A stretch of DNA of 64,000 bases from Vicinamibacteria bacterium (GTDB lineage: Bacteria; Acidobacteriota; Vicinamibacteria; Marinacidobacterales; Marinacidobacteraceae), in the NCBI GenBank assembly GCA_963668695.2, contig CAXXLQ010000004.1, positions 576,001 to 640,000 on the forward strand. Reading direction: 5' to 3'. The translations under genes were made by a program, and so were the position numbers. Numbering within the stretch: position 1 is the first letter of the stretch; every line of letters begins with the position of its first letter. Below are positions 1 to 64,000 of the stretch, in pieces. A model generated the notes under the pieces. The model searched no databases. It was not told the DNA's origin and saw only the letters and a list, made by a program, of their open reading frames with translations.

Positions 1-273
1 CTCTAGCGAAGGTCTCCCGGCCGGAATCAACATGTCGCACTAGCGGGGTCTCCCGGCGGGGAACATGTCGCATTGGGGAAGCGCTCTCGCCCGCATCCGG
101 CGGGCGGTGCCGGCGTGAATGCCCCCACCGGGAGGACTGGCCGGCGTTCCCAATTCGGCCTTCCCGATTCGGCGGCGCGATCGGGGTGAGGACCGTGGGC
201 CCGCAGACCCCTTTTGGTCACCAACTGCCCGGAGGTCGGCGGTTCCCTCGCTTCGGTAGAGTCCCTGAACGCC

Positions 274-1752
274 ATGCTCTCCCGACGCTTTCTCATTCCG
301 CTCTTGCTCGTTTTCGCCGGCGGCCCCGCCGCGGCGCAGGACACGCCGATCTTCACCGAGGACTTCCCTGCCGCCGAGTTCCAGGCGCGCCGCAGGGCCG
401 TCATGGACGCTCTCGGACCCGGGGCGATTGCGCTATTGCAGGGGGCGCCGTCCCCCCTCGGGTACATCCGCTTTCGGCAGACCAATTCCTTCTACTACCT
501 GAGCGGAGTGGAGACGCCGCACGCCTACCTGGTGCTGAACGGCACGACGGGCCACTCGTCGCTCTACCTGCCGCCGCAGGACGACCGCCGCGAATCGTCA
601 GAGGGACGCCTCCTGACTTCCGACGACGCGGACCTCGCCCGGGAAAAGACCGGCGTGGCCGAGGTGCACCCGAACTGGAAACTGAGCGACCACCTCGCCC
701 GCCTCGCCTGGAGTCCGAATCCGCCGGTGGTCCACACCCCGCTCGCCCCCGCCGAACTCGCGGCGATGAGCCGGGACCTGGCGACCCGCGGCAACTCCGA
801 CATCGCGAACGACCCCTGGGACGCGCGCCCCTCGCGCGAAGCGATCTTCGTGTCCCGCCTCGAGGGACGGTTCCCGCGGCTGGAGATTCGCGACCTGACC
901 CCGGTGCTCGACCGGGCGCGGCTCGTGAAGAGCGAACGCGAGATCGCCCTCATCACCAAAGCCACCCGCCTTTCCGGGTTCGCGCTCATGGAGGCCATGC
1001 GCTCCACCGCCCCCGGGATCTACGAACGGGAACTCGACGCCGTCGGGAAGTTCCTCTTCTACCGGGACGGCGCCCAGTCGGACGCCTACTACTCGCTGGT
1101 GGCGACGGGAACGAACGCCTGGTATCCGCACTATCACCGGGGGGCGAGCCGGCTCGGCGACGGCGAGTTGATCCTGATGGACTACGCGCCCGACGTCGGC
1201 TACTACACGAGCGACGTGACCCGCATGTGGCCGGTGAACGGGGTCTGGAGCGAGTGGCAGCGCGATCTCTACGGCTTCTATCTCGCCTGCTACCAGGCGA
1301 TCCTCGACGCCATCCGGCCCGGGGATGTCGCCACCGTAATGGGCGATGCCGCCACCCGCATGGAGGAGATCGTGCGGGATTGGCCGTTCACGAAACCCCA
1401 CTACCGGCCGGCGGCGGAAGCCTTCGTGGCCGCCTACCGCCGCCGCGCCGCCGGCCGCCCGAACGGGGTGGGTCACGGTGTGGGAATGGCGGTCCACGAT
1501 GTCGGCAATGCCGACGGGACGCTCACCCCGGGCATGGTATTCACCATCGAGCCGCAGTTCCGGGTGCCCGAGGACCGGATCTACATCCGCCTGGAGGACG
1601 TCATCGTCGTCACCGAAGACGGCGCCGAAAACATCTCGGAGTTCGTTCCGATGGACATGGACGCCATCGAGGCGCTGATGGCGGAACCCGGGCTGCTGGA
1701 CCGCTACCCGAGTCCCCTCGACGCCTTCCCGGACCCCGGCGGACCGCGGTGA
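274..1752 (+). CDS. Xaa-Pro aminopeptidase (peptidase M24B), secreted
   Basis: Signal peptide from ATG 274 (MLSRRFLIPLLLVFAGGPAAAQ); FRQTNSFYYLSG N-domain; metal motifs D..GYYTSDVTR, HGVGMAVHD, TIEP, IRLED. Confidence 0.85.
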   Translation: MLSRRFLIPLLLVFAGGPAAAQDTPIFTEDFPAAEFQARRRAVMDALGPGAIALLQGAPSPLGYIRFRQTNSFYYLSGVETPHAYLVLNGTTGHSSLYLPPQDDRRESSEGRLLTSDDADLAREKTGVAEVHPNWKLSDHLARLAWSPNPPVVHTPLAPAELAAMSRDLATRGNSDIANDPWDARPSREAIFVSRLEGRFPRLEIRDLTPVLDRARLVKSEREIALITKATRLSGFALMEAMRSTAPGIYERELDAVGKFLFYRDGAQSDAYYSLVATGTNAWYPHYHRGASRLGDGELILMDYAPDVGYYTSDVTRMWPVNGVWSEWQRDLYGFYLACYQAILDAIRPGDVATVMGDAATRMEEIVRDWPFTKPHYRPAAEAFVAAYRRRAAGRPNGVGHGVGMAVHDVGNADGTLTPGMVFTIEPQFRVPEDRIYIRLEDVIVVTEDGAENISEFVPMDMDAIEALMAEPGLLDRYPSPLDAFPDPGGPR

Positions 1753-1763
1753 ATCAGTCTATC

Positions 1764-1878
1764 CATATTGTATTTCGTTCCATCCGATGGAATAAATTGC
1801 AACTATATTGTCCGATATCAGGAACGGCTGACTGCAAGATGTGACAATTCATATTGCGCTACATTCCATATGATGGAA
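1764..1878. promoter_or_regulatory. AT-rich promoter with two palindromic operators, probably AbiEi autoregulation
   Basis: TTCCATCCGATGGAA (1778-1792) and TTCCATATGATGGAA (1864-1878), each preceded by CATATTG. Confidence 0.55.
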
Positions 1879-1890
1879 GGAAACGCAATA

Positions 1891-2715
1891 ATGTTGTCCA
1901 AGACGGCCACCGGACAGGGGATCAGTGCCCGCAATCGGCACCGGCTCGCCGGGCTGCTCCGGGGGGTCGAGGGGCCGTTCACGGTCGGCGACGCGTCCGA
2001 AGTCTTGGACACCGACGCGGCCCGCACCCGGCGGTTCCTCGCCTACCTGGCCGCGCAGGGCTGGCTTATCCGGATCCGATCCGGAATCTACGAACGGGCG
2101 CCACTCGAAGTCGCCGGTCCCGTCGGTCGGGAGAGAATGTGGGCCAAGGCATACCGGATCTTCGCCCCCTGCTACCTCGGGGGCTTCACCGCCGCCTCCT
2201 ACTGGGGTCTGACGGAACAGTTCTTCCGCAATGTGATGGTGCTCAGCACCCGGTGGACCCGGAATCGCCGACCCACAATCCAGGGCGTGCAGTACGAGGT
2301 CAAGGTAATCGCCCCGAAGCGGCTGTTCGGGACCCGGTTGGGCTGGGACGAGGATCTGAGGGTCGAGTTCTCGGACCCGGCCCGCACCATCGTGGACACC
2401 CTGGACGATCCTGCGATGGGCGGCGGCATACGACAAGTGGCGGACACGGTCCAGAACTTCTTTCTGTTCGCGGAACTGCGAAACGACGAACGCCTGCTCG
2501 AGTACATCGAGCGGTTCGGCAACCGGTCGCTCTACAAGCGGCTCGGCTACCTGATCGAGAAACTGGAGATCGATGCGCCCGAGGTGCTGGAGACCTGCGC
2601 GCGGCGCATGAGTCAGGGAGTCGTCCGCCTCTATCCTGGCGGTCCCGATATCGGGCGGCCGGTAAAGCGTTGGCGGCTGATCGTGAACTCCACCATCGCC
2701 CCCCACGACTCATGA
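1891..2715 (+). CDS. Type IV TA antitoxin, AbiEi family
   Basis: N-terminal wHTH (LAYLAAQGWLIRIRSGIY), YLGGFTAASYWGLTEQ, SDPARTIVD, KRLGYL; ATGA-coupled to AbiEii. Confidence 0.85.
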   Translation: MLSKTATGQGISARNRHRLAGLLRGVEGPFTVGDASEVLDTDAARTRRFLAYLAAQGWLIRIRSGIYERAPLEVAGPVGRERMWAKAYRIFAPCYLGGFTAASYWGLTEQFFRNVMVLSTRWTRNRRPTIQGVQYEVKVIAPKRLFGTRLGWDEDLRVEFSDPARTIVDTLDDPAMGGGIRQVADTVQNFFLFAELRNDERLLEYIERFGNRSLYKRLGYLIEKLEIDAPEVLETCARRMSQGVVRLYPGGPDIGRPVKRWRLIVNSTIAPHDS

Positions 2716-2851
2716 TTTCCAGGGCGCGCCTCCGACTCGGCGCGCAGGAATGGGGTGTCGGGGATGTTGTCGTCGAGAACGACTATGTCCTCGGCTGGCT
2801 GCTGTGGGGAATCGGCTCCGACAAAACGCTCCGGGAGCAGTGGGTGTTCAA

Positions 2852-3049
2852 CAGCCTGTGGCAAAACCCACGCGGCGTTCGACCGGCGATCCATCCCGGC
2901 TGAGCCACTCCGCTTCGCTGTGTTCTGCGTTGCGTTTCGGTCGAAATACACCCGGTATTCCTCCCTCACGCGCCTTGTCAGCCGGGCGCCTCGCCCCCAC
3001 CGGGAGAACTGGCCAACCTCGGCGCTCACGTGGGTTTCACCACAGGCTG
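2852..3049 (+). mobile_element. MITE family 1, copy A
   Basis: Ends CAGCCTGTGGCAAAACCC / GGGTTTCACCACAGGCTG; flanks TCAA/TTAA; splits the FKGGT codons. Confidence 0.9.
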
Positions 3050-3734
3050 TTAAGGGCGGGACCTGCCTCAAGAAGTGCTATCTCAGCGACCATCGGTTTT
3101 CCCAGGATCTCGACTTCACCGTCCGGAAGGGTGGTCCCGTCGGGCCTGCAGCGGTGCTCCCGATACTGCGGCCGCTGCTGCAGCGGGTGAGCGATGCCTC
3201 CGGACTCGACTTCGCCGTCGCCGAACCCCGGTTGGACCTCCACCGGGGAAGGAACTTCGCCCGGGGCCGCATCTACTACACCGGTCCGCGCCGTGCCCGC
3301 ATGCCGACCCGGCTCATTCTGGATCTCAGCGGCGAGGAACTCCTCGCCGTGGAGCCGGAATGGAGAACTGTGCTCCATGACTACGGAGAAAAGCTTCCCC
3401 CGCCGGCGACGGTGCTGTGCTATCCGCTGGTTGAAGTATTCGCGGAGAAGATCCGCGCAATGGGAGAGCGGGGACGCCCGCGGGATCTCTACGACCTCGT
3501 CAGCGTGTTCCTCAGACCGGAGGTTCGGCCAGATCCGGCGGAGGTCCGACCGGTGCTGGCGCGGAAGTGCGCGCACAAAGGGATTCCGGTTCCGGACCTC
3601 GAATCCGTCCGCGCTGCAGAGACGCTGGCCGAGCTCAAGTCCGAGTGGAGGCACATGCTGGACCGACAGATGGCCGTGGTCCCCTCGCTCGACGACACGT
3701 GGGGCGAACTCCCGGCCTTCTTCCGCTGGCTCAA

Positions 3735-3988
3735 CAGCCTGTGATGAAACCCACGCGGCCCAGTTCTCCCGGTGGGGGCTCGAGCGGCGATGCATCCCGC
3801 CTGAACCGCCCCCCCACCGGGAGAACTGGCGCTTTGCGGCGCTCTGCGTTGCGTTTCGGTCGAAATACACCCGGGCCAGTTCTCCCGGTGGGGGCTCCTC
3901 CCTCACGCGCCTTGTCAGCCGGGCGCCTCGCCCCCACCGGGAGAACTGGCCAACCTCTCGGCGCTCACCCGGGTTCCACCACCGGCTG
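3735..3988 (+). mobile_element. MITE family 1, copy B (four 18-mers)
   Basis: Same TIRs and internal CGTTGCGTTTCGGTCGAAATACAC core; flanks TCAA/TTAA. Confidence 0.9.
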
Positions 3989-4056
3989 TTAAGCCGGAGA
4001 AGTGTTGACACCCGCCCGGCATCGGCGCCGGGCTCGCGAAGGGGGCCGCTCCGACC

Positions 4057-4260
4057 TCAGCCGGCCGGGTCCGCCCAAACCGCAGCGAGAGAGATCGGGT
4101 GTTCCGCATGCAGACGGCGGAGGAAGTCGGTGGCCGGCAGGCAAAGGGCGCCGGCGATCAGTAACCGGCGCGTTCCGCGATAGTCGGCCCACGCGCGAAG
4201 GTGCTCGGCCACCAGTCCTTCCAAGGCGGCACCCTCAATCTCGCTGGGACGGTCAAGCGC
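4057..4260 (-). pseudogene. Remnant of AAA+/DUF4143-type ATP-binding protein C-terminus
   Basis: EIEGAALEGLVAEHLRAWADY and LCLPATDFLRRL resemble that family's C-terminal region; no P-loop remains. Confidence 0.45.
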
Positions 4261-4404
4261 ACCGGCCGGACGTGACGGCATTTCAGTATCTATTCCGCCA
4301 CTTTGGCGATCAAAGTGGCATGTCGAAAGCCGAAATACCCTTCTCACGCCTCATTGGCGCGACAACCGAGGCCACCGAGGCCCTCCGGCGAGGCCCTCCG
4401 GGCG

Positions 4405-5022
4405 CTACTGACCGTTCCTGGCCAGATACGCCCGCGACGCCTCCGCGTCCTGCAGCGGTACCACCTTGTCAGGATCCACCCGAACCATGAGGTAGGTGAT
4501 GTGGTCCTCGATCCGGGTGAACTGATGGCCGGTTCCGGCAGGAACGACCAGCATGTCACCGGCCGTGAGCTCGTAGGTCACCCCGTCCCGCACCGCGGCG
4601 GCGTTGTTTCCCGGCCCGTTCAGGAACTGCACCGCCCGGTTGTCGGCCGGGCGCCGGCGCTTGTCCACGAGGTCCGGCCCGGTGAGGTTCGTTCCCGAAC
4701 CGCTGAGCACGAAGTACACCTCGGTCACGAGGTCGTGTTCGGCGACCGAGTGCGGTCCCGGCGCCTCGAGGGCGCCCCGCTTCACGAGCGCGATCTGGAC
4801 ATTCGCCTTGCCGATGTCCAGGGAGCGGACCTGCAGATCGGTCAGCCCGGTCGCGTCGGCGACCCGCTCGTATGCCTCAAGCTCCTCGGCGGCGACGAAG
4901 TCCGCATCGCACATGTCGCAACTCGGGGCGGGACCCTCATCCTGGGCGCCGCCGGAAACCCGTCCGAGGGCGAAAGCCGCCACCACGGCCAGCGCCGTTA
5001 CTCCCAAGGCCTTCTTGTTCAT
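4405..5022 (-). CDS. Secreted cupin-domain protein
   Basis: Signal peptide; cupin motifs EHDLVTEVYFVLSG and GDMLVVPAGTGHQF. Confidence 0.75.
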   Translation of the reverse strand: MNKKALGVTALAVVAAFALGRVSGGAQDEGPAPSCDMCDADFVAAEELEAYERVADATGLTDLQVRSLDIGKANVQIALVKRGALEAPGPHSVAEHDLVTEVYFVLSGSGTNLTGPDLVDKRRRPADNRAVQFLNGPGNNAAAVRDGVTYELTAGDMLVVPAGTGHQFTRIEDHITYLMVRVDPDKVVPLQDAEASRAYLARNGQ

Positions 5023-5149
5023 CACTCGCTCCTTCCCGCAAGGGGATCATTCCGACTATATGCCGGGGTCCCGCGGGAACGACCCGGCGTGACGCACGTT
5101 CTCACTTGGGCGACAATCCGCGCGGTACCCGAGGGGACGACCGACCACC

Positions 5150-7642
5150 ATGCTTCATGAATTCACCGAGGCGCTGAAGAGCCTCTCCAAGCGGCCGGGG
5201 TTCGCCCTGCTGGTGTGCGTCCCGCTCGCCCTGGGCATCGGGGCAACCTCGACCGTGTTCTCGGCGGTATACGGGGTCCTGCTCAAGGCTCCGGCGTACG
5301 ACGAGCCCGAACGTCTGGTGCAGGTTTGGGAGCGGCGCCCGCGGCTACCGATGCCGGACGAAGTGGCGGCCTTTTCGACCGACCACTTCCGGGAGTGGCG
5401 GGACGCCAATACCGTCTTCGACGGGTTGGCGATGTACGGCGACCGGCCGGTCGCCTACCGCGGGCTCTCCGGGGCGCCCGGTGAGCCACGCCCCCTGTTC
5501 GCCGAACAGGTCTCACCGGAGCTCTTCGAGATCCTGGGCGTTTCGCCGCACCTGGGACGCGCCTTCCGTCCGGAAGAAGCGACGCCGGGGCGCGACGCGG
5601 TCGCCGTCCTCGGTCACGCCTTCTGGATGCGGGAGTTCGGCGGCGACCCGGCGGTCGTCGGCCAAACGCTGCGCCTGGACGACCGCAATGTCGAGGTCAT
5701 CGGAATCGCGCCGCGCGACTTCGGATTCCCGATCCCGACCACCGAGATCTACCTCCCCTACCCGACGAGGCCACCCGCCAATCTCCAGCCGGGACAGATC
5801 CGGCTCGAACTCGTGCAGGTGGTCGGCCGGCTGCGGGACGGCATCAGCATCGAACAGGCGGAAGCCGAAGCGGCGGCCCTGATTGCCCGGCTGAGCGAAG
5901 AGAGCGACATCCAGCGCATGATGAACGAGGGGGTGTCGGTGCACCTGAGTTCGTTCACCGAGCGATCCACCCGGCGCATCCGCCAGCCGCTGATCGCGCT
6001 TTTCGGGGTCACCGTGCTCGTTTTGCTCATCGTGTGCGGCAACGTGGCCAACCTCCTGCTCACCCGGGCCGCCTGGCGCCAGCGCGAACTCGCGGTGCGG
6101 AGCGCCCTGGGCGCCGGCCGCTCGCGGCTGGTCAAGCGGCTGTTCGCGGAGAGCGTGCTGCTCGCCGGTGCGGCGGGGGCCCTGGGGGTGCTGCTGGCCG
6201 TGGGTGGCGCCGGAATCGTCCGTTCGCTCACCGTGCTCGGCCTGCCGCAACTGGCGGCCGCCGGGGTGGATGCCCGGGTCGTCGCCTTCACCTTCGGGAT
6301 CGCCGGCCTGGCGGCGCTGGTGTTCGGAACATTGCCGGCGCTGCGCGCCTCTTCCCGGGACCCCTCGGCGGCCCTCGACGCTTCGGCCCGCGGTGAGTCC
6401 ACTGCCCTGGGCGGCAGCACGCGCGGCGTGGGGCGCCGCGGACTTTTCGCCGCCCTCCAACTGGCCCTCGCGCTGCCGCTGCTGATCGGCGCGGGGCTGC
6501 TGACCCGGAGCTTCCTGGCCCTCGTCAGCGCGCCACCCGGCTACGAACCCGCGAACACCGTGGCCTTCGAAGTCCAGCTCGCGGCCAGCCGGTATCCGGA
6601 TCCGGAAGCGCAGACGGCGGTGCTCGACCGCATCCGCGAGTCGCTGGGCGCGATCCCGGGGGTGACGCAGGCGGGCATCGTGGACACCCTGCCGCTGAGC
6701 GGCGAACGCGCGGTGATCGGCTTCCAGCGGATCAGCGAGGATCCGATCACCGACCCCAACCAGGTTCCCCGGGCCCTGCTCCGCCGCGTCTCGCCCGGGT
6801 ATTTCCGCGCCATGGGCATTCCCCTGCGCGAGGGACGGGCGTTCGAGGAGACGGACCGCGCCAACCCGGCCGGGGTATCCGTCGTGAACCAGAGCCTCGT
6901 CGGGCGCTACCTCTCCGATCCGCCGGTGGGTCTGGAACTGCGGGGTCTGGGGGAGATCGTCGGCGTGGTCGGCGACGTGTACGAAGAAGGCGTGGACAGT
7001 CCGCCGGAACCGATCCTCTACCGCTTGATCGGGGACGCCCGGGTGCCCGCCCCCCGTGAGGTGACCAACATGAGCGTGGTCCTCCGCCATGCGGCCGGCG
7101 CCTCGGTGATGCAGGCGGCGGCGGCGCGACTCAAGGAAGTGGATCCCGAACTCGCCGCCCTGAACCCACGTACTCTCGGGGACCGCATCCGTGAATCGGT
7201 CGCCCAGCCCCGGCTCTACGCGCTGCTCCTCGGCGCCTTTGCCATCGCCGCGGCCCTCCTCGCCGCCTGGGGTGTGTTCGGGGTGGTCGGGTTCCAGGCG
7301 AACGCGCGCATACCGGCGCACGGCGTGCGGATGGCGTTCGGCGCCACCCCCAGGGACATCCGCCGCCTGGTGCTCGGGGACGCCCTGCGGATCGCCGCGC
7401 TCGGTCTCTTGCCGGGGCTGCTCCTGGTCTTCTTCCTGGTGCGCGTCGTCCAAAGCGAGCTGAGCCCGCTCCTCTTCCAGATCACCCCGCTGGACCCCAC
7501 CGTGTACGTCCTGGTTCCTCTGCTGCTCTTCGTGGCGGTGGTGGCGGCCGCCCTCCAGCCGGCCGCCACCGCCGCCCGCCTCGACGTCGTACAGGCGCTC
7601 AGGTCCGAACATCCGCGGCCCGTAAAGAGCTGGTTCGCCTGA
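5150..7642 (+). CDS. ADOP-type duplicated MacB/FtsX-like ABC permease
   Basis: LALGIGATSTVFS, LLIVCGNVANLLLTRA..RELAVRSALGAGR, duplicated second half. Confidence 0.9.
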   Translation: MLHEFTEALKSLSKRPGFALLVCVPLALGIGATSTVFSAVYGVLLKAPAYDEPERLVQVWERRPRLPMPDEVAAFSTDHFREWRDANTVFDGLAMYGDRPVAYRGLSGAPGEPRPLFAEQVSPELFEILGVSPHLGRAFRPEEATPGRDAVAVLGHAFWMREFGGDPAVVGQTLRLDDRNVEVIGIAPRDFGFPIPTTEIYLPYPTRPPANLQPGQIRLELVQVVGRLRDGISIEQAEAEAAALIARLSEESDIQRMMNEGVSVHLSSFTERSTRRIRQPLIALFGVTVLVLLIVCGNVANLLLTRAAWRQRELAVRSALGAGRSRLVKRLFAESVLLAGAAGALGVLLAVGGAGIVRSLTVLGLPQLAAAGVDARVVAFTFGIAGLAALVFGTLPALRASSRDPSAALDASARGESTALGGSTRGVGRRGLFAALQLALALPLLIGAGLLTRSFLALVSAPPGYEPANTVAFEVQLAASRYPDPEAQTAVLDRIRESLGAIPGVTQAGIVDTLPLSGERAVIGFQRISEDPITDPNQVPRALLRRVSPGYFRAMGIPLREGRAFEETDRANPAGVSVVNQSLVGRYLSDPPVGLELRGLGEIVGVVGDVYEEGVDSPPEPILYRLIGDARVPAPREVTNMSVVLRHAAGASVMQAAAARLKEVDPELAALNPRTLGDRIRESVAQPRLYALLLGAFAIAAALLAAWGVFGVVGFQANARIPAHGVRMAFGATPRDIRRLVLGDALRIAALGLLPGLLLVFFLVRVVQSELSPLLFQITPLDPTVYVLVPLLLFVAVVAAALQPAATAARLDVVQALRSEHPRPVKSWFA

Positions 7643-7709
7643 CGGGCGCCAGCAGCCCGGGTGAGCTCTCCCGGGAACACTTGGGGGGAACGGTCGTAGT
7701 AATCGCCGG

Positions 7710-9254
7710 ATGAAGAGCGGGTTAGGATTGATCTGGTTGCCAAAGTTTCCCCGCCGTTGGCGTCTCCTGGCCGGACTGGGCACTCTGGGGATCCTGACCC
7801 TCTACCGGGTTGGGTCCGACACCCCGGAAGAGCCGGACGAAGAAAGAGCGGAGCCGGAGAGCATCGTCTCCCCCTGCCCTCCCGGCGAAGGCGTGGAAGG
7901 TGGTCTCTGCGGAACGCTCGAGGTCCCGGAGGACCGGGCGAACCCCGAGGGAAGGAAGATCGCGCTGAACATCCTCGTGGTGCCGGCCGCCGAGCAGGGC
8001 GGCGAGCCGGACCCGGTCTTCTTCCTGGCCGGGGGGCCGGGACAGGCCGCCACGGAACTCGCCCCTCTCCTCCGACGAGCCGTTCCGGACCTGTTCCTTC
8101 GCCGGGACTTCGTGTTCGTGGACCAACGGGGGACCGGAGACTCCAATCCGCTGACCTGCGACTTCCTCGAGGAGCGGGTCACCTACTTCGACAGCGTTCC
8201 CGAAGAGTTGTCGGAAGCGGACTGGAGGGAGTGCCTCGACTCGCTGGATGCGGACCCGGAGCACTACACGACGCCCGTCGCCATGGACGATCTCGAAGAA
8301 GTGCGGGTGGCTCTCGGCTACGGACCAATCAATGTCTGGGGCGGCTCCTACGGCACCCGCGCGGCCACCGTCTTCCTCCGGCGCTACCCGCAGAGCGTCC
8401 GCACGGTGATCCTCGACGGGGTGGCCCCGGTGGATATGCGGATCCCGTTGCACTTCGCAGAGGACGGCCAGCGGGCCCTGACCCTGCTCATCGAATCCTG
8501 CGCCGCGGACGCCGCGTGCGACGCCCGCTTTCCGGACCTCGCGAATTCCATCGAGACGCTGCTCGCGAGCCTCGATCGGGATCCGCCCCCGCGCTACCGC
8601 GTCCGTCATCCCCGGACCGGGGATTGGCAGGAGATCGCCATCGGACGCGAACTGGTGGCCGGGGTGCTGCGGGCTGTGCTCTACAACCCGACGAGCGCCT
8701 CGGTCATCCCGCTGATGATCGAGAGCGCGCTCGACGGCGACTTCGGCCCCATCCTGGTGTTCGCCGATCCGGTCGCCGGGCCCCAGCTCGCTATCGGCAT
8801 GTTCTTGTCGGTGTTGTGCGCCGAGGATGTCCCCTTCCTGACCACGGACGAAGCGGCGCAGGCTGCCGAGGAGAGTTTCCTTGACACGCTCACGGCCGAG
8901 CAGATGCAGGAGGCGTGCGCTGTTTGGCCGCGCGGCGAGATCCCGCCCGGCTACCGGGAGCCTGTCGAGTCCGAAGCGCCGGTGCTGATCCTGTCCGGCG
9001 AACTGGATCCGGTGACCCCCCCGCGCTGGGGGGACCATGCCGCCGCCACGCTCCCGAATTCCCGGCACCTCATCGTCCCGGGCACGGGGCACGGCGCCAT
9101 GATGGCCGGCTGCGCCCCCGAACTGATCGGGGAGTTCCTCGATTCCGCCGATCCCGCCGCCCTGGACGCCGATTGCCTGTCCGGCATCTCCCGGCCTCCT
9201 TTCTGGAAGTCGGCAACCGGCCCCGGCGCTCCGAGATCGGACTCCCAGCCGTGA
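7710..9254 (+). CDS. Alpha/beta hydrolase, TAP-like (peptidase S33)
   Basis: LAGGPG, DQRGTG, GGSYGT nucleophile, DPVTP, GTGHG. Confidence 0.85.
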   Translation: MKSGLGLIWLPKFPRRWRLLAGLGTLGILTLYRVGSDTPEEPDEERAEPESIVSPCPPGEGVEGGLCGTLEVPEDRANPEGRKIALNILVVPAAEQGGEPDPVFFLAGGPGQAATELAPLLRRAVPDLFLRRDFVFVDQRGTGDSNPLTCDFLEERVTYFDSVPEELSEADWRECLDSLDADPEHYTTPVAMDDLEEVRVALGYGPINVWGGSYGTRAATVFLRRYPQSVRTVILDGVAPVDMRIPLHFAEDGQRALTLLIESCAADAACDARFPDLANSIETLLASLDRDPPPRYRVRHPRTGDWQEIAIGRELVAGVLRAVLYNPTSASVIPLMIESALDGDFGPILVFADPVAGPQLAIGMFLSVLCAEDVPFLTTDEAAQAAEESFLDTLTAEQMQEACAVWPRGEIPPGYREPVESEAPVLILSGELDPVTPPRWGDHAAATLPNSRHLIVPGTGHGAMMAGCAPELIGEFLDSADPAALDADCLSGISRPPFWKSATGPGAPRSDSQP

Positions 9255-9982
9255 TCGAGGCCTCCGGTCTCAAGAAGACCTTCGGCAGCGTGGTGGCCGT
9301 CAAGGACGTGAGCTTTCGCGCCGAGGACGGACAGATCACGGGCCTCGTCGGCCCGAATGGGGCCGGAAAATCCACCACCCTGCGGATGCTCTACGGCCTG
9401 ATGGCGCCGGAGGCGGGCAACGTCGCCGTGGATGGAGTGGACGTCCAACGGGAAACGATGGCGGCGCAGGAGCGCATCGGGGCCCTTCCGGACTCGCACT
9501 CCCTGTACCCACGGCTGACCGGCCGCGAGAACATCCGCTACTTCGCGCAGCTTCGCCGTCTTCCGCGAGACGAAGCCGAGGCCCGGATCGCGGAGTTCGT
9601 CCGGCTGCTGGAGATGGACGACTTCGTGGACCGGCGGGCAAAGGGCTATTCGCACGGAGAGCGCTCCCGGGTGCTCCTCGCCCGGGCGCTGGTCCACGAG
9701 CCCCAAAACGTCCTCCTCGACGAGCCGACAAACGGGCTGGACGTGATGAGCACCCGGCGCATGCGGGACCTGATCCGCGAGCTGCGGGCGCGGGGCTGCG
9801 CGGTGCTCTTTTCGAGCCACATCATGCAGGAGGTTTCCCTCCTCTGCGACCAGATCGTGATCATCGCGGCCGGGCGGGTGGTCGCCTCGGGGTCCCCCGA
9901 CGCGATCCGCGACGCGGCGGGGTGTGAGGACCTCGAGGATGCCTTCGTCAGCCTCACCGGTCCCCAGGAAGCGAGGGCCTAG
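9251..9982 (+). CDS. ABC transporter ATP-binding protein (NatA-like)
   Basis: GTG 9251 overlaps upstream stop; GPNGAGKS, LLDEPTNGLD, SSH. Confidence 0.9.
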   Translation: MIEASGLKKTFGSVVAVKDVSFRAEDGQITGLVGPNGAGKSTTLRMLYGLMAPEAGNVAVDGVDVQRETMAAQERIGALPDSHSLYPRLTGRENIRYFAQLRRLPRDEAEARIAEFVRLLEMDDFVDRRAKGYSHGERSRVLLARALVHEPQNVLLDEPTNGLDVMSTRRMRDLIRELRARGCAVLFSSHIMQEVSLLCDQIVIIAAGRVVASGSPDAIRDAAGCEDLEDAFVSLTGPQEARA

Positions 9983-10233
9983 CAGCCGGTGCTGAAACCC
10001 AGGCGGCCCAGTTCTCCCGGTGGGGGCTCGAGCGGCGATCCATCCCGGCTGAACCACTCCGCTTCGCTCCGTTCTGCGTTGCGTTTCGGTCGAAATACAC
10101 TCGGGCCAGTTCTCCCGGTGGGGGCTCCTTCCTCACGCGCCTTGTCAGCCGGGCCCCCACCGGGAGAACTGGCCCCACCGGGAGAACTGGGCCTCACCGC
10201 TCTCGGCGCTCACCCGGGTTCCACCACAGGCTA
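9983..10233 (+). mobile_element. MITE family 1, copy C
   Basis: TIRs; flanks CTAG/CTAA; removal restores a TAATG stop/start overlap between ATPase and permease. Confidence 0.9.
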
Positions 10234-10236
10234 CTA

Positions 10237-11400
10237 ATGCGAGGCGCCGCCACCGTCTTCCGGAAGGAGCTCGTCGACGGGATCCGCGACCGGCGGGCCT
10301 TCATTGCGGTCCTGGTTTCGATCAGCATCTTCCCGATCATGATGCTGTTGATCGGCCGCTTCGGCGAGGGAATCCGCGACGAGGTGCGGAACATGGAAGT
10401 GCCGGTGGAAGGCCGGGAAAACGCTCCCGCGCTCGTCGAATGGCTCGAACGGCAGCCGGGTCTCGAACTGACCCCGGCCCCCGAGGACCCGGAGTCCGCG
10501 GTGCAGGAACACGAGGTGGATCTGGTGCTTCGGATCCCGGCGGACTACGAGGAGCGGTTCGCAGAGGGACGGCCGGCAGAAGTGGAACTGGTCGCCGACA
10601 GTTCGCGGGCGGCGGCAGGGGCGAAGGCGCGCCGCGTCACGGGGCTGCTCGAGGGTTACGCGAACGAGGTCGCCGCCCTGCGCCTCATCAGCCGGGGGGT
10701 GAGCCCGCTGCTCATCCGCCCGCTTGCCGTCGAGCGCGCGGAGGTCTTCAGTTCCCGGCGGCGGACGGCCTTTTCCACTCTCGGCTTCATCCCGATGTTC
10801 CTCCTGATGAACGCCTTCTTCGGCGGCATGCAGATCGCCTCGGACGCCATTGCCGGCGAACGCGAGCGGGGGTCGATCGAGGCGCTGCTGCTGAACGCGG
10901 TTCCGGGGCGCCTTCTCATTCTCGGGAAGTGGGCGGCGGCGGCGACCTTCGCCGTCTTCCTGACGCTCCTCGGCCTCGGCACCTGCGTGGTGGTGCTGCG
11001 GTTCATGCCGGGCGCGCTGAACATCTCGCCGAGCGCCGGTGACTGGGCGCTCGTGGGGCTTGCCGCCCTCCCGCTTGCGCTCTTCTGCTCGGCGCTGCAG
11101 GTGGTGGTCTCGACCTACGCGAAGTCCTACAAGGAGGCGCAGACCTATTTCGGCTACGTGGCCTTCCTCCCGATGATCCCCTTCTTCGCGGTCACCTTCA
11201 ATTTGGTGGAGCAGGGGACCTGGACGGCCTTCATCCCGATTCTCGGCCAGCATCTGATGATCCTGAACGTGATCGCCGGCGAAACGATCGCGACCTGGGA
11301 ACTGGCGCTGGCCGGATTCATCGCCCTCGCCGCCGCCTGGGCGCTCCTGCGGTTCGCCTCATCCCTCTTCGTCCGCGAGAGCGTCGTCTTCGTCCGCTGA
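10237..11400 (+). CDS. ABC transporter permease (NatB-like)
   Basis: VFRKELVDGIRDRR, AGERERGSIEALL, AKSYKEAQ; multiple TM segments. Confidence 0.9.
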   Translation: MRGAATVFRKELVDGIRDRRAFIAVLVSISIFPIMMLLIGRFGEGIRDEVRNMEVPVEGRENAPALVEWLERQPGLELTPAPEDPESAVQEHEVDLVLRIPADYEERFAEGRPAEVELVADSSRAAAGAKARRVTGLLEGYANEVAALRLISRGVSPLLIRPLAVERAEVFSSRRRTAFSTLGFIPMFLLMNAFFGGMQIASDAIAGERERGSIEALLLNAVPGRLLILGKWAAAATFAVFLTLLGLGTCVVVLRFMPGALNISPSAGDWALVGLAALPLALFCSALQVVVSTYAKSYKEAQTYFGYVAFLPMIPFFAVTFNLVEQGTWTAFIPILGQHLMILNVIAGETIATWELALAGFIALAAAWALLRFASSLFVRESVVFVR

Positions 11401-12041
11401 GCGGACGGCCATCACGGCCTGGATCCGGCGTCCTTCCAGCCGGTACTTCCGTTCGAAGTTGGACCCGCGAGTTCCCCCTCGCGCGCGGACGCCGGCGGCT
11501 CGTAGGGACAGGCGTCGAGCTTCTTCCGGGACGCCAGCGCCCGCTCGATCTCGGCGAAGTACTCCGGGGCATCCGTGACCACTCGCAGCGAAGCTCCGGG
11601 CGCCAGCACCCGTTCGCAGGCGGCGAGGAAGTCCGGCTGAATCAGCAGGCGGCGATGCGCGTGCCGCCGTTTCGGCCAGGGATCGGGGAAATACGCGTGC
11701 AGGCCGGCAACCGAACCTGCAGGCAGCGCTTCCAGGGTCTCGCGAGCATCCCCCCGGACGATCCGGGCGTTCGGCCGTTCCCGCCGGCAGAGCCGGTCCG
11801 CGGCGTACAACCAGTAGCGGCGGGCCCGTTCCACCCCGACAAAGAGGACATCCGCACGGATCTCGGACTCGGCGACCAGGAAGGAACCCTTGCCCGAGCC
11901 GATCTCCACCTCGAGCGGAGCGTCTCGCCGGCTTGCTTCAAACAGCCGGCGTGGGTCTCCCGGCCGCTCCAGCTCTTCCAGAATGAACCCGTAACCGGCC
12001 GGATCGGCGTCCCGGCGGGTGCGGACGTGGCTACGGCCCAT
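11359..12041 (-). CDS. trmB: tRNA (guanine-N7)-methyltransferase, 1-bp frameshift near 11463
   Basis: EIGSGKG, YFPDPWPKRRH; conserved SNFERKY..EGR continues in another frame to TGA at 11359. Confidence 0.85.
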
Positions 12042-12045
12042 CTAG

Positions 12046-12478
12046 CAACCTGTGGTGGAACCCGGGTGAGCGCCGAGGCTGGCCAGTCTCCCGGTGGGGG
12101 CGAGGCGCCCGGCTGACAAGGCGCGTGAGGGAGGAGCCCCCACCGGGAGAACTGGCCCGGGTGTATTTCGACCGAAACGCAACGCAGAACGGAGCGAAGC
12201 GGAGTGGTCAACAGCCGGTGGTGGAACCCGCGTGAGCGCCGAGGTCAGTGAGGCGCCCGGCTGACAAGGCGCGTGAGGGAGGAATACCTGGTGTATTTCG
12301 ACCGAAACGCAACGATGAGCGGCGCGCAGCGACGCGGTCAGCCGGGATGAATCGCCGGCCGAGCCCCCACCGGGAGAACTGGGCCGCGTGGGTTTCATCA
12401 CCGGCTGTTTGGCCGGGATGGATCGCCGGCCGAGCCCCCACCGGGAGAACTGGGCCGCCTGGGTTTCACCACAGGCTG
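12046..12478 (-). mobile_element. MITE family 1 double nest: outer 12046-12478, inner 12212-12407
   Basis: Two left-hand ends followed by two right-hand ends; outer copy resumes GCCGGGATGGATCG exactly after the inner copy. Confidence 0.85.
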
Positions 12479-12482
12479 CTAA

Positions 12483-12673
12483 CCCGAGGGGAGAGCACCC
12501 CGCACGCTTCCGCGGACAACACACGTGCCAAATCTGGCGGTTTGTGCGCGTGCGGGGCGCTTTCCCCTCGGGGTGATGGCGCGAATCGCTCCGCGATCCG
12601 CGCCATCGTCTTTCGCGGGGAGGGGAAACCCCTCCCCGCACCCCTCCCGCGCGGCGCTCGGCGCCGCGGACTG
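12483..12673 (-). mobile_element. Repeat/MITE family 3, copy 1
   Basis: Similar to 25963-26152 and 61203-63079; hairpins GGCGCGAATCGC..GCGATCCGCGCC and GGGGAGGGG-AAA-CCCCTCCCC. Confidence 0.7.
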
Positions 12674-12701
12674 CTGCCGCCAAACCTCCGCCACCAACTG
12701 C

Positions 12702-13499
12702 TTAACGGGCGTTCCCGCTCCGGCGTTGGCTGAAGAGCCAGTCGTAGAGGCCCTCCTCGCGATAGGCCGGGATCCAGGAGTTGTGCGCGACGCCGGGATA
12801 CTCGGTGTAACGAGGTTGCGCTCCCGCCGCTTCGAGCGCGGCGACCATGCGCCGGGACTCTTCGGTGGGTACCCGCCGATCCTCTCCGCCGTGGAAGGCC
12901 CACACCGGAATGTCTCGAACCACCCGCGCCGTTTCGGTCCAGGGGTCTTCCGGATGAGTAGCGGATGGATGCCAGTCGGGCACGGGCATCCGGGTCCGCG
13001 AGGTGGTTACGCCGCCGCAGACCGGAACCAGGGCCGCGAAGCGCTCCGGGTAGCGAAAGGCGAGAGCCCACGTCCCGTAGCCGCCCAGCGAGAGTCCGGT
13101 GAGGTAGGTCCGCTCGGGATCGCCGCCGAACTCGGCAACCGCCGCATCGAGCGAGGCGAGCGCCATCCGTTCGATCTCGGGAGTCCCCCACCAGGCGCCT
13201 CGCGGCGACTGGGGCATCACCACCAGCGCGGGGAAATCGGACCGCTCCCGAAGAACGGCGGGCAGTCCGATCTCGGTCTGCCGCACGCCGTCGGAGCCCA
13301 CCTGCCCGCCGCCGTGGAGGAAGAGGATGACCGGGGGATTCGTTTCGGCGCCGGACAGCACGGCGGCGGGTACGAAGACCTGCCACCCGTACGTTCGGCC
13401 GTCCAATTCCGTGGTCCGGGCCAGAACCTGCCCGTCCTCCGCGGAAGCCGCGGGGGCCGGCAACAGGCTCAGAGCAAGACCGAGCAGGACGAAGCGCAT
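12702..13499 (-). CDS. Secreted predicted peptidase/esterase (alpha/beta hydrolase)
   Basis: Signal peptide MRFVLLGLALSLL; FLHGGG, GLSLGG, FHGGED, HNSW. Confidence 0.85.
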   Translation of the reverse strand: MRFVLLGLALSLLPAPAASAEDGQVLARTTELDGRTYGWQVFVPAAVLSGAETNPPVILFLHGGGQVGSDGVRQTEIGLPAVLRERSDFPALVVMPQSPRGAWWGTPEIERMALASLDAAVAEFGGDPERTYLTGLSLGGYGTWALAFRYPERFAALVPVCGGVTTSRTRMPVPDWHPSATHPEDPWTETARVVRDIPVWAFHGGEDRRVPTEESRRMVAALEAAGAQPRYTEYPGVAHNSWIPAYREEGLYDWLFSQRRSGNAR

Positions 13500-13601
13500 G
13501 GCGGCGGATGCTACTTCGGACGCGGCGCGGGGTCGCCCGGGCGGTCGCATTCGACCAGGAGTGGAGGCATTCATCCAGGAGAGCCAAACCGCGCTCCGTC
13601 C

Positions 13602-13628
13602 GTGGTATATACCGTGATATATTCCATG
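13602..13628. promoter_or_regulatory. Probable VapB operator
   Basis: Palindrome GGTATATACC (13604-13613) and imperfect copy GATATATTCC upstream of vapB. Confidence 0.55.
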
Positions 13629-13656
13629 GTCCGGGAGAGCTTCCCGGGAGGGTTCC

Positions 13657-13908
13657 ATGCCGGAGGAAGTTGCCTATCGAGGCGTCGCCAAGATCTTTTG
13701 GAACGGCCGCAGCCAGGCGGTGCGGCTGCCGGCACCGTGTCGTTTTGACGCGCTTGAGGTGGAAGTCGTGAAGCGCGGGCGGGAAGTCATTCTGCGCCCC
13801 CGCGGCAAGGACTGGGACGCCTTTTTCGACTCGATCACACCCGGATCGTGGCCCGCGCGCGAACAGCCGCCACTCGACGACGTACCCGACTTTGACGTTC
13901 TTCCTTGA
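13657..13908 (+). CDS. vapB: AbrB/MazE-type antitoxin
   Basis: AKIFWNGRSQAVRLP motif. Confidence 0.9.
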   Translation: MPEEVAYRGVAKIFWNGRSQAVRLPAPCRFDALEVEVVKRGREVILRPRGKDWDAFFDSITPGSWPAREQPPLDDVPDFDVLP

Positions 13909-14293
13909 CACCGACATCTGCGTTCATCTCCTCAGGGGCGACGAAGCACCGCGGGAGCACTTCCGACGACATGCGCCGGAGACTCGCTTGTCGGCCATCG
14001 CGTATGCCGAACTCCGCTTCGGCCTTGCACGTTCGACCCGGCGCTCCGAGAACCAAGAGCGGCTGGAAGCGCTTTGCCGCGGACTGGACATCGTGCCCTT
14101 CGACGAGGACGCGGCGGTCCACTACGGCGAGATCCGGCGGGAACTCAGCCGGCGGGGCGAGTTGATCGGCGCGAACGACCTCCTGATCGCGGCGCACGCC
14201 CGAAGTCGCGGCGCCACGCTGGTGACGAACAACGAACGCGAGTTCCGGCGGGTGCCGGACCTGCGGATCGAGAACTGGCTGCGGCCCGAATGA
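13892..14293 (+). CDS. vapC: PIN-domain toxin
   Basis: LDTDIC, AEL.FG, IGANDLLIAAHA, LVTNNEREF. Confidence 0.9.
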   Translation: MTFFLDTDICVHLLRGDEAPREHFRRHAPETRLSAIAYAELRFGLARSTRRSENQERLEALCRGLDIVPFDEDAAVHYGEIRRELSRRGELIGANDLLIAAHARSRGATLVTNNEREFRRVPDLRIENWLRPE

Positions 14294-14336
14294 TGCGGCC
14301 CGATCTCCCCAGATTCATGACGAGAGGAGTTTCCCC

Positions 14337-14837
14337 ATGAACATCGCCGAAGGCTTCGCCGCGGAATTCCAGGTGGAGGCCGCCGCCACGCGCACGTTCC
14401 TCGAGCGCTTCGAGGACGAGCACGCCGACTGGCAACCCCACGACAAGTCGATGACCCTCTCGCGGCTGGCGACGCACGTCGTGGAATGCCCCGGCTGGGT
14501 CTTCAGCATCCTGGACGGCGACCACTTCGATTTCGGCACGACCGACTACCAGTCGCCGCATTGGAAGACCCGCGACGAACTGCTCGCCAACCACGAGCGG
14601 ATAGGAGCCGGATTCCTGGAGCGTCTTGAGGGGCGGGACGACGAGTTCATGCGCGCTCCCTGGCGCCTGCTCAACAACGGTCACGTGCTCCAGGAGACGG
14701 TCCGGGACCGAGCGGTGCGGGGGTTCATCCTGAGCCACCTGATCCACCACCGCGGCCAGCTCAGCGTGTACTACCGGCTGCTCGGGATCGCGGTGCCGGG
14801 GCCCTACGGCCCCTCGGCGGACGACCACAACGGCTAG
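14337..14837 (+). CDS. DinB family protein
   Basis: WQPHDKSMTL..H, HLIHHRGQLSVY, GPSAD. Confidence 0.85.
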   Translation: MNIAEGFAAEFQVEAAATRTFLERFEDEHADWQPHDKSMTLSRLATHVVECPGWVFSILDGDHFDFGTTDYQSPHWKTRDELLANHERIGAGFLERLEGRDDEFMRAPWRLLNNGHVLQETVRDRAVRGFILSHLIHHRGQLSVYYRLLGIAVPGPYGPSADDHNG

Positions 14838-14961
14838 CCGTCCGAAACCCAAAACCCACCACGGGAGCCCGTCTCGACCCGCGAACTGACCCTCGCGCCA
14901 CCGTCCCGCCGGGGGCGCGCGCCGAACGTTCCACCCACTCGGTTGGTGGCGAACCGGACCC

Positions 14962-16215
14962 GTGCGCGCTGACCGGACCGCGCTCGTGCTGGGTGCGGGC
15001 GCCATCGGTCTGTCCTGCGCCTACTTCCTCCGGCGCGCGGGATGGGATGTCACGCTCGTTGACCAGGGCCAGCCCGGCCACGGAGCGACCTGGGGCACCG
15101 CCGGGCTGCTCTGCCCTGCGCATTCGCAGCCGCTCCCCGGCCCGGGGGTGCTGGCGAAGGCCCTTCGCTGGATGCTCCGGGACGACAGCCCCTTCCACGT
15201 CCGCTTCCGCCTGGATCCGGCCCTCCCCGGATGGCTTCTCGGCTTCGCCCGGGCGTGCACCCGCGCCCGGTCCCGCGAGGGATTCCGGGCCATCTGCGCG
15301 CTGTCCGCGCTGAGCCTCGCTCTTTACGAAGAGGTCCTCGAACGGGGCGATGCCGACTTCTTTTTCGAGCGGCGCGGCGGCTACTGGGCTTTTTTGACCG
15401 AGGCGGGGGTAGCGCACGCCCGGGCGGAAGCCGGCGAGCTGCGGCGAAACGGTTTCCCGGTCGATTTCCTGGTCGGCGACGGCGCCCGCGAGCGGGAACC
15501 GGCGCTTTCCGCCTCGGTCCGGGCCGCGGTCTTCCTCCACGGGGATGCGCACGGATCGAGCCTCGGCTTCGCGGAGTCGCTCGCCGCCACCCTGAAGCGG
15601 CAGGGGGTCCGGGTGCAAACCGGCGTCCGGGCGCTGCGGCTGCTCCGTGACGGCGACCGGATCTACGGCGCGGAGGTGCTGGCGGGCGACGGCGCGCGCG
15701 CAGAGCGCATCGCCGGCGAGACGGTTCTGGCGCTCGGCGCCTTCTCCCCCGCCCTGGCCCGCACCGCCGGTGTCCGGCTTCCGATCCAGGCGGCGAAGGG
15801 TTACAGCGCGACGGTTCGGACGTTCGCGGGAGTGCCGGCGATCCCGGTCACGGTGGCGGAACGGAAGGTCATCATCACACCGCTCCAGGACCAGGTGCGT
15901 TTCGCGGGGACACTGGAACTCGCGGGGTTTGACGCGAGCCTCAACCAGCGGCGCTACCAAGCGGTGATCGCGGGCGGCCAGGCCGGGCTTCGGGCGCCCA
16001 TCCCGCTAGAGGACGAAGTCGCCTGGTCCGGCTTCCGGCCCCTGACCCCGAGCAGCATCCCGTTCATCGGGCGGCCCCGCAGGCGGGACGGCCTGCTGGT
16101 CGCCGCCGGCCACGGGATGCTCGGTTTCACCCAGGCGCTCGGCACCGGCCGGCTGGTTCAACAACTCGCCGACGGCGAGCCGCCAAGCGTCGACCCGGCC
16201 CCCTACTCCCCGTAG
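14962..16215 (+). CDS. FAD-dependent D-amino acid dehydrogenase/oxidase (DadA-like)
   Basis: GAGAIG FAD motif, AKGYS, WSGFRP, GHGMLG. Confidence 0.85.
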   Translation: MRADRTALVLGAGAIGLSCAYFLRRAGWDVTLVDQGQPGHGATWGTAGLLCPAHSQPLPGPGVLAKALRWMLRDDSPFHVRFRLDPALPGWLLGFARACTRARSREGFRAICALSALSLALYEEVLERGDADFFFERRGGYWAFLTEAGVAHARAEAGELRRNGFPVDFLVGDGAREREPALSASVRAAVFLHGDAHGSSLGFAESLAATLKRQGVRVQTGVRALRLLRDGDRIYGAEVLAGDGARAERIAGETVLALGAFSPALARTAGVRLPIQAAKGYSATVRTFAGVPAIPVTVAERKVIITPLQDQVRFAGTLELAGFDASLNQRRYQAVIAGGQAGLRAPIPLEDEVAWSGFRPLTPSSIPFIGRPRRRDGLLVAAGHGMLGFTQALGTGRLVQQLADGEPPSVDPAPYSP

Positions 16216-16229
16216 GGCGTCGGCAACGA

Positions 16230-16255
16230 GGGACCGCCGGCCTCCAGGCCGGCAT
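16230..16255. repeat. REP-like palindrome family GG(A)ACGCCGG-N4-6-CCGGCAT (representative copy)
   Basis: Related copies near 108-151, 22670, 29230, 39075, 39195, 49720, 49807, 55390, 55512, 59678; all intergenic. Confidence 0.7.
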
Positions 16256-16315
16256 CGCCCGCCCGACAGGGCGACGAAACCCGCGACGCCAATCTATCCG
16301 GACGGCGGATCGGCG

Positions 16316-17473
16316 TCAGCCCACGCCGCCAGGCGACCTCCCGGCGCGGTGCAGGATGTAATCCGCGAAGCTCGGAATGCCCATCTCCCAGACCGCAGAG
16401 GAGGTCTCCCACACGATGCCCAGGTCACGGAGGGTCGTGAGCAGCGATCCCCTGTCGAGGAGGACCGATTCCCGCTGCGCCACCAGCAACAACAACTTGC
16501 TGAGGTCGCGGTCATCAACCCGCCCTCCCTGGGTGGCGGCGAGACGGGCGAGCGGTGCCAAGACTTCTTCGACTTCGCGCTCCCGCGCCTCATCGAACCG
16601 TTCGGCGTAAAACCCTTCGATGACGACACGGGCCGTATCCACCGCCTCCTCAGCGCACTTTCCGGTGACGGTCGGTTCGCCGTCTCGGACAGCCGTATCC
16701 CAGGCGGCGCTGCCCAGAAGCTGGACGAAGTAGGGGTAATCCTGCGATGCCCGCCCGAGGCGCGCGCGAGCATCGTCGTCCATCGGTCGTCCGGCAGCCT
16801 CGGCCGGCTTCGTCAAGGCCGCAGTCGTCGCTGCGGGATCCAGCCGCCCGATCGGCAGCTTCTCGAAAGCCCGCTCCGCGAATGTCCCCGCGCGCCGGAT
16901 CTTCCTCGGCGCGTCGGGAGTTCCGGCTGCGATGACCATATACGGCAGCGCGTCACTCCCGGCGTTCTGGACGGCTTCGAAAAAAGCGCGGCCCGCCCCT
17001 GGATCCATCGTCTGGGCCTCGTCCAGCAGTACTACCAGCGGCTCCGACACCGCCTGCACCCAGGCAGAAAACAGGCGGGACACATTTCTCGTAGGGGCGC
17101 CGGGCTGGGTCGTAGCTCCGATGGGTCCGAGCTGGACGCCGCTCAGACGGTCCTCGGTGAGGCCGGCGCGTTCCTGGAGTTCCTGGACCAGCACCTCCCG
17201 TGCCCGGACCGCGTCGGCAGGCAGCCGTTCCGCCCGCATGCCGAGTGCGCGAGCCCGATCCGCGATGCGCTCCAGCAGGACCGTCTTGCCGTTGCCCCGC
17301 GGACCGTAGAACAGGATGCCCTGAGCCGGAGGGACGCCGCCGGCGAGTTCGTCGAGCCGCCGTTCGGCAAGGGCGAGTTCTTTGTCCCTTCCCGCCAGCA
17401 ACGGAGGCATCTGGCCCGCCCCCGGCCGAAACGGGTTCCCGTTGCCTCCGGCCCTGACCCCGGCCCTGACCAT
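16316..17473 (-). CDS. Orphan AAA ATPase (AAA_16-like)
   Basis: NPFRPGAG..LAGR, GPRGNGKT, LLDEAQ, YPYFVQ. Confidence 0.8.
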   Translation of the reverse strand: MVRAGVRAGGNGNPFRPGAGQMPPLLAGRDKELALAERRLDELAGGVPPAQGILFYGPRGNGKTVLLERIADRARALGMRAERLPADAVRAREVLVQELQERAGLTEDRLSGVQLGPIGATTQPGAPTRNVSRLFSAWVQAVSEPLVVLLDEAQTMDPGAGRAFFEAVQNAGSDALPYMVIAAGTPDAPRKIRRAGTFAERAFEKLPIGRLDPAATTAALTKPAEAAGRPMDDDARARLGRASQDYPYFVQLLGSAAWDTAVRDGEPTVTGKCAEEAVDTARVVIEGFYAERFDEAREREVEEVLAPLARLAATQGGRVDDRDLSKLLLLVAQRESVLLDRGSLLTTLRDLGIVWETSSAVWEMGIPSFADYILHRAGRSPGGVG

Positions 17474-17520
17474 GGTCGGAGCCTACCGCAGCAGTCACGG
17501 GCCCGCGGTTCCCGCCGGGA

Positions 17521-17855
17521 CTACGCCGGGCTTCGGGACAGACGCCCCAGCGCCGGCACGGTAACCGCCCCGTAGACGGCTCCGAACAGGGCTCCGAACA
17601 GGGCCCCGAACAACGGACTTCCCCCTCGAACCCGATGGCCCCGCCCACCGCGGTGGTCACGACGGCGGCCAGCAGGAACCCGCCGAGGCTCGCGATCGCC
17701 AGCCTACCGGCCATCGGCGCGCGGAGGCGCAGCACCAGCCAGTGTGCAGCGAGAAACGCTCCGACCCCGACGACAAACGCCGCGGCCACCCCCAGCGCTT
17801 CCTGTCCGGCAAGGGACAGAGCCTTGAACGCCACGAAACCCGCGGCCGCAGTCAC
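17521..17855 (-). pseudogene. 5'-truncated, frameshifted paralog of membrane protein 23788-24342
   Basis: AHWLVLR..GGF..GFEG then 1-bp shift to SPLFGALFGALFGAVYG; N-terminus missing at the MITE junction. Confidence 0.7.
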
Positions 17856-17859
17856 CTAA

Positions 17860-17995
17860 CAGCCTGTGGTGGAACCCGGGTGAGCGCCGAGAGCGGCCAG
17901 TTCTCCCGGTGGGGGCGAGGCGCCCGGCTGACAAGGCGCGTGAGGGAGGAGCCCCCACCGGGAGAACTGGGCCGCGTGGGTTTCACCACAGGCTG
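17860..17995 (-). mobile_element. MITE family 1, internally deleted copy E (136 bp)
   Basis: Both TIRs intact; the core between two same-orientation 18-mers is absent. Confidence 0.85.
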
Positions 17996-18222
17996 TTAAG
18001 AGCGCCTGGAGCGCCGGCTTCGGCCGGCAACCGAACCGTCCGCGGAGCGACGGTGGAACTCGCGGACGCAATGACGCTCGGTGGCACGACGGCTTTGTCT
18101 ACCCGAGGTTGGAGCGCCGCATCCACCGGGTGCGGAGTCAATGACACTTGACATTCAGCGGTGCGTGGGGTAGGGTGTACGGAGTCAAGTGTCGTTTACG
18201 TTTTATCAAGGAGAGAAGACTC

Positions 18223-18648
18223 ATGGAACAGGCAAGAAGATCCTGGTTCTGGGGCCATTGCGGCACGGACCGAGATCGCATGAACCAGCGTCGGATGGTC
18301 ATCAGCGCGATGGCCTGGATGGGAGCGTGGCTCGCTCTGATCTACGTCATTGGCCGCGACTGGTTGTCGGCATTCGCGGCCACGGCGGCGTCGGTGGTGC
18401 CGCTGGCTCTGGGGGTGGGGATGATCGTCGCGTACCGGCGCTATCTGGGCGAGACCGACGAGTTGCGACGCAAGATCGAAGTCGATGCCCTCGCGTTGGC
18501 GTTCGGCGTCGGGCTGGTCGGAGCGTTCAGCTACGTGTTGCTGGAACGCGCCGGTGCGGTGGCGAAGGCCGATCCGATGCAACTCGTCATGCTCATGGTG
18601 GCCACCTACGTGATCGGCGTGGTGGTGGGGCATCGGCGGTACGGCTGA
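18223..18648 (+). CDS. Small multi-pass membrane protein
   Basis: RBS AAGGAG; hydrophobic segments; DELRRKI..ALA pattern; TGATG-coupled to an XRE regulator. Confidence 0.75.
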   Translation: MEQARRSWFWGHCGTDRDRMNQRRMVISAMAWMGAWLALIYVIGRDWLSAFAATAASVVPLALGVGMIVAYRRYLGETDELRRKIEVDALALAFGVGLVGAFSYVLLERAGAVAKADPMQLVMLMVATYVIGVVVGHRRYG

Positions 18649-18899
18649 TGAGGAACCGGCTCAAGGTGCTGCGCGCCGAACGCGACTGGACGCAGGCGCA
18701 ACTCGCCGGTGAGCTCGATGTCTCAAGGCAGACGGTGAATGCCATCGAGACCGGCAAGTTCGATCCGAGCTTGCCGCTGGCGTTCAAGATCGCCCGGCTG
18801 TTCACGATGTCGATCGAGCAGGTCTTCGAACCTGAGGCGGCGCAACCGGCCACGGCAACTGGCAAGACCCCAAAGGCGGCGCGCAAGTCCATCCCCTGA
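18648..18899 (+). CDS. XRE/Cro-family HTH regulator
   Basis: MRNRLKVLRAERDWTQAQLA..VSRQTVNAIETGKFDPSL. Confidence 0.9.
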   Translation: MRNRLKVLRAERDWTQAQLAGELDVSRQTVNAIETGKFDPSLPLAFKIARLFTMSIEQVFEPEAAQPATATGKTPKAARKSIP

Positions 18900-19072
18900 C
18901 CGCACGCTCATTTTCGCGATCGGTGCGGCGCGACCTATTCGAAGGCCTCTTCGTCGAATCGGCCGGGATTCCCGTCGCCCGCGTGCGTGAACACCGCGAC
19001 GCCGACCTTCTCCTCCGGGGCTCAACAGCGTCCGGGTCCTTCGGGAGTGGACGGTCGCCGCCTCAACCAGCC

Positions 19073-20215
19073 CTACAGTCTCCGTAGATAGGCCGACACG
19101 ACCGGATCCACCAACGTCCAGCGCCCGTCGTCCTCCTGTCGGATCAGGTCTTCCCGTTCCAACACCTCCCTGGCCTGGTTCCCGGTTGAGGTGGGAAGGC
19201 GAAGGGCGGACAGGAAGCGGTACGAACCGGGATGCTCCACCCCGCCGTCCATGTGCGCAATCGCCCGCAGGACGGCGCGCTGGCTGGGTGAGAGGCGGAT
19301 CACTCGGCCGGCGGCAATGCGTCCTTCCTCTTCGACAATCCGGGACCATTGCGCGTCTACCGACTCGGGCGTGGGGGGCCGCCGCGCCCCCCAAAGCCGG
19401 GCACAGAGCGCGTTGACGTAGTAAGGGTGCCGGGCAGTGAGCCTGAGGACCCTGCCAATCGCACCGTCGGTCGCGGCCCGCCGCCAGCGCGTTTCGCTGG
19501 CGCGCCGGATGAACGCTTGGTAGTCGGCCTCGCCGATGCGGTCGAGAGTCATCTTCCGGCAAAGGCGGTAGAGCGGTCGTTCCTCCTCCTCGAACATCGC
19601 CGCCAGCAGGTGTTTCTGGCTACCGGAGAACAGGTAGGTGACATTTGCGGATCGCTCCACGGCGTGCCGGATCGCGCCTTCCAGACTGCGTGGCGCCGTC
19701 CGCGGAGAAAGCTGGGCGAGTTGCTGGAACTCATCGAGCACCATCACCACCCGCCGCTGAACCGCCCCCGCCGCCCGATCGAGCCCGAGCAGCATCTCCA
19801 TGATCCCGCGTGCCGGGGGAGCCGGCGGCGAGAGCCTGAGCTTCAGACCCATCGCGCCAAAGGAGAACTCGGGCGCGAGCGCCCGAAAGGCATCGCCAAG
19901 CTTTTCGCTCGCTTTCCGGCCGTTTGGCGCCATCCGGGCACTGACCTCTTCAACAGCGGCCCGCAGTCGCCCTTCAAGATCCTCGGCGTCATGCGCAACG
20001 AGAAGGTCAACTGTCGCCGAAGCGATCGCCCCGCCGGCAAGATCCTGGAGCACCTGTTCGACAAGGCTGGTCTTGCCCATCCGGCGGCGGCCCCAGAGCC
20101 AGGTGTGCGCTCCGGCGCCGATGTTGTGCCTGAGTTCGGCGCGCTCCTCGGTGCGGTTGCAGTGGGCGTCCCCGGTGGCGATTCCAAGCGGGAAAAGGTT
20201 GGGGCCGGCGCGCAT
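19073..20215 (-). CDS. Orphan AAA ATPase (archaeal-type ATPase-like)
   Basis: HCNR..E, GRRRMGKTS, LDEFQ, FSGS.KH, HPYY. Confidence 0.8.
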   Translation of the reverse strand: MRAGPNLFPLGIATGDAHCNRTEERAELRHNIGAGAHTWLWGRRRMGKTSLVEQVLQDLAGGAIASATVDLLVAHDAEDLEGRLRAAVEEVSARMAPNGRKASEKLGDAFRALAPEFSFGAMGLKLRLSPPAPPARGIMEMLLGLDRAAGAVQRRVVMVLDEFQQLAQLSPRTAPRSLEGAIRHAVERSANVTYLFSGSQKHLLAAMFEEEERPLYRLCRKMTLDRIGEADYQAFIRRASETRWRRAATDGAIGRVLRLTARHPYYVNALCARLWGARRPPTPESVDAQWSRIVEEEGRIAAGRVIRLSPSQRAVLRAIAHMDGGVEHPGSYRFLSALRLPTSTGNQAREVLEREDLIRQEDDGRWTLVDPVVSAYLRRL

Positions 20216-20547
20216 AAACCTGATTCTACTCCAATACTTTATGGAACGTTCTATTCCGTTCCGTATATCTACGTTCCACTATTTGCGGGTGCCATCAGCG
20301 CGGCGCCCCACCCGGCGTCGGCGTTTTGCGTTCAGCCCGGTACGCGATCGACAGGGGCGTGTCGTGGACCGGACGTTTCCTGCGGCACTTCCTGTACGAG
20401 GGCGGGGACCACCGGCGAACAAACCGATGGGGAGATCGTCCCCGGCCCGACTGGCTACGATTGCCACCCCACGCCGCACGTCGATGAGACGCCGCATCCC
20501 GGGCGCTTCAGGATCATCGTGGCGGAAGTGCGACACGGAGGAACTTC

Positions 20548-22602
20548 ATGCGCCTGATTGCGACCACGATCGTTTCCTGTTTGCTGCTGGCAACGGGAAT
20601 CGCGGAAGCGGAGCTGGTTCGCCTGCGGGTGGAACGCCGCGAAACCGTAGCGAACGGCATGTCGTTCGGGCTGGCCGGGCCCTACGAAAAGCTCGTCGGC
20701 ATGGCTGACTTCGCCCTCGATCCTGACGGGCCGCGGAATGGAATCATCGTGGACCTGTCCCTCGCGCCGAGGAACGCCGATGGCCATGTCGAGTTCAGCG
20801 CGGAGTTCTTCCTGCTGAAACCGGTGGATCCGACTCGCGGCAACGGGCGGCTCTTCTACGAAGCGGGAAACCGGGGCTCGAAACGGATCCTGGTGACGTT
20901 CCAGAAGGCGGCGCGGGCGTCCGATCCGATGACTGCGGAAGAGTTCGGCGACGGGGCGCTGATGCGTGACGGTTTCTCGCTGCTCTGGTTGGGTTGGCAG
21001 TGGGACACGCCCGAGGGACGGATGCGGATGACCATGCCGATCGCGACCGAGGGCGGCAATCCGATTGCCGGGCCGACTACCGGGCCGACTACCGGGCCGA
21101 TTACCGGATTAGTGCGCGGCAACTTCATCGTTGCCGCCCGGGACCAGCCCGGGCTGCTCGCCGATCGCGGTCATGCGGCCTATTCGGTCGTCGGCCCCGG
21201 GAACGATGAGCACGCCATGACGGTGCGGGACCTTCCGGCCGATCCGCCGGAGACGGTGCCTCGGGGCGCGTGGCGATTCACCGAGCCCGGCGTCGTGGAG
21301 CTCGACGGCGGATTCGAGCCGGGCCGCATCTACGACGTGGTCTATCTCAGCCGGGATCCAAAGGTGGTCGGCGTCGGGCTCGCAGGCACGCGCGACATCG
21401 TCAGTTTCTTCAAGTACGACACCAGCGAAGCGAACCCGCTACCCGGCATCCGCTACGCGATCGGCTGGGGCGTGTCGCAGACCGGACGCTTCCTGCGGCA
21501 CTTCCTGTATGAGGGCTTCAATGAGGACGAGCAGGGTCGCCAGGTCTTTGACGGGGTCTTCGATCAGGTGGGCGGCGCCGGACGGGGCTCCTTCAATCAT
21601 CGGTTCGGGCAGGCGTCACGCGACGCCGAGCAGCACCTGAATTTCCTGTTTCCGGTGGACATGTTTCCGTTCACCGATGCGACGACGACGGACCCGGTAA
21701 CCGGCGAAACCGACGGTCTGCTGGAACGGACGGAGGCCACCGGGACGACACCGAAGCTGTTTCACGTGTTGACCAACTCGGAGTACTTCAACCGGGCCGG
21801 ATCGCTCGTTCACACCGACGTGACCGGCTCCCGGGATATCGAACCACCCGCGACCAGCCGCATCTACTTCATCTCGTCGGCGCCGCACGTCCTCGGTCGC
21901 TTTCCGCCGCAGCCCAACCCGAACGAATCGTTTCGCGGGCAGGCGCCGATGAATACCCTGGCCTACGCGCCCGTGATACGCGCCCTGTTCCGGGCGCTCG
22001 ACGCCTGGGTCGCCACCGGAGACGAGCCGCCTCCGAGCCTCTATCCGCGCATCGGCAACGGCACGCTCGCGCCGCCGGCGGACGCCGGCTGGCCGAACGT
22101 CCCCGGGTTCAGCCTTCCGCAGCATCCGCTGACGGCGCTGCGTCTCGATTTCGGACCCGACTGGGACCGGGGCATCGTGACCCGTGAACCACCCGGAATC
22201 GGCGCCCCCTTCATCCAGCTCGTGCCGGCCGTGGACGCCGACGGGAACGATCGCGCCGGGATCCGGATGCCCGAGCTGGCGGTGCCGCTCGCGACCCACA
22301 CCGGATGGAACTACCGGCACGCGAGCATCGGCGCTCCGGATCGTCTGTCCGGGGAGATTGGCTCCTACTTCGCCTTTCCGCGAACCCGTGCGGAAGGTGA
22401 GGAGTCCGGCGATCCGCGGCGATCCATCGAGGAGCGGTACCGCGACCGGAACGACTATCTGGGAAGAGTGACCCAGGCCGCGCTCAAACTGGTGAGCCGG
22501 GGCTATCTGCTGACCGCCGACCTCCCGAACATCCTCATTCGGGCCAGCAGGCACTATGACTGGGCAACATCGGAACCCGAACGGAGCGGCGACCGCCGCT
22601 AG
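20548..22602 (+). CDS. Secreted alpha/beta hydrolase domain protein
   Basis: Signal peptide; NRG, GWQWD, GVSQTGRFLR, DADGND..GIR. Confidence 0.75.
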   Translation: MRLIATTIVSCLLLATGIAEAELVRLRVERRETVANGMSFGLAGPYEKLVGMADFALDPDGPRNGIIVDLSLAPRNADGHVEFSAEFFLLKPVDPTRGNGRLFYEAGNRGSKRILVTFQKAARASDPMTAEEFGDGALMRDGFSLLWLGWQWDTPEGRMRMTMPIATEGGNPIAGPTTGPTTGPITGLVRGNFIVAARDQPGLLADRGHAAYSVVGPGNDEHAMTVRDLPADPPETVPRGAWRFTEPGVVELDGGFEPGRIYDVVYLSRDPKVVGVGLAGTRDIVSFFKYDTSEANPLPGIRYAIGWGVSQTGRFLRHFLYEGFNEDEQGRQVFDGVFDQVGGAGRGSFNHRFGQASRDAEQHLNFLFPVDMFPFTDATTTDPVTGETDGLLERTEATGTTPKLFHVLTNSEYFNRAGSLVHTDVTGSRDIEPPATSRIYFISSAPHVLGRFPPQPNPNESFRGQAPMNTLAYAPVIRALFRALDAWVATGDEPPPSLYPRIGNGTLAPPADAGWPNVPGFSLPQHPLTALRLDFGPDWDRGIVTREPPGIGAPFIQLVPAVDADGNDRAGIRMPELAVPLATHTGWNYRHASIGAPDRLSGEIGSYFAFPRTRAEGEESGDPRRSIEERYRDRNDYLGRVTQAALKLVSRGYLLTADLPNILIRASRHYDWATSEPERSGDRR

Positions 22603-22669
22603 CTGGCCAGAGAACCCCGGCCAGTGCTGCCGGTGGGGGCCTTCACACCAGCCACGGCGGCGCGAAGGC

Positions 22670-22845
22670 TGGGAACGCTGGTTCACACCGGCATCGCGCG
22701 GGAGCGCGAAACTGGCGCCGATGACTCTGCGCCCTGTCTGCGCCCTGTTAGCGCCCGGTTAGCGTGAGTGCCGCACCACCTTTTTCATTGCGGGCGGGGT
22801 ATGCCAGCGGACCCGATCATGAGGGTTTCGCCCGCTGGAGGCCGG
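22670..22845 (-). repeat. Repeat family 2 (REP-capped, ~150-175 bp), copy 1
   Basis: Shares GAAACCCTCATGATCGG and TTTCGCGCTCCCGCGCGATG with 29104-29254 and 55261-55416. Confidence 0.75.
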
Positions 22846-22969
22846 CACCGGCCGCCTCGTCCAGCGGCTCGCGGGCGGCGGAGCCCCAAGCGTGGACCCG
22901 GCCCTCTACGCGCCGCGGTAGTCCCGCAACCGGAGGCGGCGCCGCCGCACGGGATAACTTCCGGTGCCT

Positions 22970-23383
22970 TCAGGGCAGAACCCGAACTCCAGCGTCCCGA
23001 GCGGCCGCCCCGAGTTCGCGGTCGAGCGTGGCGAGAGGGATTCGTCGGCGCATCGCGAGTTCGAGATACGCCGCGTCGTGCACACAAAGCCGCTGGTCGC
23101 GTGCTACGCGCAGCGAATCCGTGAACGCGCGCGTCCCGGTCTCCGGGTCCGTCTCGATGGGCAGCGCCGCAAGCCGCTCAAGAAGATCAGGCCAGATCTC
23201 CTCCTTGATCCGTCCGCGTCGAGTTGCCACCAACAACACATTGGCGACCTCGATGGGCCAAAGCCCCGGAACAACAGCCGTGTTCTCGACCAGCGAGTCC
23301 CGGAGCGCCACGGTGCCGGCCACGGCTTCGTCCGGGAGGATCCACGCCATTGTCACGGAGCAATCGAGAACGAACGGCATCAA
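22970..23383 (-). CDS. vapC: PIN-domain toxin
   Basis: FVLDCSV, WPIEVAN, DAAYLELA, LATLD. Confidence 0.85.
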   Translation of the reverse strand: MMPFVLDCSVTMAWILPDEAVAGTVALRDSLVENTAVVPGLWPIEVANVLLVATRRGRIKEEIWPDLLERLAALPIETDPETGTRAFTDSLRVARDQRLCVHDAAYLELAMRRRIPLATLDRELGAAARDAGVRVLP

Positions 23384-23628
23384 GGTTTACGCTCCGAGCG
23401 CGCCTCTCGGATCAGTTCGTGGGCCGTCGGCGTACCCATCGTGTGCGCTGCCTGGAACTCAGCCAGCCAATCAATGGCCGCTTGGATCGCGTCGCGCGAA
23501 CGGGCGTGAACCGGACAGAGTTCCGCGACCGGCGTACCGTGTTTCGTAATGGTGAACCGCTCGCCCTGCCGAACGCGCTCCAAGAGCTTCGGCAAATGTG
23601 TCTTTGCTTCGTATGCGCCAATTTCCAT
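23380..23628 (-). CDS. Phd/YefM antitoxin
   Basis: IGAYEAKTHL..LLERV..GE..TITKHG.PVA; palindrome ACTAG-N7-CTAGT upstream. Confidence 0.9.
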   Translation of the reverse strand: MEIGAYEAKTHLPKLLERVRQGERFTITKHGTPVAELCPVHARSRDAIQAAIDWLAEFQAAHTMGTPTAHELIREARSERKP

Positions 23629-23787
23629 GATTCTGTAGGTACCTCGGACTAGCCGAACACTAGTCTGAACCTCAGCGCGTCAATACCGTATGACGGCGGG
23701 TGACGTGTCGTGCCCGCCGCCGAGATCGCGCGCCGCCCCCGCGAGCGCCATCAGTGCCCGGTGGTCCGCCGGAGGGCGCAGGCGGCG

Positions 23788-24342
23788 CTATGACGTGGTT
23801 CGCACGGTCCGCCCGAGCGCCAGTACGGTGATCCACCCGTACACCGCTCCGAACAGTGCCCCGAACAGCGGACTCTCCCCCTCGAACCCGAGGGTCGCGC
23901 CCACCGCCACGGTGACGCCTGCGCCCAGGACGAAACCGCCGGCGCTGGCGGCGGCCAACAGGCCGGCTCGCGGGGCGTACCGCCGAAGGACGAGCCAGTG
24001 CGCGAGGACGAAGGCGGTGAGCCCCACCGCGGCGGGCACCGCCGGCGGCTCGGGGTAACCGGCCAGGCCCAGGGCCTCGTCGGCGGCGAAGCCCGCGGCG
24101 GCAGCGGCCGCCCCGGCGGCGGCAAGGGCCGCGGGCCAGCGGGCCGCCCACGAGACCCGCTGGCGCAGCAGCAGCCACTGGGCGAGCGCGATCCCGCCGA
24201 GGACTCCGCCCCCCGCAACGGCCCCGACGACGGCTTCCCCGACCACGCTGCCCAATGCCTCGTGCGCCGCGCCCCCCACCAGGTAGGAAAGCGGCCGCGC
24301 CACTGCCCCGGCCACCGCCATCCCGGCCGCGCTGGCGACCAC
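23788..24342 (-). CDS. Gly/Ala-rich membrane protein (true start probably ATG 24482, through the tandem repeat)
   Basis: Multiple TM segments, repeated AQWLLLR/AHWLVLR. Confidence 0.7.
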   Translation of the reverse strand: MVASAAGMAVAGAVARPLSYLVGGAAHEALGSVVGEAVVGAVAGGGVLGGIALAQWLLLRQRVSWAARWPAALAAAGAAAAAAGFAADEALGLAGYPEPPAVPAAVGLTAFVLAHWLVLRRYAPRAGLLAAASAGGFVLGAGVTVAVGATLGFEGESPLFGALFGAVYGWITVLALGRTVRTTS

Positions 24343-24369
24343 CCAGCGAATCCGGAATCCGCGGTCCGT

Positions 24370-24479
24370 CAGTCCGTCCGGTTCCGGCAGTCCGTCCGGT
24401 TCCGGCAGTCCGTCCGGTTCCGGCAGTCCGGTTCCGGTTCCGGCAGTCCGTCCGGTTCCGGCAGTCCGGCCGGTTCCGG
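24370..24479. repeat. Six-unit tandem repeat CAGTCCGTCCGGTTCCGG (one 20-bp variant)
   Basis: Units start at 24370, 24388, 24406, 24424 (20 bp), 24444, 24462. Confidence 0.9.
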
Positions 24480-24507
24480 CATGCTCGTTGACGACCCGTT
24501 TGCGCCC

Positions 24508-25944
24508 TCAGCGGACCTTTTCGGAGTAGTTCACGCCGACGTAGATGCGGGCGACCGCCCCGTCTTCGTTCATCTCGAAGCGCACGAGTTCGCCGTGGGC
24601 GCCGAACCCGTCGCTCTCCAGGCGGAACACGTGGGATTCGTCGGTGGAACGCAGAGTCCCCTTCGAGCGGTCGGGATTTTCCGAAAGCGGCGAGAAGATC
24701 ACCAGTTCATCCTCGAGGCGCAAAACGCTCGTGTCCCCCCATCGGTTCCGGTAGGTTCCGAGGTAGATGTCCCAATCGGGGTCGTAGGTGACGGTCTCCT
24801 CTTCCTCCTTCGCGAGGGGCGCAGCGACCCACTCGAACGCCTTGTCCAGGAAGCGGCCGGGATTTCCGTCACCCGCGTTCGTGAACACCACGACGCCGAC
24901 CTTCTCCTCGGGGCTCAACTGGGTCTGGGTGCGGTAGCCGGGGTAGGAGCCACCGTGGCCGATGAGGTCGCGGTCCTCGGTATGGCGCACGGAAAAACCA
25001 AGCCCCCAGCCGCTGTCCCAGGAAGGCTGGACCCAGTGGACCCGCTGCATTTCGAGCAGCGTGTTGGTCGCCAGGACCTCATCGCTCCGGCGGTCACGCA
25101 CCCGCAGCTGCCACTGGAGGAACTTCAGCATGTCCGGGACGGAGGAGGAGACCCCGGTCGCGGGATCGAAGGCCCGGGCGTCCACGAAGGGCATGCTCTG
25201 CCGGCTGCCGTCCGCCAGCCGCCGGCCGTATCCCGTGGCCAGGCGGCCTTGGTGGTCGGCCGGAATGGGACCCACGCTCGTCGAGTCCATCCCGAGCGGC
25301 TCCAGGACTGCCTGGTTCACGAGTTCGGCGAACGGCGTTCCGGAGGCGGCCTCCGCCACCATCCCGGCGAGGGTGAAGCCCAGGTTCGAGTACTTCCATT
25401 TGGTCTCGGTGGGGTAGGTGGTTTCCTGATCGGAGATGGTGTCGCGCACCGCCTCCGCCTCGGGAAACTCGAAATCGGTCCACGCCGGGTGGATGGACTC
25501 CCGCGGCAGACCGGCGGTGTGGGTGAGGAGGTGCCGGAGGGTCACCGGACGGGCCTGGGGATGGCGGTTCTCGATATCGAACCACGGAAGGTGGGTCGCG
25601 ACCTCATCATCCAGGCGAAGCGCACCGGCGTCCCGGGCACGGAGCACGCTGATCGCGGTGAAGAGCTTCGAGTGCGAGGCGATGCGGAAGATGGAGTCCT
25701 CGGCCATCGGCGTCATCGGGTCCAGCGACGCGTGGCCGTAGGCCTTGAGCCAGACGATGTCCTGATCGTGGACGATTCCGATCACGAGTCCGACCCCCGT
25801 GTACTCAACGTGTGAGCGAATCCACTCGTCGAGCATGGTGAGTCCGGCCTGGACCTTCGGGTCGGGATGCTCCGCCGCGCGGGCGGGCGGGCCGAGCAGG
25901 AGTGCGGCGAGAACAGCGCCCGCCAGAGCGATTTGTCGGAACAT
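24508..25944 (-). CDS. Serine hydrolase, beta-lactamase class C/PBP-like, secreted
   Basis: SxxK (SHSK), LLTHTAG, YSN, HGG. Confidence 0.9.
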   Translation of the reverse strand: MFRQIALAGAVLAALLLGPPARAAEHPDPKVQAGLTMLDEWIRSHVEYTGVGLVIGIVHDQDIVWLKAYGHASLDPMTPMAEDSIFRIASHSKLFTAISVLRARDAGALRLDDEVATHLPWFDIENRHPQARPVTLRHLLTHTAGLPRESIHPAWTDFEFPEAEAVRDTISDQETTYPTETKWKYSNLGFTLAGMVAEAASGTPFAELVNQAVLEPLGMDSTSVGPIPADHQGRLATGYGRRLADGSRQSMPFVDARAFDPATGVSSSVPDMLKFLQWQLRVRDRRSDEVLATNTLLEMQRVHWVQPSWDSGWGLGFSVRHTEDRDLIGHGGSYPGYRTQTQLSPEEKVGVVVFTNAGDGNPGRFLDKAFEWVAAPLAKEEEETVTYDPDWDIYLGTYRNRWGDTSVLRLEDELVIFSPLSENPDRSKGTLRSTDESHVFRLESDGFGAHGELVRFEMNEDGAVARIYVGVNYSEKVR

Positions 25945-25962
25945 TCTCGTAGGGGCTGTCAG

Positions 25963-26152
25963 CAGCCTGCGGCGCGAAGCGCCGGGGAAGGGGTGTGGGG
26001 AGGGGTTCCCCTCCCCGCGAAAAAAGGTGGCGCGAATCGCGCAGCGATTCGCGACATCACCCGGGAGAAAAGTGTCCCGCGCTCGGAACCCCGGCCGGAT
26101 TCGGCACCCTTATGCGCCTGCGAACGGCGCGGGGTGCTTTTCCCACGGGCTG
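25963..26152 (+). mobile_element. Repeat/MITE family 3, copy 2
   Basis: Ends CAGCCTGCGG / CCACGGGCTG; abuts the amidohydrolase TAA stop. Confidence 0.75.
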
Positions 26153-27349
26153 TTATCTGCGGAAGACGACGGCGCCGTCCACCAGGACCACCGCGGTCTT
26201 GGCGTAGGTGCCGATGGGATGCGAATCCCAGATAACGACATCGGCATCAAGGCCAGGGGCGAGGCTCCCGATCCGGTCGTCCACCCCCAGGATCGCCGCC
26301 GCGTCGGACGTGACCGCGGTGAGCGCCGCTTCCCGGGGAAGCCCGTGCGCCCAGGCGACGATCGCTTCCATCGCGACCGAACGGCCTCGGGAGCCGAAGG
26401 TGGAGAGCGCGATCTTCACGCCGGCGGCATGGAGAATGCCCGCCGTCGCGGGCGTGTGGCCCTTGAGTTCCATCGGGCCTCCGTCTCCGATCCCGATGAC
26501 CGAAGGACCGACCACCACCGGAATCCCCGCCTCGGCAAGCCGGGCCGCCACCGTGGAGGCGCCGGCCGCCTGATCGAGGACCAGGCGCAGATCGAACTCC
26601 CCGGCTACCCGGAGCGCCGTCTCGATGTCGTCGGGCTTGTTGGCGAGCATCCGGAGCGGGATTTCTCTGGAGAGCAGCCGGCCCAGCGTCCGCCCGGCTT
26701 CTCCTTCAAAGGCGTCCTCTCCCGCCCGGATCAAGGTGTTCCGGAGGTCGAAGATCATGCCCTGCCGCGTGGTGCGCCCGCGCGGCGCCTCGCGGCCCGG
26801 CGGCGAGTCCCCTACCGCCGATTCGCCGAAAGAGGCCGCTACCGCCACCTCCTCGGCCAGGAGGGCGGTCTCCGCGGGCCCGGAGAGCTTCACGACCGCC
26901 CCCGTGCCGCCGATCAGGAGCCGCGGATCGGGCGCCAGATACACCGCCGTGACGCCGGATTGGAGCCACAGGGGAGCCAGGTTCTCAGCGAAGCGATCCG
27001 CGGCGCGCACCTCGGGTGCGATCGCTGCGTCGGGATCGCCGCCCAGGCTGACGAGCCCCCCGCCCTCTCCCGGAGAAGTGCCGAGAAGCGTCTGGGCGTC
27101 AATGAAACCGGGAGTGACGACCATCCCCTCGGCCGAGATCACGTCGGCGCCCTCGGGAAGCTCGATTCCCGGGCCGATGGCGGTGATCTTCCCGTCCTCG
27201 ATGAGGACTGTCGCGCCCGCCAGGACCTCGCCGGCTCCGGTGTGGACTTCGCCGCCGACGATCGCTATCGGCTGCGCGGCGGCGAGCACCGGCAGTCCCA
27301 GCGCGAGCGCCGCGGGAACCAGGCGGCGGAACGGACCTGGCATTACCAA
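26153..27349 (-). CDS. Amidohydrolase-family protein with degenerate metal site
   Basis: PGFIDAQT in place of HxH; GSLAPGLDADVVIW. Confidence 0.8.
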   Translation of the reverse strand: MVMPGPFRRLVPAALALGLPVLAAAQPIAIVGGEVHTGAGEVLAGATVLIEDGKITAIGPGIELPEGADVISAEGMVVTPGFIDAQTLLGTSPGEGGGLVSLGGDPDAAIAPEVRAADRFAENLAPLWLQSGVTAVYLAPDPRLLIGGTGAVVKLSGPAETALLAEEVAVAASFGESAVGDSPPGREAPRGRTTRQGMIFDLRNTLIRAGEDAFEGEAGRTLGRLLSREIPLRMLANKPDDIETALRVAGEFDLRLVLDQAAGASTVAARLAEAGIPVVVGPSVIGIGDGGPMELKGHTPATAGILHAAGVKIALSTFGSRGRSVAMEAIVAWAHGLPREAALTAVTSDAAAILGVDDRIGSLAPGLDADVVIWDSHPIGTYAKTAVVLVDGAVVFRR

Positions 27350-28608
27350 CCCTCCGGCACCACGTTGCCGAAGACGTTGTACCCCGTCTCGCGGTTGAAG
27401 ACCTCAACCCCATCCACGAAGACCCGCATCACCAGGCTCTCGTAGGCCAGCGGGTCCGCGCCGCCGAGGATGGCGATGTCGGCGTCCATGCCGACTTCCA
27501 GGCTGCCGATCCTGTCTTCCAGGTGAAAGATGCGGGCGCCGTTCAGCGTGAGGGCCTTGAGTGCCTCTTCCGGCGGCATGCCCTGTCGCACGAACATCGC
27601 GCCGGTGTGGCGCAGCCAGTAGGGGTGGCCGTCCGGAGGATCCTGATGGAAGGCGACCAGCCCGCCGAGTTCCACGAGCCGCACCGGACCGAGGAGATCC
27701 TCGCTCTCGCGGCTGTCACCCGGCAAGATGGGGCCGTAACTCACCGGCATCCCGAGTTCGTGGAGTTCCTCCGCGAGCGCCAGGGTCGCCCCGCCGTGAT
27801 GGATGTAGGCATCGAGGTCGAACCGGCGCTTGATTTCCATGGCGTGGCGCATTTGCTGCTCGCTGCTCGAATGGATGCCGAGGACCCACTCGCGGGTCAG
27901 TAGCCGGCCGAGCGCCTCCCGCGTGAGGTTCCGGGGCGGCCTGGCCTGCTCGGGATCCGCCTCGTGCGCGGCGATGGCGTCGAGGTACTCCTGGGCGGCC
28001 TCCAGTTCGCCGCTCAGCAGATCGAAGACCTCCTGCTCGTTCTCGGGGAAGTTCGGATACGGCGTCGTTGCCCGGATGGCGAACTTGATCCCGCCGGGGG
28101 CGAGGAACATGTCCTCCACCGTCCCGCCGCGCATCTTCACGAGCGCCGACTGGCCGCTGTTGGGGCTCCGGCTGCCGGTGGTGATGTTCTGGGTGGTGAT
28201 GCCCGAGGCGACCGCCAGGGCGAACGCGGGATCTCCGGAGTCCAGCCCGTCGATCGCCCGCACGTGGGCATTGATCGGACTCGACAGTTCGTTGTTGTTG
28301 GATCCCGTCGCCGGCAGGTTGAGCACCTTGAAGCCGGTGTGGGAATGCGTCTCGATGATCCCCGGGATGACGCTCATTCCGGTGGCGTCCACCACCTCTG
28401 CGCCCGCCGGAACCGACACCTCGGCCCCCACCGCTTCGATCTTCCCGTCCCGGATCAGCACCGTGCCTCCCGGGATCGGCTCGGAACTCACCGGGTACAC
28501 GAGCCCTCCGGTAATGGCGATGACCCCCTCCCCAGAAGATCCCGGCCCACAGGCGAACGCAGCAAGCGCCGCCCCCAACGCAATACCGAGGACCGATCTA
28601 CCCTTCAT
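27343..28608 (-). CDS. Amidohydrolase-family protein, probable lipoprotein
   Basis: AAFAC lipobox-like; PGIIETHSH; GSLEVGMDAD. Confidence 0.85.
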   Translation of the reverse strand: MKGRSVLGIALGAALAAFACGPGSSGEGVIAITGGLVYPVSSEPIPGGTVLIRDGKIEAVGAEVSVPAGAEVVDATGMSVIPGIIETHSHTGFKVLNLPATGSNNNELSSPINAHVRAIDGLDSGDPAFALAVASGITTQNITTGSRSPNSGQSALVKMRGGTVEDMFLAPGGIKFAIRATTPYPNFPENEQEVFDLLSGELEAAQEYLDAIAAHEADPEQARPPRNLTREALGRLLTREWVLGIHSSSEQQMRHAMEIKRRFDLDAYIHHGGATLALAEELHELGMPVSYGPILPGDSRESEDLLGPVRLVELGGLVAFHQDPPDGHPYWLRHTGAMFVRQGMPPEEALKALTLNGARIFHLEDRIGSLEVGMDADIAILGGADPLAYESLVMRVFVDGVEVFNRETGYNVFGNVVPEGW

Positions 28609-28758
28609 GGTTCCGATTCGCCACTCTATCAGGGACTGGGAACGCCGGCCCTCAGAGGGGCGTTGCCCCAGGGAGCTGGGCAAGAACCGCACCCTACCGA
28701 CCCGTGTGCAGAGCGCGCAACCGTGGGACCGCCACCCCATGGCAGTTGCGGATCAGTC

Positions 28759-28798
28759 GCTGGAATCGTTGCAAATGTGCTGCTGGAATCGTTGCAAA
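28759..28798. promoter_or_regulatory. Tandem operator-like direct repeat GCTGGAATCGTTGCAAA x2
   Basis: Exact 17-bp repeat upstream of the amidohydrolase operon; pseudo-palindromic around a central CG. Confidence 0.5.
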
Positions 28799-28884
28799 AC
28801 CGCTGTTGGCCCGAAAGTTCCTCCGCGAGGGACGACCGGCTGAGCGACAGCACGGTTTCGTTCGCCTCCGGCGGACAGTGCTAG

Positions 28885-29099
28885 CAGCCTGTGGTGAAAC
28901 CCAGGCGGCGTTCGGCCGGCGATCCATCCCGGCTGAACCGCGTCGCTTCGCGCCGCTCATCGTTGCGTTTCGGTCGAAATACACCCGGGCCAGTTCTCCC
29001 GGTGGGGGCTCCTCCCTCACGCGCCTTGTCAGCCGGACCCCCACCGGGAGAACTGGGCCTCGCCGGCCTCGGCGCTCACCCGGGTTCCACTACAGACTG
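28885..29099 (+). mobile_element. MITE family 1, copy F
   Basis: TIRs; flanks CTAG/CCAG. Confidence 0.9.
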
Positions 29100-29103
29100 C
29101 CAG

Positions 29104-29254
29104 GCCCCACCGGGAGAAACCCTCATGATCGGATCCTCCTGCACACCCTCGCCCGTCATGAAAAAGGCGCAGCCCTCACCCTGGCAAGGCGCAACGTCAT
29201 CAGCGCTGGTTTCGCGCTCCCGCGCGATGTGCCGGTGTGAACACCGGCGTTCCC
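29104..29254 (+). repeat. Repeat family 2, copy 2
   Basis: Begins CCCCACCGGGAGAAACCCTCATGATCGG; ends in a REP palindrome. Confidence 0.75.
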
Positions 29255-29324
29255 GTGCGGACGGCGCCATCTGGCTGGGTGGGAGGGCGCTCCCGGCCCG
29301 CAGTCCCTATAAAGTGGCGCCCGC

Positions 29325-30204
29325 ATGACAGGCGCGTGGGCCAACGTGGATGGCTGCATCAGTCCCGCCGACGAGGCGCGGGTGAGTCCGGTGGACCGGG
29401 GATTTCTCTACGGGGAGGCCGTCTACGAGAACCTGCGGACGTATGGGCACGTCCCGTTCCTCTTCGCGCGGCACCTGACACGGCTCCGGCACTCGGCGGA
29501 GTTCCTGAGGGTTCCGGTCGCGATCTCGGACGCCGGCATCACCGCCCGCCTCCAGGCGACCCAGCGGGCCGCGGGAATCCGGCGAACACTCGCTCCGGGT
29601 GATCCTGACGGCCGGCCCCCAGGGCGGCGAACCTTCGCTCATCATCCTGGTGCGTCCGCTTCCGCCGCTACCGGTGGATCCGGAACGGGACGGGGTCGGG
29701 GTCCTGCTGTCGGACTGGATACGCGCCGCTCCGGGAGGACTTCCAGCCGACGTGAAGACCCACAGCACCCTGCTGGGTGCCCGGCTTGCCGTGCGCGAGG
29801 CGGAAGGAGCCGGGGCCCACGAGGCGGTCATTCGCGGAGCCGCGGGAGATCTCACCGAGGGGGCGACATCGAATCTCTTCCTCGTGGAGGACGGGGTGGT
29901 CCGCACCCCCCCACTCGAGGACGGGTTGCTGCCGGGGATTACCCGCGCACTCGTCTTGGAGGTTCTGCAGGAACTGGGTGTCCCGTTCGAGGAGACACCG
30001 CTGGCGCCTGACCGGATCACCGGCGCCGGCGAAGCGTTCCTTACGAGCTCGTCCCGGGAGGTGCTGCCCGTGACCTGGGCGGTGACCCCCGGAGAGGCGC
30101 GCAGAAGCATCGGAACCGGGAAGCCCGGTCCTCTCACCCGGCGCGCGCTTGCCGGCTATCGGAGCGCGGTCAACCGGTTGCTGGGCGAGTCCCTTCCCGC
30201 CTGA
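29325..30204 (+). CDS. Aminotransferase class IV (IlvE/PabC-like), frameshift near 29580
   Basis: DRGFLYGEAVYE..HLTRL in one frame; KT, EGATSNLF, LLPGITR, EAFLTSS in the next. Confidence 0.85.
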
Positions 30205-30252
30205 ATTCAGCGGACGGGCAGGCTGTCAGCGGTGGTACATTCGCCGGTGGAC

Positions 30253-32532
30253 ATGTTCGTGGCCCTGCCCCGCGGAAGGGCCCGAAGCCGTTTCCTTCTG
30301 CCAGGAATCGCGGCTGTCCTTTTTCCCTTCCTGACCCACCCGGTGGCTTCTTCCCAGGAACGGGTGGATTTCGAGACGGTGCGATTCGATCGCCGGTTGC
30401 CGGCGGTTCGCGCCACCGGGCCCATCCGGATCGACGGCATCCTCGACGAGGACGAGTGGGCAGGGGCGCCGGTCGCTTCCGGATTCACGCAGGGCAACCC
30501 GAACGAAGGAATGCCGGCGACCTTCGAGACCGAAGTGCGGGTGCTCTACGACGACGAGTTCCTCTACGTCGGCGCCTTCGCCCACGACGACGAGCCCGAC
30601 GGGATCATCGTGAACGACCTGTCGCGCGATTTCTCGACCCGTGCCGGCGACATCTTCGGGGTGGTGCTGGACACGTTCCACGACCGGCGAAACGGCTACA
30701 TGTTCGAGACGAACCCCGCCGGCGCCAAGTTCGACGGGCAGATTTTCAACGAGGGACGGGAGTTCAACCGCGACTGGGACGGCGTCTGGTACGTCAGCAC
30801 CCAGCGGGTTTCCGGCGGCTACCGCGTCGAGATGGCGATCCCGTTCAAGACGCTGCGGTTTCGTGAGAGCCCCGAACAGATCTGGGGCATCAACTTCCTG
30901 CGGCGCGTCCGCCGCCTGAACGAGGACGCCTTCTGGGCGCCGATCCCGCGGTTCTTCAACTTCGCCCGCGTCTCGTACTCGGGATCCCTTGAAGGACTCA
31001 CCGGTCTGGAGGCGGGCGGCCGCTTCAAGGTCACGCCCTACATCGGCGGTGACCTGAGCCAGGACGCCGATGCGGACGCGGCCACCTCGTTCGACGCCGG
31101 CCTCGACGCCAAGGTGCTGATCGGCACGGGGCTCAACCTGGACCTCACCGTGAACACCGACTTCTCACAGGTCGAAGCCGATATCCAGCAGGTGAACCTG
31201 ACCCGGTTCAGCCTGTTCTTCCCGGAGAAACGGGATTTCTTCATCGAGAACTCGGGCATCTTCCGCTTCGGCGTTCCGACCGATTCGCGGGTACAGCAGT
31301 TTCGGGCCGACTTCGGCCAGGCCTTCAATCCGGCGGTATTGCGCGCGAGCCAGAGCCGCGGGGACGACCTGCACCTCTTCTTCAGCCGGCGCATCGGCCT
31401 GTCACCACAAGGGACGCCGATTTCGGTGCTCGGCGGCGGCCGGCTCACCGGCAGGGCCGGCGCTTACGAACTCGGAGTGATGAGCATCCAGACCGGCGAA
31501 CACGCCGAATCCCCCTTCACCGAGAACTTCTCGGCCACCCGGCTGCGGAGAAATCTCGGGGAAAACTCCGATGTGGGCGCGATCTTCCTGAATCGGCAAG
31601 CCGGCGGCGGGAGCAACGACTACAACCGGGCGGTCGGCGCCGACGCGAACATCCGGGTCACCCCGGAACTGGAGGTGAACTCCTACTACGCGCGCACCAT
31701 GAGCCCCGGGAGTTCCGGCAACAACCAGGCCGGCCGCGTCGCGGCCAACTGGGACAGCCGGCTCTGGCAGGCCCGGGGGGCCTGGTCGGTGCTTCAGGAC
31801 GAGTTCAACCCGGAGATGGGGTTCGCCCCCCGAATCGGCATCCGGCGGATTCTCGGTTACCTCGGCTACCACTACCGCCCCGACTGGTGGAGCGATTTCC
31901 TGCGGGAGTTCAATCCCCACTTCGAGTACAGCGGCTACACGGACTCGGATGGGGAACTCGTCAGCCGCTACGCGAACATGCACTTCTCCTTCCGGCACCA
32001 GGGCGGGGCGAATTTCGAGTTCGGTTACAACAACAGCATCGAGAACACATCCGAGGCATTCGCCATCCACCCGACGACGACCGTCCTGCCCGGCCGGCAC
32101 GAGTACGACGAGTGGTTCGTGATGTTCTTTTCGAACCCCAGCCGCCCTCTGTCGTTGAACGCCCGTTTTGACACCGGCACCTTCTACTCCGGCACGCGGC
32201 GCGCGCTCAACCTGAGCGCGGTGGCGCGGGCCGGCGGGAAGTTGACCGCCTATGTCGGTTGGAGCCGGAACGACATCGCGCTCGCCGAAGGAGAGTTCAC
32301 GACCGACCTGCTCACCGCGCGGATCGCCTACACCTTCACCACCAGCATCTTCCTCAACGCACTGATCCAGTACAACAACGTTACCGAGGACTGGAGTTCG
32401 AACATCCGGTTCAACATCATCCACCGGCCGCTGTCCGACTTCTTTGTCGTGCTCAACGACCGGCGCGACCCGATGGGGAATCGGATCGACCGGGCGTTCA
32501 TTGCCAAGTACACCTACCTGCTCGATTTTTGA
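30253..32532 (+). CDS. CBM9-like/DUF5916 outer-membrane protein
   Basis: IDGILDE, EMAIPFKTLRF, NTDFSQVE, FPEKRDFF, FFSRRIG; C-terminal Phe. Confidence 0.8.
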   Translation: MFVALPRGRARSRFLLPGIAAVLFPFLTHPVASSQERVDFETVRFDRRLPAVRATGPIRIDGILDEDEWAGAPVASGFTQGNPNEGMPATFETEVRVLYDDEFLYVGAFAHDDEPDGIIVNDLSRDFSTRAGDIFGVVLDTFHDRRNGYMFETNPAGAKFDGQIFNEGREFNRDWDGVWYVSTQRVSGGYRVEMAIPFKTLRFRESPEQIWGINFLRRVRRLNEDAFWAPIPRFFNFARVSYSGSLEGLTGLEAGGRFKVTPYIGGDLSQDADADAATSFDAGLDAKVLIGTGLNLDLTVNTDFSQVEADIQQVNLTRFSLFFPEKRDFFIENSGIFRFGVPTDSRVQQFRADFGQAFNPAVLRASQSRGDDLHLFFSRRIGLSPQGTPISVLGGGRLTGRAGAYELGVMSIQTGEHAESPFTENFSATRLRRNLGENSDVGAIFLNRQAGGGSNDYNRAVGADANIRVTPELEVNSYYARTMSPGSSGNNQAGRVAANWDSRLWQARGAWSVLQDEFNPEMGFAPRIGIRRILGYLGYHYRPDWWSDFLREFNPHFEYSGYTDSDGELVSRYANMHFSFRHQGGANFEFGYNNSIENTSEAFAIHPTTTVLPGRHEYDEWFVMFFSNPSRPLSLNARFDTGTFYSGTRRALNLSAVARAGGKLTAYVGWSRNDIALAEGEFTTDLLTARIAYTFTTSIFLNALIQYNNVTEDWSSNIRFNIIHRPLSDFFVVLNDRRDPMGNRIDRAFIAKYTYLLDF

Positions 32533-32565
32533 TCGACATCCCAGACTCACCAGGAGGAAGGGCAC

Positions 32566-32964
32566 ATGAAACAGCTACTCAGCCAACACAAGGACACCGC
32601 GTATGCGCTTATGCGCATCGTGGCCGGCTTCCTGTTCTTCTGTCACGGCGCCCAGAAGCTCTTCGGAGTCATGGGCGGGACGCAACATAAACTGATGTCC
32701 CTGCTCGGACTCGCGGGCGTAATCGAAACCGTCGCCGGCCTCGCGATCATGCTCGGCCTCATGACCGGCATCGCCGCCTTTATCAGCAGCGGCCAGATGG
32801 CGGTCGCTTACTTCATGGCGCATCAGTTCCGCGCCGACGAAGCCGGAATGATGCTCGGCTGGTTCCCCATCGAGAACATGGGCGAACGGGCCGTGCTCTT
32901 CTGCTTCGTGTTCCTGTTCATCGCGATGACCGGCGCGGGGAAGTGGAGCGTGGACAACCGCTGA
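32566..32964 (+). CDS. DoxX family membrane protein
   Basis: RIVAGFLF..HGAQKLFG, MAVAYF, GAGKWSVD. Confidence 0.9.
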   Translation: MKQLLSQHKDTAYALMRIVAGFLFFCHGAQKLFGVMGGTQHKLMSLLGLAGVIETVAGLAIMLGLMTGIAAFISSGQMAVAYFMAHQFRADEAGMMLGWFPIENMGERAVLFCFVFLFIAMTGAGKWSVDNR

Positions 32965-33394
32965 CCCTCCTGACTCTGAACACCATCCCGGCCTGATTCC
33001 CGTCGGCCGGCCCGTCGGCAGTGATATCCGGCGCGGGGAGGCGAAAACCTTGCCAGCGCCGGTTCGCGCCCGGCTTCACTTCACGGTGAGACGCAACATC
33101 GGCCCGACGGATCGTGAATCCGGATCGGCGCCGTGAGATTCGCCGCGGTTGCTCTACCGGCGCCCCGCGCGGCTTCCCTCAGCTTGCCCCACGCAGAGCT
33201 GCGAAGGGCCCACGCGGAGCTGCGCCGGGATTCCATCGCACCGCTCACCTGAGGCCTGGCGGGCTTCTGCCACCGGAGCGGCGGCAACCGCCTGGCGCGG
33301 CGCTTTTCGCTCTCCCGAGCCGGGTTGCGGCCGGGACGAAGCTTGCCGCGCCGGGTTGGGCGAACCGGGTTGGGCGAACGGGGTTCGGGCCGGG

Positions 33395-33799
33395 TCAGCG
33401 CCGCCGCCGGCGGCGGCGCTGCACGACCTTCACCTGGTCCGGTTCGGTGACGCCGATGAAAAGCTGATCGTTCTCCTGCATGACCTCGCCGGTGATTTGC
33501 AGGTTCCGTCCCTCGTAGCGCTTCACCGGATCCAGTTCCTTCCACAGGTGCACATGGGTTTCGGGGATGAGAGCCAGGAAACCCGACAGGAAGGAGATCC
33601 GAACGCCGGTGCCGCGGACCATCCGCACATCGAGGGCTCGACCCCCGACGGTGATCTCCTCGCCGACGTGATCGGCGCCCACGTCTCGGACCCCCACCAC
33701 CTCCACCTCTTCCGCGGGCGGGGGATCCTGCGCGAACGCCGCGGGGGTGATCAGGACCGCGAACGCGGACGCAGCCGCGAGTTTGTTGCGGAATCTCAT
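33395..33799 (-). CDS. Secreted small beta-rich (OB-fold-like) protein with C-terminal R7 tail
   Basis: RBS AGGAG, signal peptide ending AFA-QD, GEEITVGG..YEGRNLQITGEV pattern. Confidence 0.7.
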   Translation of the reverse strand: MRFRNKLAAASAFAVLITPAAFAQDPPPAEEVEVVGVRDVGADHVGEEITVGGRALDVRMVRGTGVRISFLSGFLALIPETHVHLWKELDPVKRYEGRNLQITGEVMQENDQLFIGVTEPDQVKVVQRRRRRRR

Positions 33800-33912
33800 G
33801 GCAGGCTCCTCGGTCGGCCCCTTGGTGGCGACGGACGGGAGAACCGCGCGAGCCAGCCGGGACCAGCACCGTACCTCTTTTAGCGAGAAGCGGGCTCCCG
33901 AGTCAATGGGCG
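33800..33912 (-). promoter_or_regulatory. Conserved promoter and structured leader, copy 1
   Basis: TTGACT-N18-TAAAAG; leader hairpin GGTCCC..GGGGCC; paralogous to 34511-34623. Confidence 0.55.
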
Positions 33913-34081
33913 ACTTGGAACGGGGCCTCCTCGGCCCCCCGGGCAACCCATTCCCGGCCCGCCCGCGCCGGCACGGTGGAACCGTGCGGATGCGCTCAGT
34001 GCGGAGTCCCGGACCGCTGGCAGCGCTCGAACCGGGGACGGCGCCAGCCGCACCGGTCGCCCGAATCAGGTTCGGGCCGGA

Positions 34082-34510
34082 TCAGCGCCTCCGGCGGCGG
34101 CGCTGCCTGGGAATGATCTCGATCTGACTGCGGTCAGTGACCTTGATGAAGGGCAACTCGCTCTGCTCCTCGACCTCGCCGGTGATCTTGAGGATGCGCC
34201 CCCTGGCGTAGACCTTTACGGGGTCGGTTCCCTCCCAGTCGCCGAGGTTCGCCCGCGGGATGTACACCCGGAAGGGGTACTCGATGTGGGTCCTGTCGAA
34301 GTGGATGGTGACGCCCTGAACGGGGTTGTTCTCCGTTCTCGCGATGCGTCCCCGGACGACCAGCGACTCGCCGACTTGTTCGAGAGTGATCTCGTGCGGT
34401 GCGACGAACTCCTCCTCCTCGGCGGGAGGATCCTGGGCGAACGCCGCCGGCGCGATCAGGAAAGCGAGCCCGAACGCCGCAGCGGCCGGGACGGTCAAAC
34501 GTGGTCTCAT
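34082..34510 (-). CDS. Secreted OB-fold-like paralog with C-terminal RQRRRRRR tail
   Basis: RBS AGGAGG, signal peptide ending AFA-QD, GESLVVRG..GRILKITGEV. Confidence 0.7.
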   Translation of the reverse strand: MRPRLTVPAAAAFGLAFLIAPAAFAQDPPAEEEEFVAPHEITLEQVGESLVVRGRIARTENNPVQGVTIHFDRTHIEYPFRVYIPRANLGDWEGTDPVKVYARGRILKITGEVEEQSELPFIKVTDRSQIEIIPRQRRRRRR

Positions 34511-34623
34511 AGCAGCCTCCTCTGTCGGCCCCTTCTTGGCGACGGATAGGTGAACCGCATGAGCCAGTCGGGGCCAGTGCACTGCCCTTTGTAGCAACTT
34601 GTCCGCTCCCGAGTCAAAGGGCG
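34511..34623 (-). promoter_or_regulatory. Conserved promoter and structured leader, copy 2
   Basis: TTGACT-N18-TACAAA; hairpin GGCCCC..GGGGCC. Confidence 0.55.
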
Positions 34624-34650
34624 TTCTTGCGGAGTGCGGAGCGGATCCCG

Positions 34651-35370
34651 TCACTGGAGCGTTTCGGACCGCCGGCGCCCGTGTTCTTCGTAGTAGCGAC
34701 CGAACCGGGCCCGCCGCCGCCGGCGCCTGAGATCGTTCCACAGGAGGCCCAGGCGGGACTGTCGCCTCGGAATCAGGCCGTCGCGCCGCAGCAGGACATA
34801 CCCCACGACGAGTCCCCCGAGGTGAGCGATGTGGGAGACCCCATCGGATGTCGCCGAAAGGGAACCCGCCAGCGAAATGAAGCCGAACAGGATCACCATG
34901 TGGCGCGCGCTCATCGGCAGGATTCCGAGCAGATAGACCTGAGCTGACGGGAACAAGAGCCCGAAAGCCAGCAGCACGCCGTACACCGCTCCCGAAGCGC
35001 CGATATGCCGCGCATCGAAGAACGCCGGCAGCGGCAGCAAGGCGAAGAGTCCCGCCCCCACCCCGCAGAGCAGGTAGTAGCGGATGAAGCGGCGCCGGCC
35101 CCAGACCCGTTCGAGCTGCGATCCGAACATGTACAGCATGAACATGTTCATCAGCAGGTGGAACAAACCCCCGTGCAGGAACATGTAGGTGAAGAGACCC
35201 CAGACCTCGAGCGAGAGGACCGCGGGCGGATAGAGGCCGAAAAACCCGGTGACGGCCGGAAACACCAGCTGCACCAGATAGACCCCGCCCGTAATCAGGA
35301 TGAGTTGCTTCACGCCCGGCGGCATGGTTCCGGCCCCGAAGAGGGCGCCGGTTCGGTAGCTGCGGTACAT
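34651..35370 (-). CDS. Rhomboid intramembrane serine protease
   Basis: TYMFLHGG..HLLMNM, GASG, SHIAHLGG. Confidence 0.9.
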   Translation of the reverse strand: MYRSYRTGALFGAGTMPPGVKQLILITGGVYLVQLVFPAVTGFFGLYPPAVLSLEVWGLFTYMFLHGGLFHLLMNMFMLYMFGSQLERVWGRRRFIRYYLLCGVGAGLFALLPLPAFFDARHIGASGAVYGVLLAFGLLFPSAQVYLLGILPMSARHMVILFGFISLAGSLSATSDGVSHIAHLGGLVVGYVLLRRDGLIPRRQSRLGLLWNDLRRRRRRARFGRYYEEHGRRRSETLQ

Positions 35371-35379
35371 GCTGGTCAA

Positions 35380-36158
35380 CAGCCGGTGGTGGAACCCGGG
35401 TGAGCGCCGAGCCCGGTGAGGCCCAGTTCTCCCGGTGGGGCCAGTTCTCCCGGTGGGGGCCCGGCTGACAAGGCGCGTGAGGGAGGAGCCCCCACCGGGA
35501 GAACTGGCCCGAGTGTATTTCGACCGAAACGCAACGATGAGCGGCGCAAAGCGGAGTGGTGAACAGCCGGTGGTGGAAGCCGCGTGAGCGCCGAGCCCGG
35601 TGAGGCCCAGTTCTCCCGGTGGGGCCAGTCCTCCCGGTGGGGCCAGTTCTCCCGGTGGGGGCCCGGTTGACAAGGCGCGTGAGGGAGGAGCCCCCACCGG
35701 GAGAACTGGCCCGAGTGTATTCCGACCGAAACGCAACGATGAGCGGCGCGCAGCGACGCGGTGAACAGCCGGTGGTGGAACCCACGTGAGCGCCGAGCCC
35801 GGTGAGGCCCAGTTCTCCCGGTGGGGCCAGTTCTCCCGGTGGGGGCCCGGCTGACAAGGCGCGCGAGGGAGGAGTCCCCACCGGGAGAACTGGCCCTGGT
35901 GTATTTCGACCGAAACGCAACGATGAGCGGCGCGAAGCGACGCGATTCAGCCGGGATGGATCGCTGGCCGAGCCCCCACCGGGAGAACTGGGCCGCGTGG
36001 GTTTCACTACCGGTTGTTTGGCCGGGATGGATCGCCGGCCGAGCCCCCACCGGGAGAACTGGGCCGCGTGGGCTCCGCCACCGGCTGTCTGGCCGGGATG
36101 GATCGCCGGGCGAGCCCCCACCGGGAGAACTGGGCCGCATGGTTTTCACCACCGGCTG
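35380..36158 (-). mobile_element. MITE family 1 triple nest: 35380-36158 > 35564-36087 > 35766-36016
   Basis: Three left-hand ends then three right-hand ends, each host resuming at the same internal site. Confidence 0.85.
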
Positions 36159-39008
36159 TTAAGAAGCGCGCCGGGCCGCCGGCGCCGGCTCCAGAATCTC
36201 ACGCAGATAGCGCCCGGTCCAGGATTCGGTGTTCCGGGCCACCGCCTCCGGGGTCCCACAGACGACGACCTCGCCGCCGCGACCCCCGCCGTCGGGGCCG
36301 AGATCCACCAGGTAGTCGGCGGTCTTGATCACGTCCAGGTTGTGTTCGATCACTACCACCGTGTTCCCGGCGTCCACCAGACGGTCCAGGACCCGGAGCA
36401 GACGGGCGATGTCGTCGAAATGGAGCCCGGTGGTGGGCTCGTCGAGGATGTAGAGGGTGTCGCCGGTGGACCGCTTCGCAAGTTCGCGAGAGAGCTTGAC
36501 CCGCTGCGCCTCCCCTCCCGAAAGGGTCGGGGACGGTTGTCCCAGCCGGATGTAGCCGAGTCCCACATCCTGGAGCGTCTCGAGAATGTGCAGGATGCCG
36601 GGCTGGGACCGGAACACGGTGATGGCTTCGCTCACCGTGAGGTCGAGCACATCGGCGATGGACCGGCCCTGGTATCGAACCGTGAGCGTCTGGTCGTTGA
36701 AACGCCGTCCGCCGCACACCTGGCAGGACACGAAGACATCGGCCAGGAAGTGCATCTCCACCCGGATCATCCCGTCTCCGTGGCAGTGCTCGCAACGCCC
36801 GCCGGGCACGTTGAAGGAGAAGCGCCCCGGGCGATACCCCTGGGCGCGTGCCGCCGGCAGAGCGGCGAAGAGCAAGCGGATGCCGTCGAAAACCTTCGTG
36901 TAGGTGGCCGGGTTGGAACGCGGGGTGCGGCCGATGGGAGACTGGTCAATGTCCACCACCCTTCCGACGCGTTCCATCCCCTCGATGCGGGAGTGCGGAC
37001 CCACCGGACGCTCCGAGCGGTGGAGCGCGCGGGCGAGCGCCCGGTAGAGAACCTCGTACACGAGGGTGCTCTTGCCGGCGCCGGAGACTCCGGTCACGCA
37101 GGTGAAGGCTCCGAGCGGAATCCGGACATCCACTTCCTTCAGGTTGTTCGCGCGAGCCCCGACGATCCGGACGGAATGCGGTGCGGAGCGCCGGCGGGGC
37201 GGGACGGGGATCTCGAGATCTCCGCGGAGATAGCGTCCGGTGAGAGATTTCGGATCGTTCCGGATCTGCTCCGGAGACCCCTCGGCCACCACTTCCCCGC
37301 CGTAAACCCCAGCCCCCGGGCCGAAGTCCAGCACGTGGTCCGCGGACTCGATGGTCTCCCGGTCGTGCTCCACGACCACCACGGTGTTCCCGATGTCCCG
37401 CAGCCGATGCAGCGCTTCCAGGAGCTTCCCGTTGTCGCGTGGGTGCAGGCCGATGGACGGCTCGTCGAGGATGTAGATGACCCCCGTGAGCTCCGAGCCG
37501 ATCTGGCTGGCCAGCCGGATGCGCTGGGACTCGCCGCCCGAGAGGCTGGGCGCCAGGCGATCGAGCGAGAGGTAGCAGAGCCCCACGTCGGCGAGAAAAC
37601 GGAGCCGATTCCGGATTTCCTTGAGGAGTTCGGCGCCGATGACCAGCGCCGTGCCCTCGAGTTCGAGACTCCCCGCGAGTTCGAGAGCATCCTCGATGGC
37701 CATCGAGGAGATATCCGCGATGGTCCGGCCGCCCACCGTGACGGCGAGCGCCTCGGGACGCAAACGCGTGCCGTCACAGGCGCGGCAGGCGCGGCTCGAG
37801 AAGAAGCGCGCGTAATAGCGCCGCGCCCGGTCGGAGGAGGTTTCCCGCATCCGGCGGGTGAGCACGTTGAGCACTCCCTCCCATTGCACCGGTCGGGAAC
37901 TCTTTTGGTAATTGACGGGAATCCGCTCGCGGCCGGCGCCGGACAGCAGGATCTTCCGCTTGGCGGCGGCGAGACGCTCCCACGGGCGGTCGAGATCCAC
38001 CTCGAACCGCTTCGCCACCCCCCGAATCACCGTCGCCTCCCAGCCGTCCTTCTCGGCGAACCGGCCCCAAAACGCCACCGCGCCCTCGTTGATGCTCAGG
38101 CGCGGATCGGGGACCACGAGGTCCTCGTCCACCTCGCCGCGGGCGCCGAGGCCGTTGCACTCCTTGCACATGCCCTGGGGGCTGTTGAAGGAGAAGAGCT
38201 GCGGAGAAAGCTCGGGGAATCCGATGCCGCAGCTCGGGCAGCCGTTCTTTTCGGAGAAGACCCGGTCCCGGGACTCCCCTTCGACCGCCGCGATCACGAT
38301 GCCGTCCCCCTCGCGAAGCGCGGTCTCGACCGAATCGGTGACCCGCCCCCGCCATTCCTCGCTGACCGGCTCCTTTCGGGCCAGCCGGTCCACCACGATC
38401 TCGACGTTGTGCTTCTTTCGCTTCTCGAGGGCCTCGACTTCCTCGATGAGCTGGACCTCCCCGTCAATCCGCGCCCGGGAGAAGCCGCGGCGCAGGATGG
38501 TCTCCAGGGTGGAGCGGAACTCGCCCCGGCGGTTTTCGAGCACCGGCGCGAGGAGCAGAAACCGCGAGCCGGCCGGGAGATTCGCGAGTTCCTCGACGAT
38601 CTCCTGGGCGGTCTGCGGGCTTACCGCCCGGCCGCAGCGAGGACAGTGGGCGACCCCGACCCGGGCGAAGAGCACCCGCAGGTAGTCGGAAATCTCCGTG
38701 ATGGTCCCGACCGTGGAGCGGGGATTGTGGCTGGCCGACTTCTGATCGACCGAGATTGTCGGAGAGAGCCCCTGGATCGTGTCGTAGAGGGGCTTGTCCA
38801 TCTGCCCGAGGAACTGGCGGGCGTAGCTGGACAGCGATTCGACGTAGCGACGCTGACCTTCGGCGTAGAGGGTGTCGAGCGCCAGGGACGACTTTCCCGA
38901 CCCCGAGACCCCGCTCAGAACGACGAGGCGCTTCTTCGGAATACGAACGGTAATGTTCTTGAGATTGTGCTGCCTGGCGCCCCGCACCACGATGCGATCG
39001 GGCTCCAT
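36159..39008 (-). CDS. uvrA: Excinuclease ABC subunit A
   Basis: GARQHNLK, GVSGSGKSS, two ABC domains, zinc fingers. Confidence 0.97.
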   Translation of the reverse strand: MEPDRIVVRGARQHNLKNITVRIPKKRLVVLSGVSGSGKSSLALDTLYAEGQRRYVESLSSYARQFLGQMDKPLYDTIQGLSPTISVDQKSASHNPRSTVGTITEISDYLRVLFARVGVAHCPRCGRAVSPQTAQEIVEELANLPAGSRFLLLAPVLENRRGEFRSTLETILRRGFSRARIDGEVQLIEEVEALEKRKKHNVEIVVDRLARKEPVSEEWRGRVTDSVETALREGDGIVIAAVEGESRDRVFSEKNGCPSCGIGFPELSPQLFSFNSPQGMCKECNGLGARGEVDEDLVVPDPRLSINEGAVAFWGRFAEKDGWEATVIRGVAKRFEVDLDRPWERLAAAKRKILLSGAGRERIPVNYQKSSRPVQWEGVLNVLTRRMRETSSDRARRYYARFFSSRACRACDGTRLRPEALAVTVGGRTIADISSMAIEDALELAGSLELEGTALVIGAELLKEIRNRLRFLADVGLCYLSLDRLAPSLSGGESQRIRLASQIGSELTGVIYILDEPSIGLHPRDNGKLLEALHRLRDIGNTVVVVEHDRETIESADHVLDFGPGAGVYGGEVVAEGSPEQIRNDPKSLTGRYLRGDLEIPVPPRRRSAPHSVRIVGARANNLKEVDVRIPLGAFTCVTGVSGAGKSTLVYEVLYRALARALHRSERPVGPHSRIEGMERVGRVVDIDQSPIGRTPRSNPATYTKVFDGIRLLFAALPAARAQGYRPGRFSFNVPGGRCEHCHGDGMIRVEMHFLADVFVSCQVCGGRRFNDQTLTVRYQGRSIADVLDLTVSEAITVFRSQPGILHILETLQDVGLGYIRLGQPSPTLSGGEAQRVKLSRELAKRSTGDTLYILDEPTTGLHFDDIARLLRVLDRLVDAGNTVVVIEHNLDVIKTADYLVDLGPDGGGRGGEVVVCGTPEAVARNTESWTGRYLREILEPAPAARRAS

Positions 39009-39465
39009 GGACTGTTCCGGGAGTCTAAAGGTTGGGGGCGGCCAGTCCCCCCGGTGGGGGCCTAGCAGCGCTGGGCAGTTCTCCCGGTGGGGCCCTTCAG
39101 ACCGGCATCGCTCCCGGCAGGGGAGCGAAACTCCCAGCGCCAGTCCCCGCATGGCGCAGCCGGCAACGAGGATGGCGCAACGCAATCCCGCCCAGGAACG
39201 CCGGTCTTCAGGCCCCCACCGGGAGAACTGGCCAGCATCGCGGCCGCAGGCCGCGAAACTCCCGTCGCCAGTCCCCGCATGGACCAGCAAAAACCCCAGG
39301 AACGCTGGCCCGTTCTTCCGGTGGAGGTCGGCACCGCGGCCCGACAGGGCCGCGAAACCGCGTGCCGCCCCGCGCCTGCGTGGCGGCCCTCTGAATGACG
39401 TGGGCGACACCGAAGCCCAATACACTCTTCGCTTCGTCCAACTCCGAAAGGCCCTCCCCGCACCC

Positions 39466-40398
39466 ATGCACAACTCCGCCGCCATCGGTTACGACCAGCC
39501 GCTGTTCATCCAGCCCTTCGACCACCGGGGCAGCTTCACGAAGTCCTTCTTCGGCTTCCGCGGCGCCCCGGAAATCTCTCCCGGCAGCGACCGATTCGCG
39601 CCGGTGGCGGCGGCGAAAAGCCTGATCTATCGCGGCCTCCTCCAGGCGATCGAGGGCGGCGTTCCGAAGGAGCAGGTGGGGATCCTGGTGGACGCCCAGT
39701 TCGGCAGCCAGATCCTGGCCGACGCCGACGCCCGGGGGATCCCGCGGGCGGTCTGTATCGAAAAGAGCGGCCAGCCAGTATTCGACTTCGAGTACGGCGC
39801 GGGGTGGGTGAACCACATCCGCTTTCACCGGCCGGACATCGTGAAGGTGCTGGTCCGCCTCCACCCCGACGACCCCGCGGCCGATACCGCGCAGCAACTC
39901 ACCCGGCTCAAGCTCGCGTCGGACTACCTGCACGGCCCGGAACGGCGCCTGTTCATGTTCGAGCTGCTGGTGCCGGCCACCACCGACGAGGACAAGGAAG
40001 CGGGCGCGACCTACGACCGTGACCTCCGCCCCGGCCACATGGTGCGAGCGATCCACCTGATCCAGGACTTCGGCATCGAGCCGGACATCTGGAAGATCGA
40101 GGGAGTGGACCGCGGAGAAGACGCGGAACGAGTCGCGGCGGCGGCTCGCAGCGGACCCGGCCGGGAGCGGGTCGGCTCCATCGTCCTGGGGCGCGGCTCC
40201 GATGCTGCACAGGTCCACGAGTGGCTGCGGGTAGCGGCCCCGGTGGACGGCTTCATCGGCTTCGCCGTCGGCCGCACCAACTTCCGCGAACCGCTGGGTT
40301 CGCACCTCGCCGGCCAGCTCGACGAGGCGGACGCCATCGCGCAAATCGCCGCCAACTACCGGTCCTGCGTGGACACCTGGCGCGCCGCCCGGGATTGA
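39466..40398 (+). CDS. DUF2090/IolC-associated aldolase-domain protein
   Basis: PFDHRGS, EKSG, FELLVP, PDIWKIEG, VLGRG, GFAVGRT. Confidence 0.8.
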   Translation: MHNSAAIGYDQPLFIQPFDHRGSFTKSFFGFRGAPEISPGSDRFAPVAAAKSLIYRGLLQAIEGGVPKEQVGILVDAQFGSQILADADARGIPRAVCIEKSGQPVFDFEYGAGWVNHIRFHRPDIVKVLVRLHPDDPAADTAQQLTRLKLASDYLHGPERRLFMFELLVPATTDEDKEAGATYDRDLRPGHMVRAIHLIQDFGIEPDIWKIEGVDRGEDAERVAAAARSGPGRERVGSIVLGRGSDAAQVHEWLRVAAPVDGFIGFAVGRTNFREPLGSHLAGQLDEADAIAQIAANYRSCVDTWRAARD

Positions 40399-40744
40399 GC
40401 GGCCCGGTCCAGGGACCGCGCATCCCGCTTTCTGATCACCTGACGCGCTGCCCTTCGTCGGCGCTTCCTACGTCCTAGCGGGCATCCAACGAGCAACGCT
40501 TGGTGGTTGCTGCATAGCTGGCGGCCGTCCATCCAGCGTCCTCCTTGGATACGGCAAGACAGTCATCGAGGAGCACGGCAGCCGCCTGCTCAGCACATTC
40601 ACACGGGAATTTCGCCGGTTCACACCGGAACCGAAAAAACGCGACTACCGCCAAAGCACGATCGGATCTTCGCTTTGCTCCGGGAGCGGAGGTAGTTCAG
40701 GACCTCCTGATCGCGTTCATCCGGGGTGAGCGGGGGAGGTCACC

Positions 40745-41047
40745 GTGCAGTACACGTTCTATGTCGAAATCTTGATGGTGGGCAGGGGTAAGGAAATCTC
40801 CTGGTCCGTAATGGATCCGAGCATGGGCTTCGTTGCGGAGGCAAAGACGCTGACAGATATTCTCCGGCGCGTTCAGCCCCACTACGAGCACATCGAGAAG
40901 ATTCTCAAGGAGCGCGACGGCGGTTCGACTGTCCATGTTGTGTTTGTCCCGCCTCGATACAGCATCCCCGCCCCCGGTCGCGCCGGATCGGTGCGCCCGC
41001 CGGGGTCGCTACGGATGCCCGCGGTCGACCTTGACGACCACAGTTAG
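40745..41047 (+). CDS. Hypothetical small protein
   Basis: Strong RBS GGAGGT before GTG; 8 bp upstream of the next ORF. Confidence 0.45.
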   Translation: MQYTFYVEILMVGRGKEISWSVMDPSMGFVAEAKTLTDILRRVQPHYEHIEKILKERDGGSTVHVVFVPPRYSIPAPGRAGSVRPPGSLRMPAVDLDDHS

Positions 41048-41055
41048 GCGGGATC

Positions 41056-41748
41056 ATGACGGAGAGGGGCGAGATGATCCGCAAACAGATAGCCCTGCCC
41101 GACCACCTGAGGCGGTTCCCGTGCCTGATGCCATGGGTCGGCAGGTTCTACCGGGACGACCTCCACCGGCGACTCCTGGTGGTTGCCGAGAGCCACTACC
41201 TGCCGGAGTCAGTCACCTGGCACCGGAATCCTGAAGCGTGGTACGCCAGCAGTCAGGATCGTTTGGATACGGAAGCGACTGGCTGGATTCACACTCAGGG
41301 GTGTGTGCGGTTCCACTGGAACGGCCCTTCCTTGATCTTTCCCAGGATCCGCGAACAGATCTCCATTTCCGTTGAGGCAGATGGAGTAGAGGAGGCGCCG
41401 GCCCCCGGACACTTCGAGCACATCGCGTTCATGAACTTCTTCCAGCGCCCGGCCCCTCACAAAGGCCGGAGCATTAGGGGTCACGTGGTCGAGCAGGACC
41501 TGGAGGTGGCGAGAGAGGTGCTCCGGTGGTTCATCACGACCCACGAGCCAGAGCTGGCCGTCGTCACCTCCGTATTCGCCAGCAAGCACGCCGGGCCGGT
41601 GTTCGAGGAGCGCGGCATCCCCTGGGGGCAAACTCCACACCCCGTTTGCGCCCATTGGCACCGGATCGTAAAGAAGTACGGAGGTATCTCCGGGGCTCAT
41701 CTGTTCCCGGTGTTCCTCACCGCGCACGAATGGATGAGAAGCCGCTGA
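41056..41748 (+). CDS. Hypothetical protein, possible uracil-DNA-glycosylase-like fold
   Basis: PWVG..Y, LLVVAESHY, FMNFFQRP, TPHP. Confidence 0.5.
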   Translation: MTERGEMIRKQIALPDHLRRFPCLMPWVGRFYRDDLHRRLLVVAESHYLPESVTWHRNPEAWYASSQDRLDTEATGWIHTQGCVRFHWNGPSLIFPRIREQISISVEADGVEEAPAPGHFEHIAFMNFFQRPAPHKGRSIRGHVVEQDLEVAREVLRWFITTHEPELAVVTSVFASKHAGPVFEERGIPWGQTPHPVCAHWHRIVKKYGGISGAHLFPVFLTAHEWMRSR

Positions 41749-42004
41749 CCAGCCGGAGGGACCGTGAGAACACTCCGGAATGCCCGCACCTTCGCCGAGC
41801 GGAATGAGGCTCGGATCGTGTGAATTGCGAAGACTTGCGATGGTTTGGTAGCGTGAGTAGTCCGCGCCCTGCGGGGACGGCGGGCCTCGGGAGGCCTCGG
41901 CCTCCGGCATCAATGTGCGTAATTGCACGTTTTGTCCCTTCAGTGAGGAACCGTGCCACCAAAAAGTGGCCAATGCCGCCCGTCGTCCCCGCCCGGGTGC
42001 CGGA

Positions 42005-43486
42005 TCAACCAGCGCCCAGGCGTTCGCTGCCGGACCGGGCTGCTTCGACCAGCGCCGCCACCCGGCCCACGGTTTCCTCGAGGGTGAGATCGCTGGTGTC
42101 CAGCAGGTGCGCATCCCGGGCCCGGCGGAGCGGAGCCACCGCTCGGCCGGCATCCTTGTCGTCCCGGCGATGGAGTTCCGACTGGACCGCCCCTACGTCG
42201 CGGTCCCCCTCGTCGGAGGAGCGGCGGCGCGCTCGCACTTCGGGGCTCGCGTCCAGAAAGACCTTCACCGGCGCTTCGGGGAAGACCACGGTGCCGATGT
42301 CCCGGCCTTCGACGACGCCCCCCACCGCTGCCGCCTGCCGCCAGCGCTCGACCAGAACTTCGCGCAACTCGGGATGGACGGCGACCCGGGAGGCCCCCGC
42401 GGATACCTCCGGCTCGCGGACCGCAAGGGACACGTCTTCCCCGTCGAGGAACACGTGGCCCTCCCGATCGAGAATCACGCGATAGGCGAGAGTCCGCAGC
42501 GAGGGGCCGTCATCGAGATCCAGGTCCTGCCGCATCGCAGCCAGCGCGACCGCCCGCACCGACGCACCGGTGTTGAAGTAGGCCAACCCGAACCGCTCGG
42601 CGACCGCCCGGGCGACCGAGGTCTTGCCGGACCCCGCCGGCCCGTCGATCGCGACGACGAAGGCCGCCGGGGCGGTCGGGGTGGGGGGGCCGGGCGGTTC
42701 GGTACCCGACGACGCCAGGGAAGTCGCCGCTTCCCCCGAACACCGCTGGATCAACTCCCGCAGTTCCTCCACCTCACCCGCATCCAGCTTGCGCCAGCTC
42801 CCCGGGGTGAGCCCGATGTCGGCAAGACAACCGATCCGCGTGCGGTGCAATTCGAGGACCGGATGGCCCAGGACACTCAGCACCCGCCGGATCTCCCGGT
42901 TCCGGCCACCCAGGAGGGTGACCCGGAGCCGGGCGCGGCGCTTCGATTCCGCGCGGTGCGGGAAACGGGCAATGACCTCGATCTGATCGAGCTTCAGCCC
43001 CTGGCCATCCACCCGGACTCCGCGCTGCGCCCGTTCGAGCACCTCTTCCTCGGGAAGCCCGCGGACGGTGACGTAGTAGGTCTTGGGCAACCGGTAGCGG
43101 GGATGGGTGACCCGCTGAGCGAGTTCCCCATCGTCGGTCAGGAACACGAGCCCCGAACTGTTGCCGTCGAGCCGCCCCACCGGAACAAGCGAGCGGAACG
43201 AATGGGGAAGAAGATCCATCACCGTGGGCCGACGCGCCGGGTCCGACCGGGTCGTGAGATGGCCGAGGGGTTTGTTGAGAACCACGTACCGCCGAGGCTT
43301 GGCGCGGCTGCGGAGCCGCGTCCCGTCCACCCGGATGTCACTGAGCGCCGGGTCCGCCCGCACCCCCGGAACCCGAACCACCTCACCGTCCACGGTGACC
43401 CGGCCTTCGGCGATCATCTGCTCCGCGCTGCGGCGCGAGGCGATCCCGGCGGCCGCAATCAGCTTCTGGAGCCGCGCCGCCGTCAT
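42005..43486 (-). CDS. cmk: Fusion of RluB-type pseudouridine synthase and cytidylate kinase
   Basis: RLQKLIA..SRR S4 domain, VGRLD; Pro-rich linker; AIDGPAGSGKT, VEGRDIGTVVFP. Confidence 0.9.
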   Translation of the reverse strand: MTAARLQKLIAAAGIASRRSAEQMIAEGRVTVDGEVVRVPGVRADPALSDIRVDGTRLRSRAKPRRYVVLNKPLGHLTTRSDPARRPTVMDLLPHSFRSLVPVGRLDGNSSGLVFLTDDGELAQRVTHPRYRLPKTYYVTVRGLPEEEVLERAQRGVRVDGQGLKLDQIEVIARFPHRAESKRRARLRVTLLGGRNREIRRVLSVLGHPVLELHRTRIGCLADIGLTPGSWRKLDAGEVEELRELIQRCSGEAATSLASSGTEPPGPPTPTAPAAFVVAIDGPAGSGKTSVARAVAERFGLAYFNTGASVRAVALAAMRQDLDLDDGPSLRTLAYRVILDREGHVFLDGEDVSLAVREPEVSAGASRVAVHPELREVLVERWRQAAAVGGVVEGRDIGTVVFPEAPVKVFLDASPEVRARRRSSDEGDRDVGAVQSELHRRDDKDAGRAVAPLRRARDAHLLDTSDLTLEETVGRVAALVEAARSGSERLGAG

Positions 43487-44160
43487 TCCGAGCCGTCTCC
43501 GCTTCCGGTACCGGCGCCGCGCCCGGCAGCGGTCTCCGGCTCCGCCGCGCTGCCCCCCGCCGGCGCCGGAACGGCCGCCGCCAGTGCGTCCTCGAACTCG
43601 CGGAGTTTCGGAAGATCCTCCAGCCGATCCAGTTCGAACCGCTCCAGGAATTCCTTTGTCGTTCCGTAGAGGAGCGGGCGTCCCACCACCTGCTTGCGTC
43701 CCCGGGAGCGGATCAGGCGGTGTTTCATGAGCGTGGCAATGACGCTTTGGGAGTTCACGCCGCGGATCTCGTTCAACTCGGGCACGGTGATCGGTTGCCG
43801 GTAAGCGATTACCGACAGCGCCTCGATCGCCGGCTCGGTGAGGGCCTGCTCCCGCTTCGGGGCCATGAGGCGCTCGATGGCCTCCCGCCATTCCATCCGG
43901 GTCGTGAGCTGGAAGCCCCCGGCAATCCGGGCCAGCCGAAGTCCGGAGCCCGAGTGTGAATACCGCACCTCCAGCTCGTCGAGCGCAAGCTGTACGACCC
44001 TCGCGTCGGTTTCGAGCGCCTGCGCCAGCCGTTCTGGCGTTACCGGGGCGCCGTGGGAGAAGAGCAGTGCCTCCACGGCGGCCGCGAGGCGGGCGCAGTC
44101 TTCGGCCGAATCCGGCGCCCCCTCGGGAGCGTCTGCGGGCTTCAGCGGGATATCCGACAA
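43483..44160 (-). CDS. scpB: SMC-Scp complex subunit ScpB
   Basis: EALLF, IAYRQPIT, IRGV, GRPLLYGTT.EFL. Confidence 0.95.
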   Translation of the reverse strand: MSDIPLKPADAPEGAPDSAEDCARLAAAVEALLFSHGAPVTPERLAQALETDARVVQLALDELEVRYSHSGSGLRLARIAGGFQLTTRMEWREAIERLMAPKREQALTEPAIEALSVIAYRQPITVPELNEIRGVNSQSVIATLMKHRLIRSRGRKQVVGRPLLYGTTKEFLERFELDRLEDLPKLREFEDALAAAVPAPAGGSAAEPETAAGRGAGTGSGDGSE

Positions 44161-44164
44161 GGAC

Positions 44165-44995
44165 TCAGGCGGGCGCCAGCCCTGCGATACGGATGGGGCC
44201 GAAGCTCTCCTCCTGACCCACCGAGATCCGGCGGCGGCGGGCCAGTTCCAGGATCGCGAGGAACGCGGCTACCAGGGTCGCACGGTCCACGTTGCCTTCA
44301 ATCACCTCGAAGAGCAGTTCCTCGAAGTCCTGTTCGAACCCGGGCGGCACCGCCGTCTCGATGCGTCGGATCAGGACCGCCATGGAGATCCGGCGCTCGG
44401 GAAGCGGTACCCGGGGGCGCGACCTCGCCCGGACGACGACCCGCCGAAAAGCCTCGACCACCGCGAAGAGGTCCACCCGCAGCAGGCTTTCGGTCTCGGC
44501 GCCTGCCGCCTCGCCGTGGGCCGCGTCGTCCTCCACGAGTCCGAGGGTGGGCTGTCTGACCCATACCGATCGGCGGGCTTCGAGGCTCTCACGGAGCCGG
44601 CGGGCCGCGTCCCGATAGCGGGCGTAGTCCCGGAGGCGATCCTCCAGGTCGGCCAGCGGGTCCGCCTCCGCCCCCGCGGCGGCCGGGCTCGGCCGGGGAA
44701 GCAGGCGTCTCGCCTTGATGCGCAGCAGCGCGGTCGCCACTTTGAGGAATTCGGATCCCACCCGGAGGTCCAGCATCTCGAGGAGCTCGAGCGTCTCCAG
44801 GTACTGCCGGGTGATGGAAGCGATTTCGATCCGGAGCGGATCGGCCTGCCCCTCTCGCACCATGCGGAGGAGCAGTTCGAGCGGACCGTCGAATCCGGCC
44901 TCGGCGGGCGAATCCTCGCCGCCGTCGAAGCGGAGGTGAAACCCCTGGCCGGGAGTCCCGAGTTCGGTCTCGGGTTGGTAGAGGACCGCTTTCAT
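44165..44995 (-). CDS. scpA: Segregation and condensation protein A
   Basis: FDGPLELLL, ITRQYL, IKARRLLP, FLAILEL, QEESFGPI. Confidence 0.92.
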   Translation of the reverse strand: MKAVLYQPETELGTPGQGFHLRFDGGEDSPAEAGFDGPLELLLRMVREGQADPLRIEIASITRQYLETLELLEMLDLRVGSEFLKVATALLRIKARRLLPRPSPAAAGAEADPLADLEDRLRDYARYRDAARRLRESLEARRSVWVRQPTLGLVEDDAAHGEAAGAETESLLRVDLFAVVEAFRRVVVRARSRPRVPLPERRISMAVLIRRIETAVPPGFEQDFEELLFEVIEGNVDRATLVAAFLAILELARRRRISVGQEESFGPIRIAGLAPA

Positions 44996-44998
44996 TGG

Positions 44999-45375
44999 CA
45001 GTCCGTGGACAAGGTGGGGCGAGCACCGAGAGCGCCAGTTCTCCCGGTGGGGGCGAGGCGCCCGGCTGACAAGGCGCGCAAGGGAGGAATACCAGTGGTC
45101 TTTCGACCGAAGCGCAACGATGAGCGACGCGAAGCGGAGTGGTTCAGCCGGGATGCATCGCCGGCCGCTTCCGGAGCGGGGCGTGAGCACCGCGGAGACC
45201 CCAGAGCACGGGGGATGGAGGGCGGCAACAGCCGACTCCCATCCCTCCTACCTCGGGCTTCCGGAGCGGGGCGTGAGCACCGCGGAGACCCCGGAGCACG
45301 GGGAATGGAGGGCGGCAACAGCCGACCACCATCCCTTCTGACTCGGGAATGCCCGCTCACCTTGTTCACGGGCTG
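44999..45375 (-). mobile_element. MITE family 1 variant (GACAAGG-type TIR) carrying a 90-bp tandem duplication
   Basis: CAGTCCGTGGACAAGG / CCTTGTTCACGGGCTG; family-1 core; supplies the trpS TGA. Confidence 0.8.
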
Positions 45376-46394
45376 CTGGCGACGGGCAAGCGAACCGCGG
45401 CGCGCACCCGCTCCATGGTGGCGCCGGCTACCTCCGACGCTTCTCGCCGGCCGGCGGCCAGCACGTCCTGCACGTCGTCGGGCCGCTTTTCGTATTCCCG
45501 CCGCCGCTCGCCGATCGGCGCGATCTCGGCGACCAGGTGGTCGGCCAGCGCGTTCTTGCATTGGATGCAACCGATCCCGGCCGAACGACAGCCCTCGGCC
45601 GCCCAACTCCGGGTCTTGTCGTCGGAGAAGATGCGGTGGAGATCGAAGACGGGGCACTTCGCCGGGTCTCCGGGGTCGCGTAGCCGCTTCCTCGCCGGAT
45701 CGGTCATCATCGTCCGCAGCTTCCCGCGGAGGGAGGCCTCGTCCTCGGCGATCCCGATCACGTTCCCGTAGCTCTTGGACATCTTCCGCCCATCGGTACC
45801 CGGCAACCGCGGGGACGGGGTCAGGCGCACCTCCGGCTCGGTGAGCACCGATCCGTAGATGGAGTTGAAGCGGCGGGCGATTTCCCGGGTCAACTCGATG
45901 TGGGGCTTTTGGTCCGCTCCTACGGGGACCACCGCAGCGTCGTACATGAGGATGTCCGCCGCCTGCAGGACGGGATACCCCAGGAAGCCGTAGGTATGGA
46001 GGTCCTTTTCCTTCAGCTCCTTGATCAGCTCCTTGTAGGTGGGAACGCGCTCCAGCCAGCCGAGCGGGACGACCATCGACAGGAGCAGATGGAGTTCCGC
46101 GTGCTCGGGAACCTGCGACTGGATGAACAGGGTGCAGCGCTTGGGATCGAGTCCCACCGCCAGCCAGTCCGTCGCGATCTCGAGAGTGCTCTTCCGGAGA
46201 TCGCTGGTATCCCGGTAGTCGGTGGTCAGCGCGTGCCAGTCGACGATGCAGTAGAAGGCGCTGAACTCGTCCTGCATCGCCACCCAGTTGCGGTAGGCCC
46301 CCACCAGGTGTCCCAGGTGGGACGACCCGGTGGGCCTCATCCCGGAGAGGAGGCGCGGACGCCCGCTACGTGGTTTCGTGCCCGTTTGTGTCAT
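45366..46394 (-). CDS. trpS: Tryptophanyl-tRNA synthetase
   Basis: SGMRPTG..HLGH, YPVLQAADIL, VPVGADQ, KMSKS. Confidence 0.97.
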   Translation of the reverse strand: MTQTGTKPRSGRPRLLSGMRPTGSSHLGHLVGAYRNWVAMQDEFSAFYCIVDWHALTTDYRDTSDLRKSTLEIATDWLAVGLDPKRCTLFIQSQVPEHAELHLLLSMVVPLGWLERVPTYKELIKELKEKDLHTYGFLGYPVLQAADILMYDAAVVPVGADQKPHIELTREIARRFNSIYGSVLTEPEVRLTPSPRLPGTDGRKMSKSYGNVIGIAEDEASLRGKLRTMMTDPARKRLRDPGDPAKCPVFDLHRIFSDDKTRSWAAEGCRSAGIGCIQCKNALADHLVAEIAPIGERRREYEKRPDDVQDVLAAGRREASEVAGATMERVRAAVRLPVASSP

Positions 46395-46397
46395 AAA

Positions 46398-46648
46398 CAG
46401 CCTGTAGACAAAGTCACGCGGCCCAGTTCTCCCGGTGGGGGCTCGACCGGCGATGCATCCCGCCTGAACCGCGCCGCTTCGCGTCGCTCATCGTTGCGCT
46501 TCGGTCGAAATACACTCGGGCCAGTTCTCCCGGTGGGGGCTCCTCCCTCGCGCGCCTTGTCAGTCGGGCCCCCACCGGGAGAACTGGCCCCACCGGGAGA
46601 ACTGGGCCTCACCGGTCTCGGCACTCGCGTCACTTTATCCACAGGCTG
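46398..46648 (+). mobile_element. MITE family 1, copy G (GACAAAG-type TIR)
   Basis: CAGCCTGTAGACAAAG / CTTTATCCACAGGCTG. Confidence 0.88.
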
Positions 46649-46663
46649 TTGAGCGTCGGCATT

Positions 46664-48520
46664 CTACGGGGCGCTCGGTCCGCCGTCCGAACGAAGACGG
46701 GCGTGGAGCCGGGCCGCGAGCGCGGGGCCTACCGTTTCGGCGAGCTCCGCTTGGGAAGCCTCCTTGACCCGCCGGAGGCTGCCGAAGCGGCTCAGGAGCG
46801 CCTGACGGCGCCGGGGGCCGATGCCGGGCACTCCGTCCAGGGCGGAGCGGAGCGTGGCGGCCCGGCGACTCTTGCGGTGGAAGGTGATCGCGAAACGGTG
46901 GGCCTCATCGCGGGCTCTTTGGAGGAGATGGAGCGCCGGGGAGTTCCGGGGAAGCCGGAGGGGTTCCGGAGCGCCGGGCAGAAAGATCTCCTCCTCGCGT
47001 TTGGCGAGGCCCGCGTGGGGAATGTGGGTGAGACCGAGGTCGTGGAGCGCGGAGGCTGCGGAACCGAGCTGGCCGCGCCCTCCGTCCACCAGGATCAAAT
47101 CCGGAAGCTCCTGCCCCTCGGTGAGCACCCGCCGGTAGCGGCGGAGCACCACCTCGTGCATCGAGGCGTAGTCGTCGGGCTTTCCGGACACGCTGCGGAT
47201 GCGGAACCGCCGGTAGGCCGAAGGGAGCGGCTCTCCCCGCTCGAAAACCACCATGGACGCCACCACCTGATGTCCGCCCAGATTCGAAATGTCGAACGCT
47301 TCAATGCGGCGGGGCTCGACGGAGAGCTGGAGCGCTTCCTGCAGGGCGCGGACCCGGGCGGCGGCCTTCCTGCCCGCTTCCCGGAAGTCGAGATCGAAGG
47401 CGAGACGGGCGTTCCGGCAGACCAGATCCACCATCCGGCGGCGGGAGCCCTTCACGGGAACGTGGATCTCGACCCGGCCGCCGCGCTTTTCCGCGAGCCA
47501 GTCCGCGACCAGCTCGCGTTCGGGAAAATCGAGCGGCGATTCGATCCGCGGCGGAGGACGGCGCCCCATCTCGTAGAACTGTTTCATCGACGCTTCCACG
47601 AGCCCGGCATCGTCCACCGGGGGCAGATCGGATAGCGAAAACGTATCCCGGTCCACCACTTTGCCGTTCCGCACCAGGAAAACCTGCAACTGGGCGCGAT
47701 TGCCCTCCCGGTAGAAGCCGAACACGTCGCGGGTCTGCCCGTCGGCCGCGGCCATCTTCTGGCGGTCGTTCAACTCGGCGAGGAGGTGCAGGCTGTCGCG
47801 CAGGCGGGCGGCCTCTTCGAAGCGCTCCCCTTCGGCTTCCTCGCGCATCCGGCGGGTGAGCGAGGTGGAGAGTTCGGTCGTCCGTCCGAGCAGGAAGAGC
47901 CGGGCCGCTTCCGACGCCTCGCGGTACTTGTCGACCGAGCAGATGGAATCCACGCAAGGCGCGATGCAGCGGCGGATCTGGTGCTGAAGACAGGGACGCG
48001 GACGCTTGCCGTTGAGTTGCTCGCGGCAGTTCCGGATGCCGAAGAGCCGGTGCACCAGACTCATGCTCCCGCGCGCGAGGCTCGCCGGGAAATACGGACC
48101 CGCGTAGGCGGCCCCGTCGGTGCCGGCGCCGCGCACGATGTGGACCCGCGGGTACTTCTCGTTCATGGTGAGCCGGACGAGCGGCGGATTCTTGTCGTCC
48201 CGCAGCAGGATGTTGTAGCGGGGCCGGCGCGTCTTGATCAGGTTGTTCTCGAGCAGCAGGGCCTCGCGCGCGGAGTCGGTGAGCACCACCTCCACATCGG
48301 CGATCTGGGAGAGCAGGTTCCCCTTCCGGGCGTCGGGTGGCGGAGTGCGGAGGTGCGACAGCACCCTGGCCCGCACCGAAGCGGCCTTGCCTACGTAGAG
48401 CGTCTTCCCCTCGGCGGAGCGAAAGAGATAGACCCCCGCGCTCTGCGGGAGGAGGGCGATCTTGTTCTCAAGACCGGCAGGAAAACCGGCCGTCATTTGG
48501 GGAATTGTAGGATGCGCCAC
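46664..48520 (-). CDS. uvrC: Excinuclease ABC subunit C (start GTG 48520 or ATG 48496)
   Basis: GIY-YIG GVY..YVGKA, RIEAFDIS, DGGRGQL, RDEAHRFA, HhH. Confidence 0.97.
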   Translation of the reverse strand: MAHPTIPQMTAGFPAGLENKIALLPQSAGVYLFRSAEGKTLYVGKAASVRARVLSHLRTPPPDARKGNLLSQIADVEVVLTDSAREALLLENNLIKTRRPRYNILLRDDKNPPLVRLTMNEKYPRVHIVRGAGTDGAAYAGPYFPASLARGSMSLVHRLFGIRNCREQLNGKRPRPCLQHQIRRCIAPCVDSICSVDKYREASEAARLFLLGRTTELSTSLTRRMREEAEGERFEEAARLRDSLHLLAELNDRQKMAAADGQTRDVFGFYREGNRAQLQVFLVRNGKVVDRDTFSLSDLPPVDDAGLVEASMKQFYEMGRRPPPRIESPLDFPERELVADWLAEKRGGRVEIHVPVKGSRRRMVDLVCRNARLAFDLDFREAGRKAAARVRALQEALQLSVEPRRIEAFDISNLGGHQVVASMVVFERGEPLPSAYRRFRIRSVSGKPDDYASMHEVVLRRYRRVLTEGQELPDLILVDGGRGQLGSAASALHDLGLTHIPHAGLAKREEEIFLPGAPEPLRLPRNSPALHLLQRARDEAHRFAITFHRKSRRAATLRSALDGVPGIGPRRRQALLSRFGSLRRVKEASQAELAETVGPALAARLHARLRSDGGPSAP

Positions 48521-48526
48521 CTCTAG

Positions 48527-48723
48527 CAGCCTATGGTGGAACCCGGGCGGCGTTCGAGCAGCGATGCATCCCGGCTGAACCGCGCCGCTTTGCGGCGCTC
48601 GGCGTTGCGTTTCGGTCGAAATACACTCGGGCCAGTTCTCCCGGTGGGGGCTCCTCCCTCACGCGCCTTGTCAGCCGGGCACCTCCCCGCTCTCGGCACT
48701 CACCCGGGTTCCACCACCGGCTG
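48527..48723 (+). mobile_element. MITE family 1, copy H
   Basis: TIRs; flanks CTAG/CCAA; single 18-mer. Confidence 0.9.
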
Positions 48724-48747
48724 CCAAGACTAACCAAAAGGATTTTC

Positions 48748-49719
48748 ATGCCCCGAGCCATCCGCATCCAGCAGCACGGCGGACCCGAGGTGATGACCCT
48801 CGGCTCCGTCCCCGAATCCGCGCCCGGTCCCGAAGACGCCCTCGTCCGGGTCGAAGCGGCCGGAGTCAACTTCATCGACACCTACCACCGCACCGGGCTC
48901 TACCCGGTCCCCACCCCGTTCACGCCCGGGGTGGAGGGCGCCGGCGTCGTGGAAGCCGTGGGGTCCGGCGTTTCGGACCTGTCTCCCGGGGACCGGGTTG
49001 GATGGGTCATGCAAATGGGCAGCTACGCGGAGCAGGCCGTGCGGCCGGCGGCGAAGCTGGTCCGGCTTCCAGAGGGCGTGACGACCACCCAGGCCGCCGC
49101 CGCGCTCCTCCAGGGCATGACCGCGCACTACCTCGTCCGCTCCACCTTCCGGGTGCAGTCGGGGATGCCGGTGCTGGTCCACGCAGCCGCTGGCGGGATG
49201 GGGCTGTTGCTCTGCCAGATGTGCCGGGCGCTGGGCGCCCGGGTCTTCGGCACCGTGTCCACGGAAGCGAAGGCTCGAGCCGCGCGTGCCGCGGGCGCCG
49301 ACCACGTGATCCGCTACACCGAACAGGACTTCGCCGAGGCGATCCGGGAAGAACTAGGAGAGGAGAGGCTTGCGGTCGCTTACGACTCGGTGGGAGAGAC
49401 CACCTGGCGGAAGAGCCTCGGCCTGCTCCGGCCGCGGGGAATGCTCGTCCTGTTCGGCCAGTCGTCCGGACCAGTGCCCCCGATCGATCCGCTGCTGCTC
49501 GCCCAGAACGGGTCCCTCTTCATCACCCGGCCCACCCTCGGGGACTACGCCGCGACCCCGGACGAGTTGAAGTGGCGCGCCGGGGAAGTCCTCGACAGCG
49601 TTGCCAGCGGCAAACTCAACCTCACCATCGACCGGGAACTACCCCTGGCGGAGGCCGCAGAAGCCCACCGCCTCCTCGAGGGCCGCGCCACCACCGGAAA
49701 GCTGATCCTCCGGCCGTAG
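48748..49719 (+). CDS. qor: NADPH:quinone oxidoreductase
   Basis: GVNFIDTYHRTGLY, HAAAGGMG, YDSVG, FGQSSG, TTGK. Confidence 0.9.
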   Translation: MPRAIRIQQHGGPEVMTLGSVPESAPGPEDALVRVEAAGVNFIDTYHRTGLYPVPTPFTPGVEGAGVVEAVGSGVSDLSPGDRVGWVMQMGSYAEQAVRPAAKLVRLPEGVTTTQAAAALLQGMTAHYLVRSTFRVQSGMPVLVHAAAGGMGLLLCQMCRALGARVFGTVSTEAKARAARAAGADHVIRYTEQDFAEAIREELGEERLAVAYDSVGETTWRKSLGLLRPRGMLVLFGQSSGPVPPIDPLLLAQNGSLFITRPTLGDYAATPDELKWRAGEVLDSVASGKLNLTIDRELPLAEAAEAHRLLEGRATTGKLILRP

Positions 49720-50027
49720 GGGAACGCCGGTCTTCAGGCCGGTGAGGCGGCGCGCAGGGCCGCAAGACCGCGGATCGCCGACCGCGAAGAAGCGCGGGGA
49801 CGGCTTGGAACGCCGACCTCTGGGCAGTTCTCCCGGTGGGGCCCGGCCCAGCGGCCCGCAGGGACGCGGCGGCGAAGACCCCGAACAACAGGATGGTTCC
49901 CGTCTCAGCGCGAACCCCCGCTAGCTGGGCAGCACCGTGACAGCGGGAACGCCGATCTCTGGCTAGTCGTCCCGGTGGGGGCCAGCATCGCGCGCCGGGC
50001 GGGTGAAAGGCGCAAGCGGTCCCTCTT

Positions 50028-50051
50028 TAGTGTTCTGTATATTGGACACTA
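50028..50051. promoter_or_regulatory. Palindromic operator upstream of first hipBA-like module
   Basis: TAGTGTTC-N8-GGACACTA. Confidence 0.55.
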
Positions 50052-50081
50052 CAGCATAGAGTGCTCTATATTCCATACGAT

Positions 50082-50423
50082 ATGCCGTCAGACCGCGACG
50101 CGACGCTCCCCCTCCCCACCCTCCCCATGCTCCGCAAGCTGGGCGCCGACCTCCGCGACGCCCGCCGACGCCGCCGCATCCCGACAGCGCTCATGGCTGA
50201 ACGCGCCATGCTGAGCCGCACCACTCTGCACCGGATCGAACGCGGGGACCCGGGAGTCGCACTCGGAAACTACGCGCGCGTTCTCTTCGTGCTCGGCCTC
50301 CATCGGCGGCTCGGGGATCTGGCCGACCCTGGACAAGACGTCGTTGGGCTGGATTTGGAAGCGGACCGGCTCCCCGAACGCATCCACCTGCGGGATCGCC
50401 TGTTCGAGTCGGAGGGATCCTGA
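50082..50423 (+). CDS. HTH antitoxin (HipB-like)
   Basis: LGADLRDARRRR..AERA..SRTTL.RIERGDPGV. Confidence 0.85.
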   Translation: MPSDRDATLPLPTLPMLRKLGADLRDARRRRRIPTALMAERAMLSRTTLHRIERGDPGVALGNYARVLFVLGLHRRLGDLADPGQDVVGLDLEADRLPERIHLRDRLFESEGS

Positions 50424-51688
50424 TGGACCGACGCGTGTTCGTGTATTCCGGCCGGAGCGATTTCAACGGCTGTGTCGGACGCCTCTGGCTGCGGGTGCGC
50501 GCGAATCGCGGAAGCGCTTCGTTTCAGTACGACCCGGGCTGGCTGCAACCGCCCGCCCGCTTTGCCCTGGATCCCACTCTGGAGCTGGGCGGCGGCGTCT
50601 ATCACACGGAATCCGGAAGGCAGTTGTTCGGCGCCTTCGACGATTCCGCCCCCGACCGCTGGGGACGCATGCTCCTGCGCCGAGCCGAACGGCGGGACGC
50701 ACAAAGGGAAGGACGACTCCCGCGCGCCCTCTCCGAGGGCGATTTTCTGCTCGGGGTGGACGATGAAACGCGCCAGGGAGCCCTGCGGTTTCGGGCAACG
50801 CCGGAAGGCCCCTTCCTCGCTCCTCCGTCCCCCACCCGCGTTCCGCCGCTCATGGAACTGCCCCGTCTGCTCGGCGCCGCCGACCGGGTCGCCGCCGAAT
50901 CGGAAGACGATGACGACCTGCGACTACTCCTCATGCCCGGTGCCTCGCTGGGCGGCGCACGGCCGAAGGCGTCGGTCCGGGACGGCGACAGGCGTCTTGC
51001 GTTCGCGAAATTCCCGAAGACCGATGACGAATGGAACGTCCCGCTTTGGGAAGCGGTCGCGCTCGCGCTGGCCTCGCGCGCGGGAATCACCACTTCGAGC
51101 TGGCGCCTGGAGACCGTGAGCGGCCGCCGCGTGCTGGTCCTCCATCGGTTCGACCGCGAAGGCGGGCGCCGCATCCCGTTCCTCTCCGCCATGACGATGC
51201 TGGGAGCAACCGACCACGAGCCGCGCTCGTATCCCGAAATCGCCGAGGCCATTCGCCGTTTCGGCGCCGCTCCCGCCGCCGACCTGAAGGAACTCTGGCG
51301 GCGCATCGTGTTCACGGTGCTGATCTCGAACCGGGACGATCACCTGCGCAACCACGGATTCCTTCGCCCGGGGGACCGCGGCTGGCGCCTTTCCCCGGCC
51401 TACGACCTGAACCCCACCCCGGCGCATGCTGGCGGCCGGTTTCTCGCCACCGCAATCGTCGCCGGGGACACGCGCGCCTCGCTGGAACTCGCTTTTGAGA
51501 CCGCTCGCTACTACGGGATTACGCCTTCCGCAGCCCCCGAAATCGTTGCGGAAGTCGCCGCGGTGGTCAGCGGCTGGCGCAACGAGGCATCCCGGTTCGG
51601 CCTCCGCCGCAGCGAGCAGGAACTCATGGCTTCGGCCTTCGAGCACGAGGAGTTCGACCGCGCCCGGCGCTCTCCGACCTCGCTTTGA
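50423..51688 (+). CDS. HipA-family kinase toxin
   Basis: DSAPDRWGR, SLGGARPK, RFDR, NRDDHLRNHGF, LSPAYD. Confidence 0.9.
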   Translation: MDRRVFVYSGRSDFNGCVGRLWLRVRANRGSASFQYDPGWLQPPARFALDPTLELGGGVYHTESGRQLFGAFDDSAPDRWGRMLLRRAERRDAQREGRLPRALSEGDFLLGVDDETRQGALRFRATPEGPFLAPPSPTRVPPLMELPRLLGAADRVAAESEDDDDLRLLLMPGASLGGARPKASVRDGDRRLAFAKFPKTDDEWNVPLWEAVALALASRAGITTSSWRLETVSGRRVLVLHRFDREGGRRIPFLSAMTMLGATDHEPRSYPEIAEAIRRFGAAPAADLKELWRRIVFTVLISNRDDHLRNHGFLRPGDRGWRLSPAYDLNPTPAHAGGRFLATAIVAGDTRASLELAFETARYYGITPSAAPEIVAEVAAVVSGWRNEASRFGLRRSEQELMASAFEHEEFDRARRSPTSL

Positions 51689-52051
51689 CCGGAGTTCGCT
51701 CCGCATGGGCCGCGGCGCTCCGGGATTGACCATGGCTCGCCGGGATTGACCAGAGTTCCCCCCCGGGAAGGACTCCGCCTCGCTGCAAAAAGGGAATTCC
51801 GGTCTCCGGAAGCTGATTCCCACCAGAACGGAAAGCCCCCGGAAGCCGCCCATCTCCCCAGATACCGGCCGGGAGAGCCCGAATGGGGCTCGGCGTTCGG
51901 TTTCGCGGAAGCGCGTTGCATTCGTTCGCTGCTCCCAGCGCGGTGCAGGAAGGATCACTGGAATCCGCAATATTGACCAGAACTCCCGGTCGGTTTGACC
52001 AGAGCTCCACTCCGGTTTGACCATGGCTCCTGCCGAATTGACCATGGCTCC
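51685..52051 (+). repeat. Seven TTGACCA(T/G)RRYTC direct repeats
   Basis: At 51685 (variant), 51726, 51746, 51973, 51995, 52017, 52038. Confidence 0.75.
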
Positions 52052-52093
52052 GCAAAACGGCTGCCAGGCCGCCCGAGGCACGATCGGCGATCT

Positions 52094-52165
52094 TGTCGTG
52101 ATTCGACGACAACACTAGAATGTCTATGAAACACGATATCCTGAGTATGTCGTCGTTCAGCGACA
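52094..52165. promoter_or_regulatory. Three HipB-type operators TGTCG-N8-CGACA, 27-bp period
   Basis: 52094-52111, 52121-52138 (degenerate), 52148-52165; same geometry as E. coli TATCC-N8-GGATA. Confidence 0.7.
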
Positions 52166-52183
52166 TACCGGAGGGATTGATCC

Positions 52184-52450
52184 ATGTTCATTCGTTCCGC
52201 CCGCACCCTCGGGATGCTCCTGCGCGAGCAGCGACGGCGGCGAGGACTGACCCAGGCGCAGCTCGCCCACCGGGCGGGCGTAAGCCGCCAGTGGCTGAGT
52301 AGTCTCGAACGGGGCCGGGAAGGCGCTGAACTCGGCCGCGTGCTCCGGACGCTGGCGAGCGCCGGGATCGTCCTGAAGTTCCAGGAACGCCCGGCGGCCG
52401 GTCTCGACCTGGACGCCATCATCGAGGCCCACCGGTCGGGGGCGGAATGA
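52184..52450 (+). CDS. hipB: HipB-like antitoxin
   Basis: LG..LREQR..GLTQAQLA..AGVSRQW..LERG. Confidence 0.85.
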   Translation: MFIRSARTLGMLLREQRRRRGLTQAQLAHRAGVSRQWLSSLERGREGAELGRVLRTLASAGIVLKFQERPAAGLDLDAIIEAHRSGAE

Positions 52451-53718
52451 CCGAACTCGCGGTGGTCGCGAACCGCCGGCTGCTGGGGACCGTGACGCGC
52501 TCTCCCGGCGGCGACCTTTCCTTCGCCTACGAAGCGGCCTGGCGGCGAGATCCGGACGCCTTCACGCTCTCGCTCTCCATGCCGCTCCGGGCCGAACCGT
52601 TCCCGCGCGCCGCGGTCGAGCCGTGGCTCGCCGGCCTCCTCCCCGAAGACGAGGACGTGCTCCGCGCCTGGGGAGTTCGCTTTCAGGTTTCGCGGCGGAA
52701 CATCTTCGGCCTGCTCGGCGAGGTGGGCGAGGACTGCGCGGGCGCCGTGCAGTTCGTGCGGCCGGAGCGGCTCGACCGGGTGCTCGGCTCCGCCCCGCCG
52801 CCCGTCCAGTGGCTGACGACGGACGAGGTCGGGCGCCGGCTCGCCGACATCCGGTTAGACCCGGCGCTCAGCCGCCGCCCCGAAGACCCCGGACGGTTCT
52901 CCCTGCCGGGCGTCCAGCCGAAGACGGCGCTGCTCTTCGACGAGAGCCGGTGGGGCCTCCCCGCCGGGGCGACCCCGACCACCCACATCCTGAAGCCGGA
53001 AAGCCGGCGATTTCCCGGACTGGTCGAGAACGAGTGTCTCTGTCTGCGGCTCGCGCGCGCCGTTGGCCTCCCGGCCGCGACGAGCCGGATGGAGCGTTTC
53101 GGGGATCAGCTCGCGCTGGTGGTAACCCGCTACGACCGCCACAAAGTCGGATCCGATTGGGTCCGCCTCCATCAGGAGGACTTCTGCCAGGCCCTCGGAC
53201 TGTCACCGGAGCGGAAATACGAAAACGAAGGCGGCCCGACGGTGCGCGCGATGGTGGACCTCCTCCGCGCGGAGTCAACGAGGCCCGACGAGGATGTCCG
53301 CAACCTGACGCGCGCGGTGATGTTGAACTGGATACTCGGCGGCACCGATTCCCACGCGAAGAACTTCTCGCTGCTGATCGGCCGCGCCGGGCAGGCCCGG
53401 CTGGCGCCGCTCTACGACATCGCGAGTTTCCTTCCCTATGCAGAGGATCCACGGAGGCTCAAACTCTCGAACCGGATCGGCGGGAAGTACCGCGTCTACG
53501 GCATCGGCCGCCGCCAGTGGGAGCGCTTCCGCACCGAGAACGATCTTCCGTGGGACCCGATGTCGACGTGCCGCGAGCTGACGGGCCGCGTCCTGGACAC
53601 TCTGCCCACCGTGGTCTCCAAGGCCCAGAACGGCCCGGGTGACCGCCGGGTAGTCGAGAAACTCGCCGAGCGGTTGACGAACCGCGCCGAAGCCGCCCTC
53701 GTCCAGCTCCGGGATTGA
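52447..53718 (+). CDS. hipA: HipA kinase toxin
   Basis: LSLSMP, GLLPE, DCAGAVQ, SLPGVQPK, THILKP, HQEDFCQ, DSHAKNFS, LAPLYD. Confidence 0.93.
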   Translation: MTELAVVANRRLLGTVTRSPGGDLSFAYEAAWRRDPDAFTLSLSMPLRAEPFPRAAVEPWLAGLLPEDEDVLRAWGVRFQVSRRNIFGLLGEVGEDCAGAVQFVRPERLDRVLGSAPPPVQWLTTDEVGRRLADIRLDPALSRRPEDPGRFSLPGVQPKTALLFDESRWGLPAGATPTTHILKPESRRFPGLVENECLCLRLARAVGLPAATSRMERFGDQLALVVTRYDRHKVGSDWVRLHQEDFCQALGLSPERKYENEGGPTVRAMVDLLRAESTRPDEDVRNLTRAVMLNWILGGTDSHAKNFSLLIGRAGQARLAPLYDIASFLPYAEDPRRLKLSNRIGGKYRVYGIGRRQWERFRTENDLPWDPMSTCRELTGRVLDTLPTVVSKAQNGPGDRRVVEKLAERLTNRAEAALVQLRD

Positions 53719-54173
53719 CAAGGAGAGTTGCCAAGAAGCCTGACGACGCCCGATACCAGGGACCGTGGAGCCGCGCGCGGCTGGCGAATATCGGGGCATG
53801 ATTCCGTGCGGATCGAGGCATGATGCGGCACCGATCGACCCGTGATCCGCCTCGATATCGCGGCATGATCGGATCGCGGCATCATCCGCTGACTATGCGA
53901 TTGCGCTACTGAGCAAGTTTGCTCAATAGCGTAATCAGCTCTCGGGCCAGTACGAAGACGCCAGGTAAACCAGACTCGTCGAGCGCCCCGCGGAACCCCC
54001 GCGATTCCGCGCAAGACGCCCGTCACGCGATGAGGCCCGCGGCCGCCGCGCGAGATCGCTACGGCACCCGCCACCAGGGGGCGCCCAGGACTCCGGGAGC
54101 GATCCAACGAATTTCCTCCCCGGAGTGCGGACGTAGCCGTCGAACCACCGCCAGCATCCCGCATCGGTCTTAA

Positions 54174-54389
54174 CAGCCTGTGGCAAAACCCACACGGCGT
54201 TCGACCGGCGATCCATCCCGGCTGAACCGCGTCGCTGCGCGCCGCTCATCGTTGCGTTTCGGTCGAAATACACCCGGGCCAGTTCTCCCGGTGGGGGCTC
54301 CTCCCTCACGCGCCTTGTCAGCCGGGCGCCTCGCCGGCCAGTTCTCCCGGTGGGGGCCTCGGCGCTCACGTGGGTTTCACCACAGGCTG
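54174..54389 (+). mobile_element. MITE family 1, copy I
   Basis: TIRs; flanks TTAA/TTAC. Confidence 0.9.
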
Positions 54390-54395
54390 TTACGA

Positions 54396-54558
54396 GTCAG
54401 CGCCGGGACCGCGAAGCCGCCCCGCGACTTCGGACCAGATTGGGCGTCACCCCGCCGAGCTCCGGTTCGATCCTTCGCTCAGCCACTGCCCCGAAGATCC
54501 CGGGCGGTTTTCGCTACCCGGCGTCCAGCCGAAGACGGCGCTGCTCTTCGGGAACGGG
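54396..54558 (+). pseudogene. Diverged internal fragment of hipA
   Basis: PEDPGRFSLPGVQPKTALLF matches HipA encoded at ~52879-52938. Confidence 0.8.
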
Positions 54559-54562
54559 CCCG

Positions 54563-54892
54563 TCATCCCCGCGGCGACTCCGCGAACCCGGCCGGAATAT
54601 CCCGCGCCCCGTGCAGCACGCGCCAGACGGCGATGCTCGACTCCTGCTCGGCGTAGAAGATCAGATGCGGGAAGTCCGGGATCCGTCGAAAGCGCAGGCC
54701 GGGCAGCCCCAGTTCGTCGGCGTAACGGGGGGATCCGCTGAGAGGGTGTTCCCCGATGCTGCGGAGGGACTCCTCCACGGCCGCGATGAAATCGAAGGCC
54801 GCGGCAGCACCTCCCTCCATCAGGTAGTGGTCAACCGCCTCTTCGACATCCCGGCTCGCCCGCTCCCGCAGAACGACCGGCTTGCCCGTCAA
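54563..54892 (-). CDS. ParE/RelE-family toxin
   Basis: A..DV..AVDHY, HPLSGSPRY, FPHLIFY, WRVLHGARD. Confidence 0.88.
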   Translation of the reverse strand: MTGKPVVLRERASRDVEEAVDHYLMEGGAAAAFDFIAAVEESLRSIGEHPLSGSPRYADELGLPGLRFRRIPDFPHLIFYAEQESSIAVWRVLHGARDIPAGFAESPRG

Positions 54893-55128
54893 CGCGGCCC
54901 GGATGCGCGAACCCGGGCCCGAAGCCGCGCGAAGTACTCGGCATCGGCAGCGGCCGCCTCGGGCGAGGCCGCACCTTCAAGAAGCAGATCGCGGAGACGC
55001 TGCCGATCCCGGTCCTTGCGGATCAACTCACGGACGTACTCGCTGGACGAGCCATAGCCGCGCGGGCTGACCTGGCCGTCCACGAAAGCCTTGAGCGACT
55101 CGGGCAGGGAAATGTTCATCGTGGCCAT
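54889..55128 (-). CDS. ParD-like RHH antitoxin
   Basis: TMNISLP..LK.FVD..GYGSSSEYVRELIR. Confidence 0.9.
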   Translation of the reverse strand: MATMNISLPESLKAFVDGQVSPRGYGSSSEYVRELIRKDRDRQRLRDLLLEGAASPEAAAADAEYFARLRARVRASGPR

Positions 55129-55260
55129 GCGGAGAGGCTGGCGTTCTTGGCAAACTTTGTCAAACCGCGGAGAATGTGCGGCGAAGAGCCGCCCCGAGCA
55201 GCATGGATGGGCGCGGCATCCACCCAGCACCGGGGCCGCCGTTTGGCGCCGGATGTCTGG

Positions 55261-55416
55261 ATGCCGGTCCCCACCGGGAGAAACACCCATGATCGGGTCC
55301 GCCTGTTCACCCCGCCCGCATGAAAAGGTGGTGCGGCACTCACGTTGGCAGGGCCCGGCGTCATCGGCACAGGTTTCGCGCTCCCGCGCGATGCCGACCG
55401 GAGGTCGGCGTTCCCG
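55261..55416 (+). repeat. Repeat family 2, copy 3
   Basis: CCCCACCGGGAGAAAC..TTTCGCGCTCCCGCGCGATG plus REP palindrome. Confidence 0.75.
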
Positions 55417-55554
55417 TGCCTGCACGACACCCTTTCCCCGGGGATATGTGCCGAGACCTGCACCATCCTGGAAGTGAGCGACATGCAGGTTTCGACCGCC
55501 TCTCGGCGGTCGATGCCGGTCTGAAGGCCCCTACCGGGAGAACCGGCCAGCGCT

Positions 55555-55608
55555 CCCTGGATCCCCTGGATCCCCTTGATCCCCTTGATCCCCTGGATCC
55601 CCTGGATC
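55555..55608. repeat. Six 9-bp tandem repeats CCCT(G/T)GATC
   Basis: Directly visible downstream of the katG stop. Confidence 0.9.
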
Positions 55609-55614
55609 GGGTCG

Positions 55615-57804
<2,190 letters not shown>

Positions 57805-57985
57805 TCACGCTCGCTAGAAGGAGCGGTCCCTCGATCCACGGGAGGGACGGCAGCGAACGGATCGCGTGGAAACGGTCGGTGATCCTATCAATTGCGCGCC
57901 AGTCAGGCACCGAATCCACGAACGCGCGCCAAGTACGCTCTCCGGGCCGTGGGGCTTCCGACGTCCCTGCCGATTGGAGAAGAGC

Positions 57986-59554
57986 ATGAGACACCTCCCG
58001 AGCCAAGCCCTGATCGCCGGAAGCTGCGGGCTATTCGTCGCCGTCGGCGCGGCGGCCCAGACGCCCTATCCCGTGGACCGGGAGATGGTGGCGAAGATCC
58101 GCGAGGAGGGGCTCCACCGGTCCCAGCTTCCGGACACCCTCTCCTACCTGACCGATGTGCTCGGGGGCCGGCTCACCAACTCGGCGGCGATGGACCGGGC
58201 GCAGCGGTGGGCGCTCGAGGAGATGGCCGAGATCGGCCTTGAGAACACGGTCCGCGAGCCCTTCATGAACTACGGGGCGGGCTGGGACAACGAGTACTTC
58301 TCCCTGCACATGACGGCGCCGGTGTACCAGACGCTCGTGGGCTATCCCATCGCCCACACCCCGGGAGCGGACGGACGGCAGGCGCTGGAGGTCGTCATCG
58401 CGGACGTGCGGTCCCGGAACGACCTCGAAGCCCTGCGGGGCAAACTCCGGGGAATGGCGGTCCTCTCGACGCCGCCGGCGACGGTGGACCGAACCCGTTT
58501 CGCTACCGGAACCCCGCCGCGGACCGACGACGAGATGCGCCAGCTCGCCGAGAACGTGCTACCCAGGTTGGCCCAGGATCCCCTCTTCAGCAGCGAGTAC
58601 GCCGACCTTCCGCCCCATCCGGACGCCCTGACCCCGGTCGAACGTCTCGAGTTCTACATTGAAGAGGGCGCAGCCGCAGTGCTCGAGTCCCACAGCGGCT
58701 GGCCGGGCGCCGTGCGGGGGTTCGCCCGCCCGGGCGCCAAGGTGGACAGGTGGGACCGCGACGCGACCCTCGCTTCGCTGCCGATCATCGCGATCACCCC
58801 GGAGCACTACAACCGGATGTACCGCATCCGGCGGCGCGGCCTGCCGGTGACCATCGACCTCGAAGTCCGCAATCGGCACGGAGAGGAAGCGAGCGAGGCG
58901 AGCAACGTCCTGGGAGAGATCCCGGGGTCGGACCGCGCGGACGAAATCGTCATGCTCGGCGCCCATCTCGACAGTTGGCACGCGAGTCCGAACGCGAGCG
59001 ACAACACCTCGGGGGTGGCGGTCATGCTGGAGGCGATGCGCATCCTGAAGGCGGTCGGCGCTCAGCCGCGCCGGACGATCCGAATCGCGCTCTGGTCAGG
59101 CGAGGAACAGGGCATTTTCGGGTCGCGGGCCTACGTGAAGAAGCATTTCGGCGATCCCGGCGATCCGGAGGTGGGGACGAAACCCGACTACGACAACTTC
59201 TCCGTGTACTTCAATCAGGACTACGGCCCCGGCCGCTACCGGGGCGTCTGGCTCCAGGAGAACGAGCACGTGCGACCGATCTTCGAGGCCTGGATGGCCC
59301 CGTTCCACGACTTCGGGATGACCACCCTGGCCCCGGGAAGCGTGGGGAGCACCGACCACGTGCCGTTCGACGACGCGGGGCTGCCAGGTTTCCAGTTCCT
59401 GCAGGCGCGGGTGGGCGGCACCGGGGGCCACACGAACCTCGACTTCTACGACACCCTGCCGATCGACGACCTGAAGAAGAACGCCGTGGTGGTAGCGGCG
59501 TTCGTGTACCACGCGGCGATCGCGGACGAGAAGCTGCCGCGAAAGGGGCGATAG
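57986..59554 (+). CDS. Secreted M28-family metallopeptidase
   Basis: GAHLDSWH, SDN..G, SGEEQG, STDH..F. Confidence 0.88.
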   Translation: MRHLPSQALIAGSCGLFVAVGAAAQTPYPVDREMVAKIREEGLHRSQLPDTLSYLTDVLGGRLTNSAAMDRAQRWALEEMAEIGLENTVREPFMNYGAGWDNEYFSLHMTAPVYQTLVGYPIAHTPGADGRQALEVVIADVRSRNDLEALRGKLRGMAVLSTPPATVDRTRFATGTPPRTDDEMRQLAENVLPRLAQDPLFSSEYADLPPHPDALTPVERLEFYIEEGAAAVLESHSGWPGAVRGFARPGAKVDRWDRDATLASLPIIAITPEHYNRMYRIRRRGLPVTIDLEVRNRHGEEASEASNVLGEIPGSDRADEIVMLGAHLDSWHASPNASDNTSGVAVMLEAMRILKAVGAQPRRTIRIALWSGEEQGIFGSRAYVKKHFGDPGDPEVGTKPDYDNFSVYFNQDYGPGRYRGVWLQENEHVRPIFEAWMAPFHDFGMTTLAPGSVGSTDHVPFDDAGLPGFQFLQARVGGTGGHTNLDFYDTLPIDDLKKNAVVVAAFVYHAAIADEKLPRKGR

Positions 59555-59738
59555 TGGTTCGGGCTATCCAGGCAGATTGGTTCCGGCGGTGCTGCGGCCG
59601 GGGGTGAACTCGCCGTCCCCGCATACGTCCGGGCCGTAATCGAGAGTAGCCGGGTGGGTCTCGCGGCCTTCGGCCGCGATGCCGGTCAGAGACCGGCCCA
59701 GTTCTCCCGGTGGGGGTTCCGCTGTCGCGCGCCCTTAA

Positions 59739-59852
59739 CAGCCTGTGGTGAAGCCCCGGCGGCGTTCGAGCGGCGATGCATCCCGGCTGAACCGCCCCCC
59801 CACCGGGAGAACTGGCCGCTCTCGGCGCTCACCCGGGTTCCACCACCGGCTG
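59739..59852 (+). mobile_element. MITE family 1, internally deleted copy J (114 bp)
   Basis: TTAA/TTAA flanks; core lost between two forward 18-mers. Confidence 0.85.
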
Positions 59853-59911
59853 TTAACGCAGATCAGCAGCAGGCGGACCTCCCGCTGTTGCGCGCCTTCA
59901 GGCCGGCGGGC

Positions 59912-61189
59912 TCAGACCTCTCCCTCCCGGCGGTAGGCGTCGGCGAGCAGTTCCACCGGATGGGCGACCTCGGCGTCCAGTCCCGCGCGGCGGACGCCTT
60001 CGGCGAGCTGGAGCTGACAGCCGATGTTCCCGGTGGCGATGAGGTCGGGGCGCGCCGGAGCGATGTTCGCCATCTTGCGGTCGAGGACCGCCATCGAGGT
60101 GTCGTGCCGGGTCACGTTGTAGATCCCGGCGGAACCGCAGCACCGTTCGGGGTCCCGGACCGTCACGAGTTCCACGCCGGGCAGGCTGCGGAGGATCCCG
60201 AGCGGCTCCTCCCGGACCTTCTGGGCGTGGAACAGGTGGCAGGGGGCGTCGTACACGACCCGGAGAGGGTTAGCCCGCGGCCCGACGCCAGGTGGTTCGA
60301 AGCCGTTTTGCGCGAGGAAAGCCGAAACATCGGTGACCCGTTCCGAAAAATCCTCACCGCGCTCTTTGTTTCCGAGCAGCTCGCCGTACTCGGATAGCGC
60401 CGCGCCGCACCCGGCGGCAGTCGTCACCACCGGCAAATCGTCCGGAAACGCGCTCATGTTTCGCCGAGCCAGCGGGCGCGCCAGATCCGGAAGCCCGGCG
60501 TGAATATGGAGCGCCCCACAACACCCCTGCCCCTCCGGAACCACCACTTCCCAGCCGTTCCTCGAGAGCGCCTCCAGCGCCGCCCGGCTCGTCTCCGGAC
60601 GAAGGTGCGGCGCGACGCATCCCAGGAAAAGGGCCACTGTCCCGCGTGTGTCCCCCATCGAAGGGGTCCGCCGCGGCAGACGATCCCGGGCTGGAACATC
60701 CGGCAGCAGCCGCTCGCGCGCCGCGAGCTTCGGGAGCACCCGAGCCAGCATCGGACGGACAAGGCGGCGAAGACCGAGCCTCCCCGCCAGGCGCAACAGC
60801 GACATCGCCGCTTTCAACACCGCGGGCCGGCCCACCACCATCCCGAGCGCAAACCGTTTCAACACCCGCACCCGGAGCGGTTCGACCCGCTCCTCGCTGA
60901 GCAAGCCGCGCACTCCCTCGACGATGGCGCCGACTTCCACCCCCGCCGGACAGACGGTCTCGCAGCCGCGGCAGGCCAGACACTCGTAGAGGTCTTCCGC
61001 CAGACCGTCGCTCGCCGGAAGCCGCCCCTCGAGCAAAGCGCGGGCGTTGAATACCTGCCCACGGGGCGCGAGGGATTCGCGCGGAGCGTTCTCGTAGGCC
61101 GGGCAGGCCGGGAGGCAGAGACCGCAGTGGACGCAAGCGAGCGTCTTCTCGTAGATCCGGAGAGCCTCGCCACCAGTCGGTTGGATCAC
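59912..61189 (-). CDS. glcF: Glycolate oxidase iron-sulfur subunit
   Basis: CVHCGLCLPACP, CLACRGCETVCP, two CCG domains. Confidence 0.88.
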   Translation of the reverse strand: MIQPTGGEALRIYEKTLACVHCGLCLPACPAYENAPRESLAPRGQVFNARALLEGRLPASDGLAEDLYECLACRGCETVCPAGVEVGAIVEGVRGLLSEERVEPLRVRVLKRFALGMVVGRPAVLKAAMSLLRLAGRLGLRRLVRPMLARVLPKLAARERLLPDVPARDRLPRRTPSMGDTRGTVALFLGCVAPHLRPETSRAALEALSRNGWEVVVPEGQGCCGALHIHAGLPDLARPLARRNMSAFPDDLPVVTTAAGCGAALSEYGELLGNKERGEDFSERVTDVSAFLAQNGFEPPGVGPRANPLRVVYDAPCHLFHAQKVREEPLGILRSLPGVELVTVRDPERCCGSAGIYNVTRHDTSMAVLDRKMANIAPARPDLIATGNIGCQLQLAEGVRRAGLDAEVAHPVELLADAYRREGEV

Positions 61190-61342
61190 GGGGCGAATCT
61201 AACAGCCCGTGGAAAGAGCACCCCGCACGGTTTCCGACGACACCCCAACCGAATCGGACTGGTTCTGCGCGTGCGGGGCGCTCTTCCCACCGGGTGATGG
61301 CGGGAATGCTCAGCGATTCCCGCCATCGTTTCTCGCAGGGAG

Positions 61343-63019
61343 TGTACGAACGAGACATGGGTAACACAGTGGACCGGACACATGGGTAACACTTTGAGAG
61401 CCGTCATCCCGGACGTGATGGTGCGCGGCGGCGGTCTCTGGTGTCCGGACCTGGTCCGGCGGGGCGCCGGCGGGGGAGCGGTGGACCGTTGCGGTTAGGC
61501 GCCACTCCTTCCCGTCCAAATCCCTGCCGGGTTGAAGAGGATCAGGCTGTGGGAAGAGTGGGAAGAGCGTGCGCGTCCCCACCGCCCCCGCCGGACCATG
61601 CCCCCCGCGCTCATGCCCCACGCGTGCGCGCTTTCCACGCTTTCCACAGCGGCGGAACCGTCTCGGCGCTGGGGGCGCGACCCGCTGGGGTCCCGCGCCG
61701 ATCGCCCAGGGTGCGGAAGTCACTCGTCTCACCTTCCCCGTTCCTCGTTGGTTTGCCCAGGCCCGCGCCGCTTCCGACCCGGGTGGAGCAGCTTCCGCGA
61801 GCCACGCTCGATCAGGCCGAGTTCCAGATCCGCGAAGCGCACGACCCAGGGGCCTCCCGGAGTCTCCGCAATCCCGACCGGCTCCCCCGCCAACGCCATG
61901 CTCACGAAGATGTGACGACCGCCCCACTTGATCGAACCATCGCTCCTCACCTGCCGCACCGCATGCTCCGCGGCATACCACGGCTTCGGCAGCGGCTTCG
62001 GATACTCCCGCTCGGAACGACGGTAGAACGTCGCCGGGACCTCCTGACCCAGCGCCTCGTGCGGCCGCCGCTCGTTGAAATCCTCCCGATACCGGTCGAA
62101 CCGCTCCTGCTGCTCCGCTACCGTCGCCGCTGCTGGCCGCGTCGTCTCCTTCTGCAGCGTCGCGTGCATCCGCTCGTGAGACCCGTTCTGGAACGGCTTC
62201 CCCGGATCGATCCGCTCCAACCGGATCCCCGCCTTCACCCAATCCACCGACAACCGCGACAGGCCACCAACCCCCGGCCCCGCGAACGGCGTCCCGTTGT
62301 CCGAGCGCATGGCGCCCGGCACCCCGTAGCGCTCGAACAGCGTCTCCATCTCCTGACGCACTTCCTCCGTCCGAATCGGAAGGATCACCAACGACAGGAT
62401 GAACCGGCTGCTCAAATCCGTGACCGTCAGCGGGTCGCAGCGCACCCCGTCCCGCGTCCGGAACCACCCCTTGAAGTCGATGCCCCAGATGTCGTTCGGG
62501 GCCTTCGGCTCCCGCAGCGGCCCGCTGCGCCTCCACCGCCGCCGCTGGCTACGCCCGTCGGGACTCACCAAGCCCTCCCTGCGGAGCACCTCGCCGATCG
62601 TGCTCGGCGCTGGCCACCCAACTCCCGGATACCGTCTCTCCAACTGCCAGCGCAGCTTCTTCGGGCCCCAGTGCGGCCGCTCCCGACGAACCTCCACGAT
62701 CGCCGCCACCTTTTCCGCAGACAACGCGTTCGCCCGCCGCCGCGGAGCTCGCGACCGGTCCTCCAGACCTCGCGTCCCTTCCTGGTCATACCGCCGCAGC
62801 CACTTGTAGCCCGTCTTCCGGCTCACCCCGAACTGCTCGCACAGCGACGCCACCGAACAATCCCCCCGCAGGCGCGCCACAACGAACTCCTTCCTCAGTT
62901 CCATAGGACTTCTCTCTTTCCAGGGCATCGATCTCCCTCCCGATCGTTGCCCACCATCTCACCAAAACTGTCACCTATGTGTCCGGTCCAAGCTGTTACC
63001 CATGTCTCCGGTCCGCACA
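61343..63019 (-). mobile_element. IS481-family insertion sequence, 4-bp TSD GGAG
   Basis: TGT..ACA ends; repeated ACATGGGTAAC sub-terminal motifs; GGAG on both sides. Confidence 0.92.
61729..62928 (-). CDS. IS481-family DDE transposase
   Basis: MPWKE.., GVSRKTGYKW, WGIDFKG, SDNG.PF, QNGSHERMH. Confidence 0.95.
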   Translation of the reverse strand: MPWKERSPMELRKEFVVARLRGDCSVASLCEQFGVSRKTGYKWLRRYDQEGTRGLEDRSRAPRRRANALSAEKVAAIVEVRRERPHWGPKKLRWQLERRYPGVGWPAPSTIGEVLRREGLVSPDGRSQRRRWRRSGPLREPKAPNDIWGIDFKGWFRTRDGVRCDPLTVTDLSSRFILSLVILPIRTEEVRQEMETLFERYGVPGAMRSDNGTPFAGPGVGGLSRLSVDWVKAGIRLERIDPGKPFQNGSHERMHATLQKETTRPAAATVAEQQERFDRYREDFNERRPHEALGQEVPATFYRRSEREYPKPLPKPWYAAEHAVRQVRSDGSIKWGGRHIFVSMALAGEPVGIAETPGGPWVVRFADLELGLIERGSRKLLHPGRKRRGPGQTNEERGR

Positions 63020-63122
63020 GGAGGGGAAACCCCTCCCCGCTCCCCGCACCCCTCCCCCGCGGCGCTCCGCGCCGCGGACAAGACCGCTTTCGCCACCGCC
63101 GGCGAAGCACAACGGCGCCCCC

Positions 63123-64000
63123 TCAGAAGGGCATCCGGCCGGGGGCCAGAACCCCATCGGGATCGAAGGCCGCCTTGATGCGGCGTGAGAGCGCTCCGAC
63201 CGGTGCGGGCGGCGGCGGGTAGCAGGCGGGATGGTCTCGCTTCCAGCCAGCCGGGGCGGTTTCGACAATCGCGGAGACGCCCGGTTCTCTGCCCAGAGCT
63301 TCGAGGGCCGCGTCGCAGTCGGTCGTCGGGACTGACGCGATGGCGCGTCGCTGGTCGGGGAAGGCGACGGGCGGACCGAACGCGGCGAGTCTCCACACGG
63401 TGCGTAGCAAGGCCTCCCGGGGACCGCGAAGCGAAAGACCCAGCGTTTTCTGCCGATGGGGAACCACGGCGGCGAAATCCCGGACCCCTGCCCAGAACTC
63501 CTCCTCGTCGGAGCCCTCGAGGATTCTCCCCGTCCCTCCCGCGGCCTTCACCACCCCGTCCGGGGACACCGCGGCTTCCTCCCTGAGTCCCTCGAAACGT
63601 ATTGCCAGGCGAAAGCCTCCTTCTTCGGGAAGCCCGGGGAGGCCCGTTCCCGGAGGTACCACCGCGACCGCCGCCGGACCGGGCGCCGCGGCGGCCGCCG
63701 CCAGCACCCGGTCCGCAAACCGTTCGACCGAATCAGAAATCGGGAGGCGCGCGACCACCGTGCGCGAGGCTTCGGGAAACGCCCGGAGCCGCACGGTGAC
63801 CCGCGTGATGGCGCCCAGGGTCCCGAGCGAGCCGGTGAAGAGCTTGGTCAACTCGTAACCCGTCACGTTCTTTACGACCCGCCCGCCGGATCGGATGCGT
63901 GTCCCGGCGGCCAGCACCGCCGACAGGCCGAGCAGGAGATCCCGGGGACGAGACCCGGGAACCACGCGGAACCCGGGGTCGCCCGCGGCGATCACGCCTC
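63123..64000 (-). CDS. glcE: FAD-binding glycolate oxidase subunit, 5' part outside the window
   Basis: GGRVVKNVTGYE..KL..GSLGTLG, IKAAFDP.G.L.PGR; upstream of glcF. Confidence 0.85.
   Translation of the reverse strand, partial: GVIAAGDPGFRVVPGSRPRDLLLGLSAVLAAGTRIRSGGRVVKNVTGYELTKLFTGSLGTLGAITRVTVRLRAFPEASRTVVARLPISDSVERFADRVLAAAAAAPGPAAVAVVPPGTGLPGLPEEGGFRLAIRFEGLREEAAVSPDGVVKAAGGTGRILEGSDEEEFWAGVRDFAAVVPHRQKTLGLSLRGPREALLRTVWRLAAFGPPVAFPDQRRAIASVPTTDCDAALEALGREPGVSAIVETAPAGWKRDHPACYPPPPAPVGALSRRIKAAFDPDGVLAPGRMPF

Follow-up and report, generated by a model that had tools for sequence, protein, structure and literature searches.

Bacterial MITEs such as RUP, which is linked to IS630-Spn1, and Correia/NEMIS duplicate TA at insertion, and to our knowledge multi-layer, site-specific nesting is absent from the descriptions of these families. 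How many internal modules a BOX element (boxA-boxB(n)-boxC) or a BIME contains differs from locus to locus and strain to strain, and ERIC/IRU, which are hairpin-forming intergenic repeats, carry extra unrelated short segments at fixed internal positions by a mechanism that is not known. Homing introns and inteins, as well as gap repair after P-element excision, leave exact inherited junctions, no target duplication and possibly co-converted flanks. Nests of MITEs have been described from plants, where the normal target of the element is used and normal duplications are made. According to PMC5172404, which summarises Jiang and Wessler (2001), members of Castaway and Gaijin are nested in their own family, and multi-layer multimers are attributed to several independent insertions.

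The window analysed here, a stretch of 64,000 nucleotides from a Vicinamibacteria bacterium (genome G000), harbors a three-layer block of a MITE between a rhomboid-family protease gene and uvrA. The block (35379-36159) reads L-L-L-R-R-R, that is, three left arms followed by three 71-nt right arms, as the initial annotation had it with coordinates good to 1-2 bases. The left arms start with ACAGCC at 35379, 35563 and 35765, measure 182, 200 and 182 nt up to ...GGT and share 95% identity over their first 86 nt according to the repeat finder, while the right arms start with GCCGGG at 35950, 36021 and 36092, are 71 nt apiece, share 89-90% identity and end in GGTTGT (36017), GGCTGT (36088) and GGCTGT (36159). 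The left arm of the outermost element (35379..35560, + strand) opens with the left terminal repeat ACAGCCGGTGGTGG, carries two forward 18-mers and one reverse, and has the tail ...GAGTGGT. It is followed by the junction letters GA (35561..35562), lying between the ...GGT of the host and the next ACAGCC, by the left arm of the middle element (35563..35762, +) with three forward 18-mers, and by a second GA (35763..35764). The innermost element (35765..36017, +) is complete, with its site unbroken as ...GAT-TCA-GCCGGGATGG at 35944-35959 (TCA at 35947-35949). Both outer hosts break off at ...GGT (35560, 35762) and are picked up again at GCCGGGATGG (36021, 36092): the right junction letters TTG (36018..36020) precede the right arm of the middle element (36021..36088, +), and the minority variant CTG (36089..36091) precedes that of the outermost element (36092..36159, +), which ends in ...CACCGGCTGT and takes part in inverted repeat I19 (35371-35397 pairing with 36141-36167; 27 nt, 81%). 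The letters GA at both left junctions and TTG and CTG at the right ones bear out the earlier statement that the junctions are not clean duplications. The copies also differ in sequence and 18-mer load, as had been claimed: the right arms, each unique in the genome, mismatch pairwise at 7, 9 and 8 of 71 positions, the outermost and innermost left arms differ at 13 of 184 positions, and the middle left arm has one 18-mer more than the others. Folded as RNA, the 0.78-kb block is predicted to form a hairpin of extreme stability (-495 kcal/mol). In the window 46 copies of the element's 17-mer core were counted, where chance predicts 0.01, and a second nest of the same family, with two layers and the same break site, is located at 12045..12480 (+; C4:588046), with GGT-CA-ACAGCC and GGCTGT-TTG-GCCGGG as its junctions.

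The rhomboid gene (34654..35370, - strand; Pfam Rhomboid PF01694, E 6.7e-30), whose orthologues adjoin uvrA in relatives, starts at an ATG (35368-35370, reverse-complemented) separated from the array by 8 nt, and uvrA (36162..39020, -) was recognised by Pfam UvrA_inter (E 1.6e-31), UvrA_DNA-bind (E 5.4e-27) and ABC_tran. The left flank GCTGGTCA (35371..35378) is the counterpart of the spacer and the uvrA stop codon (TCA or CTA) in the empty sites of relatives, which read CATGCTCGTCAGGAAGCGC in G004 and CACGCTCGCTAGGAAGCGC in G001. The present uvrA stop codon TAA (36159..36161, -), taken in by the ORF 36159..39485 (-), consists of the final T of the element and the flanking TA. Comparison with the sister-species locus, suggested as a check by the initial annotation, found the site empty in both G001 and G004, the two closest species, in which the uvrA stop, a few bases and the rhomboid start follow one another; the uvrA site is without the element in 11 of 14 relatives. 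G001 is the nearest species, with 96-97% identity in the flanks. Self-targeting might offer a safe landing site, as the initial annotation proposed; it was the outer element, seated on the stop codon of uvrA, that determined the spot between the two genes, and 0.78 kb of stable hairpin now parts uvrA from a rhomboid gene that stands directly after it in the sister species.

It is scarcely credible that a single copy was inflated here by mis-assembly of a high-copy repeat. The assembly does contain redundant near-identical segments, with a contamination estimate of 9.34%, and no read or contig crosses the whole block; yet the layers differ in sequence down to right arms found once each, dozens of loci show this architecture, as do the assemblies of three other species, and the 3.9-Mb contig implies reads probably far longer than 0.8 kb. 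When four public runs (Logan k-mer contigs) were compared with the block, the contigs broke inside the repeat and none spanned three layers. Most contig joints within the block have sides of ~20 nt and probably stem from other copies, and only the X5 contig joining 35370 to 36155 was used.

The family is a genus-specific, non-coding, TA-targeting MITE, present in 12/12 genomes of the same genus and in 0/8 genomes from other genera. BLAST-based genome-wide scans of G000 gave 186 clean solos and 86 arrays, counts which take in some redundant assembly copies, and the shape of the table is unaltered by de-duplication (258 arrays). Solo copies range from 146 to 290 nt (median 218), carry the terminal inverted repeats RCAGCCKGTGG.../...CCACMGGCTGY, and are flanked by TA on both sides in 114/186 cases, the remaining 72 no longer being TA/TA; a few are flanked by TCA...TCA or TGA...TGA. 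Adjacent copies are separated by a 2-nt spacer in 20/31 pairs, the spacer being TA in 18, and 30 solos of G004 stand opposite an empty site in G000. The family thus shows several features expected of a bacterial MITE, being short and non-coding with TIRs, dispersed in many presence/absence copies, and marked by a target-site duplication. An Rfam search over 35000-36600 at permissive thresholds returned sub-threshold microRNA-hairpin noise and no family above threshold, and PLSDB plasmids gave no match to the element. The 211 single matches to marker c alone were disregarded as chance matches in GC-rich DNA.

The initial annotation had placed the breaks at one and the same site, and the genome-wide tally of nests and break positions that it suggested agrees with this: left-left spacing is constant in 119/130 junctions and right-right spacing in 220/236, and the same junctions and break position recur in three other species (G001, G004 and G008). 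Arrays reach four layers, and nesting has one orientation only, with an opposite-strand marker at an internal junction in 1 of the 181 arrays having at least five markers. The uninterrupted host site GGT-TCA-GCCGGG becomes GGT-GA-guest-TTG-GCCGGG in the nests, and the terminus mimic CAGCCGG that had been noticed in the site exactly matches the left end of the inner subfamily described below. Among the left-left junctions listed, TGAAC is found in 99/130, accompanied by CCGG 92 times and by CCTG seven times, while GTAAC is accompanied by CCGG five times and by CCTG three times. Of the 220 constant-spacing right-right junctions, 151 read GYTGTTTGGCCGGGATG and 14 the GCTGTCTGGCC variant with CTG letters. 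The internal site holds no TA, the only TAs of the inner copy being at positions 137 and 243 of 253. The left variants GGTGAA, GGTCAA, GGGTAA and GGTTAA are all one change from GGT-TA-A and one right junction is GT-TA-GGCC, as would be expected if the junctions had been copied ever since from one ancient insertion at TA. Two other models were rejected: a 3-bp TCA duplication fits only a minority of the junctions (GGTCAA in 9/130, GTTCAGCC in ~20/236), and a circular copy integrating via exchange at CAGCCGG predicts GGTTCAGCCGGTGG, which was found in just 3/130.

The block is a true nest and not two unrelated tandem arrays. In the left-by-right table two left arms go with two right arms in 25/40 arrays and three with three in 8/15, and in two-layer nests the pairing of outer arm with outer arm beats the crossed pairing in 20/25, with three ties and two worse. 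Separate expansion of left and right arms by slippage or unequal crossing-over, with no insertion and with three plus three as a coincidence, has a very low probability against this diagonal and this matching of outer arms. Unit numbers do shift in that manner between near-identical alleles, the ~20 GTTCAGCC right-right junctions are as slippage on GCGGTT/GCTGTT predicts, and the three GGTTCAGCCGGTGG left-left junctions are as exchange at CAGCCGG predicts. The left-left junctions, however, keep the complete left terminus with AA, the inner arms are of another subfamily than the outer ones, the three right arms at uvrA, differing at 7-9 of 71 positions, are not mutual nearest kin, and a first duplicate cannot arise from one copy by a single crossover. 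Arm expansion is refuted as the sole process and stands as a secondary process.

Many arrays are unbalanced in the number of left versus right arms, and between near-identical redundant segments of the assembly, units consisting of a left arm or a right arm alone have been lost or gained, which makes recombination the second major process. A 2L2R allele and a near-identical 1L2R allele are set apart by a 167-bp deletion whose endpoints lie at homologous positions in two left arms, and another near-identical pair differs by three right arms. Single left arms accompanied by at least two right arms have an inner-type tail in 27/30 cases, and inner right-arm pairs are identical in 26% of comparisons within an array versus 5.6% between arrays. 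These alignments point to unequal recombination as the process that probably reshapes the arrays. A comparison of 35 arrays across redundant assembly copies turned up no difference of a whole cassette, so that ongoing layer addition was not caught.

The inner layers form a separate and homogeneous subfamily, almost never met with as free copies. Inner left arms are ACAGCCGGTGGTGGAACCC(A/G) in 53/73 cases, the ...CCCG form being found in 5/186 solos and the ...CCCA form lying outside the 14 commonest solo forms listed, right ends with TTTCATCAC predominate in the 127 inner right arms versus 3/186 solos, and in G004 the inner type accounts for 3/75 solos. Inner right arms differ from each other across arrays at a mean of 3.47/67 positions, against 7.09 between solos and 5.91/67 between inner and outer right arms within one array. 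The G-type (TAGCAGCC), which makes up about half of the solos, was never found among the inner layers. In diversity the outer elements of arrays equal the solos, and the cassette has therefore got into many different hosts. This inner cassette, ACAGCCGG...CCGGYTGT, lives in G000 almost only within other copies, always between ...GGT and GCCGGG..., in one orientation and beside the CAGCCGG look-alike of the left terminus. Inner-type tails were carried by 26/56 host left arms versus 22/186 solos, and inner-type heads by at least 24/77 host right arms versus 21/186 solos; this hints at co-conversion, and later recombination (left by left for the tails) could give the same.

The statement that the element inserts into itself thus stands as regards a real nest at a fixed site, but the guests are not random members of the family, the TA-duplicating route is not the one taken, and recombination also acts. 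Ordinary repeated self-insertion, in which any active member would duplicate TA at a preferred internal site and the junction letters would be later mutations in each nest, agrees with the real nested order of the arms, with left junction variants one change from GGT-TA-A and with the decay of TA flanks at solos (72/186 not TA/TA). It is nevertheless very improbable. The nests have no flanking target duplication and their guests are not drawn from the family at large, the uninterrupted site is without TA, the same two mutations would be needed independently in ~100 nests and in four species, and the G-type, despite its share of the solos, has not entered the inner layers.

Orthologous loci speak against it as well, as their pre-insertion sites show TCA replaced and not duplicated. 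Six solo-versus-array pairs between G004 and G000 were listed, and two were dropped, leaving three clear pairs and one reverse case: at G004:1479870 the orientation is opposite and the insertion a different one, and at G004:108442 the immediate flanks differ, so that the insertions may be independent. At the three orthologous loci the same host copy is single in G004 and a multi-layer array in G000. An orthologous host reads GGGGCGGT-TCA-GCCGGG in G004 and GGGGCGGT-GA-inner-TTG-GACGGG in G000, with host-specific markers kept on both sides, and C4:299825 shows the same replacement of TCA. Since the pre-insertion TCA is known from the G004 orthologues and the nests show GA and TTG, the junction letters came along with the insert. 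One locus is stepwise, with 1L1R in G004, 2L3R in G000 and 3L3R in G001, a solo in G008, and nothing in G023, G010 and G009. The direction of change at the G004/G000 pairs was assigned by parsimony, with outgroups empty or deleted at one locus.

The reading that we tentatively prefer, at somewhat less than even probability, is that an ordinary member landed on the uvrA stop, that the inner cassette was copied together with its junctions into the fixed pseudo-terminus site, and that recombination then reshaped the array. An ordinary family member would have inserted on the uvrA stop codon while uvrA and the rhomboid gene were still few bases apart. Each added layer would swap the TCA of the host for the cassette plus the junction letters that belong to it, GA to its left and TTG to its right, the landing 12-mer within host copies being GGTTCAGCCGGG. 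The likeliest route would be templated copying, with a break at the pseudo-terminus repaired from a nested copy elsewhere, as in homing-like gene conversion; left-arm and right-arm blocks would afterwards gain or lose units by unequal homologous recombination, and 18-mers would come and go. Templated copying would account for the missing target duplication and the inherited junction letters, and the exact inherited junctions without target duplication are those of homing-like copying. Against it, host markers survive to within 3 nt of the left junction, which a cut with strand-annealing repair permits and plain gene conversion rarely would. The templated-repair step itself is purely a matter of inference. 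The three layers at uvrA may have been added on the spot or may have arrived as a ready-made nest.

A bolder form of the templated-copy reading is possible, though we lean against it: the inner cassette would be a non-coding hyperparasite of the MITE, having lost transposition to TA and spreading solely into other copies of the host family by breakage at the pseudo-terminus and repair from nested copies. If so, it would be a homing system without a gene of its own, and Russian-doll arrays of up to four layers would turn into fast-changing minisatellites beside genes.

Alternatively, a putative transposase of the family may take the internal CAGCCGG for a left end and set the incoming copy beside it in fixed orientation, in the manner of IS30 or IS911, the junction letters coming from donor flanks via a circle or a branched intermediate with sequence conversion. 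We consider such end-targeted transposition rather unlikely, though several results suit it: the site resembles a terminus and the inner right end always adjoins the pseudo-left end, the orientation is strict (one exception in 181 arrays), and host markers are retained up to the junction. According to PMC9333248, IS30 integrates beside its own IR, exclusively as IRL-IRR, and a branched molecule and gap repair lead to 'sequence conversion products'. Were the cassette moved by such an enzyme, however, free inner-type copies should abound at TA sites, and they amount to ~3% of solos; the inner right end lies 3 nt from the pseudo-end, versus 5 nt to GCCGG in true tandem pairs; and G000 gave 0 matches to the IS30-family transposase model NF033563. 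No autonomous insertion sequence sharing the MITE ends was found in G000, the one of 16 genus genomes covered by this search, where TIR pairs 600-4000 bp apart enclose ordinary genes or other repeat copies, and MITE-type ends are lacking around four DDE_3 places and seven DDE_Tnp_1 places. An enzyme that would cut the pseudo-terminus is accordingly missing from G000 or has gone unrecognised there. TA flanks agree with an IS630/Tc1-mariner origin, and the sole complete IS630-like copy in G000 (C4:667052-668192) has ends, GTGTGGTGTCC, unlike those of the MITE. The occasional 3-nt TNA repeats at solos presumably fit IS5-type groups better.

Should the templated-copy reading hold, non-coding DNA could multiply within a family of repeats with no need for transposition, and very fast changes in length beside genes would have a simple origin. 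With many natural before/after pairs between species of one genus, the mechanism is testable by comparison alone.

Among the known systems, homing and P-element gap repair offer a proposed analogy, with the difference that the sites here are hundreds of dispersed repeats and not alleles of one gene, and that no endonuclease is known. RUP and Correia/NEMIS resemble the present family in size, TIRs, TA flanks, long hairpin fold and preference for gene ends, although G000 yielded no matching IS630. Like the modules of BOX and BIMEs, left arms, right arms and 18-mers differ in number from one near-identical allele to another; the modules are here the two halves of a complete element (LLLRRR), and not one module repeated head to tail. 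Unlike the extra segments of ERIC/IRU, the insert here is a complete member of the family to which its host belongs, in up to four layers.

IS30 IR-targeting and IS911 targeted transposition, as treated in PMC9333248, are alike in that the target is the element's own end or a look-alike, the orientation is strict, the right end comes to lie by a left or left-like end, and the junctions undergo sequence conversion; insertion beside an own-end look-alike in a single orientation is also what was found in these nests. IS30 and IS911 are autonomous copy-out-paste-in elements with a known transposase, whereas the present element is non-coding in a genome (G000) with no IS30-family gene, and the 'end' that is targeted lies inside the element, so that a nest and not a dimer results. 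With the plant MITE multimers it shares a family nested in itself in several layers, but here the site is without the normal target, there is no duplication, the junctions carry inherited letters and the guests all belong to one subfamily. Nesting of MITEs in their own family is usually put down, in plants, to the usual target lying inside the element, and this explanation fails here because the site and the orientation are fixed, the guest is a dedicated subfamily and the junction letters are inherited.

The block between uvrA and the rhomboid gene (35379-36159) is built from arms of one repeat, first three left arms and then three right arms, as the initial annotation had claimed. The left arms each begin with ACAGCCGGTGGTGG, at 35379, 35563 and 35765, and the right arms each begin with GCCGGGATGG, at 35950, 36021 and 36092. 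Both outer copies (hosts) break after ...GGT and continue from GCCGGGATGG, the innermost copy runs uninterrupted through this internal site as GAT-TCA-GCCGGGATGG, and the arms are separated by the letters GA and GA on the left and TTG and CTG on the right. The differences in sequence and 18-mer load first noted among the copies were also recovered: 7-9 of 71 positions vary between any two right arms, each of which is unique in the genome, 13 of 184 positions separate the outermost left arm (L_A) from the innermost (L_C), and the middle one (L_B) has one additional 18-mer. Because the arms have diverged and the 18-mer load of L_B differs, none of the three layers is a newly made copy of another. 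Forward copies of the 18-mer (GGCCAGTTCTCCCGGTGG) lie at 35420-35460, 35604-35662 and 35806-35846, and reverse copies (the complement of GGCCAGTTCTCCCGGTGG) at 35488-35510, 35690-35712, 35874-35896, 35972-35994, 36043-36065 and 36114-36136. The 18-mer number varies inside arms, with 18 or 36 nt separating near-identical alleles, and the load is unequal between orthologous copies of the source assembly (GCA_963668695.2, G000) and the relative G004; the 18-mer may act as a binding site or as a slippage unit. The block is known from the assembly, and no read spans it. The window contains 46 occurrences of the element's 17-nt core, where 0.01 would be expected, and the gene-strand RNA of the block folds as nested hairpins (MFE -495 kcal/mol; z -14.2, 20 shuffles). 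The window also holds a second, two-layer nest of the family with the identical break site (12045-12480) and several solos (one left and one right arm), including those in the regions 3740-3990, with an extra 18-mer within the internal site region, and 9985-10240.

A total of 272 pure-form arrays, each with its left arms preceding its right arms on a single strand, were counted in G000 using four short markers at loose thresholds, complex arrays being excluded; some loci are counted twice in redundant assembly parts, and the 258 arrays left after de-duplication preserve the same distribution. A single left arm is accompanied by one right arm in 186 arrays, two in 20, three in six, four in three, five in one and seven in none. 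Two left arms occur with one right arm in six arrays, two in 25, three in five, four in two, seven in two and five in none, while three left arms occur with one right arm in three, two in one, three in eight, four in three and five or seven in none; the only array with four left arms has four right arms. Equal numbers are thus strongly favoured, and a surplus of right arms is common. Left-left junctions keep a single spacing in 119/130 cases, chiefly GGT-GA-ACAGCCGG, with the variants GGTCAA, GGGTAA and GGTTAA, and right-right junctions in 220/236, mostly as GYTGT-TTG-GCCGGG (151), the variants being CTG (14), TTC (10) and TCA (about 20). Since this spacing is constant genome-wide, the nesting site is fixed, and the tally that the initial annotation had proposed refutes random break positions. 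Orientation is fixed as well, with an opposite-strand marker at an internal junction in only one of 181 larger arrays.

The outer ends of the arrays match solos in variety: they are of A- or G-type, read CAGCCTG or CAGCCGG, and fall into several terminal-repeat subfamilies. The inner left arms are nearly uniform, with ACAGCCGGTGGTGGAACCC(A/G) in 53 of 73 and the G-type in none of the 73, and inner right arms usually end in TTTCATCACCGGYTGT. Such inner-type left and right forms are scarce among solos (5/186 and 3/186, respectively; 3/75 each in G004). Inner right arms of separate arrays differ on average at 3.47 of 67 positions, compared with 7.09 between solos and 5.91 between inner and outer arms of the same array. 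Among 25 two-layer nests, the terminal repeats of the outer left and right arms match each other better than in crossed pairings 20 times (three ties, two worse), and the three-layer nests (n = 8) gave two better, five ties and one worse. Because the guests are uniform, the hosts varied and the outer arms paired, the architecture is a real nest, in which a host element encloses a special cassette.

Orthologous sites differ stepwise between species. G004, compared over 1.6 Mb of about 3.7 Mb with flanks about 93% identical to G000, contains 75 solos and only five multi-arm arrays; 30 of its solos face an empty G000 site, ten sites have a solo in both, one two-left, two-right (2L2R) array lies opposite an empty G000 site, and 80 arrays with at least two markers were unmappable to G000. 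Six pairs set a solo against an array, two of which were dropped on inspection. The solo at G004:94811 corresponds to a 2L2R array at C4:183269 (C4 being the contig of the window), and both share rare host markers (tail GCAGAGCCCCGCGAAGCGGGGCGG, head CGCCCGTCGA, end TTTTGCCACAGGCTGC); G004 reads ...GGGGCGGT-TCA-GCCGGG, and G000 reads ...GGGGCGGT-GA-(inner cassette)-TTG-GACGGG. This site has a deleted remnant in G001 and is empty in G008, G023, G009 and G010. The solo at G004:215617 corresponds to 2L3R at C4:299825 and 3L3R in G001, the site having a solo in G008 and being empty in G023, G010 and G009; the middle right arm in G000 is a chimera of host head and cassette end, which is a mark of unequal exchange. 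The solo at G004:281143 faces 3L1R at C4:364912 (3L4R in a redundant assembly copy), and the reverse, 2L1R in G004 against a solo in G000, occurs once. As the junction letters do not derive from the target TCA in these pairs, they travelled with the insert, which agrees with the earlier view that they are no clean duplications. Identical nest junctions occur in G001, G004 and G008; the six G009 loci returned held no nests, and G023 returned no match.

At the uvrA site, UvrA (36162-39020) and the rhomboid protease (34654-35370) are both on the minus strand, and the uvrA stop TAA, the reverse complement of 36159-36161, consists of the element's last T and the flanking TA. The orthologous locus, whose comparison had been proposed, was found in 15 relatives and read in 14, one being left out at a contig end, and the rhomboid ATG lies within a few bases of uvrA in 11 of the 14. 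The empty site reads CATGCTCGTCAGGAAGCGC in G004 and CACGCTCGCTAGGAAGCGC in G001, and a family-copy end abuts the same stop codon in three of the 14 (G008, G009 and G007), the genes in G008 being 244 bp apart, which corresponds to one copy. In a sponge metagenome run (X5), a 920-nt contig with 15 other differences joins 35370 to 36155 and reads CATGCTGTTAAGAAGCGC; it comes either from a close strain whose TTAA site is empty or from a deletion that joined the GCTG words at 35371-74 and 36155-58, and under either reading the 0.78-kb block was inserted in the G000 lineage. In the sister species (sites L006 and L007) 5-6 nt lie between the uvrA stop and the rhomboid ATG, a spacing that suggests co-transcription of the two genes there; in G000 the 0.78-kb hairpin array separates them, ending 8 nt before the ATG (35368-35378).

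Parts of the assembly are redundant at about 98-99.7% identity: C1 corresponds to C4:304-421 kb, C3 to C4:3505-3538 kb, and the C4 head (first ~148 kb) to its tail (last ~138 kb). They are probably co-assembled strains, with which the contamination estimate of 9.34% is consistent, or an over-run circle; they slightly inflate copy counts and supply natural allele pairs. Of 35 arrays in them, 20 are identical and three unplaced. One pair (2L2R vs 1L2R) differs by one left arm, 167 bp being deleted between homologous points in two left arms, another by three right arms, and two further loci by at least one right arm; differences by multiples of 18 nt also occur, and in no pair does a whole cassette make the difference. 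Single left arms with at least two right arms have a cassette-type tail in 27/30 cases and are therefore collapsed nests. Identical inner right-arm pairs make up 26% within arrays vs 5.6% between arrays. The allele differences and these counts show fast remodelling of nests by later unequal recombination. In the array at C4:196579-197270, near-identical right arms meet in GTTCAGCC-type junctions, such as slippage on GCGGTT/GCTGTT would give, so right arms there seem to have been gained by a second, strictly local process.

The marker scan yielded 186 clean single copies (178 without redundant parts), with the flank consensus YTA|RCAGCC...GGCTGY|TAR. The adjoining bases are T in 157/186 and A in 171/186 at the left end, and T in 181/186 and A in 141/186 at the right end; TA flanks both ends of 114/186, the remainder having apparently decayed TA and a few 3-nt repeats (TCA/TCA or TGA/TGA), and 18 of 31 adjacent pairs abut with one common TA. 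The family is present in 12/12 searched genomes of the genus and was found in 0/8 genomes of other genera of the order, and the runs containing the stretch are mostly sponge metagenomes. No Rfam family, no matching plasmid record and, in G000, no transposase with the family's ends were found. A complete IS630-like element (DDE_3; C4:666796-668374), TA-flanked and with ends GTGTGGTGTCC unlike those of the MITE, occupies precisely the TA that separates two MITE copies. A different short repeat has the initial terminal-repeat bases TARCAGCCCGTGG in common with the MITE and continues as AAGAAGCACCCC (C4:184765, 264478, 1271166-1272396 and ~30 other places); it probably represents a further MITE family that the same enzyme mobilises.

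A normal TA-duplicating insertion for each added layer is contradicted by the pre-insertion sites. Every left junction variant lies a single change away from GGT-TA-A, and GT-TA-GGCC is retained at one right junction, so the first nest probably arose by a single old TA insertion into a variant host, its junctions being inherited ever since; junction classes track the cassette type (TGAAC with CCGG 92, CCTG 7; GTAAC with CCGG 5, CCTG 3). The cassette and its junctions could reach new hosts, with host markers left intact up to the break, by either of two copying routes. The first, which we put forward tentatively at slightly under an even chance, is a break at the pseudo-terminus (the internal CAGCCGG mimic of the left end), at GGT^TCAGCCGG, a position matching real end cleavage, followed by repair synthesis templated by a nested copy elsewhere. 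Its requirement for homology would account for the near-absence of the cassette as a free copy, and it predicts some co-conversion, of which there are hints. The second, end-targeted transposition with conversion, has precedents in IS30 and IS911 (passages in PMC9333248) and seems rather doubtful here. By whichever route layers are added, those at uvrA may have been added in place or have arrived as a ready-made nest, because no intermediate allele is known there.

MITE self-nesting in plants was reportedly described by Jiang and Wessler in 2001. Neither this family nor bacterial site-specific multi-layer nests were found described in the full-text literature outside subscription journals; self-nesting itself is shared with plant MITEs, in which it is known (passages in PMC5172404).
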